The notes: generated by a model not told the origin, from the sequence alone. Positions 1 through 64,000 are shown, counted from the first letter of the stretch. The stretch is 64,000 nt of DNA from Saccostrea echinata (GCF_033153115.1 NW_026889833.1:806001-870000), one strand, 5' to 3'. Translations and numbers: made by a program.

Positions 1-49
1 AATAAATTGAGAATACATGTTATGTATTTATTTATACTTTAAAATAAGC

Positions 50-210
50 AGCACACAGTGGATGTGATCATGACCTTTTGACAAGGATGTTTACTCCTCC
101 ATTGTACTTAATCCCACTTCTGATATTTTGAGAGGTCTGTGTTTGCTCATCTGTATCGTTCCAATGGACTTTTGAGCTTGATTAATGTTCGTTATCTTCA
201 TATTTCCTTT
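50..210 (+). mobile_element. Penelope-like retroelement, degenerate 3' tail fragment
   Basis: Contains ggatgtttactcctcc...atcccacttctg...gaggtctgtgtttgctc, matching the 3' module that follows the RT stop in the better copies at 11050-11865 and 43355-43860. Boundaries approximate. Confidence 0.6.
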
Positions 211-971
211 CAATTACTAAAATGATCATCATTGCACACAATGTAAAAATTCATTCAAAATCATTCAAAAGGACGAATTTCGAAGCAACTAAATTTAGAT
301 AAATACATAATTAGAACATTTGATTTGTCATTAAAGGCAGACTGCTGAAATGATGTTAACTGAATGCAAAATTAATTTTTGTCAGAGATGTTATTTCAGT
401 GTCAACGTTTTGGTTTTATTAATAAAATAAGGTCAATTATAAACAATGTGGAAATTTTGACAGGTTGTAGTTATAATTAACTTAATTAACCCTCTTCGTA
501 ATGTTGAATAAAGAGTATATATTGCCGTTTAAGAAAAACAAACAAGTAGGATTCAAAGAATTAATAGGTCTATTTGTATAATTAACTTCAAAATTATATT
601 TATCGCTGCATTAATTAATCATAGGCGCCAGCACAGCAAAATCTTCTTTGATATGGTTTATTAGAAAATAGTTGAAATTGTATTTGTAGTTGAAGATGCA
701 CTTTTTTGGTTAATGTACTTTACGTGGTGACTAAATTAAGATTAGTACATTAAGTAATCGTCCTGTGTAACCTATTTATCTATGTATGTGTGTGTCAATG
801 TAATCATGTAGTAATCTTTGAACACAGCAAATCTGATTTAACTAAAATAATTTAGCGTTGATTCACCTAGCTTGGTGACACTCGGGAATAAAAAAAAAAA
901 GATCAATCAAGTGACAAAAATTTGTTTTCAAACATATGTGACATAATATTCACTGGCATTTGGTATAAAAT

Positions 972-1485
972 TAAGGAAGCCGGTTGGTGCCAGGTAGAAA
1001 AAATATTTTATCTGGCGGCCGCCAGAAAATTATTTGGCGGCCGCCAAATAATTATCTGGCGGCCGCCACATAAATAACTGGCGGCCGCCAGAAACTTATC
1101 TGGCGGCCGCCAAATACTTTATCTGGCGGCCGCCATAAAGTTATTTGGCGGCCGCCATATAATTATCTGGCGGCCGCCAGAAATTATGTGGCGGCCGCCA
1201 GATAAGTTATCTGGCGGCCGCCAGAAAGTTATCTGGCGGCCGCCAGATAATTATTTGGCGGCCGCCAGATAATTTCTGGCGGCCGCCAGATAAGTTATCT
1301 GGCGGCCGCCAGATCTTTTTATCTGGCGGCCGCCAGAAAATTATATGGCGGCCGCCAGATAGGTTTCTGGCGGCCGCCAGTTATTTATCTGGCGGCCGCC
1401 AGATAATTATTTGGCGGCCGCCAGAAACTTATCTGGCGGCCGCCAGATAAAATATTTTTCTACCTGGCACCTACCGGCTTCCGTA
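972..1485. mobile_element. Non-autonomous TIR DNA transposon (MITE), IS3EU-like, with an internal array of 20 palindromic TGGCGGCCGCCA units
   Basis: Left end TAAGGAAGCCGGTTGGTGCCAGGTAGAAAAAATATTTTATCTGGCGGCCGCC is the near-perfect inverse of right end ...CCTGGCACCTACCGGCTTCCGTA. TAAAAT is duplicated on both flanks (966-971, 1486-1491). Twenty NotI-containing units with ~22-bp period. TAY..RTA ends with a 6-bp TSD are the described IS3EU signature (left end has one mismatch). Confidence 0.85.
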
Positions 1486-1622
1486 TAAAATACATAATTC
1501 TGCTAACTAAATTTACATTTAAGTTATGAATGCAGGTCAGATGAATTATAAAACTTCCTGTCGTCAACAACAAAGTTAATGTTTTCTAGAAAGAATTTCT
1601 TTTAACAATGTTTATATTTGAG

Positions 1623-1653
<31 letters not shown>

Positions 1654-1709
1654 GATTTGGACATTTCGAAAAAGTCACAGTCTCAAAAATGGGAAGCTTA
1701 TCGTCCCAA

Positions 1710-1758
<49 letters not shown>

Positions 1759-1894
1759 TACATGTGAGCTTTGTACATGTATACAATATCAACCTTCTTC
1801 CAAATATTTTTAATCATTTTACATTAGTATTGTTAAGAAAAACAAATGTGAACCATAATTTTCATTCGATTTCATTGAGGCCACGTAGAGGAAC

Positions 1895-2505
1895 ATGATA
1901 AAACTTCCTTTACTTATGTAGCAACATACCCTTATCCCCTGCATATGGGGTTTATGTTTAAAAATTGTTCAAGGCATCACCCTTGGGCAAAGGGCGTGGT
2001 CTCAAGATCACTTCAAAGTTGACGAAAAATTACAATTTATTAAAATGTTGATGTTTTGCTTGCTATAAGGACTAGGATCATCAAATCTTGTCAATTGATG
2101 CATCTAGGGGCCTTACATCATATTGACTCAAAAGAAGGTCACGATGACCTACTTTTTAAATTTTGCGGCCATTCTTTTTCAAAATGATTTAGAGGTTAAC
2201 GTCATCATTTCGTTAGTTCTATGGTCGATACAATGACCTTGTCAGCAAATACAATCTATCATTAAATCGAATGATGCTGACTGACGTTTGTAATACTAAT
2301 TGTTAGGCCATTATAAATCACTGAATTGTCTACGGATTTTTCTGTTTGCCCGATCATGACAACGAGCACACGGCGGGTGTGACCGGACGACAGGGGATGC
2401 TTACTCCTCCACGGCAACTGATCCCACCTCTGATGTTTTTAGAGGTCCATGTTTGCTCTGGGACTTAATTGATTGTTTAGTGTTTGTTAGCTTCATATTT
2501 CATCC
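1895..2505 (+). mobile_element. Penelope-like retroelement 3' fragment, interrupted at ~1970-2195
   Basis: Degenerate FPYLCSNIPLSPAYGVY (1905-1960) and FYGRYNDLVSKYNLSL..MLTD (2215-2290) RT C-terminal motifs, then the conserved cacggcgggtgtgaccgg..caggggatgcttactcctcc module. Confidence 0.75.
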
Positions 2506-2894
2506 ACAATTTCAATGATCTAAGATCAAAATGTAGAAATGCAAATCAGACAATTTTGAAAACCCTGACCTAAAACACAAAATAATAATACACTCCAAAT
2601 TATTAATTCAATCGCGAAACAGATGAACAAGGACCAGAATTTCTTACCAAGAAGTCACTATTAAACATTTATTTGCGGACCAGTTTAATTAAAGTCCATT
2701 TGAAAAAAAAGCTTTTAATTTTTTTTATAAAACATATTTTTCTTCATTTTATTCTGATTATTTACTTAATATTTAATTTTTGTACAATTTTTACTCTCAT
2801 TGCACATTTACTCATTGTCAGCAGAATAAGAACATTTCGCATTTTGCACTTTATGATTAGAATTTTAAGACCTGCCTCTTTCCATCATTTAAAT

Positions 2895-2952
<58 letters not shown>

Positions 2953-3164
2953 ATTGTTTGATATTTTATGCTGTAATTATCCTTATTAATTATTACTTCT
3001 TCAAAAAAACTTATGAGAGAAATCCTCAAGATATTTACTGTTCTATACAGAGCAATAGGAATATTTTCTCTTTGTTCTTCCACAGGTATTTAGAAAGCGG
3101 CCAGAGACTAGTTAGAGCTGTTATATAATTTGTATTTTTCAGCTCATTCACAAAGAAATCAATG

Positions 3165-4400
3165 ACATGGTGAAGATAGCAAACAGTGAGCAATCTCATA
3201 AAAATCTACAAATAATGCAAATTTGCGTACTAAGCGTAAAAAACGGACCCCTGGAAATTCCAGATGGGATCAAGTGCCCAGGAGAAGTTAGCATCCCCTT
3301 TTGACCGGTCACGCCCGCCGTAAGCCCAATGTAGTGATCAGGTAGATTGAATATTCCGTGCTTAAATTAAGTATGAAAACAAAACCTGAAACACGTCGGC
3401 CAAAATAAGACCCAGTAATAGGTAATATTTGCTAACAAGGTCATTATAACAACCATGGAATTTACTAAATGCTGACTTTAAAGGAGGTTGTTGAAATCCC
3501 TGTAACATCAACTAATCTGCCAGAAGCCTGACTTGGTTTAAAAAATGATCAAACTCAGAGTATGTTCTTGACTATCGAATAAGTTGGAAGCCGTTAACGC
3601 TGTAATTTAAGCAGGTGATAGTGAAGTATTACCAAATAAATAAGAAGTCAATAAGAAGGCGAGGTCATCTCGTTGTGATACAATTTTTTTTTATTAGCTT
3701 TTTTATAGTCAGGAAAACATCCAACTATGAAACAGATGTGACAGACACTGGGATATATCGAATCGACATGTACCAGATGCGCATTTCGACAAATGAATTA
3801 TGTCTCTTCAGTCTTGCTCATGTGGAAACGTTGGAAATATTTAAATAAAAAAAAACCTAAGAGCTGAAAAAGAGGGGTGCTAAGTACGTCGAAGGATCAG
3901 GGCTATGCATGAGGGTGATAATCCTTAATTTTGAAATAAATTTCTAAATTTTACCAAAGAATTTAAATATAATCCGTATTTTCAAATTAGTACCACAGAA
4001 CTTAGCTACTGGCTGTAGAGACCATCAGGAGCCTCTAGAAGTATCTATTGTTAACTGATAAAACGTCGTCGATAGATATAAATGGCGAGTTGAAGGCCAC
4101 AGCAAGCGTTTTTTTTTCTTCCCGTATAAAAGTTTCTGAATAAATTCTGCTTCATAAGAATATAAAAACAGGTCTGCTAACAAAGGAACACATTTAGTCA
4201 AGTGCTCATCGAAAGTCAAACAGTTTGTTGGAAGACCTGGTCTCCAAAGATCACATCAATGTTTTCAGTAAGGAACTCCAGCATTTTTCTAATATCAACT
4301 TCAGAGTACGTGTTTGTAGGATCAGAGTGTTTTTTTTAACAAAGTAATTTTGTTGATGACAAATTACAATATACTAGAATTTCCGAGTTCTATTTTATTA
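3165..4400 (-). mobile_element. Penelope-like retroelement RT fragment, split by a ~400-bp insert
   Basis: 4040-4400 (-) encodes PLLADLFLYSYEAEFIQKLL and a decayed YIDDVLSIN motif. 3165-3650 (-) carries the RT C-terminus and the 3' stem-loop module. Confidence 0.8.
3769..3818 (-). ncRNA. Minimal type I hammerhead ribozyme motif (stem I degenerate) within a retrozyme-like monomer (~3740-4040)
   Basis: Minus strand reads gcaaga-CTGAAGA-GACA-taattcatt-TGTC-GAAA-T-GCGC-A-TC-tggtac: CUGANGA core, 4-bp stem II, GAAA, short stem III with palindromic GCGC loop, AUC cleavage triplet. Confidence 0.7.
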
Positions 4401-5162
4401 TTTATTGATTTTTTTTTTTTTTTTTTAAAAAATACATGCGTTCAGTTTATTTTTCTCTATGGCTGTCTCTAAAACTTTTCTCTCTTAAAATTCTTAAAAC
4501 GGGGCCCTTAATATTTATAGCTTCTCGTGAAGGCATTCAAAATCATAATATACCTGCTTGAAATCAAAATATACGTATGTCTTTAGACATCAAATGCGAG
4601 AAATAGTAAGATATATACTATCATATTAATGTAAGAAGTGTTTGATTTGATATGTTCTTAAGGAAAATTAAAAAAATTCTTCCCATACCGACATAAAACT
4701 TTAATTATTGTAGCTTATCCTCGTTCTTTTTGTTTTGGCCAAGATAATTTAAACATCTTCACTCTATGAGAAAGGTTTTGTTTACATGTAAATTTTGTCA
4801 CTCCTCTAATTACACTAATGACCCTATCAATTTGTTTCTACCTTACAATAATTATTAATCATTTCCCATTGATTAAGGGCATGAAAATCCGTTAAAATAA
4901 AATATCTGTCCATCCAATTTTGGCTAAAATTGTATCTGTAAATCTTGAGAAGCCAGTAATTCCAACGTTAAGAAATATGTAACAGAGAGCAGATTGACAA
5001 ATGGACGACAGCCAAACTTAACCCAAAAAGCCTGCTTGAGCTTCTTGATCAAGTTAGGTACAAAAATAAAATAAAACAGAGTTTTATATTTGCAACATAT
5101 ACTTTATCAAATCAGAGGTAAGAAAGGGAGGCATATATCTATAATGTTTTCTTGAAGTAGTC

Positions 5163-6431
5163 TTAAGGAAGCAGAGGACTAATTATATACTGAAACGCAA
5201 AAGAAACGCAACAAGCAGTAATCTACAAATATTTGAACCTTTTAACTAATGATTTTCATAACTGATTACAGTTAAGTTAAACTCGATTTAAAACCATCAA
5301 AGATTTGTTAACAATGTTAAATGATTACCTTTTAACTTTAGAAAGTAACACATGACTGTTAAAAACCCCCCTTCTCAGCCATTCAATTATGGCGTGGAAG
5401 ACTGCCATGCACAACAATTGCAGCTTGATTTCCACGATGCAATAAGTTCATCAATCTCGGGATCTGAGCGAAAAAAATATTCTTTGCCATTTTTAAATGT
5501 CCGTTTTTCAGATGATGAAGTCGAATTTTCTCTAACCTAGCGCAGTGTAGTAACACTTGGACTTCCGGTCCACGGACTATCATTCATGCTAATGATACGT
5601 ATGAGCCTGTTGAGGCGTGTTGTCGTGCATTTTTGCATCTGCAATTCTCCATTACCTTTATTTTCAGATTTTCCAAGTAGAGCACTTGAAATGCGTACTT
5701 AAGTCATTTTCAGGAAGCCTCGGCATATCTTCCAGAAACGAAAGGAGAATTTATTTTGCGAAATATTGCTGCATTACTTATGATAAACAGATACAAACCC
5801 TTAAAACCCCACATTTTTGTCAAATGTTTTGTTAAACATGCAATTTTTGATTTCTGTTCAGCGGGCTCAAACTTAACGTCCGGTTATGACATGAAAATCA
5901 TTCAACCGTTAAATTATCGATACTTACAATGTTGAAGATATCCGTACTTTTTAGATACAAAATTATATCCTTTATATGATTTTCCCCTCTAAAATAGGAT
6001 GTTGCGTTTCTTTTGCGTTTCAGTATACTTGGACCGCCTACAGTGCCAAATATACCACCTACACCGCCAACTAGGCTGAGTGAACCTCCTTTATCGCCGC
6101 GGTAAACTTGAAAAGGGCTGATTGAATGGTAAGTACGCATGTCAATTTGGCCATGCAGATGGTCTTCTTCAGCATTTTCCATTATATAGGGACAGAAGTT
6201 TTCGTCATTTCATGGTATTTGTGTTGAATGGAAAGGGAGGTCGGTGAAGTTACTGTTATAGTAATCAAGTCGTTGATATTCAATTGGAATCTGATACCTT
6301 TCCAGCTGTAGTCATAATTTGGACAATATTTCTGTGGAAACTGTCGTCTGCTTATTACTTATCACTGCAGGGAGGTCCAATTTGTTGACTGTCTATTTCA
6401 TTAGAATTGGTGCAAGTCCCGTATTTTACCT
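5163..6431 (-). pseudogene. Decayed terminal exon of an unknown protein with a Gly-rich C-terminus, disrupted by the Tc1 insertion
   Basis: One frame runs from ~6390 to 6026 with two in-frame TGA (6314-6312, 6212-6210). Removing the Tc1 element and one TA gives ...GGSLSLVGGVGGIFGTVGGPSIISPLLP* (TAA 5165-5163). Candidate acceptor ttttttgtag at ~6432. Confidence 0.4.
5188..6025 (-). mobile_element. Tc1/mariner element, internally deleted
   Basis: Perfect 26-bp TIRs TACTGAAACGCAAAAGAAACGCAACA (5188-5213 and inverse 6000-6025) and TA TSDs (5186-87, 6026-27). Minus strand retains a decayed Tc1 N-terminus (MPRLPEND...; DSPWTGSPSVTT...IRLHHLKN, compare DRPRSGRPRVTT...IRL.HLRN). Confidence 0.85.
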
Positions 6432-6616
6432 CTACAAAAAAGAGTATATTGCTGCTTATAACAGATCAGGACTTTGAAATGATTTATACAATACATATTT
6501 GAATGGATTTCTTTGAATCAAATATTTTGGCCAGTTTCTCTATGTTAATGTTGAGAGATCCTTCAATTGGTGCAACAGATCTGCAGGGTTTTTGATAATA
6601 AAGTATTCTAAAGCTT

Positions 6617-6886
6617 AATCCTTCTCCGAGCAATGAGGCCCATGAGGCCGTTGCTTCTATCCGGTTTCATTGGTGCTAAGCAGATTCCCCTTGATGGGAT
6701 ACCAGTCAACTCCCAGTAAACCCCCAGCCTTAACCGGTTCCCATTTCAGTTTTGGTGGATCAAGACAATGCAGATAAAGTACGTTGTCTAAGGACACAAT
6801 ACACAATATCATGTGATCACAGCGGGGTCGAAAACGGCGACCTTTCGTTTAATGGCCTAATACCTATAACCACTGACACATGTGCT
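6617..6886 (-). mobile_element. tRNA-derived SINE (CORE/V-type body)
   Basis: Minus strand has an A-box-like cagtggtta, B-box-like gttttcgaccc, then tgtgtccttagacaacgtacttt (CORE-like), gactggtatcccatcaagggg (V-like) and a gaaaccggatagaagc tail. Confidence 0.6.
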
Positions 6887-7270
6887 CTTCTAAGGTAGTC
6901 TTTGTAGATATTATATTTCTGTTTGTTAAAAAAAATCAATGTTCTTAATGTGCTTGTTTTCAGTAACTTTCATAGTATGTCCCTTTACTAACATTCCATG
7001 AATAACACTTTTTTCCAGATATGCTATGTCTAAATTTCTTTTTTGAAATTCCAACTCTATATTTCCAGTGTAGAACTTGTAACCTAAGTATCGATCGCGA
7101 GTTACACAGCGTTAACCTCATTGATACTTGATCTGGTTTCTTTTCAAAATATAAAAACCAAAATAAAAAAGTTCAATTGAGAATTATAAATTCACAGATA
7201 AATACTTGAAATGACAAAATGACCACCTGAGTTGAATACTTCGTCTTGTGACCTCTACCCAGTGATCCTT

Positions 7271-7597
7271 CTACTTCACCAGACTATCGTCCTCCTCTCG
7301 TCCAAGTCTTTCTCCTCCATACCATCCATATCCTCCAATTATTCCTTCTGTATTTCCTCTGAATCCTCGTCCTCCTGTATATCCTCTATATCCTCCAATT
7401 ATTCCTCCTGTATATCCTCCCAATCCTCCGAATCCAAATGCCGGGCTTCCGTATCCAACTACTCCTCCAAATCTTGCTGATCTAAGGCTTTCAGCCATTC
7501 GTCCACCAAGCCCCCAAGGATCAAAGCTTTGATAATCGATTTCAGTGTCCGCAAAACAGGAGAACAGAATGGCGAGTAACACAATCAAGGCTTTCAT
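7271..7597 (-). CDS. Secreted Gly/Tyr-rich low-complexity protein (shematrin-like shell-matrix candidate), 108 aa
   Basis: ATG at 7597. Signal peptide MKALIVLLAILFSCFA followed by GGY/GGIIGGY repeats. Acceptor ttaacag lies 5 nt upstream of the ATG. Confidence 0.75.
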   Translation of the reverse strand: MKALIVLLAILFSCFADTEIDYQSFDPWGLGGRMAESLRSARFGGVVGYGSPAFGFGGLGGYTGGIIGGYRGYTGGRGFRGNTEGIIGGYGWYGGERLGREEDDSLVK

Positions 7598-7896
7598 GCT
7601 GACTGTTAACACATTATTTTTGTTATCTTTTATTTTATTTTTATGTTAACTTAATTATTTTTCATATAAAACTGTTGTATTTATTAAAAGAAATGCTCTG
7701 CTATTCATACTTATTCGTTTCTAAGTTACAATGCAGCACCTCTGCCATTCAGAGCAAATTTCAAACTCTGTTAGGGATTGATCAAAAGTGCAATGTCCAA
7801 AACAAATTTCAAATAGTTTTCATCAAGACACCCCTCTCCTCCTCTCTCAAAATTAAAAATGAAGAATGCTGATGGAATTCAATTATTAAACAAATA

Positions 7897-8068
7897 CAGT
7901 GAAACACGGTTATAGCAAACACGCTTATTACGAATTGATGCTTACAGCGAAGTGATATCCATCCCCTTGACTTTATAATATATTGTAAACTTGACGGATA
8001 TAACGAATTACGCTTATAACGAAACAAAATAGTCCGTCCCTGGCACATCGTTATAAGCGTTCTTACTG
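7897..8068. mobile_element. Tc1/mariner (pogo-like) MITE, 172 bp, in the intron of the Gly-rich gene
   Basis: TA|CAGTGAAACACGGTTATAGC ... GTTATAAGCGTTCTTACTG|TA: imperfect TIRs with TA TSD. Confidence 0.75.
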
Positions 8069-8627
8069 TAAATATTTATACTATTGAAAAGATCTTCACA
8101 ACTTGAGCGGTCCTGGTGCTACTCTTTGCAAAGCCCCGAAAAGAAACGGGAACACTGACGTGTCTGATGTTCAAAAGGCACTTTTACTTCTAACTATTTG
8201 AATTTAGGTTGGTTGGTTTTTTTTTTTTTTTTATTTGTTAATCCGAAATTGATGTTTTGATCTGGCCCCATAAAATTTAATCTGATATGAAAAGGTTTTA
8301 GGAAACATGAATAAAAATATAAAACTAATTTGAGTGCTTCTACATACATGAATGTGATCTATGATTAAGTCTTCTGAATTTGATATTTTTGTAACAATAA
8401 ACACGATTATCGTGTTTTTGTTAATCATAAATTTACTACTCTCTTGATAATTTCTCTACAACTTTGGTCATAACTGTAATTCAGAATCTAAAATAATTCT
8501 ACGAAGGAAATTAAAGTAATATACTAAAAAGCATCACAAAGAACATAAATAAATGACTTACAAGCATTTTTTCCTGGTCATTTCAACTGCGTTTTCCCCC
8601 TACCTTTATAATTTTACTTTCACTTAC

Positions 8628-8689
8628 CTGCAATCTGATTCTGTAAAGTATCAAAAATGTTAACTAAGAAATATATGTCGTCTTTTATA
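8628..8689 (-). promoter_or_regulatory. TATA box and short non-coding first exon of the Gly-rich gene
   Basis: TATAAAA at 8689-8683, a CA initiator-like site ~31 nt downstream (8659-8658), and a consensus donor CAG|GTAAGT at 8628/8627 that can splice to the acceptor at 7603. Confidence 0.55.
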
Positions 8690-9756
8690 GTTTACTGGGA
8701 CAGTAAGGGGTCATACACTCTAATCCAAATTTGCTTGCGGGAAATTTTAATTGGTCTGCAATCCTTAATTACTTATCATTTTGCTTAATGTTGATAGGGG
8801 TTGTTATATAATATTCAAATTCAATCATGAATTTACTAGAAATGCATACTTTTTTGCTTTAAAAATCATAATTGCATTATAACTATTGTCAAATCCAGTG
8901 AAAGTTGGTCACCTGAAATATCAATCATCTTGACAGTGGCTGACAGAATCAAATAAAAAAAAAAACTATTTCTTTTTCATGACAAAGACTTAATCAAAAT
9001 TTTAAAAATGGTGCTTTCTTAGAAAAACTGAACATTTTTTTCAAAAGCTGTATGACATGAACAATTCCTCATATTTACATTTAAAGATTAATTTCAGGTC
9101 TTACATACAAAGAAAGGGCAAGTTATGGTAACGGCCGAATCTGGCCCGTTATTTGATGTAAAAATCAGAACACAGTTAAAATTGTGATAGTTTGTAGTTA
9201 AGAACTTAAAATGATGCTTGTTTTAAAACCAGCAACAATTTTGATTCAAATCCTACACAGAGGCCACAAGAGGGTGCAGAGGTAGGATATTCTCCCGAAT
9301 TTCCTCAATTCTGGTCGAATTTCGTAAAATTTGAGACACTTTTCATTTCAAGAAACATAGTGCACAAGATTGCCTATCTGAAATTTTTATACATAAGATG
9401 CATTTGATACTAGTGTATGAAATATATAAATTTGATGGATAGGCAAGCTTGTGCTCTATGTTTTCTGAACTAAATGTGCTGTAAAATCGATGAAAGTTTG
9501 CATTAAAATGTGAAAATTCGGATATTGACATATTTTCCTTCCTGTGACGTGTGTGCATCCCATAGCTTAGAACCGATACTCATTTTGTGGCAGGGGTGAC
9601 AACAGGTTTTGAATTGATAAACTATTGCATCGTCCTAAACGGCACCCCAAACCAGGGCCCAAAAAGTGGTATTAGTCTATCTTGTCCTTTCAACTTTAAA
9701 AAATGCATTTTTTTAAAAAATGAAATAACATACCGATTGTCAAACTCAGTGATTAA

Positions 9757-9857
9757 TTGATTGTTTGTTCTTTAACGTCCCATTCGAGAATTTTTCATTA
9801 ACATAGAGACGTCCTCGTATGCAAGTGAAGGGCTTTAAATAAAGACCTATACTCGGT
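9757..9857 (-). mobile_element. 3' tail of a Meta-type tRNA SINE
   Basis: Reverse complement reads gacgtctctatgttaatgaaaaattctcgaatgggacgttaaagaacaaacaatcaa, similar to the tail of the full copy at 27651-28010. Confidence 0.55.
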
Positions 9858-10329
9858 AAAATTGTGAAATTCATGGCCCCTTTGTCCGGAGTTTTGGTGT
9901 TATGGTGGGGCTTCTTTGATCATAAAGTAAAAATGCAATGATTCTTTAAAAAAAAAATTCGTTGCTCCTGAATGTTTAGCAGACAAAATAAGTGCACGCT
10001 TATGATGAGCAAGGGTGTCTCTTTCCAAATCATAAAATTCAGGGATCTTGGATCAGGATTTTTGGTGTTAGGGTGGGGCTCTCTTGTTCTTATATGGAAA
10101 TGCATTAATTCTATGAATATCTTCTTACAGGTAAGTATATAGATCTAATATACTTTATGAGTTGTTACTAAGTACCAGACTAACCATTTGTTGAACCATT
10201 ATTTTCCTATTTCTCTTGTTTTTGGCAACATATCTCCATCTATTAGATTATTCTACTTTATAATAATCTGTGGATCATTTACAGGGTTGTATTATACTCA
10301 GGTAACCATTAAGGCCCTTGTGCCTTGTT
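9858..10329. repeat. Helitron/Helentron-associated ~166-bp satellite-type element fragment
   Basis: Two degenerate units (aaaattgtgaaattcatggcccct...ggtggggc) and terminal actcaggtaaccattaaggcccttgtgccttgtt. Same family as 34374-35330. Confidence 0.55.
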
Positions 10330-11049
10330 CTGATGGATGGCCTTGACCAGTTGTCTCTTCTAACCCACGTATTTCATATTTGGGATCATGGCTACTATAA
10401 GGACTTGGTTGCTGGCTCTTTACATGGAGCTTTGGTTAAGATAAGGATAGTCCATGGCGGCCTTGTAACATTTCACCAAGCTGATTGCTTCTATTTGCCA
10501 TGGAGGTGTTCTACAAGGCTAACTGAAAGTTCAAGTTCAAGCTTGCAGGACAAGGGCCTGGTTTATGTTATAAACTCCACTGATTTAAAGAATATTTGTT
10601 TGTTTGAAAACCTCGGTAAATCTGTAACTGTCAGGATCTTTATAGTATCTCCTGACTGTACAGTTAGGTGCCAAAATGGAGTCTTGTCAGAGACCAAACT
10701 TTGCAACGCCTAAATGATAGGATTTGACTGTTTGAAAGAATTGTGTACAGAAATCCCAACCTCACATTAAAATATGTTGTGCATCGTTTAGTCAATGCAA
10801 TCTTAAGCGACGACACAGAATAAATATTATTTCAAATTTTTACTTTGTTGGTTGTTTGAGGTATAAGCAATGGTACAGTCTAGCAAATTTTGACAGATTT
10901 TTTCCGAAAAGGGAATAAATAAAACAAGCTATGATCATATATATCAGGATTTTACATTCATTTTGATTTCAAAATATGTTTAACGGATGGGTAATGCACA
11001 CTAACGCTTAATTTGCGACTCTCATCGTCGATGACTTGCTGAGATTTTT

Positions 11050-11865
11050 GAGACTTGCTGATCTGTTTTTATATTCTTATGAAGCAGAATTAATTCAAAA
11101 ACTTCTACACCAGAAGAGGAAAACACTAGCTGTGGCCTTCAATTCGACATTCAGATATATCGACGATGTTTTATCAATTAACAATAGTTATTTTCATTCA
11201 TATGTCGACTCGATATATTATCCCAATGAACTTGAAATAAAAGACACCACAGAGTCTGCCACATCTATTTCATGTTTAGATGTTTTACTGACTATAGACG
11301 ATAAAGGCCAATTAACAACTAAATTGTATGACAAACGAAATGACTTTCATTGTTTCATTTTCATTGTTAATTTTCCTTATTTTGTGTAGTAATATTCCAC
11401 TTTCACTCGCTGATGGTGTTTATATCTCCCAACTTATTCGCTACTCATGAGGTTGCTCTGAGTACGATCAATTTTTAAAGCGAGGCAGGCTACTCACTGA
11501 TAAATTGATGTTACAGTGATTTCAACAGCAGCCTCGTTTAAAGTCAGCATTTCGTAAATTTTATGGCCGTTATAATGACCTTGTTAGCAAATATAACCCA
11601 TCACTGGTCGTTTTTTTGGCTGACTTGTTTCATACCAATTGTTAGGCCTTTTTTTTTTTTTACTGAATTGACTATTGATAGTTCCGTCTACCTGATCTAT
11701 ACAGGGCTCAAGGCGGGTGTTACCGGTCAACAGGGGATGTTTACTCTTCCTAGGCAACAAACCCATCTCTTGAATTCCCAGGGGTCCGTGTTTTATGCCC
11801 TTTTTACATATTTGTTTTGTTTATGGATTTTTTGAGATCGATCACTGTTTGTTGTCTTTACTTTT
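11050..11865 (+). mobile_element. Penelope-like retroelement, 5'-truncated RT with 3' UTR
   Basis: ORF 11036-11389 has LADLFLYSYEAE...FRYIDDVLSINN...YPNELEIKDTT...LYDKRNDF, a PLE RT with YIDD active site. It continues with frameshifts to FHTNC* with no GIY-YIG endonuclease, then the conserved stem-loop. Confidence 0.9.
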
Positions 11866-12816
11866 TACATACAAACGTACTGGAATTTAAATCTATCATC
11901 TACGTATTTGACGTGCGAAACATATATAGAAGTTCAGCAGTTTTCCATATTTGCCTTAAAATTCTTGGACTATTTAATAAATCATTGGTTCAGGAATTTT
12001 TGACGCACGTCATGCAGTGGCTTAGGTCACGAACTTATTACATGCATGATTTCCCACTTACCTTTATTAATTTTTTTTTTGAATTCTGACGAATTATGTG
12101 GCAGAACTACTAGTACATGTACATGTATGTATGACTTTACATTTTACAGCACATGAACATCACAACTACAGAGTATGACCTCATAATTCATTGAGAGCAA
12201 AGTAAGCATAAATTGGAAAGTGATTTGTTTTTTCTTCAAATTTTACATTTTTCAAATATAAAACAATAAAATGAATTTACTACTTTTCACGTGAATTTTT
12301 CAAATTTATAGCAGAAAAATTTGGAGCAAAACTTTTAAAATACAAAAAATCCATAGTAATTTTGTGCTGTTGTTTTTATACCATGTGCAGTAATTCTTAA
12401 TTTGATAGATTGCATCCCAAGCCGACTTGGCGATGTGAAGTGCTTAACCCTGAATTGCGGTCAACTCTTCTATATAATCTCTATTACGGCGTCTCTTCAT
12501 CAACTTGTAAATGCATTAGCTAAGGATCTTTTCCCAATAGACGAGATGGGATCAAATTTGGTCGTTGTCAGTCCAAATAACTAATCTCTCAAGCCGATCG
12601 TAATATAGCTGATATGCAGAAATTCTACCCTCTCTAGTATGCAAACTTTCCTCTGCATCACAGTCAGTCTGGTGCTATTGATTGTGGCATTTTTATTATA
12701 AGAATCCCTATTGCCTTTGGTCTCACATTCAGAACTGTCCAAGCCGCAAGTGGGTCAAGTCCAATTCGGATAGTTCCGACACTTTTTTTTTTAAGACACC
12801 TAAGATACTTGTGGCA

Positions 12817-15800
12817 ATGGTGTATCGAGCGTTGTTGGGACTATTATTCATACTAGGACTAACAAAATCAGCATTCTGTTGCTCCTGTTACATGCCTCGT
12901 TATCAAAACTCCTTCTGCAATGCTGAATTTGGTGAGTATTATGTTTATATTTTTTTTTGTCTTTCATTCATGCAAAAGGAGGAGAAAATGGGTAAGTGAT
13001 GTTCGGCATGCATTTCTGAAAAAAAGTCACATGTTCAATAGTCTATAAATGAAAAAAAAAACGGCAACAAAGCTGGAAAACAATTAAGTTTTAATGAAAA
13101 TAATACCTCATTAACACGAAAAACTGCAGTTATATCTGGATTTACATAATATGAATTTATGAAATATTTTACAACGTATGAAGGGCAAGATATAAATAAG
13201 TTAAATTTGTGAAAGACAAACTGGTGTAATTACAAAATAATTATGATGATGATGATAAAAATAATAAAAATAAAAATCAATGAGAGTTAAATTATTATTA
13301 TTATTTTTTTTTTTTTTTTGTTATTAATATATTTTTTTAAATGTGAAAATACCTTACATGTACCATGAAGGAAAGCATTACTATCTATCTATAGCAATAA
13401 CTGCAAACGTCACTGCCGCGGAACTTTACTTCCGGGATGGCAGAAGTCTGGATTCTTATGTCAGGGAAAGTATCATCCCTAACAGAATGGATCGTCAAGA
13501 GTACAACTACTCCATTGATATACTTGAAATCTTTAAGGTAGGTCTGTTGTGTTCACTGTTGCTTTAATTATTGCCCAGCATCAAACATTTAAAAAATGCA
13601 TTTCTTTTCAGGTGACGTTATAATTACTATATCTCTTTTTCAAATGTATATAAATGTGTCGTGTCGTTACCTATAACCACGGTACATTGAAATCTACAGG
13701 GTCAATATTTTTGCCATAAGAAATAATCTCCAGATCGGTTGTTACAGAGAGTATGACTTAGTGAATGACATAGTAGTGTACTATCATTTCCCTTCAAATC
13801 ATGTGTTCGGGTTTATCGCAGTCGTCATTACTGTTCGTCAAAGCAAATTCTGTTGCTGCAACATCGATAAATATAATTTTCCGAAATTTGCGTCCTGTAA
13901 ACCCAAATTACAAGGGATTACACACACATACACACGCAAAACACGCACACTCTATCTGCATTCAAAGAAACATCAAATTATGAAAGATGTCTAGTCTTTG
14001 AGTAGCTAGTCAGGTTACCAATAATTTTTATGCAAAAAGTACAGTTATTTCCAGGAAGGAAGAGAGACACAAAAATGACATATATAGTGTCATTTTATTA
14101 CAATTATAAGGTGTAGTTGTACAACAATACGTGTAATTAAACAACAGAGGTACTAGTATATTTGAATATTCAGAAATCGTCCCAAACTAATCATGATAGA
14201 TATACACAAGACAATCTTTCTAAACAATATAACATTTTTACATTTTATCAACTTTACTGATGAATGTCTTATGTTCTTAATTTTTTCCCTTACAATCTTG
14301 TATTATTGGCGGTACAGGGGGCGTTTTTCAATACAACAGCTTTGTAGATGATGTCTTTAATAATCAGTTATATCTTTTATGTTGTTAACAATATAACTGC
14401 TCAATTTCTTTAATTTTTAACACTATTACAGTTAAATATCTTATGTTCTTAACATTTTAACAGCATGTTATCTCATGTCCTCAACAGATAACGTCTTTAT
14501 AATCTAATTTCTTTTAAAGTTTATGGATTAAACACAATTATAACAGCTCAAGTTTCTTTAATTTAATACATGTACATATAAGGTCATCAGATACTACATA
14601 CATTTATGTATTTCTGCTATCATTGATGTTCATTCTATAAAATTTGAAAATCAAAATTAAAACACATTGGTAAAAAGCAAGTTTGATCTTTCAATTTCTC
14701 TTCTTTGTTTAGAGGACATCATTATAAATTATATACCTCCTAATTAGATGAAGTGAGGTGTACAGATACAAACAATACAACATTAAATCAAAATACAGTT
14801 ATTAAAAATGATTTTGATATTTTTCACCACGGTATGAAAAAATATATTTTAACAAGTCTCTATATTCTTCCGAGTCGACATATTACACTAATATTTATAA
14901 AACACATGGGTAAAGGAATATACATGTACTTTTTAAATTGTAAAAATATTAAATGTACATAATCAGATATCTATAGAGAGAGCTTCTTCCTTGAAGTGGA
15001 CATTTCTCAGAACTGATTCTGATACAAAATAAAAAAAAAACGGATAAAAGTGTATTTGTTTTTGAATACAAATACCCCGAGCCTTGAGGATTAATATAAC
15101 CTTAAAAATAACACATAAGAGATATCCGGATGGAATAGTGCTTATTTTACTTCATTTGTGGGGAAAACTTAGTGTATTGTGTCAATTACAATCAAAAACT
15201 CTTATTTCACGTGATTTCACGTCAACAGCCTTGATTCCTCTTACCAATAACAAATATTGTCGTATCTGAGCAACAAGGGTTTTAGATTTCCAATCTATGT
15301 GACCTTGATTTTGACAAAATGACTTTTCTCTTCTCTTCTTCGGTGGGCATTCCTTTTTATAATATTTTAATGGTTTTGGTGTAAATTATATATAGTTTGG
15401 TGGTTAGAGCACCACAGTTATACCTTATGCAGAGTTTGATCAAAAAACGTATTTAACAATGTCTCATTTTCGAATTCTTTCAGAAATATTTTTAACTCTG
15501 AGGTAATGGACTAAACAAAAATGGAATTGATATGACATTAAAAGCAATATAGACGCTTAATATAAAGATATTAGTGTAATCTTGTGTGGTCTACTTGAGT
15601 TTTCCAAATGAAGGTAATTTTAAAAATCACAAATGGAAGGAACCAACAGCAGAGGTAAAGAATCAGTAAAATACTACAGTATACATCTAGATAGACTGTA
15701 TGCTCTCTTCCTATAATTACAACACTCAAAGCTGTACTGCATCAATAGGAAGCCATTCTTATCATAACCATTGCAACTTTTAAGTGTTGCACGAAGGCTT

Positions 15801-18800
15801 TTGTATTATAAATATTAAACATGTATATAATCTGTGGACAACAAAATGGAACACGTTTTCATAAACTAGGTCCTAGTTTAAACATGTTAACAATGCTATT
15901 TTTGAATAACATTTGAAAATGTTTATCAAATTTAAACATTTGAAAATTTTTAAATTCAGACAGTGTATATAATGTACATAGCTGACAGTCTGCTAAAATC
16001 AAGAATGCCAGTCCGCCTCAGATATCATAATGAACAGTTACTATAAGGACTCCTTGTGAGTCTTACCAAATTAATGACGGCCAAAAGTACAGGGAGAGGC
16101 GCAGTGAGCAAAGGTTTGTAAAACGGAGCGAACCTCGAACAGAGACTGAACACTGAGAGCAAACTGAGCGGACCTCGACCAGAGTGCAAAACAGTTCTCT
16201 TTCCTGAATACCTAAACAAATGTAATCTTAGAGGATACCGTTGCTTTTTTTTTAACTTTAATACATTGTACTTTGCTAAGTATCGATTTGATATCCAAAT
16301 GCCGCAAATATAAACATCCCAATACAACCGTTGAAAAGGCTATGGATATGTGAAAAGAAAGGCAATTCAAGCACTTCGTACAACAATCCGAAAATCCATG
16401 TCATTCCCGTAGCCGTCGACAGCTTAAAATAGATTTTCAAAATTTGTGTATCTTGAGAATTTGAAAAAGACATTTTCTTTTTGATACAGAAAATAGTTAC
16501 AAAGACAAGGACAGTGTTCAGAAAGACCATTAGAGATATTGGGAGGATTAATGTAAAGAACTTAAGTATGCCATTTTCGATAAAACAGGTAGTTTTTGAA
16601 TACCCAAGACACGATCCCCCAGATATTCCGTAACTTAATCGAATGTGAATTGCCACAACAACTAAGCCAAACGTTACATTTGCTACAAAATAGGTTAGGA
16701 AATTGTTGGACCGTCGACTTTTAAAGACACGAAAAGTGGTAAGAAACAGGTCAAAACATAAAGTGGTCATGAAACTTAATACTAACAGCCAAAGATAATG
16801 CGAGGCAATTCCAAGAACCATACAAACTGGATAAAGGTAAGTAAAAAATCTTGAAGCTGTATAAAATGTATTAGCCAGGAAAAGCGTGAAAGACAATGTC
16901 ATTTTTATATTCAGTGGAGTGGGTAAGGTACTGGCAGTGTTCAGAGACACCAAAGATTTTGTGACAGTAAGAAGACAGCCAATAGATGACACAGACAGAC
17001 AAATGACAGAAAAATAGGTTTCTGGCGAATCCTCACCAGTGGTCCTCCTTACATAGTCATTAATTATCCTTTTATAATCATCTAAACATAAAGCTATAGC
17101 AGTGTCTTCTTGTTCAAATTTTGCAATGTGGCTTTCAAAACAAACGTCGTATTCCGTGATGCAAATCTCGAAATCGCAATGATTAAGATGATAGCTAGCT
17201 GGTAGGTAAATCTTCGGACAATGTTGCCAGTACGTTACATTGTTTTCAACAGGAGGGGGTCTCTTCCTACGGAGAAAGTATTTCTTACGCCCAGGTTTAC
17301 TAGACAGTGTTTTGAAAGCGTTACTATCAAAACTATTTAGTTTGATTTGTAAATGCTTCGATACAAGACTATCATTTACGGTGAAGTTTTTTGTAAACAT
17401 CAACAAGAAGTTTGCCATGGCAAATATGTTTGTTACCCTGTCAGGAAGATAGCTTGCGACGAACGGATAGCACACTTTGTTAAACCTCGTGAGAAATGGT
17501 GAATAAAATAGGATGTTAATTTCCCTGGGAGAGAATCTGGGCTCATTTAAAAGTTCTTCTACCAGCTGTTTCTTTATCTTATCCAACAAAACAAAAGTTA
17601 GTGATCTTGTAGTACATACTGATGCGCGTATAATATAAGGTCCAGAGAAGTCATTGGAAATTCGACGATGACATTTTGGACCTGTTTGATCATATTCAGA
17701 ATCACAAATAATTGACAGGCATCTTTTCTGAAATGAAAAAAATATACAATTTCTCAGAAAAAGGGGACGGTTTAGTATTTTCTTACAAAGGAAAAATACT
17801 TTGCATTTTTTTTTAGAATTTCAAATTTATTACCTCAACAACCAAAAGAAACAACTTTTAAATGAAATAAACGCGTTATAATGAGATAGATTAAGAGTTA
17901 CAAATAAACATCCTGTTATACGTTTAGTCATTTTTGTTTCTCATAAAACAGAGTAATAATATTGATAGTTGATCATTTTTTCAAAAAAGTGTTGCAATGT
18001 TACACAATACCTCATTATATTGGAATCAGGAGCAGCTATAAATTACAGTTAAATTCTGGATTCTCGAACGCAGTAAGAATGACAAAAATTTCGAGATAAT
18101 CAAGTGTTCGATATAAGGAAACCTTATCTCAAATTCAGTCTGTAAAAGGACCTTTAAATCACTTTTCAAATCTTTGATTAACTTAATATTTTTGCTTTAT
18201 ATCCCTATCATATTTAAAAACAATGAAATTATACCTATAAAAAATGTATCATTATTCATGGTCCTTCAGTTCAAACTATATTTTGGGATTGTTTTAGAAA
18301 GTATCATTCCCTTAGTTCTAATTATTTTTAAGTATGAGATGATTTTGCATTTTTATTATTTGAATGTTCGGAATAACTAAGGTTAGCTATAAATATACTT
18401 TCGTATTAAAAAGGTGCCTGAATATGATTAATTTTTACTTCCTTTTCCAAGTGTGTCAGAACCAGAATATCGAGTCTAATTTAGAGGATGTTGATATCAG
18501 ATTTTTGAATTCCTTTAGATAAATTAAAAAACAGAATTACAAATTTAATGTTCACAATGAATAAATTTGCTAAAACTTAATACTATCCATGATTCTATGA
18601 TATACTGAGTATATAGATAGAACAAGATGTGTTTGTGAAACACTGATGCCCCCGTATGGCAGCTTATGGCGAAGGTTAAAGTTTCTCAAATGCAAGTCAA
18701 AATCCAGGCCTAAAGATAAAAAAAAATGTTAAATTTGAAAGCCCTAGCTGCAACTGTTCAAAGGTTATGGCGAAGGTTAAAGTTTTTTTAAGGTAAGTAA

Positions 18801-21800
18801 AACATCAAGGTCAAGGTCAAAGTTGTTGGTATCCAAAGGAAGGCCTTGTCACAAGGATTACATATGTAAAGTATGAAAGCCCTAGCACCAACCATTCAAA
18901 AGTTATGGCCAAGGTTAAACTTTTTCGAAAGTAGGTCAAAATCCTATGTCAAGGTCAAAGGGTCAAAATGGTTGGTATCCATAGGAAGGTCTTGTCACAA
19001 GGATTACATATGTGAAGTATGAAAGCCCTAGCACCAACCATTCAAAAATTATGGCCAAGGTTAAAGTTTTTCAAAAGTAGGTCAAACCCCAAGGTCAAAG
19101 GGTCAAAGTGGTTGGTATTCAAAAGAAACTGATGTCACAAGGATTACACATGTGAAGTATGAAAGCATTAGTATGAACCATTCAAAAGTTATGTCGAAGG
19201 TTAAAGTTTTTCAAAAGTAGGTCAAACTCCAAGGTCAAAAGGTCAAAGTTGTTGGTATCCAAAGGAAGGCCTTGTCACAAAGAATACACGTGTGAAGTTT
19301 GAAACCCCAAGCACCAACTGTTCAGAGGTTATGGCCAAGGTTATAGTCTCATAGAATTTTGCAAAAGTGGGTCAAACTCCAAGGTCAAGGTCAAAAGGTC
19401 AAATATGATGGTACCCAAAGAAAGGTCTTGTCACAAAAAATACACATGTGAAATATGAAAGTCATAGCTACAACCAATCAAAAGTTATGGGCAAGGTTAA
19501 AGTTGACAACAGACAGACAGACAAACAGACAAACAGATAAACAGACAAACAGACAGATAGGACAAAAACAATATACCCCCGGGATCTTTCGATCCGGGGG
19601 CATAAAAACGCTGCCAAGAACTTAACAAATGTGCTGCAAACAATTTGTCCTATTGGGGAAAAAAACTCAATATACATTTTTATAATAAAATTCCATTGCA
19701 ACAGATTTTTGCATATTCTTATTTATATTACATTAACTTAATAAGTTTTGAAACGTTTTTTTTACTTCCAATGCATATTAGAAGCCTTTGACAGAAAGAA
19801 CTACATTTCGACTAAAGAAAACATATACTTACGCTAAAAAGTAGTAAATATTACTGTATATATATACACGGAAATTTTTCACCCCGTTTTATTTTCGCCC
19901 CTTTTGCCCAACTATACTAAAGGGGACAAAATTATTTGCAAGTGCGAAAGGGAGAAAATAACCCTGTATACAGTATACATTTTTATTAGAATTCGATCGT
20001 TTAGATAACTATACATGTACGTTGTAGTGAAATTGGCAATGCTTTCAATCTCTAACATTGAACACAGTGTAAAGTGTACTCACCAGGACCGGGCTATATA
20101 CCATCTCAGATGGACAAAGGCTTTCAACGCTATAATCATGATACGTCTTCTGTTCCGAATAGCTTAGCAATGAAGGGAATAACCCAAGGGTTTGTCGGTA
20201 AAAATCGGAGATATATTGGGATTTTTCTACTGAAGGGCCGCCAATTATCGAGATTGGCAGTGTATATTCCGGAGAAAATGTATTGCACATCGCGCAGTAT
20301 ACGTTTTTGTATGCCTTTAAATTAAATAAATAGATAAGTAACTGTGGCATTGTTTCGCATGCCCATTTTAATCTGCCATCAAAATGATCCCATTGGCCTG
20401 TTTCATTACATTTGGAAATAGATGGTAATGTACATGTCAAGTTTTCTTCCAAAAATGAAGGAGGGTTAAAACGTATGATAAATTTTTGTTTATACGATGC
20501 AAGAATGAAATTGGTTTGTAGTCTATTCAATTCTAAATAATTGTTTGTCACTATAACCCTTCTCCATAGATAAAGGTTTTCCCGTTTTTCACCGAAACAC
20601 TCTGCACAATAAATATTTTGGTAACTATCATTTGTTTTAATTGAAAATACCGGTATATGCAGCTCCTCGCTTTCAAGCATTTCTCTGGGTAAAAATTTCC
20701 TGCACCTTCGCCATAAATTATTTGGAGGATATTCCTTTGGACATCTTGCCACTATCCAGTACCTTTCTTCAAGCACTATTTCTAATGGTTTTCCTGTTTT
20801 ATCATCATGAATGGCACCCAATGACGTTTTCATACAAGAAAGAGATGCTTCACTGATCTGGATAGGAGCGTTGGTATTTTTAATATCGTGAAGAGTTATG
20901 TTTTTTTGAGCTATGTATTTGGATACACAACATTCAGATTTCTTTTCACAGTCATTTGCACAACTACACTGAGGACAAAGAGGGGTCTTCCCATCAAATG
21001 GAAAAGAATAATTTTGGTAAAATGCACCATGGTCGTAACACAGTAGTTTATTTGGACAAAATGTCAGATAGCTACTGATGAGGAATTTTGTGAAGTCATT
21101 CTGAATGACTTGAGTATAATTTAAAACTCTTGTTCTGTGCGCGAAAAAGGATATTGTTTCCGGATCGGATTGGTTCTTCCTTTTTTCAATGAACTCACGC
21201 GTGTGTGCGGGTATGATAGAGGAAACATTCAAAGTTCTGCATCCATGCCAGAATATGCATACCTGTCGGAAAAATAAAGTAATCTGAATTCTTGAAAGAT
21301 AAATTATTGTTTTTACAAATAAGAAAAATCAATGTCGAGGATATTTCTTTTCAACCCTGTGATAAAATATCTGCATTGCATACAGGATAAATTTCTCTAG
21401 ATCTGTGGTTTCATTTGAGATAGCGCCTTGATAGTTTAAAATCCGAAATTTATTGTAAATGCAGCAGAGTAGTCGAAATTAATCAAATAATATTATGTAA
21501 AGAGTGCAGCGAGTTGAAAACGGAAAGTAAGCAAAAAAATGTTATTGAAGTTGACAATGTGAATAATTTCTTGTTGTTCATGATACTGATATTTTCTAAT
21601 ATAGATAAAGAAATGTTGCTAAATTTTAAAATGTTTACAAAGTTTCAATATATATTTCATTTTGCCTTATACAAGAGCAATAAATTATCATTGAAATCAA
21701 TTATTATATATATTTAATATACATACCAGAAGAGTTGTCCCAAATAAATTTGTAATTTTCATGATTGTTAAACAATCTGAGATAAAAGTTCTGATTCTTA

Positions 21801-24800
21801 AAGATATAATAATAGCCATCATTAAATAGAGGTACTTATTAGGTTATAGGAACATTGTGTATAATTCCTAGCTGGAAACATCGTGTTGAATTCGATACTT
21901 ATGATAAAACAATAATATGATACCAATGTATCCAACTGTTTGAGCACTTCTCGTACGTAATTTCAAAGCTCTCTGAAACTGAGAAGGCCTTCAGATCTAG
22001 GGTTTCACAAAAACACGTCATTTTATATTTCAAAATACAGAAAAAGTAAGAAATAGGAAATAACCTGTAGAGAAACGGAAGTTTAATAAGAAAATAACAG
22101 TGATCACACAAACAGAATGCCGGATAGTGAGAGTATCTATTGATTTTACAGACATTGTCAGCTCTAGGTGCGCCGCTACATCTGAACTGATGCTAAAGAA
22201 CTACAGCAATGCATTGGGGGGGGGGGGGGGGGGGCGTTTCCGTCATTTCAATAAACTAAGGAACAATATACTTTTCCATGTGTACCATAAATTTATGACA
22301 TCTATGTTTCTGTAGGAGAGAATTAAAGTTAAGAAAATTTGATCACATTCCAGTACACTGCATGTATCAACAAGTCATATTTCAAACCTGTGCATATAAA
22401 ACATTATAAACTTAATTTTGATCAAATCACATGGCAACAAAATTGGAGGAAAGGCTGTTAACAACACAATTTTAAGAATTTTTTCTTGTGTTACCGAAAC
22501 TCTGAGTAAAAAAATAGTTTTTCACAAATTTTTATTATCATATACAGATTTTCAATTGCAATTTTCAAGTTTTTCTCCGCCTTCTTTCACCAGACAATAA
22601 AGTATTGTATTTTAAGAATAGGGTTCAATTGTGTAATTACTCAATTTTTGTCTGTGAATTTATTAGTTATTGTTAGTTTTATTTACGTTTAAATTTTCAT
22701 TATTTTATGACATTGAGTTCCTACAAACCTACGCTTGTCTACGGAATTTAGGGACAACCCTCGTACAACGTATGCATATGGAAATATCTAAAGTATTTTT
22801 TCTGTATACATTGTAATTTTCATATACAGTTGTCCTCAAATAGAGAGCAAACAAACATTCTAAACATATGATGAAAATGTTAAATTAAAACAATTCTGTA
22901 GAATCAGAATTTTTTTAACAAAGTAAGTTTTCAAATGACCTATGACATGGTATGCAAGTTTACGTGTTCCATTTATATTGAAGAAGCAGTTGTCTATGTA
23001 TGTTGCCAAATAGGCTGAACTTTAATTTATCGTGAGGAAGTATTGTGAAGTGCTGAAAAGTCGTACGTTTTGGTGCTATTGATTTTAGAAAAAAAAAAAA
23101 TGTTATTTCATATTTTAACACGTTGAATATGCTGTTGTACAATACTCCTGAATTTTCTCCTTCACTACCGTTAATATTTTTGGAAGGAATAAAAAAAAAA
23201 AGAGGTTCGGTAGAGCATTTACTAGAACACGCTATATATGTTTGAAAAGATTTTTCGAAGTTTTGGAATCTAGTATAGGTATGATAATTTCAGTTAGGTT
23301 GTTGAAAATATTAAGAATAGTTTACACTGACATATGGTTTTGAAGATTTTCATCTTTAGAAAGGAAACTATGAATATAAGTTGGATTATCATTTGTAAAC
23401 TTATATAATATATCGGACTTCCTCTAAAATGCAATTGTAATAATAAACCTTACAAACAAAATCTTTGTTGTTACCTGCTTTATCAGCTGGAACAATTACA
23501 TACTGACTATTTAATCTATGGAATTCTTTAGTCACTTTTGAATTATTAAAGTCAGAAGGATAGACTGTTTTCATAACACTGTTTCCGTGTAAAACGAGAT
23601 CTCAACATCCGCCTTATACATTTAATCAATTTTGACAAAGTGTCTTCTTTTTCAGATTTGACCATTATCTCTGACAATGGTGCATCAAATCATGCTTATT
23701 TACAGCTATTTTTATGTAGATTGTGCCATAAAAAACATCAACAACTAACCTTTTTCATTGTCCTTGACCATTGGTAAGTGATAAAAAAAGGTGAAGATAT
23801 CGAACAATGATCAATCTCGAAGAAACCTACAAACTATTCCAATCTGTAAACAGGGCATAAAACGTAGACGCCGGGAAATTTCATAGGTGGGATCAGGTTC
23901 CTATGAGGAGTAAGGATCCCCTGTCGACCGGTCACACCCATTGTGAGCCCTATGTATTGATCCGGTAGATGGAATATTTCGTAGTCAATTTTCATATAAA
24001 AACAAAGGCCTAACAATTTGTACGAGATATGTCAGACAAAATACCAACCAAAAATAGATTTTTTTGCTAACAAGTTCATTAAAACATCCATCATAGAATT
24101 TACGAAATGCTGACTTTAAACGATTTTTTTTAAATTCCTGTAACATCAACTTATCTGGCAGTAGCATGCCTCGGTTCAAAAAATTGATCGTACTCAGAGC
24201 ATACTCCTGAGTAATAAATAAACACCATATGCAGTTGATAACAGAATATTACTACATACATATTAATAAGGAAAGGTAACGATTGAAAATGTGGAACCAA
24301 CATTACGACCCATCGGGCTATTGCAATAAATAATTTATCAATTACAAGAACTGAATACTTTTTATTAATTTGTTAATAGGCCATACATATAATTCCTTAG
24401 ATAGTACGTTTGTAATTTAAGTTGAGCATTCTGGCCAAGGGATGTTGTCTCTTTGTTTGGTTTTTAGAAATTTTGGATCTCTAAAACAATATTTGATTTA
24501 TATATGCTTTATACATTAAATGTCTGGATCTGTAATGACAATAGCTTACGTTGCTTTATTGTTTTGTAGAGGTCTGCATCTTTTGAGGTGGCAGACAAAG
24601 ATTATGTGACATCTGATGCTTTTGACGGGTCCTGTGGTATTGAACTGTCTTTGGGAACTGTATACTATATGACAGGTAAGAACCACGTTGATGAAAGGAG
24701 TTAACTTGTCCTGCCATGGTTTGGATGATTTCTTGTTCTGTAAATTTTATCATCTTTAAATTTTGGACAAAAAGTGGATAGAGTGTAGATTTTATTTTAA

Positions 24801-26595
24801 AGCTTCAAAATTCAAAATCAAATCGATTTGGCTCTTTTCAGTTGGCGATATGAAAATGAATGATAATTTGTTAAAAGATATTTCTTTCATATACAGACAA
24901 TGCCTCGGAAAACATCTTGGCAACATTAAATGAAAATATTTTTTTTTTTTACAAATCTAAATCTACATTTGTTAATGTTAGATAAAACTTCTCTATAGTG
25001 GATAGATATAATATTAAACTCAAACGATGTGGACATAAAATTTGAAAATACAGATTTGAATGGTTTAGGATATATCCGAAATAACCATATGGTAGTGTCT
25101 TCCTGCTTCACAACTACTCCATTTTCTGAGCTGAAGGCGGGGCAATTGGCTGGAATCCGAGGATTATATTCGACTAACTGTAAATGCAGGGTAAGTTAGC
25201 ATAGGTACATGTATTTTCCGAGTTAATCCATACAGACTCTTAAGCATATATTTCAAACTGATTCGTTCAAGTTTAAAGATACTAGCTTATTCATGTCTTC
25301 TGTTTTGGTCTGTTTTCGTTGTATGTGACATTATGAAACAATTCTTCTGTGGACATTTTGCGATTGCAACAGTTTGAAGCACATTTAATAAATTTTGGTG
25401 GTTCGATTTTTGATCTCTTTCTTTCAAAATTTAGTTTCTAGTACCATAAAGTAGATTCTTAAGAGTTTTTGTTATAAATTTACAAGTAAAGAAGATAAAT
25501 AGATTTTCAGTATTGTGCAATCAGGTTTAGGTGACAAAAAGATTAAAAATATGAATGAAGATTTTTTTTTTCTTGAGAAACACAAATTATAGGACTACAA
25601 TGCAGGGCTCTAATTGGCAACTAATTTAGTCGCCATGGCGCCTAAAAATTATGATTGGCGCCTAAAATTTTCTTATAAGTCGCCAAATTGGCGACCATTT
25701 TAAATTGACTTGGTGATCGTCAAATTATTGAACTTTAAACATTTTCAAATATTTTTTTATAAAGAGCAGAAAAGAATTTTAAAGGTTAGCAATGGACGTG
25801 TCTCTATAATGACTAATATTAGTTTTTAAATTGGCGCCTAAGAAAAAATTGCCTTGCGACTAAAAATTTGCATTAGCGACTAATTTTATTTTATAAGGAG
25901 CCCGTTGGCGCCTAAATTTTAGAGGTCACATAGAGGCCTGCAATGTAGCATCACGAAAAATTAATACTTTAAGGCCAAGAGTTCAGTACATGATATGACC
26001 ACGATCTAGCAACATGAACGGAAAAGACACATTTCCTAAAGAACAGCATGTCTTTATCCTACATGGTCGTTCATATGCAATGTAGAATACATTTAAATAA
26101 TTCATTTGATTTTGATAGAGATTCAGCTTAAAATTTTTCATTACAAAAATCTTACTCTTCAAAACAAGAAAACTACCTATCGTTTAACCAGTATGAAGCT
26201 TTTTATATTATAAATTCCAAATAATTCCTTTATGAAACCATTGTCTCGATCGAGGTCAAAGAAAACCATTATGGATTACTCAACTTTCCCCCATCCTTTA
26301 AAAACGTATTCCTGCCCAAGAAGAAGGTCATGATCTCAAGTATTTAAATCATTCATCATTTTATATGACTGTATTCATGTATAGAGTACTGAGGGACACT
26401 GTCTTTGTCTGCATGATGGTCAGTCTGTATTTAAAGGTAAATGAAATGCTGCTTGGGAGATGGAAGAGCAAGCGAGTGTGCCACGCAGAATGGTATTCTC
26501 CGTGCGAGGAGCAGCAAGCTGTTTGCGTCAAAAGAAGAGGTGGAAAATGTGCATGGCGCTTTCTTGAACGGAAACCGTGTCCTTTAGATAAATAA
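12817..26595 (+). CDS. TIMP: Tissue inhibitor of metalloproteinases (TIMP) paralog A, 5 coding exons, 214 aa
   Basis: Exons 12817-12931, 13395-13537, 24570-24675, 25069-25190, 26437-26595. All GT-AG, phases 1,0,1,0, 645 nt open. Signal peptide then CSCYMPRYQNSFCNAEF, ...YSIDILEIFK, ...GSCGIELSLGTVYYMTG, ...GQLAGIRGLYSTNCKC, ...AVCVKRRGGKCAW. 12 Cys in the predicted mature protein. The last-exon acceptor is the least certain. Confidence 0.88.
16276..21762 (-). CDS. Family-B-like (Methuselah/adhesion-like) 7TM GPCR with a large Cys-rich ectodomain, 3 exons, 888 aa, nested antisense in TIMP-A intron 2
   Basis: Exons 21762-21727, 21262-20084, 17727-16276, both introns phase 0 and GT-AG. Signal peptide MKITNLFGTTLLVCIFWHGC. 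Somatomedin-B-like CSCANDCEKKSECC and two Y.N.YCA.C motifs. Seven hydrophobic segments with family-B motifs (C..LGIASHYLWL, GY....CFI, FKLSTATGMTWIFG, GMFIF). Confidence 0.9.
18621..19608 (+). mobile_element. Non-autonomous Helitron/Helentron-type element (HINE/pearl-like) with ~140-bp tandem core repeats
   Basis: Starts aacaagatgtgtttgtgaaacac. About 6 units (ttatggccaaggttaaa-like anchors at 18765, 18903, 19049, 19189, 19329, 19485), a (GACA)n-like microsatellite at ~19508-19562, and terminal hairpin cccccgggatc-tttc-gatccggggg followed by cataaaaa. Confidence 0.85.
19852..19975. mobile_element. Short mariner-type MITE
   Basis: TACTGTATA...TATACAGTA inverted ends with internal ttttcgcccc/gcgaaa motifs. 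Confidence 0.55.
23785..24290 (-). mobile_element. Penelope-like retroelement 3' fragment
   Basis: ORF 23985-24179 has RGMLLPDKLMLQEFKKNRLKSAFRKFY, followed by the 3' module (reverse complement of ggatcccctgtcgaccggtcacacc). Confidence 0.8.
25603..25940. mobile_element. hAT-like MITE with 5-bp TSD (hAT5-like)
   Basis: Ends CAGGGCTCTA...TAGAGGCCTG (9/10 inverse match), CAATG duplicated on both flanks, repeated internal TGGCGCCTAA/GCGACTAA subterminal motifs. Confidence 0.75.
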
Positions 26596-27474
26596 TTGGA
26601 AATGTAGTATTTCTGGTATCTGTGCCATGACGGAGAGGTCGGCATCTCATGACGCTCTTTTCAGGCTTCGTTTGTGTATGTGATAAAGAACTGAGATGTA
26701 TTTTATAGTAAGATTTTTACTTGATATAGAAAACATTGTTTAACACTTATAACAAACCAATAAGTTCTTGAAAATAAAACTCTTCTTTTATGTATTTTTG
26801 TGATTAATTATTTTTTAAGAAGATTAGTATTAACTTAAAATTAGTTAAGTTCATGGTATGGGTAACAAACATAGTGAAAACATTACAATAGGAGGGAGGA
26901 GGGTTACGTCATCACATATTACTCTGGTCTACATCATTATTTTTACTATTTAGCATTAGATAATTCATCCGAAAAAATACAACTCAAGCATGATTTCATG
27001 TTCAAACTTATAAGCCAGGCTTCTAAAAATCTGAAATAATTCTGTTTTTAGAGAAACTAGCTATATCCTTTCTAGGAAGGATTTTTGAGGTCAAAATATT
27101 CATCAGTTTTTATTGTACCATGTTTAAATTTGTTCTTGCTACGTCTAACAAATTTCGGCACAGATCGAGTAAGTTTTTGAATGAATATCATTAATTCTAA
27201 ATGCTAACATCCATCTTTCAATAGAAAAAGGAAAATTTGTATCTCAGTGAGAGTTTAGTAGATCTATATAGTTTTTGTAGATTAAATGTTAATGTTGGTG
27301 CAAAATTATATTTTCTAAATCCCACTAGTACTGGAAGTATAATAGAAAAATAAAATCACTAAATATTTAAGAATATTATGATACTTGGAAAAAAAGTTTT
27401 AAAAGTGAGACATCTAAATCAACATATTAAATAACTTTGTTCTGATTTAAAAAAAAAAAATCGCGTCTATTTAG

Positions 27475-27640
27475 TACAAAGGGCTCACGGTAAAGATGAC
27501 TGTTCGACAGGGGGACCTTTCGCTTCCTAAGCATCTGATCCCACCATGGTGTTTTCGGGGTTTATAGCATGTTCTCGATGAAATATGTGGAGAATCGCTC
27601 ATAGCATTTAAGAGAAAGGTCACTGTCGTTATCTTCAAAT
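27475..27640 (+). mobile_element. Penelope-like 3' module, degenerate
   Basis: gggctcacgg...cgacaggggg...cctaagcatctgatcccacc matches the shared stem-loop. Confidence 0.5.
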
Positions 27641-27650
27641 TTTTATCATG

Positions 27651-28010
27651 CCAGTCGCGGTAGCCTAGTAGTAGGGCTCTTGCTTCTTGATCGGGGGGGG
27701 GGGGAGGAGGAGTACGAGTTCGATTTTCAACCCGGCGCCGCATCATTTAAGACAAACGCATAGGTTAGTGACTGTTTCTTCGCCAAGCGCTCGGCACTAG
27801 GAGTCAAATTCACGGGTCTTTCTGTTATGACCTTAAGAACCGAGGTCCCTTGCCACGGTAGGCTTTGGCAAAATGAAGAAAACCACAATGTTCAATGACC
27901 CTGAGTGCCGAGTTAAGTTCTAACTTTGAAACCGGACCTTTCACCGCTATACGGTGAAGTCTCAAATGAGTGAAAAATTCTGGCAAGGGACGTAAAAGAG
28001 CATTAAATCA
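27651..28010 (+). mobile_element. tRNA-derived SINE (Meta-domain type), near full length
   Basis: A-box gtagcctagtagta, B-box gagttcgatt, central tagtgactgtttcttcgccaagcgctcggca, and tail atgagtgaaaaattc...gggacgtaaaa. Confidence 0.7.
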
Positions 28011-28069
28011 ATTATTTATGAAGGGGTAGTATAAAATTTGTTAATAGTTTTTCTTTAAAAAAAAAAAAT

Positions 28070-29250
28070 GAGGAAAACAAACAGTGATCAATCTCAAAAA
28101 ACATGAAAAAATACAAATTGTGAACAGGGCATAAAACAGGGACCCCTTGAAAATCCAAATGTGAGATCAGATGCCTAGGATGAGTAACCATTGCCTGTCG
28201 ACCGGTAACACCTGCCTGAGCCCTATGTATTGATCAGTTGGACGGAATATTCCGTAGTCAAATTTGGTATAAAAACAAAGACATACAATTGGTATAAAAT
28301 ATGCCAGTCAAAATACGACCCAATCATAGGATATATTTGTTAACAAGTTCATTATAACGATCATAGAATTTATGAAATGCTTACTTTAAACTAGGTAGTT
28401 GAAATCTCCGTAACTTCAACTCATCTGTCAGAAGCCTGCCTCGGTTTAAAAGTTGATCGTACTCGGAGCATGCTCTCGATTATCGAATAAGTTCGGAGAC
28501 ATAAACACTTAATGCAGGTGATATGTGAATATTACTACATAAATATTGCTAATTGATAAAAGGACGTCGATATATCTAAATGTCGAGTTGAGGGCCACAG
28601 CAAGAGTTTTCTTTTTCTCCTTTAGAAGGTTTTAAATAAATTATGTTTTCAAGGAATATAAAATTGGTCGGCTAATGAAGGAGCACAATTAGTGCCCATC
28701 GATTTCCAACAGCTTATTGGAAAACCTGGTCTTCAAAGACTGCACAAATATTGTCAGTGAGGAATTCCTGCATCCTTTTCATAACAATTTCATAGTACTC
28801 GTGTGTAGAATCAGAGTGATTTTTAACAAAGTTGTTTTGTCGATGAACCACCACAAGATATGATTATTTCCGATTCCTTTTTTATTGAAGAAACAATTGC
28901 CTAAGGCTACCTTTTTTAACCTATCGTGTGGAATTTTTGTATAAAGTATGGAAAAATTGGGTACTTGTAACTATGCTTTGAAAAAAAAATCTTTTGAAAA
29001 GTTTCTGATTTTAAAATTTCTAAAAGTTCTTTGGTGTTTCTGAGAATCCACGTTTGATTATACCACCTCTAAAATAAAATGTAGAAAAGAATTCAACTTC
29101 ATAGTTTTGGCGAGGAGTAACGATAAGGGCTTGGTGGAGCACTTGTTGGACCCAGAAATATAGGTAGGATATATCTAACTCTTTTGTTGACTGGAATGTT
29201 AAAAGTATCAAAGATTGAGAAGTAATTTTGAAGAAAACATCCTTAGAAAG
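28070..29250 (-). mobile_element. Penelope-like retroelement, ~1.2-kb decayed RT fragment
   Basis: Reverse complement gives decayed FS.LYTKIPHD, F.TDNI, MGTNCAPSLADQF, FNSTFRYIDV, FYDRYNELV and the 3' module. Confidence 0.8.
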
Positions 29251-29357
29251 TAAACTGTAAGTATAACTATTAAGATTTCCGGTTGTAGAATTGAAAACAA
29301 GTTCATCTAAATAACAGTTATAATAATGAGCCTTACAAAGATAATATAGTTACAAAC

Positions 29358-29497
29358 NNNNNNNNNNNNNNNNNNNNNNNNNNNNNNNNNNNNNNNNNNN
29401 NNNNNNNNNNNNNNNNNNNNNNNNNNNNNNNNNNNNNNNNNNNNNNNNNNNNNNNNNNNNNNNNNNNNNNNNNNNNNNNNNNNNNNNNNNNNNNNNN
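29358..29497. other. Assembly gap (140 N)
   Basis: Run of N. Confidence 1.
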
Positions 29498-31017
29498 CTA
29501 TTATCACCGCTGTTTTAGTTAAATCGGAATGACAGAAAAAGTTCGGGGCAACATGTCTCATCTGCAATCAAAATTATTTGAAGTTGACTGAAAAATAAAG
29601 TCGATATTGATTTTTTACTCACTGATTATGTAATGATTGATTGATTGACTGTTACTGTTTAACGCCGAGTCGGAGGTATATGTAATGGATATATAAAGTA
29701 AAAGCATGTACAAAGTATGATCTATACCTCCTAATAAGATCTTGAAAAGACACAAGTTCTTAAAAATGTTACACTTTTGAATTTACTTGCCTTACGTTTG
29801 TAGAGGAAGTTGCTCTTAAAGTACCCTAGTTTTATTTCAGATTTTATCTTTAAAAAAAAAAACTGTGATCCAAACAAACAAGAGAGCTCAGAATTACATG
29901 TAATTCAAAAGTTTCCCGTTTTTCCAATTTATGAATGTACCACTGAAGCTTTGTTAATAACAATAATTAAATCAACATAGTTCATAATTTTTTTTATAAA
30001 GAAGAGAGCCTGATAACCTTTAGTCTTGCTCTATTAAAAATACATTTGTGAAATACTAACATAAGAAGCCCATGGGCAACATGCTTACCAGAGCTTTTAT
30101 ATTCAATTTTATACACTGCCATGTATACATGTATTTTTGTAAATTACGGAATATAACGACTGTTGCTACTTCATTAGTTATCTAGGTACAAAGGAGAAAA
30201 AATTCAAAGGCAAACACTTACGTATGGGTATTATAATTTTATGACAGCATCTATATATATTTTTTAATTTTAACTGTTCCAAAATATTTTCAAAACACCT
30301 AACTGTTGATAGGAATTAAATTAGTGTTACGCAGGGACACAATGTTCAGATAAACATATATGTAGCTCCGATGGAAAAACATAGCACACATTGTACAAAG
30401 TTTTGATTATTTAATACTTCAGCATTGAATGATTAAATGTTTTCTGCTATAATTCCTATACAGGAAATGTGTGCAAATCTGTATTAAAGAATGTTTGCAT
30501 ATTTTGTGTAATTATGTTTAGTTATACTTTATATTGCACAACACAAGCTTCATGATTTAAAAAAAAACTACAATATACATGAAAACGCCTATTTAGGTTT
30601 TTCTTGTATATCTGGGGAATTATAATACATCTACATACATATGTACATTGTATTTGTACCAAATTTTATATATCTAAATGAGAATTTCTGTAATTATTCA
30701 ACAGAAATGGATATGATTTTTCTTCCTTGGCTGCGTTTTATATAAATACAAGTCCATAGTAAAAAGTGACAAATTCTACAGTGTATATACAGAAATCATA
30801 AACTCACATTACTGGATTTATAAACATAAAGAAAATCAGCCATCAAAAATCAAAATCTTTACTTTCAAACAGAAACTGTTCCTGGATGACTGACTCTCAA
30901 TCCTTGTAAGGAATAAAAGGTCTTTATAATAAAGAAAAACGAATATTCGTCATATTTTCATGCACAAGCTGCCCTGAGATTTTTTTTTTTTCCATTTTTG
31001 CAATAGAGATATCAGCA

Positions 31018-34000
31018 TCACTTTCCTCGATGCTTTTTCCGGAATTTTCCTTTCCATTGGCACTTATTTGAACGGTAAACACACACAGCATGATTAACAT
31101 AACAATCAACACCAAATAGTTTGGATTTCCTTGATGTGCATCCACGAAATCCTTTATCCCTAGGGCTTAAATGATACGGACTGTCAGTTCCAATATCAGC
31201 CTGAAATAACATGTCAGGTTTTATTATGTAATAACACTTGAAAGAAGTAAAGTGAATATACATGTTGTATCTTCATGGAATATAAACATGCTGTAAAGGA
31301 ATATGTTCTCAAATTAGCTTGTATAATCAATAATTGTTTACTTAATCATTTTGATATTTTCCACGTTTTGGTGACCTTATTGTACTACAAGTTGCATTGT
31401 TATGGTACCAAAGAAATTCGGGTTCTTTTTCTGCAAACTGTAAAAGAACTTTTTAATACGTTTACCAAAATTGTAATGTTCAATAAACTTCAAATGCAAT
31501 TTGATATACTAAAGAAGAAACAACAAAGCAAACAAAATACTGACCAATGACTTCGCAATGTTTTTATCACCATAAAATTTTGTATGGAGAAAATATCTAA
31601 GAAGACTTAATATACAGATATTTCTTTATTTGTTTGTGCAATCAATTTTCCTTCCGGAAGTTGAATAAAACTTGAATGGTCAAAATATGAATGGTCACTC
31701 ACAATGCAGCGACAGTTCCTTTTATAGAGTTTACGCAGTCCAAGATGTTGTATGTCACTCAGGGTATGTGTCATCTTCATCCAATTACACTTTGTCATCC
31801 TCATCTCATTCTCAAAAATGACACCTTACATGGAGGAAACAGAAAAAAATAGGCGCTGAATGTGAATAACGTTAACCAATGCACAATATAGACCGATTAG
31901 TAAGGAAGTAAGCAGGAGAAGATGAAAGTTTATTGTATATACACTGAGACAAGATTTAATCAGTGACTGTAACATCGCACTAAAATGGGCACCAGAGGGA
32001 AGAAGAAAGCGTAGACGACCAAGAACAACTTGAGCCTTATAGTAAAAAGGGAGAGGGATGCAGTCAATGAATGCAGCAAAAAGAGCAGCAGCCAAAAGAA
32101 CTGATTAGGCACTCTCTGGCACGAGGAGAATCGGTGATGAAGGTGAATGCAATATATATAATATTCTTTCAATAATGTTAATGAAACATATTCTTACTAG
32201 ATATGTGTTGCGGTGCCAATATCATTTTTGTAAAATTTAATCTTAATTTCTGTGCCATGAACGTATTCATAACTGTAATATTTTTTTAATAGTCTAGGTT
32301 TGTTCATTCTAATGTTTATTTAGGAAAAAACATATAATTGTGTGAAAAAGATAGCGAACAAAGTTACATTTACCTGCCTCTGCACCTGTGTAGAATGAGA
32401 AAGACGTAAATACATTTTTTTTTTATCTAGTTAGATTATTTAAATTCCCGTACATTTCAGTACTTTTATGTAGGGGACATATTGTAGCCATTTTCACACC
32501 TGTGTTTTTGATAAAATTATTTGATACATTAGAGTAAAGGAAAATGTTCATTCATCTTTCTCTCTTTGCAGTTTAATGGTTTTAAGTCTGATGAATTAAA
32601 GCTACATTAAACATCTGTATATATACTTTTTATGCAATCGTCTTACTTTATTTAAAACATTTTGTAAATTGAAGGTTGTTTTTGTGTTCAGTATTTTGAT
32701 TTTCAGCATTTTTTCCCTTTTAAAAATGAAATATAAATGTATGAAATTGAAAATGTGATTCAGTGCAATTCTTGAAATAATGAGAACTATAAATTCTTGT
32801 TTCTTCAAACCAGGATGGAGAAAAGTAAAAAAAAAAAAGAAAGAAAAAAAAAAGAAAAGAGTTATATAAATTAAAGAAAAGTGATATCTGTGTCCAGAAT
32901 GTAAGATTTTGAAGGAAAAAATATTCAGAGATGTGCTGTTAGGGTTTTAGTATCACATAAACAAGGAGTCTGGCCCCAAGAGCATAAACTGAAAATCGAC
33001 TTGAATTATAGTTTTGTTTCTGATTACCCTACAGAGATTTTCTTTAGCTGGTGTAAAATTTGGCGTTTTGCTTGCTCAAATATATGCCAATACATGTAAA
33101 ATGGCAAATAAGCCATATAGGTTTAAATATTTGAATTCATTTATCTGCATTAAGTTTTTGATAATTCATAACAAAATGAAACCACAGTTCATTCAAAGGT
33201 ACAGGTGAAGTGTCCTCATGATCGACCATAGTTTCTTAACTAACATTGTTCATGTGTCATGTTTAGTATGCTTAATTGCCTTTCACAACCTTTTTGTGAA
33301 CAAAATTTGCTACAGAACAGTCAATTACCTTTGTTCTTAATTTCAGTTGATGTCATGTATTTTACATTTGTGTTGACAGTTCAAGTATGTTTGACACGGA
33401 TCCTGTGTTGTAAAATGCTTGTCGAGTCTTTTTTCGAAAATAGACATTGTTTATAATGTATTTCCAGTTTGAGCAGATCCTTTGTTATACTACAGCAATA
33501 TCTCAGAATTGTGTGTGTTTTGTTTTGCACTCCAGTCCAGTTTCATTAATAACTGTGTAACCTTAGAATATTGCATGTTTTAGTTTGTTTAAAACTAGTT
33601 TTATTTGAAACTGATTCAAAAACTGTAAACAAATTGTTACAACAAATGTATCTTTAAGTTTGGTATGCATTTAAAGATCCTCTCTCTCTCTCTCTCTCTC
33701 TCTCTCCAAACTTACCCATCATGATATACTTCCGTCCTATTCGAGGTCTTATGTTGCAGCCAAGTGGAGTGTATATCTTCGTATGGTCGATATTTTTAAA
33801 CTTTCTTTCCCCCTGATTAGAAAAAGGCATTGAACATTTAATGATTTTGATCAGATCAATGAGTATGACCATGAAAATGTTTGATAATATAACACCAAAT
33901 GATATAACTAAAACAAAGTTTCTGTAATCCAGTTCTAACTTTGTATATACATGTAATTAGCATGACATATTTTTCATTAAAATATTTTTATATAGATTAC

Positions 34001-36595
34001 TTGTAACTGATATACAATAAATGCCTTATCTAGCTGTTTCATTTTATGTATAAGTAACAAGTTATTTAATTATATGCCTGTGTTAATTTAATTGAACTTT
34101 CTTCGATTCATCAGTATTTTGAATCCAGATCAAGAATTTCTTTTTGAAGTAAAGAAACGAAAATTGAAGAAAAGAACATTTTTGTTTTAATAGGTTTGTT
34201 TAATCATTTCCGATCGAGTCTTAAAATGGAATATACATCTGTTCACAATATGTATGAACGTATAAAGAATCTAGTGTCCCTGTATTCCCAAAAATCTTTG
34301 TATGAAGACTCAGCCAGGGAAATGTTTTATATGATTAATATTATCCCTAAGTATTTTTCATATATATTCATATTTTAGGTAAACTGAGTTACTCAGGTGA
34401 CCTATTGCTACATGTATATGTTTTCGTCCGTCGTCGAGCGTTATTTTTTAAAACATTTTTAGCTTCTTCTCAAGAAGTATAGAACCAATTTTAAACCATT
34501 TTGGTAATATAGCATTATCATTGATGAGACAAGGGTAACAAATAGGATGAATAGCATGACCCCTGCCTCCCTTGCACCTGATGGGTTGGTTAACAACAAT
34601 TTTCAAAAATCATCTTAAATCCTAGACATCTGGCACTGTTTGCATGATTATGAGCCATGAGTCCTTTACTAAAATTTTGAAATTCATGGCCCGTTCAGTC
34701 TCTGGGGTGGGGCTAAGTTGATATTTATCAAAAATACATTATATCTAGTTATGAAATTTTCTTTACTGACAATAGCATGAAAACTGTTAGTTGAAAATAG
34801 CTAGATTTACACCTTTTTTCAAAACTTATGAAAGTCATGCCCCCTGGTTCCATGGTTCAGACCTAAGGATGGAGCTTGATTGGTCATATATTGGAAATAC
34901 ATTACATTTTTGCTAATTTTTCCTCTGGGACACATATATAGTAGACGGACTGTTTGCATGATTATAATGAAAAATGAGATCTTTACACAAATTGTAAAAT
35001 CCTTGTCCCCTGCCTGACACTATTGTTTAGCCCCTAGGGTAGTTTTATGTTAGTTATATTATGTACTGAAAATATATGGCATTGTTCAAAACCGTCTTTC
35101 CTATAAGACATATAGAGGGCAAACTGATTATATAATTACAATGAATAATTAATCCTTTACCAAAATTGTGAAATTAATTTTCCATGGGTCCAAGGTTCAG
35201 AACCCAGGTTGAGACTTAGTTGATCATGTATTGAAAATACATAACAGCTTTGAATATCTTCTATTTTCATGGATATTTAGCAAACAGTTTACATTTTTAT
35301 TATAAACACTAGCCCTCCAACAGTGTAAATTTTTTGGCAAAATGATCTATTTGCTGCAACTCGTCTAACGTTTCCAGACTCTGTTCTCATGTTGCTTTTC
35401 TAGCATTTTGTATGTAATTTATGAGTTTTAATTTACAAGATTTGGTGGTAAAAATACCAAAAAACAGTGTCAACTAGTTGACATTATCAGTGATATATCG
35501 CATCTAATCACAATAAATATGAAAACGTACCTTGAACTTTTGGTAAATATGGACATGGATGTGATTTCCTATCGGTCGTCCGGGTACCTGCTTTGAATAC
35601 ACTCGAGTGATGTTGGTTATATAGGCTTTGATTACTGCAAAGGTAAAAATCATGTTCTAATGTATTGCTTTTTAATGTCGAGTTGCGACACCATATGGCA
35701 AAAGATGAAAAGGCGAAGTAACATTAACTGAGATGTCCTCACACTTCTTAAAAGCCTAGACGAATGTTCTTACGTTTTTTTTTTTAAATTATTATTATTA
35801 TTATTCACGTGTACATGTGAATTCTGATTTTTTTCGTTTATGTCTAAGTATTCTGTTCTAAAATGTAATACTATTATATAAACTCTTGCTTTATGTAATT
35901 ATAGATCTTGTCCTTTGTGATAAAAAAAATCATTCAATTTTGTATTCAGTTTCTCTTTTGAAGAAGGTTCGGCTATCTTGAAAATCGGGAAAGCAGATTT
36001 TTCAAGATTAAAATTTTAAATGTCATATAATTAACCAAAGTGCCTTTATGATATTTTGCTACAGAGATTCATTGTTACAAATGGTCTATTTTAACTAATA
36101 AATACAATGTTAGGATCATTTTACACCATTTCAACGATCTCAGCTGGCGTGTTTCACCTAATATTGAGTTTAGGTAGATGCCCTAAGCTTGTGGTTAGAA
36201 CTGTGACAGGAAAAATGGTAGGACTTATTTCTAAAATTACTTGATATTAATGTTAGAAATATTGGTTTCACAAATAAGTTATGTGTATTTTCCTGTCATA
36301 AAAGTTATTGTCCTTAAAAGCAAGTACTAGTGCCTCTTACCAAATTCAACGAGTGAAACACGTTAAGCTTTTGCGATGATCGTTTGAAAGTTTAAGACAG
36401 ATTAATATGGTATAATCCATCAACCCTTTAATATTTTTATCACACAGTCAGATGTTCTAGATCTCTTTTACCTATATCAGACTTGCAATACAACCACTGC
36501 GGGTGTTCAGGACCCGGGCATTTACAACATGATGTCGTCTCCATGTGGAGAACACAAAACAACGCCAACAGAACCACGGACTTTCTCCAATCCAT
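31018..36595 (-). CDS. TIMP: TIMP paralog B, 5 coding exons, 209 aa, strongly basic
   Basis: Exons 36595-36472, 35634-35531, 33812-33716, 31824-31703, 31200-31018. All GT-AG, phases 1,0,1,0, 630 nt open. MDWRKSVVLLALFCVLHMETTSC-CKCPGPEHPQWLYCKSDIVIKA..., IYTPLGC...KYIMMG, ...QHLGLRKLYKRNCRC, ...AVCVYRSNKCQW. HPQ..YC.SD.VI.A is a classic TIMP motif. Confidence 0.92.
31855..32145 (+). mobile_element. RTE-like LINE 3' fragment in TIMP-B intron 3
   Basis: Decayed ...IALKWAPEGRRKRRRPRTT* resembles the W.P.G.R.RGRPR.TW C-terminal motif of RTE-clade RTs. Confidence 0.55.
34374..35330. repeat. Helitron/Helentron-associated ~166-bp satellite element in TIMP-B intron 2
   Basis: Starts with ttttaggtaaactgagttactcaggtgacctattg (hairpin) and cgtccgtcgtcg, followed by ~4 degenerate aaaattgtgaaattcatggcccc...gg units. 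Confidence 0.65.
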
Positions 36596-37963
36596 ACCTA
36601 TACGAAAATATAAAAAAAAATGTCATAATAAACAACATTTTGGCCATCTTCAAAAAAAAAAATCTTTGTTTGCCCTCACTCGACCGACTAAAAATGGCCC
36701 CACTCAAACTTTTTTAAACCTCCAGGAAACAAATATTTTTTTTTATTATTCATACAGGAATTCACTCTTCCTGACAACAACTTTTAATTCTATTAAATTT
36801 CATTAAATTTGAAAATCCAGCATTATAATGTTTAAAGGATGACTGCACTTAAGGACATGCGGAATTTGCGACAAAGTAAACTTTCAAAACAAGCATTTTT
36901 CTTTTCATTGCAAGAATGGTCAACATCCAATCTACAACTTTATGTAATTACGTTTAATAAAAGTGTGTATTTACGAAGTTCAAATCTGTTTTCAAAGGCA
37001 GGGGTCATCACAATTTCTTGAATCTCCGTTTGATAATGAGGACGCCCACTTTTTTACTGACTTTATACATAGTCAGCGCATGTTTGTCTATTGTTCTACG
37101 TTTAACAGTAGTTGTATATTTGCATAAATAATAATGTGTTAAAAGGAGATTAATAGACAAACATGCGCTCATAATTAAAAAGAGAAAAAACTGCTTCTTC
37201 TTACATTCGCTCTCTGTGTTGTAACCAAGGATTGTGACATGTTGAATATTATAATTCACCACGTGATTTCTTACTTCAGGTAACTTTGTGAATACTAAAT
37301 TCCGTCACGTGACTTGTAAAGGTAGCATGTTTTGTGTTAACTAGGACACTGTGTTCGAACACGTTAAGTCATCTGGCATTGATATAAAATCTGCTTTAAT
37401 TACATTGACGTGCTCATATTGTTAATTTCGTTTTGAAACCTTTGTTAGAAGTGTATTTGTGCCATACAGAATGGAGAGGGAGACTGGAAAGAGTGATCAC
37501 GTTCTTTTTTTTCAAACATGTCATTGTTATTTATCAAGTCTAATTTTAGACCCATTCTTACAATGTTAGCTCCACCTCTCATGCATATCTAATGTTCAAT
37601 CAAGGGCAGGTAAGTGTAAATTCACTATATTTGGAAAGCAGTAAGGACAAAAAACATTGAATCATTTTATTGTATCACAGTCTAAAATCATTTTAAGATT
37701 TAAATGTGGTTCCAAATTGACAGTATTCTTTCATAAACACACAAAAGTGAGATAAGGTTTAGATATAAAAGCAAGAGAAGTAACCGAAAAAGACCCAAAA
37801 ACAGGCGTTAAGTGCAGTCATCCTTTAAAAAAAAAAAAACCTACCTACCTACCTACCGACCCAATTATTCATCATGAGTTGGGAGAGGACAAACCTTTTT
37901 AAGGGCCTTACTATCCCATTTTTATAATGTTGTTTTGTGCATAGGCATCAAAAATTGAATCTC

Positions 37964-50900: not shown

Positions 50901-51339
50901 TCCTTTAAAGGATAAAAGGTCTTTCAGCATAGGCACTTGCCAAGAATTGAAATTATAGTCGTAATCGCAGTCTGTATCTAATGACGTAGTGTTTCTTGCT
51001 AAAAATTAAAGTGGAGAATTGAGAGCTCAAAAGCTATTTTTTACTTTCCTTTCTGCACCCAATAATCAATGTAAAATGATATACCATTGGTTGCTTTGTA
51101 AAATGCAAGTTAGTCACATGATAACCATACCTACCAAAAGTAGCTATCTGTGATCTACGGGAGGTAATCCAATAAGAGTAATAAAAAATATTACCGTAAG
51201 GAAGAATAACTCTGTATCTATAGTCTGTTTCTCTATTTCCACGATGCAATATCACAACATACTTGCTCAAAGTTGATGTCATAATTGTAGTTCTGGAATT
51301 GATTGAATATCCTGATGTTAAAAGACTTGGAACAATTTA

Positions 51340-53050
51340 TATTAAAGTTATAATTCACTGTAATATGGAGAAAAAAAACCACTCTGTCTGATTCTGTCCA
51401 CAAATTCACAGACAGTCCATATTATGTCACTCAATGTATGTAACATTAAAATTTTAAAAAAAGTAAAAACAAAAGTGATGGAAATTCCAGATAGTCCATA
51501 AATGGAAAAGATCGAATCCACGTCCATGCATATGTGGTGATGATTCCATAACAATACGGTTATATCCCCATTATCCAAGTTCAATATCACAAATTTATTG
51601 CTGCAGTGAAACTTCAGACATATTCCAGATGATTAAGAAGATTTATTGAAAACTGTTTGTTCGCAAGAGGCTGGTATGTTGCTTTTTTATGAAGAGCTGG
51701 TACAAATAATATTAAAGTTCACACAAACATCAAGATTCAGTGTGGTGCGGAAAAACCTGCGGTTACTTATTCTGTCCATAATTTTACTTCAAGACAGTCC
51801 AAATATAATGTCACCTGGGTTGTGATATTGAAAAATGTAAAGATAAAAAGATCATGGGAATTTTAACAAGTCAGTTGATGGTAAACATCCAAAATCCATG
51901 TCTGTATCCAGTGGTAATGATTTCATAGCATTTCATGAAGAAATTTGTAAATCTCCATTATCCAAGTTGAATAACATAATTTTATCCTGCAGTGAAACAT
52001 CATATATATTTCAGAGATATATTATTTAAGTGATAAAAATTGTATTTCAAGGGAGCAGAGGCAACTTTATAAATTAAAATAAAGAAGAAAATGATAGAAG
52101 AAATATTTAAATTCATGGAAATATTTTAAAGATTTCAGTATAGTGTGGAAAAACCCACGCTGACTGAATGTTCACTAGGATGTTCAAATATGTATATCTC
52201 TACCTGGTAAGAAGTACATGATAATATTATTATTTCATGGTATTTTGATTAGAAATACATGTAAATGCCTTCAATAGTTCTAAGCATTACAAATTTATTC
52301 CTGCAGTGAAAAATCATATGTTTTATAGATAATTATTAAGAGTTTAAAAACTGCATTCTAATTGGGAGCCGAGCTAGGTTTATGAAATATGAAGATGAGG
52401 AGAACTGGTATAAGAAATATTAAAGTTATTGCAAATATTAAATATCAGTGTAGTGTGGAAAAAGCCACGCTTACTGAATCTTTACTAAGGCAGTCCAAAA
52501 TCAAATTGTTATGTAATAGTAAAAATGTAAGAATGAAATTATGGAAATATGAAGAAGTTGGCCATTGGTTTGAAAGAGCAAAAATGTATGTCATTGTCCA
52601 GTAAGAATTAATTACTACTTAAAAAAATCATGTATATGTAAGTCCCTTCATCAGTGCTGAATATTAGAAATCCATTACTGCAGTGCAACATCACATAAGT
52701 TTCAGATAATAACTGTATTTCATGGGAGGTAAGTTTGTATGTTGTTTTTGGTGAAGAAAGTAAGATAAAACATATGTTAAAGTTGATGCAAACATGAAGA
52801 TTCAGTATAGTGCGGAAAAACCCGCGCTGACTGATTGTGCCTACAACAACTTTACTATTATAGAAAGGCAGTCCTAATACAATGTCATTAGATATATAAC
52901 GTAAAAAAAATGTTAATAAGTTTTGCAAATTTGAAAAAGTCAGTTGATGGGAAAGTGCCTGAAAACCCATCATTTCCTTTATATGTAAAAAGCGTGCTCT
53001 AATGATTAAAAATATAAATCCTGCAGATTAAAAAAATATTCCTACTTGTA
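51340..53050. repeat. Degenerate tandem repeat, ~310-390-bp unit, ~5 copies
   Basis: ctgcagtgaaa-type anchors at ~51602, 51987, 52301, 52679, 53021 and tcagtrtrgtgyggaaaaa anchors at ~51737, 52135, 52445, 52802. Confidence 0.7.
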
Positions 53051-53482
53051 AAAGTTTTGCAAGATATTATGTGATATTGTTGATATAAAAGGCAACTGGC
53101 TGATGCTAAAAAAGGATAAAAATTTTGAAAAAATGGAGAAGTGCTGAAAAACTATTCAGTTAACTGTATAAATTTAGACATTTAAGTGAAGTGCCAAACC
53201 TTGTCCCTGTCATGCTCATTCTCATGAGAAATCGATGTTAGTTATTTAATTAATTTTGAAAGACATTTATGATTTTTTTTTTAAAGATTTGCTTTTCGGT
53301 CATAGTCTGAACCAATCCGGCTTCCGTGGCGGTACCAGGGATTAAAATCCCCGCCGGCACAGCTCCAGGCTAATGACTTACTTTGCAAATGACATATAAA
53401 AAAAAATAATCATATTATAATTCTTTCTAGAGTACAAGAGGAAACTTCTTGTTTAGTAACTTAAAATGAATAATAGGGTATA

Positions 53483-53995
53483 TCAAGGAAAAAACTTCAG
53501 GTTAACAAAGTTCTGGTTTTTTTATAACAAGCACAATGGGTAAAATTCCTTCCAAACATCAAGGAGAGTGAAACTTCAGGTACACAAAGTTTTTTATAAC
53601 AAGCACAATGGGTAAAATTCCTTCCAAACATCAAGGAGAGTCATACTTCAGGTACACAAAGTTTTTTATAACAAGCACAATGGGTAAAATTCCTTCCAAA
53701 CATCAAGGAGATTGAAACTTCAGGTACACAAAGTTTTTTTATAACAAGCACAATGGGTAAAATTCCTTCCAAACATCAAGGAGAGTGAAACTTCAGGTAC
53801 ACAAAGTTTTTTATAACAAGCACGATGGGTAAAATTCCTTCCAAACATCAAGGAGATTGAAACTTCAGGTACACATAGTTTTTTATAACAAGCACAATGG
53901 GTAAAATTCCTTCCAAACATCAAGAAGAGTGATACTTCAGGTTAACAAAGTTCTTTATAACAAGCACAATGGGAAGTGTTCCTTCCAAACATCAT
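53483..53995. repeat. 72-bp minisatellite, 7 near-identical copies
   Basis: Unit aaacttcaggtacacaaagtttttttataacaagcacaatgggtaaaattccttccaaacatcaaggagagtg, starting at ~53492, 53571, 53643, 53715, 53788, 53860, 53932. Confidence 0.95.
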
Positions 53996-55063
53996 GGATT
54001 ATAGTTTTGATATCGTTCATTAAGCATTAAAAAGTCGTACATTTTTGGTAAACAGTATTATAAAAATTATGTAAAAACTGGCTCAATTACATAACTCTGA
54101 TGCAAAAAGATTAAAAATAATTGTTGCTTTTTAAATATATTTGAATTGTGAATATTGGGGAAACTTTTTTTTTACATTAGAAGTACAGATACATGAGGAG
54201 GAGTTATTGCCCTTACCAACATTTTTTAAAGATTAATTAATTAATTATTTAAAGAAAATATTCAGTTTTTCAATCTTTTACTGAATAATATTTTTCAGTA
54301 TATATATTGAAAAACATTCTTTTAAAGGATATATTTCTATTTGGTATGAATTTAAATCAATAACAGTTTTTTTCAAAACCCTATGACATCAAAGATGTGG
54401 AAATACTGAAAATATTAACCTGAAATCTATGTCCCTTTAAATAAAGGATGTATGTCTGGTTAGGCACTTTCAAACTCAGGGTGTTCAAAACAAATCTGAT
54501 ACCATTACAAAATAATGATTAAGTGTCTTGCATAAATTAATAAAAACCCTTTATTTATGTAAAGTACTAGTATTAATGGTGGGCCAAAATATATAAGAAA
54601 TCATGATATGACAGAACTTTTTTTACATAAAGAACTTTATGGCGATGTACATTATTCAAGAAAATATAACCATTTAGGAGCCAACTCCATGAGGGGAAGG
54701 TTGTGTCATCCAGTTGATTTGTATGTTTCAATGAAATACAAGTATGTCTCATGCGAGTGTAAATTTACCTAAAAAAGGCACAAATAAACCTTCAGATTAT
54801 TACAATGCATGGTTACAAAGCTTTAGAAAAGTATCTCAGAATATAGTATGAACAAAATGAATTCATTTTTTAATTAGAAACTTTAAAATGCATTTCCTTT
54901 TAATAATTTTGAGATTTGATCATTTTCTCTATATAATATGGTTATAACTATAATTAAAATTAAAATTCCTGCCATCACAGCTCCAGACTAATGACCTACT
55001 TTGCAAATGGTAAAGATACATATCACAGAATGAAATGGGAAGTCATAAGTACACTACTTTATT

Positions 55064-55799
55064 TTAAATCCAACAGTCTCTTTTTGCTTGTTCAGATATT
55101 TTTTTCAACCAACATTTTGCTAATAAGGTGTCAGGATGAATACCATCTTTATAGAGTTTAAAATTATAGTATCTTTTTGTTTTCAATTTTCTGTTTTTTT
55201 CCACAACGGTATTTATCGGTAGCACTTAAATCTGAAGAAAACTGGGGGGAGTATACCTCGGTACTTTTATTCAATTCTCTAATTCTGTTATTTAAGGTGT
55301 AAATTTGTTGTTGTAATTTTTCATCATCAACTTCAAAAAGGGTGGGGTTTTTGTGTCCTTTGCATTTATTCCATTCTTTAATTGAATATATTGGAGTTTC
55401 TAAAAAAGTTACTTTACAGCCTGGAAAATTCTGCATAGTTTCTGTAATTTCTTTGGAGTTCATAATAATTTTATCTACTTCGTCATCATTATCAGATGTT
55501 AAAGAAATATACTGTTTGTTTTTTGAAGTTAAGTTACAAGTGCCTAACCAAACATACAACCATATGTTTCCATGACGTTTAACCTTTTCAGCTAAATTTC
55601 TTTTCAGCCACTCTGTGCTGTCCTCAATCTTTGCACCACTACGTGCCCACCATAAAATTTCTTTTTCTGTATTATTTAGAACAAACCTTTTCAGCCAGTT
55701 GCCTTTACTATCAGATAACACAACAGGTACATAGCTTTTCTGACCTGATGGTGGTTGTGTAGGTTTGGAAATAAATTTACGAAGCTTGTTTTCTGACAT
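55064..55799 (-). CDS. SGNH/GDSL hydrolase-fold protein with one frameshift near 55180
   Basis: Block I VVLSDSKG, block II RSGA, block III VWLGTCNL in ORF 55164-55799. Removing one A in gaaaacaaaaaga restores TKRYYNFKLYKDGIHPDTLLAKCWLKKI...CWI* with the block V DGIHP (DxxH) motif. Confidence 0.7.
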
Positions 55800-55822
55800 T
55801 ATGATACTAAATTGAAGAATAA

Positions 55823-58800
55823 CTAATTATTTTGTAAAGAGTAGCAATGATCCAGCACTGATGAAGGTTTGGAAGTTTCTGTGTCTGTGAAGTGTAGGTG
55901 TCCCTCTTTTATATCATGTAAAATTTCTTGTTCAGTAAGCTCAAAAGTGTCCTCCTCCTCTACCTCTTCTTGGCCTCTTTCCCAGTATTTTACCTGTAAG
56001 AAATGAAAAGTTCATTACATGAATGGCATATATTACCTAAAATTATACATAAGTATAGTAAGGCAGACTATGAAATAAGCTCCTCAGACCATTCAAACTT
56101 TGAGCCAGAGGTATACTTATAAAATACATGTACCACATAAAAGTGTTTATCTTGCTAATTGCAAAACTAAAATTGAAACTTAATATAATTAATGAATACA
56201 CATTGTTTTCATAAGCATAGAGAAGGATTAATGCAAACATGGTGTGCTCATAGAAAACACAGTGATTTAGTGAACAAAAATACAGGTTTAAAATTATGAA
56301 GACATACACTTCAGACAAATTTTGATAAGTTATGCACAATTAAGCATCATCTGGAAATAATGAGGTGAAAAAAGTTAATAATGTAATATATCATTCTATT
56401 AAGTAACCACCAAGCACCTTTTCTTTAGGAAAGTAGGAAGAAAAGGAGATTCAGTAACATATAGATGTTAAGATCCCCATACAATCAACACCATTTTTTA
56501 CAATATTGTTATATAACAGTATTAGATTAAAAGTACGAAATCATAATATAATTTATAAGTACTTTAAATATTCCATCCTTATAGGAAACAATCTTTCCTT
56601 CCCACAGAGTGTCCTGACCTTGGTCGGTCCAAAGGTGTTTGAAATATTTTCCTATTATTTCTAGAGGTTTTAATGGTGTATCCTTCACAGACTCAGAACT
56701 TCTTGATATAGTTTTTTCAATTAAAGTGAGGAAATTGTTTGTCAGAGTTTCTACGTCATGCATTTTTCTGTTTTTACTAAAATGAGTTAAATGTTTGTCT
56801 GAAGGAGGCAAAATGAATACAGTCTTTAATAAATTAATTTGTTCTTTCAAGGCTGACAATTTTTCTTTTTTTGAGGGAAGTTTTTCTAATTCATTCTGAA
56901 CACGATTCCTATCACTCCATAAGCCATGTGATTTGATTTTTTCAACTGCAGAATTAAGCTGTTTTTCTTTCTTTTGATTTTTTAAAAGTACAGATTTTTG
57001 CCTCTCCCTTATTTGTTCTAAGTGTTTTTTGAATAAATTTTGCTTTCGTTCTTTCACGACTTTTAAAACATTTGTATTTCTTTTCCTGGCTTTTGTAATT
57101 ATTTTACATTGTTCTGATTCAGATTTTGATTTCAACCATTCAGATGTTTTATTATTTTTAAACATGATAATGCTCTCCATTGTATTAATATTGTAAGTAG
57201 GAGCTTTTGCAATGTTAGAATCTAATTTTGACATAAGCCTTTCTACATTTATATTGTTTGGAGGACATGACTGGCTATTTAAAAGAACATCTTTGGGTGG
57301 GTCATAAAATTTACCCCCATTTAAAAAATCCTTAAAAAGCTGCTCACATTTTTCTTTTAAAACAACACAAAGACATTCTAAAACATGACAAGTTCCAACA
57401 TCATTTGCAGTTGGTAAAAAAAGATATGATGACACTTCATCATAAAGAGTTGGACCACAGAACAATCGTATTTTGTTGTGTAAAAGCAATTGAGGATTTT
57501 CAATACAGGTTTCAAGAAAATGAACAACTCTTCTATACACACTTCCCATTTCAATTGCAGAAGTAGAAACTTCTGCACAAGTCCAATAAGGTTGTGTAAA
57601 AAGTACATTTAGAATTCCTAGTGCACGTAAAATACATAAAATACTGTTATCTGCAAGAGCTGTACAAATGTAAGTATGAATATAATTTAAAGAACTCTTT
57701 GATTCTTTTAGGTATGTTAAAATATGTTCATGAAGATAAAATGTTCCTGCTGAATTGTAAAACAAAGTATTGAATCTGTTTCCCCTAAACTTCATAATTG
57801 GTACCCTTGAAATATTCAACTTGTCTTTCAAATATGTTGCAGCAAGTAAGGGGTCACCACATCCATCTTTGTGAAACAATTTCGAAACACAACGCAATAA
57901 ATACATGGTTGCACACTCATTATTATTTGTATCAAATTTTATTTTATGATCTTTTTCTAGTTTAGATATTTCTTTCAGGCAAACATCCGAAAATTGCAAA
58001 AGAGGATGCACAGAACATTTAAAAGAATTTATAGCACAGTCATGATTTGAATGGCACTTTTTTTCAACCTCCAAAATGTTATTCACTTTTTGCTCTGTAG
58101 CACTTCTATCTGTCATAAAATTACTCACATTTTTCATAATATTAAAATTGGGGTCTTCTGAGTCAGTACATGTATCATTAAAAATTTCTTTCAAACAACT
58201 AACATATGTTTCTGCTTTGCCATCTACAACCTCCCTCAACCCAGCTGTAAAAGTTTTTTCATTTGTGGAAACTTCCACTCCATAATAATGTTTTCCTTTC
58301 TTTGTTGTTGCATCTCTGTGAATTGTTAAATTATTTAAGTCTTTTACTTCCGAACAAATATGAGCACGACTAATAATACCTAGCTCACTACTTAATTTTG
58401 CAACAGTTGATGGATGTGGCAACTCCTCTACACAAACATCCACTAGACCTAACACTTCTTCAATAATGGGATTAATATGTTGAGAAGGAATATTTCTACT
58501 TCTAAATTCATATAAAATTTTTCTTAATTTGAAATGGTACGGATTGCCTCTACATTCAGTGTTTCTGAAATTTAATATTTTCTGATTTTCATTTTCTTCA
58601 TCATGTTCATAGACATTATCTTCCAGAGATGATTTTAAGTTTTCAATTTCTTCTCTTAAGGCATTTATATCCGTTTTTATCGTGTTACATTGGGTACCAA
58701 CAGTAGTAAAATTTTTATTTTGTTTATTTTTTTCTCTGGATGACACAGACTCTTTAAATTTTATACGGAGGCTGCTGATTGTGGCCTGTAATCTTTGAAT

Positions 58801-60463
58801 AGTGCGTTGATTTCTCTTTAACTTCTGATTCAGGACATGTACTTTGATATTTTTTAGCCTTTTTTTTACTTTTTTGTTTTCTTTTCGCAAATGCTCACAA
58901 TCAGCACAGGAATCGTGTTCAGTTTTTTGTCTTTTATTTTCTTTTTGTACACTGTCAACTTGTTTTTGTTTCATAGAAGGCAAAATGAATTCTAACTTTA
59001 ATTTTTCTAAATACTTGTCCTTATTTGGAAATTTCTTAAGTCTTTTAATTTCATTTAAAGTTCGTTTTGCTTTTGTAAATAAACTTATGGGATTTACAAG
59101 GTCCTTTTCTATTTGAAGCACTTTACAAATTTCTTCATGAAATGCTCTGGAATCTCCTTGCACCTTTTGAAAAATGTTCTGAATGTCAGAATTATTTATC
59201 ATGTTGGTGAGTTTCACAACTATAACGAAATATTTACCATATATGCTGTAAATGATAAGCATAAATTTCCATGTCTTAACGTATATATGCATGTATTTTT
59301 CTGTATTTAAAACAGAAGAAAATATTTTATACATGTATTGAGGCTTACAAAAAAGAAAATAAAGGTTTGTTTCCACTTATAGCACTGACCCTTATTTTTG
59401 TCTATAAAGCTACACAAACAAAAACATACTGGTCTACCTATCCTACTTTTTTCAAACTGAAAGCGGAATCAAATTTTTTATAGGCCTTATAACATACTCT
59501 ATTATATACCATGGGAAACTTACACGCTAAGATAAGGCAATAGCAGTGCAGATAACAGAGAATATTTTTCTTTCCAATGAAATTTGTGCACAAAACACAC
59601 ACACAAAATTAGGAAAAGGATAAGTACCTATTTTCTGCATATATGGTACTGGATTTGATTCTGGAATTATGTCTTCTCTACAAAAAATAAAACCAAAAAA
59701 AAAAAAAAAAAAAAATTAAACTGATGCATAAAGTTAAAATAATATTACTTTATTACGATACATCCAGTATATATTAACTTATCTTTATTAATTTCAATTA
59801 TTATAACTGTGATTGTTATACTGTAATCATCATCATAAATAGTGAAATAAATTATCATTACTATAAATATTTATTTATAAGTAAAAGAAAACATGTAAAT
59901 ACAAATATTATAATTATTAAAGAACTCTACATACCTTATGTGGGCTTACCCATGATGATATAATATAGAAACAAACTATAAACAGCTGATTGAAAAGGGA
60001 CGTAATTAAAAGAACAAAATACCGCTTCAATATATTTAAAAATGATTGACAAAAATTGCTTCATTTATATCACTTGTGATTTTTCATATATATTTTTTTC
60101 ATATTTCCCCATCTATTAATCAATGATAGAACTTGCAAGAAGCAGAAATACCTGTGCAAAAAAATATTTTTTTGTATTCTACATTTCAGTCATATGTTTT
60201 TAAATTCTATTTTCTTTCAAATTAATCAAGTAAGTAGCATAAACTTAATAAAATAATCAAACCAAATACCTATACATGTTTAATTTTACTTACCTACACA
60301 ATGTCACTTCCCAGGTAATGTCCTGCGTCGAGATATATCGAAAGACTGTGTGGCGCGTATCTGATTGCACGGACTCCACTCCACAAATCACAACTTCCGC
60401 TGATTTAGAGTTATCGTTCTTTGCCGCCCCCTAGCGTTCAGTAGAAATGCTAAATGACGCCAT
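55823..60463 (-). mobile_element. Spliced hAT-like (CxxH-type) DDE transposase gene with a C-terminal Spindlin/Tudor-like domain
   Basis: Phase-compatible exons 60463-60294 (one in-frame TAG at 60433-60431), 59677-59628, 59219-56563, 55993-55823. Motifs HRDATTK (D1), FMTDRSAT (D2), CSVH, GNRFN, NNINVERLMSKLD (E). C-terminus IIGKYFKHLW...WEGKIVSY..|VKYW...FELTEQEILHDIKEGHL. Confidence 0.8.
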
Positions 60464-60743
60464 CGTTTACGATGAAAACGGAAGTAAACATGCCCTACAT
60501 TTCACTTTTGCGTGATGTAAAAATCGGGTCGGAAACGTATCTCGGAAGTCGCGTATTCCTTCGCTACCAGGGTTCCATGCGAAATTCTTACAAAACATTC
60601 AAAAGACCAAGGACAATTATTCATTACCGAGAGATACGTTTACTTTTCTTTCTTTGCAGAGGGCTTAAAAGAAATAAAAAATAATTACATCTACTCTACA
60701 ACGTACACTGTACATGTTTTTCATTTATTATTGCACAAGATCT

Positions 60744-60790
60744 TTAGTCTCGTTCAACCAGACGCTCGGCTGTCTCCGTAAATTCCGACG
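60744..60790. mobile_element. Probable terminal arm of a non-autonomous DNA transposon (TAG-starting TIR type)
   Basis: tagtctcgttcaaccagacgctcggctgtctccgtaaa resembles palindromic oyster MITE ends as I recall them. No partner arm was found in the window. Confidence 0.35.
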
Positions 60791-61484
60791 TCTTGTGACG
60801 TCACAGTCTTGACTGTGTCTCGTGCGGTTTGACGTTTGAAGAGGCGGATCCATCAACGTTAGAAGTGTAAGATGTGTATAGGTTTTTGATGGTACAACTG
60901 CGCTCGCCCCAACGGTCACACCGTAAACATATTATCTTAATTGTATGCGATAATTTTCATTTGTATCCGAGAGATTGCGTATTGTTGAGTTGTTTTGTTC
61001 AGTCAATATACCTAGCAAAGTTAGATTTAAGAAAATATTTTAAACATTTGCTGAATGAATGTTTCCCGCTAAACTCCAAACGAATTATGAACCGTTCACA
61101 AATAAAGCTTTGATGTGATAGGAATAACTTTCGGAATTCCCGAGGATTCTAACTGTGTCCTGTTATAAACAGGATTACGATTCTGAATGCATCTCAGTCA
61201 ATTATCATACTTTTTGAGCTTTTCACGGTAGTTTTAAATTATATTTTAGATTCATTAGATTATAATCTTTGTCTTTTTATTTGTTTTAAAATGAACACTT
61301 AGCCCGTCCTATTTCAGGCTTCCATAATTAATCGGAAAAAAATTGAATCTTCAAAATTCAGCTTATCAGCTTCTCAAATTCCAGTTTAAGCTTTACGTGG
61401 AAATTCAGAAAAAAGATTGAAAGTTCTATGAATGAAAGTTCGATACAATGATTTTGTCATCAAAAACTATTGTTATGTCGAATG

Positions 61485-61740
61485 GTATCTGACGTTTTTT
61501 CATACTAATTGTTAGGCCATTATTTAAACACTAAATTGTCTACGGATTTTTCCGTTTGACTAATCATGACAATGTGCACACGGCTGGTGTGACCGGTCGT
61601 CAGGGGTAACTTACTCCTCCATGGCACCTACTTCCCACTTCTGATATTTTTTTTAGAGGTCTGTGTTTGCTCTGCTCCCTATCTGTATTGTTTCAATGGA
61701 CTTTCGAGTTTGATTATTGTTCGTTATCTCCATACTTCAC
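61485..61740 (+). mobile_element. Penelope-like 3' fragment
   Basis: tctgacgtttttcatactaattgttaggcc...cacggctggtgtgaccggtcgtcagggg...ctcctccatggcacc, close to 43610-43860. Confidence 0.8.
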
Positions 61741-62105
61741 TAAAAGAACAACAGGGTTAAGTTAACTAAGGTGTGTGTTGTTGCCCATGGTCTTCTTTTT
61801 GTTTTTGTCAATGTCAACCAAACAGTGACAAGTGACCTTTCTTGATGAAGTTCATAGCCAGGTAAGTAAGATGTAATATAGTAATTATCATGTCCTTGTT
61901 CATGTTTGGACCTGTTGATACAGGATTATTTCCCCTGATAGCGTCATAACGTTATCTGGGATTTAGATACAGTATACTTGGAGGATAGGACATACTCGTA
62001 ACGTCTAAGGAAAACCTTGAATTTTAACTATAGAGGTCTTTATATACACTTGTAGAGAGGATTACAATTTCATAATAGAAATTTAGCTTGAAGATAAACG
62101 TTATT

Positions 62106-62900
62106 ATGAAGCCTGAAATCGGTAAGATTTTATTTTAAATATTTAATTGAATAAGAATTCGATTTCAATTAATTGAAAAACAATATAAGAAAGATCTTTA
62201 TTTTCATCATAGGAACTACAGGGGTCTTAGTTGTAGCATTAATAGTCCTGTGTTCAGGTAAGATTAATAAAAAAAAAAATACATCGAATACTTCTGGATA
62301 AAATGAAGGCTGATATGACCATTGATGGAAGTGTGGCAGAAGTCTGAAATATTTTTCAAAGCTGATGATTTAAATAAATCTGGAACCATCTTGCATGAAA
62401 ATAACATGGATTAGGAATTCAATTTATGAAAAAAGAAATGTGGAGATTTCTCTCCAAATTAGATTGTTGGTAATTTTTCAGGATCTGCTTACCTTCCTAG
62501 TGACTAATCATAAAATTCTTAATACAATCATGTTCATTCTGATTTCAAAATATTCTAATTCAAAATAGATTACAGTTTTGAGACAAAAGAATTGGCTTAA
62601 ATATTTAACAAACATTAATTTGCATTACCAGGATTTATCTGATTTACTGAGTACAATGGATGATATCATTTCTGTGCTGTATGATCTAGTTTTGATTTTT
62701 TTTTTTTTTTTACATTTTATCCAATGTAAGACACAAAAATAAAATGCAATGTTCAGTTCATTATTTGTTTTCTCTCTATTTCACATTTTCTTTTTTCTAA
62801 AGTTGGATTTTCAAAAGCTGGTCAAAAATGTATGTACTGCAACAGAGCAGCCAACATCAGCGATTGTTCGACAAACATTATTGAGTGTTCAGATGCCGAG
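62106..62900 (+). CDS. Secreted Cys-rich Ly6/uPAR (three-finger)-like protein, 5' partial (no further exon identified in the window)
   Basis: Exons 62106-62121, 62213-62257, 62803-62900 (GT-AG, phases 1,1,0) give MKPEIGTTGVLVVALIVLCSVGFSKAGQKCMYCNRAANISDCSTNIIECSDAE: a signal peptide plus CxxC-x8-C-x6-C. Possible non-coding exon ending at 61861 (CAG|GTAAGT). Confidence 0.7.
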
Positions 62901-63230
62901 GTAACTCAGAATAATTAATGTATTGTTTATGCTGGATTATTTTTTACAGAGAATCTTCTTTTAAAAATTCTCATTTGACATATATGAGATTGTGAGGGTG
63001 TTTCAAATAGCGTTTTTGGAAACGGTGCACTTTTCCGTTTTTACCCTGAAATTTTCAAGCACTGCTCAATCAGGTAATATTATTCTATAAATAAAACTTC
63101 AAAAGTGTTACTGTGTGTGTCAAAGAAATAAAAGGAAATCAAAAAGAATGCACACGAATTATTTTATGCATGTTTTGTAAACATTCAATTCCATTCTTAT
63201 AAATTTAAAGCTTAGTACGTATAGTTGGAA

Positions 63231-63703
63231 CAGGGCCGTAGCTTCCATTGTGGCAATGAGGCAACTGCCTCACTAGATTTTTCACCACCACCACCCCTTT
63301 CCATAATCAACAATACACTACAGATAATACGTACAACTAATGGCATTTCTTTTAACATTTTAAGCAGTTCTATAATGTTGAATTGAAGTTTTAAAGAAAT
63401 AATAGCAAAGTTTAATAAGATGCGCTTTCACCTTTAAATGTTTCAAAAAGTTTAGTAAACATACAAACTCTTTCATATTCTTTTAAATATGTAGTATCAT
63501 GCTGAAGTCTTAAATAAAGAAACCAGTACAACAAATGAAATTTCATTGCATTTTAAAACCCCCAACTCATTTTCTATCGGAGTGACCGCTCGAGTGACAC
63601 TACCCGGAATCTGTTGGGGGCTTAAGGCAGCCCCAGACTTCTTGCTGCTATTGTGCATGTATGGTTTTGCCTCACTAGAATTTAAAGTCAAGCTACGCCC
63701 CTG
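63231..63703. mobile_element. hAT-like MITE with 5-bp TSD (hAT5-like)
   Basis: TIRs CAGGGCCGTAGCTT...AAGCTACGCCCCTG, TGGAA duplicated on both flanks, subterminal GCCTCACTAGA repeats. Confidence 0.8.
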
Positions 63704-64000
63704 TGGAATTTTTTAATGAATGCAAGCGTCTGTCGCTTTTCAATCTAATTACAATTAGATCTTTCACGTTTCCGTCTTCTGGTATCACGCTTGGTCTAAT
63801 TTTAAAACGATTCTTCATTTTTAATTTTGAAGATTTGTCAAAAAACTTAAATTTTTTATTAATATTACTTAATAATGAAAGATATAGCATAAAATATGGG
63901 TCCCAAAATGCAAACTTAAAAGCCTAAACACATAACATGAAAATTTTGCATAGGAATTCCTGGAATGAAGTAATCATTTTGTTTTACTTGCATCAACCAG

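What the first reader, a model, noticed from the sequence alone, without database searches (positions are those of the whole stretch)
55064..60463. Transposase-Tudor fusion followed immediately by an SGNH hydrolase: an unusual two-gene DNA transposon cassette
Seen: a nearly intact four-exon gene with D...D..CxxH...GNRF...ER motifs. Its spliced C-terminus (56563 to 55993) builds a Spin/Ssty-like module (IIGKYFKHLW..WEGKI..VKYW..L..DIKEGHL). A same-strand SGNH-fold ORF starts only 23 nt after the stop (55823 to 55799), leaving no room for its own promoter. Established: CxxH-type DDE enzymes belong to the hAT/P/MuDR group, Spindlin Tudor domains read methylated histone H3, and SGNH domains occur as cargo in some retroelements and as the RNA-binding OSK domain. 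Inference: a large hAT-related element (possibly a divergent hATw/hATx-like group) whose transposase is chromatin-targeted and which expresses an accessory SGNH protein from a bicistronic transcript. I do not know of a functional description of this combination.
Basis: partly seen in the sequence, partly recalled or inferred. Interest (0 to 1): 0.8.

Follow-up and report, generated by a model that had tools for sequence, protein, structure and literature searches.

The report
Mobile hAT-like transposon with Tudor, esterase
A 9.5-kb cut-and-paste DNA transposon that moved recently in this bivalve genome encodes a very divergent hAT-type transposase ending in a Spindlin-type histone-reader module, followed 23 bases later by an SGNH esterase gene of the kind that retrotransposons carry in the same animals.

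Summary
It is a 9,466-bp DNA transposon (window 50987-60452, genes on the minus strand). It has 10-bp terminal inverted repeats and a 7-bp target-site duplication. Five copies are 92-99.7% identical, and an empty site proves insertion.

ORF1 has no Pfam hit. Its model aligns with the Hermes hAT transposase (Z 17.7) and keeps D, D, CxxH and E. The family profile ends in one Spin/Ssty Tudor-like repeat (E 3e-15 against Spindlins). A conserved intron splits this repeat here.

ORF2 starts 23 nt after the ORF1 stop. It is an SGNH hydrolase by fold (pLDDT 95, Z 18-19) with an invariant Ser/Asp/His triad. In the window copy it carries one extra A in an A-run.

Both genes are under purifying selection (dN/dS about 0.18). 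They are linked at 10 loci in two subfamilies, but not in 44%-identical paralogues or in contigs from other bivalves. There the same esterase ORF heads LINE, Gypsy and BEL/Pao elements.

Tudor-guided chromatin targeting and bicistronic expression remain inferences, because no RNA data were usable. The hATw/hATx label is not supported. I class it as a new variant of a known kind.

The parts
50980..50986 (.). Left copy of the 7-bp target-site duplication (AATGACG)
   Evidence: The same 7 bp lie at 60453-60459. Two uninterrupted copies of the host repeat have AATGACG once.
50987..50996 (.). Terminal inverted repeat at the gene-distal end (TAGTGTTTCT)
   Evidence: The homology breakpoint is the same in five copies. 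It matches the other end at 8 of 10 positions. The older copy on C46 has a perfect 10-bp TIR, TAGCATTTCT.
50997..55063 (-). Non-coding 3' tail of the element, including a 72-bp x 6.7 tandem array at 53518-53998
   Evidence: It is shared by all five young copies. It has no ORF of 130 aa or more and no retroelement ORF remnants. The array was found with TRF.
55064..55799 (-). ORF2: SGNH/GDSL-type esterase gene. It is 244 aa when intact; here one extra A near 55194-55200 shifts the frame.
   Evidence: Ser31, Asp218 and His221 are invariant and the GTC(N/D) block is conserved. The model has pLDDT 95.5 and matches GDSL lipases and PAF-AH at Z 16-19. dN/dS is 0.18.
55800..55822 (-). 23-nt spacer between the transposase stop and the esterase ATG
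   Evidence: Shown. A 24-nt spacer is kept in the older subfamily. No AATAAA or ATTAAA lies between 56674 and 55382.
55823..55993 (-). Last coding exon of the transposase: second half of the Spin/Ssty Tudor-like repeat, a short tail and the TAG stop
   Evidence: The acceptor ...ttcttacag|GTAAAATAC is. The exon aligns with the C-terminus of homologue P0004 and with second exons of paralogues.
55994..56562 (-). Intron inside the Tudor-like repeat
   Evidence: The donor is AAA|GTACTT. The position is conserved in 44%-identical paralogues. An annotated spliced homologue joins the two halves.
56563..59202 (-). Main coding exon of the transposase (880 codons): N-terminal helical domain and coiled coil, catalytic core, C-terminal coiled coil, and the first half of the Tudor-like repeat (about 56563-56661)
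   Evidence: Supported. dN/dS against the C46 subfamily is 0.19 overall and 0.07 for the Tudor part.
57133..58440 (-). Catalytic region: RNase H-like DDE core with an all-helical insertion domain (residues 256-691 of the translation of 56563-59205)
   Evidence: VIA-align gives Z 17.7, rmsd 3.4 A and 338 residues against Hermes residues 135-609. Foldseek gives E 1e-8. D298, D366, C397, H400 and E655 are conserved.
59203..60442 (-). 5' untranslated and promoter region; predicted non-coding exon(s) with a consensus donor (AG|GTAAGT) near 60296
   Evidence: This is a sequence reading only. Positions 59951-60452 are conserved at 77-78% in the older subfamily, while 59331-59950 are not. No RNA evidence exists.
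60443..60452 (.). Terminal inverted repeat at the gene-proximal end (reverse complement TAGCATTTCT)
60453..60459 (.). Right copy of the 7-bp target-site duplication (AATGACG)

Best explanation
This is an autonomous-type class II (cut-and-paste) transposon from a deeply divergent, Pfam-invisible branch of the hAT-like transposases.

Shown:
- A 9,466-bp unit with 10-bp TIRs inserts with 7-bp target-site duplications and moved recently.
- It encodes a DDE/CxxH transposase with the Hermes-type architecture (an RNase H fold interrupted by a helical insertion domain).
- The transposase is flanked by coiled coils and ends in one Spin/Ssty Tudor-like repeat.
- A separate SGNH esterase gene follows 23 nt after the stop codon.
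- Both genes are under purifying selection.

Inferred mechanism:
- The transposase excises and reinserts the element as hAT enzymes do.
- Its single Tudor-like repeat keeps three of the four aromatic positions that align with the methyl-lysine cage of Spindlin repeat 2. It tethers or activates the enzyme on methylated histone tails and so biases where the element lands. This would do in cis what the RAG2 PHD finger does for RAG1.
- The esterase was acquired once, in the ancestor of the two subfamilies. Its source was the pool of stand-alone SGNH ORFs that head LINE, Gypsy, BEL/Pao and (per earlier notes) YR retroelements in bivalves.
- It is made from the same transcription unit as the transposase, by termination-reinitiation or by an alternative 3' splice site just upstream of its ATG.
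- It serves the element as an active accessory hydrolase, acting on lipids or membranes or as a deacetylase, as proposed for LINE ORF1 esterases.
For: Mobility:
- Five copies on different contigs are 92-99.7% identical and share breakpoints.
- Six independent 7-bp TSDs were read.
- Two other copies of the host repeat show the empty site.

Transposase:
- D298, D366, C397xxH400 and E655 are conserved.
- Foldseek's top hits are Hermes at E 1e-8.
- VIA-align gives Z 17.7 over 338 residues, against about 10 for integrases.
- The Atlas model of homologue P0004 matches the DUF659, Dimer_Tnp_hAT and ZBED clusters.

Tudor:
- Family profile positions 857-918 match Spindlin-1/3/4 at E 3e-15, best with repeat 2.
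- Four of 25 members hit PF02513 and two hit Agenet.
- The repeat is present in sponge and cnidarian homologues.
- dN/dS of the exon-1 part is 0.07.

Esterase:
- The S, G, N and H blocks and the Ser/Asp/His triad are invariant in 30 sequences.
- The model has pLDDT 95.5 and matches GDSL/SGNH structures at Z 18-19.
- dN/dS is 0.18, with dS 0.62 against 0.70 for the transposase, which indicates co-divergence.

Linkage and spacing:
- Ten loci carry both genes in the same order and on the same strand.
- The stop-23/24 nt-ATG spacing is kept between subfamilies.
- No poly(A) hexamer lies between the ORFs, and one overlaps the esterase stop.

Retroelement origin pool.
Against: - No sequence method links the protein to hAT. 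There is no Pfam hit at E<=1. PF05699 finds 143 other places in this genome but none of these copies. hhalign against a canonical hAT ORF from the same genome gives probability 0.06.
- The TSD is 7 bp, not 8, and there is no BED finger.
- The window's own Tudor repeat could only be tested exon by exon. Exon 2 alone does not hit Spindlin.
- Histone binding, esterase activity and transposition have not been assayed.
- No RNA evidence supports any splice or a shared transcript. The one run found holds a 244-nt contig that may be DNA.
- The esterase is absent from 44%-identical paralogue lineages.
- It is also not next to the transposase in any contig from other organisms, including two with 57-61% identical esterases. 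It is therefore not required by the transposase family as a whole.
Confidence: 0.7

Rival explanations
1. The esterase gene is a captured passenger with no role in the element's own life cycle. It rides along, as genes do in Pack-MULEs or gene-carrying Helitrons.
For: It is missing from the 44%-identical paralogue lineages, which still keep intact transposase ORFs. It occurs independently in many retroelements. A Helitron that captured an SGNH hydrolase gene is on record (PMC4021074, listed).
Against: dN/dS is 0.18 over dS 0.62 between two subfamilies, and dS is similar to that of the transposase. The catalytic triad is invariant. Spacing to the transposase stop is conserved. Ten of 11 loci of this lineage keep it. 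A neutral passenger should have decayed at this divergence.
Confidence: 0.22
2. The element is not a hAT. It represents a separate superfamily-level lineage of the hAT/P/Kolobok/MuDR/Dada group that only shares the common fold.
For: No hAT profile detects it. It makes a 7-bp TSD. It has no BED finger, it has long coiled coils and a Tudor repeat, and it is only 14-17% identical to Hermes in structural alignments.
Against: Hermes is by far the best structural match and the alignment covers the insertion domain and the C-terminal part (Z 17.7 against 9.5 for IS256-type ISCth4; P element Foldseek E 2.6e-3). Motif order and wording (D..TDxxA..CxxH..R-W/F-N..SER/VER) parallel a canonical hAT of this genome. 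hAT groups with 5-, 6- and 7-bp TSDs are already accepted (PMC12730594).
Confidence: 0.3
3. The esterase is expressed on its own, from a promoter in the last intron or exon or from an alternatively spliced mRNA. It is not translated from a bicistronic transposase mRNA.
For: A YAG preceded by a pyrimidine-rich run lies 4-7 nt upstream of the ATG in both subfamilies. A 569-bp intron lies 190 nt upstream. Eukaryotic reinitiation after an ORF of about 900 codons is normally inefficient (general knowledge).
Against: There is no direct evidence either way. No poly(A) hexamer separates the ORFs. One 244-nt contig spans the junction unspliced, but it may be DNA.
Confidence: 0.45
4. It is a host gene pair (a domesticated transposase plus a neighbouring hydrolase), not a mobile element.
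For: The gene has introns, a CpG-containing 5' region and intact ORFs under purifying selection. RefSeq annotates homologues as ordinary proteins.
Against: There are TIRs, six different 7-bp TSDs, an empty site, at least 10 dispersed copies including broken ones, and insertion inside another repeat.
Confidence: 0.02

Closest known systems
hAT superfamily transposases (Hermes, Ac, hobo; hAT5, hAT6 and hAT7 groups)
   Same: A DDE RNase H-like core interrupted by a large helical insertion domain. A CxxH motif follows the second D. There is an R-(W/F)-N motif and a C-terminal (S/V)ER motif. TIRs are short and begin with TAG. The gene contains introns. Non-8-bp TSD groups (5, 6 and 7 bp) are already recognised (PMC12730594).
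   Different: Pfam hAT models and hhalign do not detect it. There is no BED zinc finger. It has long N- and C-terminal coiled coils, a C-terminal Tudor-like repeat and a 7-bp TSD in an animal. The published hAT7 group is fungal and clusters with Ac/Tam3.
Transposase or integrase fusions with chromatin readers (chromovirus integrase chromodomains; hAT-Chromo fusions in the sponge Ephydatia, bioRxiv 10.1101/2021.11.30.470311; RAG1 with the RAG2 PHD finger)
   Same: A methyl-lysine reader module joined to, or working with, a DDE recombinase. It plausibly links DNA cleavage or integration to a chromatin state.
   Different: The fusion is old, being present in mollusc, sponge and cnidarian homologues. 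It escaped a Pfam-based survey because the transposase has no Pfam domain.
Esterase (SGNH/GDSL) ORFs of retroelements: CR1/L2/RTEX LINE ORF1 (ZfL2-1, PDB 4c1b, PMC3905857) and rotifer Vesta LTR and Athena elements (PMC5408684)
   Same: A catalytically intact SGNH hydrolase carried as an accessory gene and shared among unrelated element types. Relatives of this very ORF head LINE, Gypsy and BEL/Pao elements in bivalve contigs.
   Different: Here the carrier is a class II DNA transposon. The ORF lies downstream of the enzyme gene rather than in the gag-like 5' position. It is a stand-alone 244-aa protein without a coiled coil or PHD.
DNA transposons of many superfamilies that carry a TET/JBP dioxygenase gene in fungi (PMC12730594)
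   Same: One accessory enzyme gene is passed among heterogeneous transposon lineages, including hAT with 7-bp TSDs. It is placed next to the transposase in the same orientation.
   Different: The enzyme (esterase), the host group (bivalves) and the donor pool (retrotransposons) all differ.
Dada superfamily (PMC3706591)
   Same: TSDs of 6-7 bp, large intron-containing elements of 4.7-11 kb, presence in oysters, and membership of the C/DxxH transposase group.
   Different: Dada has DxxH, N-terminal CCCC and C-terminal CCHC zinc fingers, no TIRs, and strict insertion into snRNA or tRNA genes. None of these holds here.

Membership tests
hAT superfamily | RNase H-like DDE catalytic core interrupted by an all-alpha insertion domain, as in Hermes | tested here: met
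   The model (pLDDT 82) aligns to Hermes residues 135-609 with Z 17.7, rmsd 3.4 A and 338 residues. Integrases match only the core at Z about 10.
hAT superfamily | Conserved D, D, E triad with a CxxH motif after the second D | tested here: met
   D298, D366, C397, H400 and E655 are invariant or at least 90% conserved in 25 homologues.
hAT superfamily | C-terminal hAT dimerisation domain (Pfam PF05699) recognisable by sequence | tested here: not met
   There is no hit at E<=1. PF05699 finds 143 other sites in this genome but none of these copies. hhalign against a canonical hAT ORF gives probability 0.06. The structural alignment does reach the Hermes C-terminus.
hAT superfamily | N-terminal BED zinc finger | tested here: not met
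   No Pfam hit and no conserved Cys or His in the N-terminal 250 residues. The model shows a helical bundle followed by a coiled coil.
hAT superfamily | 8-bp target-site duplication | tested here: not met
   Six insertions have 7-bp TSDs, one confirmed by an empty site. hAT5, hAT6 and hAT7 groups show the length can vary.
hAT superfamily | Short TIRs (10-25 bp) | tested here: met
   The older copy has a perfect 10-bp TIR, TAGCATTTCT. The young copies match at 8 of 10 positions.
hAT superfamily | Hairpin formation on flanking DNA during excision | not testable with these tools
   This needs biochemical assays or excision footprints.
Spin/Ssty (Spindlin-type Tudor-like repeat, PF02513) | Sequence match to the repeat profile or to solved Spindlins | tested here: met
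   The family profile matches Spindlin-1/3/4 at E 3e-15. Four of 25 members hit PF02513. The window's own protein, tested exon by exon, does not reach significance alone. Its two halves align with the family.
Spin/Ssty (Spindlin-type Tudor-like repeat, PF02513) | Aromatic cage residues for methyl-lysine | tested here: inconclusive
   Aromatic residues stand at three family-wide conserved positions (H-x-W, W-x-G, V-x-Y). A fourth (F/Y-E-L) is conserved in bivalves only. Mapping to the Spindlin cage rests on my recollection of the residues. No structure of the joined repeat was made.
Spin/Ssty (Spindlin-type Tudor-like repeat, PF02513) | Three tandem repeats, as in Spindlin proteins | tested here: not met
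   There is one repeat here and in most homologues. The Clytia homologue has a second one.
SGNH/GDSL hydrolases | Four blocks with catalytic Ser (block I), Gly (II), Asn (III) and Asp-x-x-His (V) | tested here: met
   xDS31KG, G55, G86-T-C-(N/D) and D218-G-I-H221 are invariant or nearly so in 30 sequences. In the window copy block V is out of frame because of one extra A.
SGNH/GDSL hydrolases | Flavodoxin-like SGNH fold | tested here: met
   The model has pLDDT 95.5. Foldseek gives probability 1.00 to GDSL lipases and acylhydrolases. VIA-align gives Z 18-19, rmsd 2.5-3.0 A and about 183 residues. No Pfam or PDB sequence hit was found.
SGNH/GDSL hydrolases | Esterase activity | not testable with these tools
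   This needs an enzyme assay.
Dada superfamily | DxxH motif, CCCC and CCHC zinc fingers, no TIRs, insertion into snRNA or tRNA genes (PMC3706591) | tested here: not met
   It has CxxH, no other invariant Cys, and 10-bp TIRs. The six target sites are unrelated, and one lies inside another repeat.

The most novel reading that the evidence does not exclude
A metazoan-wide, so far unclassified hAT-like transposase lineage uses a built-in Spindlin-type methyl-histone reader to choose or license its integration sites. One oyster branch of it has also taken over the retrotransposons' SGNH esterase as a co-expressed accessory factor that it needs. That would be the first case of this retroelement 'helper' enzyme working for a cut-and-paste DNA transposon, and it would imply a function that does not depend on an RNA intermediate.
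Probability: 0.25. Interest if true: 0.72.

Novelty: new variant of a known kind. Interest (0 to 1): 0.55.

Why it matters
- Standard domain-based annotation misses a whole family of transposases. They have no Pfam hit and RefSeq calls relatives 'uncharacterized' or 'SPIN3-like'. This element gives the family a complete mobile reference with ends, TSDs and an empty site.
- A hairpin-type DDE transposase with a methyl-histone reader in the same chain is a natural parallel to RAG1 working with the RAG2 PHD finger. It offers a simple system for asking how chromatin reading steers DNA transposition.
- The esterases of LINE, LTR and YR retroelements have no settled function. Finding the same ORF under selection in a DNA transposon argues that the enzyme's role is not tied to RNP assembly or reverse transcription. 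That narrows the hypotheses and gives a tractable test.

Tried and rejected
- Pfam scans of both ORFs, and of 25 homologues, gave nothing for the transposase core or the esterase.
- A PDB sequence search with the esterase profile found nothing.
- Exon 2 of the Tudor repeat alone against the PDB gave nothing meaningful.
- hhalign of the family profile against one canonical hAT ORF from this genome showed no similarity. The template was a single partial sequence, so this is a weak test.
- The ESM Atlas does not hold the window protein. A homologue was used instead.
The genomic context of homologues in other bivalves could therefore not be read.
Smaller pieces were used instead.
- The RNA search gave one run with 5% of words. 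It is of uncertain type and holds two short contigs, so it is not informative about splicing or a shared transcript.
- I looked for LINE or LTR ORF remnants in the 3' tail, which would have shown that the esterase arrived with a retroelement fragment. There were none.
- Dada was considered because of the 6-7-bp TSD and rejected.
- hATx/hATw was rejected.
- The host-gene reading was rejected.
- The joined (spliced) protein was deliberately not built, searched or folded. The two coding exons were analysed apart.
- The large representative-protein search was not used, because fold and profile results had already settled the protein's identity.

Full report
**What is there.** On the minus strand of window 55064-60463 lie a 949-codon open frame (56527..59376) and a 211-codon ORF (55164..55799).
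- The real start of the first gene is the Met at 59202. Annotated homologues from Ostrea and Mizuhopecten begin at the aligned position, so there is no upstream coding exon.
- The open frame leaves the gene at a GT donor right after ...DGIFK (56563). The next exon starts at a pyrimidine-rich acceptor at 55993 and reads VKYWERGQ...DIKEGHLHF... up to a TAG at 55825-55823. The ATG of the second ORF follows 23 nt later, at 55799.
They were analysed apart.

**It is a mobile element, and larger than reported.**
They are 92-99.7% identical.
- Their homology to the window starts and stops at the same two bases, 50987 and 60452/3.
- Each copy has different flanks and a different 7-bp direct repeat: AATGACG, ATTAACA, AATAATG, CTCCGTG and ACAAAGG.
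- An older copy on C46 (about 80% identical in coding DNA, about 11.9 kb) has the same ends, a perfect 10-bp inverted repeat TAGCATTTCT, and the 7-bp repeat ATTTACA.
- The window copy sits inside another high-copy repeat. Two other copies of that repeat read straight through the site with a single AATGACG. This is a clean filled-site versus empty-site comparison.
- The unit is therefore 9,466 bp (50987-60452). From one end it contains a TIR, a 5' region, the transposase gene, the esterase gene, a 4-kb non-coding tail with a 72-bp x 6.7 array, and a TIR.

**The first protein.**
- Pfam finds nothing.
- A word-based search found 42 relatives in bivalves, a sponge (Dysidea) and a hydrozoan (Clytia). 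Most are annotated 'uncharacterized' and one is 'SPIN3-like'.
- In an alignment of 25 sequences, D298, D366, C397, H400 and E655 are invariant or nearly so. Numbering follows the translation of 56563-59205.
- An AlphaFold2 model built on that alignment (pLDDT 82) has Hermes hAT transposase as its best PDB match. Foldseek gives E 1e-8. VIA-align gives Z 17.7, rmsd 3.4 A and 338 residues, with model 256-691 on Hermes 135-609.
- Retroviral integrases match only the RNase H core (Z about 10). ISCth4, the P element and Transib/RAG1 are weaker.
- The Atlas model of a 47%-identical homologue resembles the DUF659, Dimer_Tnp_hAT and ZBED clusters.
- By eye, the motif order parallels a canonical hAT ORF of this genome: DNAAN / CYAH / RRRWNS / PSERVFS against TDRSAT / CSVH / RGNRFN / NVERLMS.
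- No sequence method makes the link, however. PF05699 finds 143 sites in this genome but none of these copies. hhalign of the family profile against that canonical ORF gives probability 0.06.
- There is no BED finger. The N-terminus is a confident helical bundle followed by a coiled coil, and a second long coiled coil follows the catalytic region.
- I therefore call it hAT-like by fold and motifs, with membership in hAT proper left open. Dada, which also makes 6-7-bp TSDs and occurs in oysters, is excluded. It has DxxH, two zinc fingers, no TIRs and strict targets.

**The Tudor module.**
- The family profile's last 60 positions match Spindlin-1, -3 and -4 at E 3e-15. The match is best with repeat 2 and next best with repeat 1.
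- Four of 25 members hit Pfam Spin/Ssty directly and two hit Agenet.
- The window's exon-1 tail (IIGKYFKHLWTDQGQDTLWEGKIVSYKDGIFK) aligns with the first half of the repeat and is modelled as two strands.
- Exon 2 aligns with the second half in the Ostrea homologue (E 2e-6) and in paralogues.
- The intron lies at the same point in paralogues only 44% identical.
- Aromatic residues stand at three family-wide positions that align with Spindlin repeat 2. That these form the methyl-lysine cage is from my memory of the Spindlin1 structures, not tested here.
- The exon-1 half of the repeat is the most constrained part of the protein (dN/dS 0.07).
- Sponge and cnidarian homologues also have the repeat, so the fusion is old.

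**The second protein.**
- The copy on C47 has an intact 244-codon ORF. The window differs from it by one extra A in an A-run near 55194-55200. This puts the C-terminal DGIHP block out of frame and may be an assembly error.
- Seventy relatives of about 245 aa were found in bivalves.
- In 30 of them, Ser31 (xDSKG), Gly55, G-T-C-N/D and Asp218-x-x-His221 are conserved.
- The model has pLDDT 95.5. It matches GDSL lipases, PAF acetylhydrolase and sialate O-acetylesterases (Foldseek probability 1.00; Z 18-19).
- Sequence profiles (Pfam, PDB) do not see it.

**Linkage and selection.**
- In the window's genome the two genes lie in the same order and on the same strand at 10 loci. Five are young copies and five are older ones (65-77% protein identity). 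An eleventh locus is a truncated copy.
- Between the young and old subfamilies, dS is 0.70 for the transposase and 0.62 for the esterase. dN/dS is 0.19 and 0.18 respectively.
- The esterase was therefore already present in their common ancestor, and both genes have been kept functional.
- The stop-spacer-ATG arrangement is preserved, at 23 and 24 nt. The old subfamily has one more intron in the last exon, which the young one lost exactly.
- Paralogue lineages at about 44% identity keep the Tudor exons but have no esterase downstream.

**Where else the esterase lives.**
- One metagenome scan returned 25 loci with relatives (34-61% identity). None has the transposase.
- In these loci the ORF is the first gene of LINEs (followed by a PHD-containing ORF1 and an APE/RT ORF2), of Gypsy-type gag-pol units, and of a BEL/Pao gag.
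- In the window's own genome, two paralogues (36-42% identity) sit directly upstream of gag-pol.
- Earlier first-reader notes on this genome list SGNH ORFs in Ngaro/YR retroelements as well (not checked here).
- In a tree, the Gypsy-linked and LINE-linked sequences form their own clades. The transposon's esterases fall in a supported clade (95/90) with sequences from Pinctada, Mytilus and metagenomes whose context is unknown.
- The element's tail holds no retroelement remnants.
- SGNH esterases shared among LINE, LTR and Penelope-like retroelements are known (PMC3905857, PMC5408684). I found no report of one in a cut-and-paste transposon. An analogous case is the TET/JBP gene spread among fungal DNA transposons, including hAT7 (PMC12730594).

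**How it most likely works.**
- Shown: a recently mobile element with hAT-like ends and a DDE/CxxH enzyme of Hermes architecture; a conserved Spindlin-type repeat; and a conserved esterase with an intact triad, placed immediately downstream.
- Inferred: the coiled coils oligomerise the transposase.
- Inferred: the Tudor repeat binds a methylated histone tail and biases or licenses integration. Reader-transposase fusions with Chromo and PHD domains are documented (bioRxiv 10.1101/2021.11.30.470311), and the RAG2 PHD finger is the classic parallel.
- Inferred: the esterase is made from the same transcription unit. No poly(A) hexamer separates the ORFs and one overlaps the esterase stop. A conserved YAG just upstream of the ATG leaves alternative splicing as likely as reinitiation.
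- No RNA data could decide between these.

**Verdict.** The element is a new variant of known kinds: a hAT-like transposon, a reader-transposase fusion and a TE-borne SGNH esterase. Its value is mainly as a well-defined, apparently young reference element.

**Limits.**
- Repbase and Dfam are not available here.
- Linkage outside this genome is not shown.

Noticed in passing
window <=48000-50986 and 60460->=60943: The transposon is inserted in another, very young high-copy repeat of at least 3.5 kb, with at least 15 copies 99-100% identical across the genome. Its identity and left boundary were not determined. It contains a 157-aa ORF at 49799..50272 (-).
   Followed up: partly
loci L017/L004 (C46), L018 (C16), L019 (C54) against window 55823-55993: The older subfamily has an extra intron of about 125 bp in the last transposase exon. 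The young subfamily, including the window copy, lacks it exactly. This is a precise intron loss inside a DNA transposon.
   Followed up: partly
L030, L035, L040, L045, L033, L029 (LINE); L042, L044 (Gypsy-like); L049 (BEL/Pao); L052, L053 (own genome, gag-pol): Stand-alone SGNH ORFs of about 245 aa, related to the transposon's ORF2, are the 5'-most gene of several classes of retrotransposons in bivalve-type contigs and in this genome.
   Followed up: partly
window 55194-55200: The only difference from the C47 copy in the esterase ORF is one extra A in a homopolymer. The frameshift may be an assembly error rather than a real mutation.
   Followed up: partly
window 53518-53998: A tandem array of a 72-bp unit (6.7 copies, 93% matches) lies in the non-coding tail of the element. 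Copy number varies between element copies.
   Followed up: no
window 44535-46193 (-): An intact 552-aa ORF with B-box/TRIM-like cysteine patterns and an NHL-like C-terminal half. It is unrelated to the finding.
   Followed up: no
L009+L024 (C30:12601681-12612960), positions 6231-9977: A 1,249-aa LINE-type ORF (endonuclease-like N-terminus) lies 2.4 kb downstream of a 44%-identical transposase paralogue. It is probably an unrelated insertion.
   Followed up: no
protein P0036 (Clytia hemisphaerica homologue): This distant homologue carries a second Tudor-like repeat after the first and a long basic linker. The reader module therefore varies in copy number within the family.
   Followed up: no
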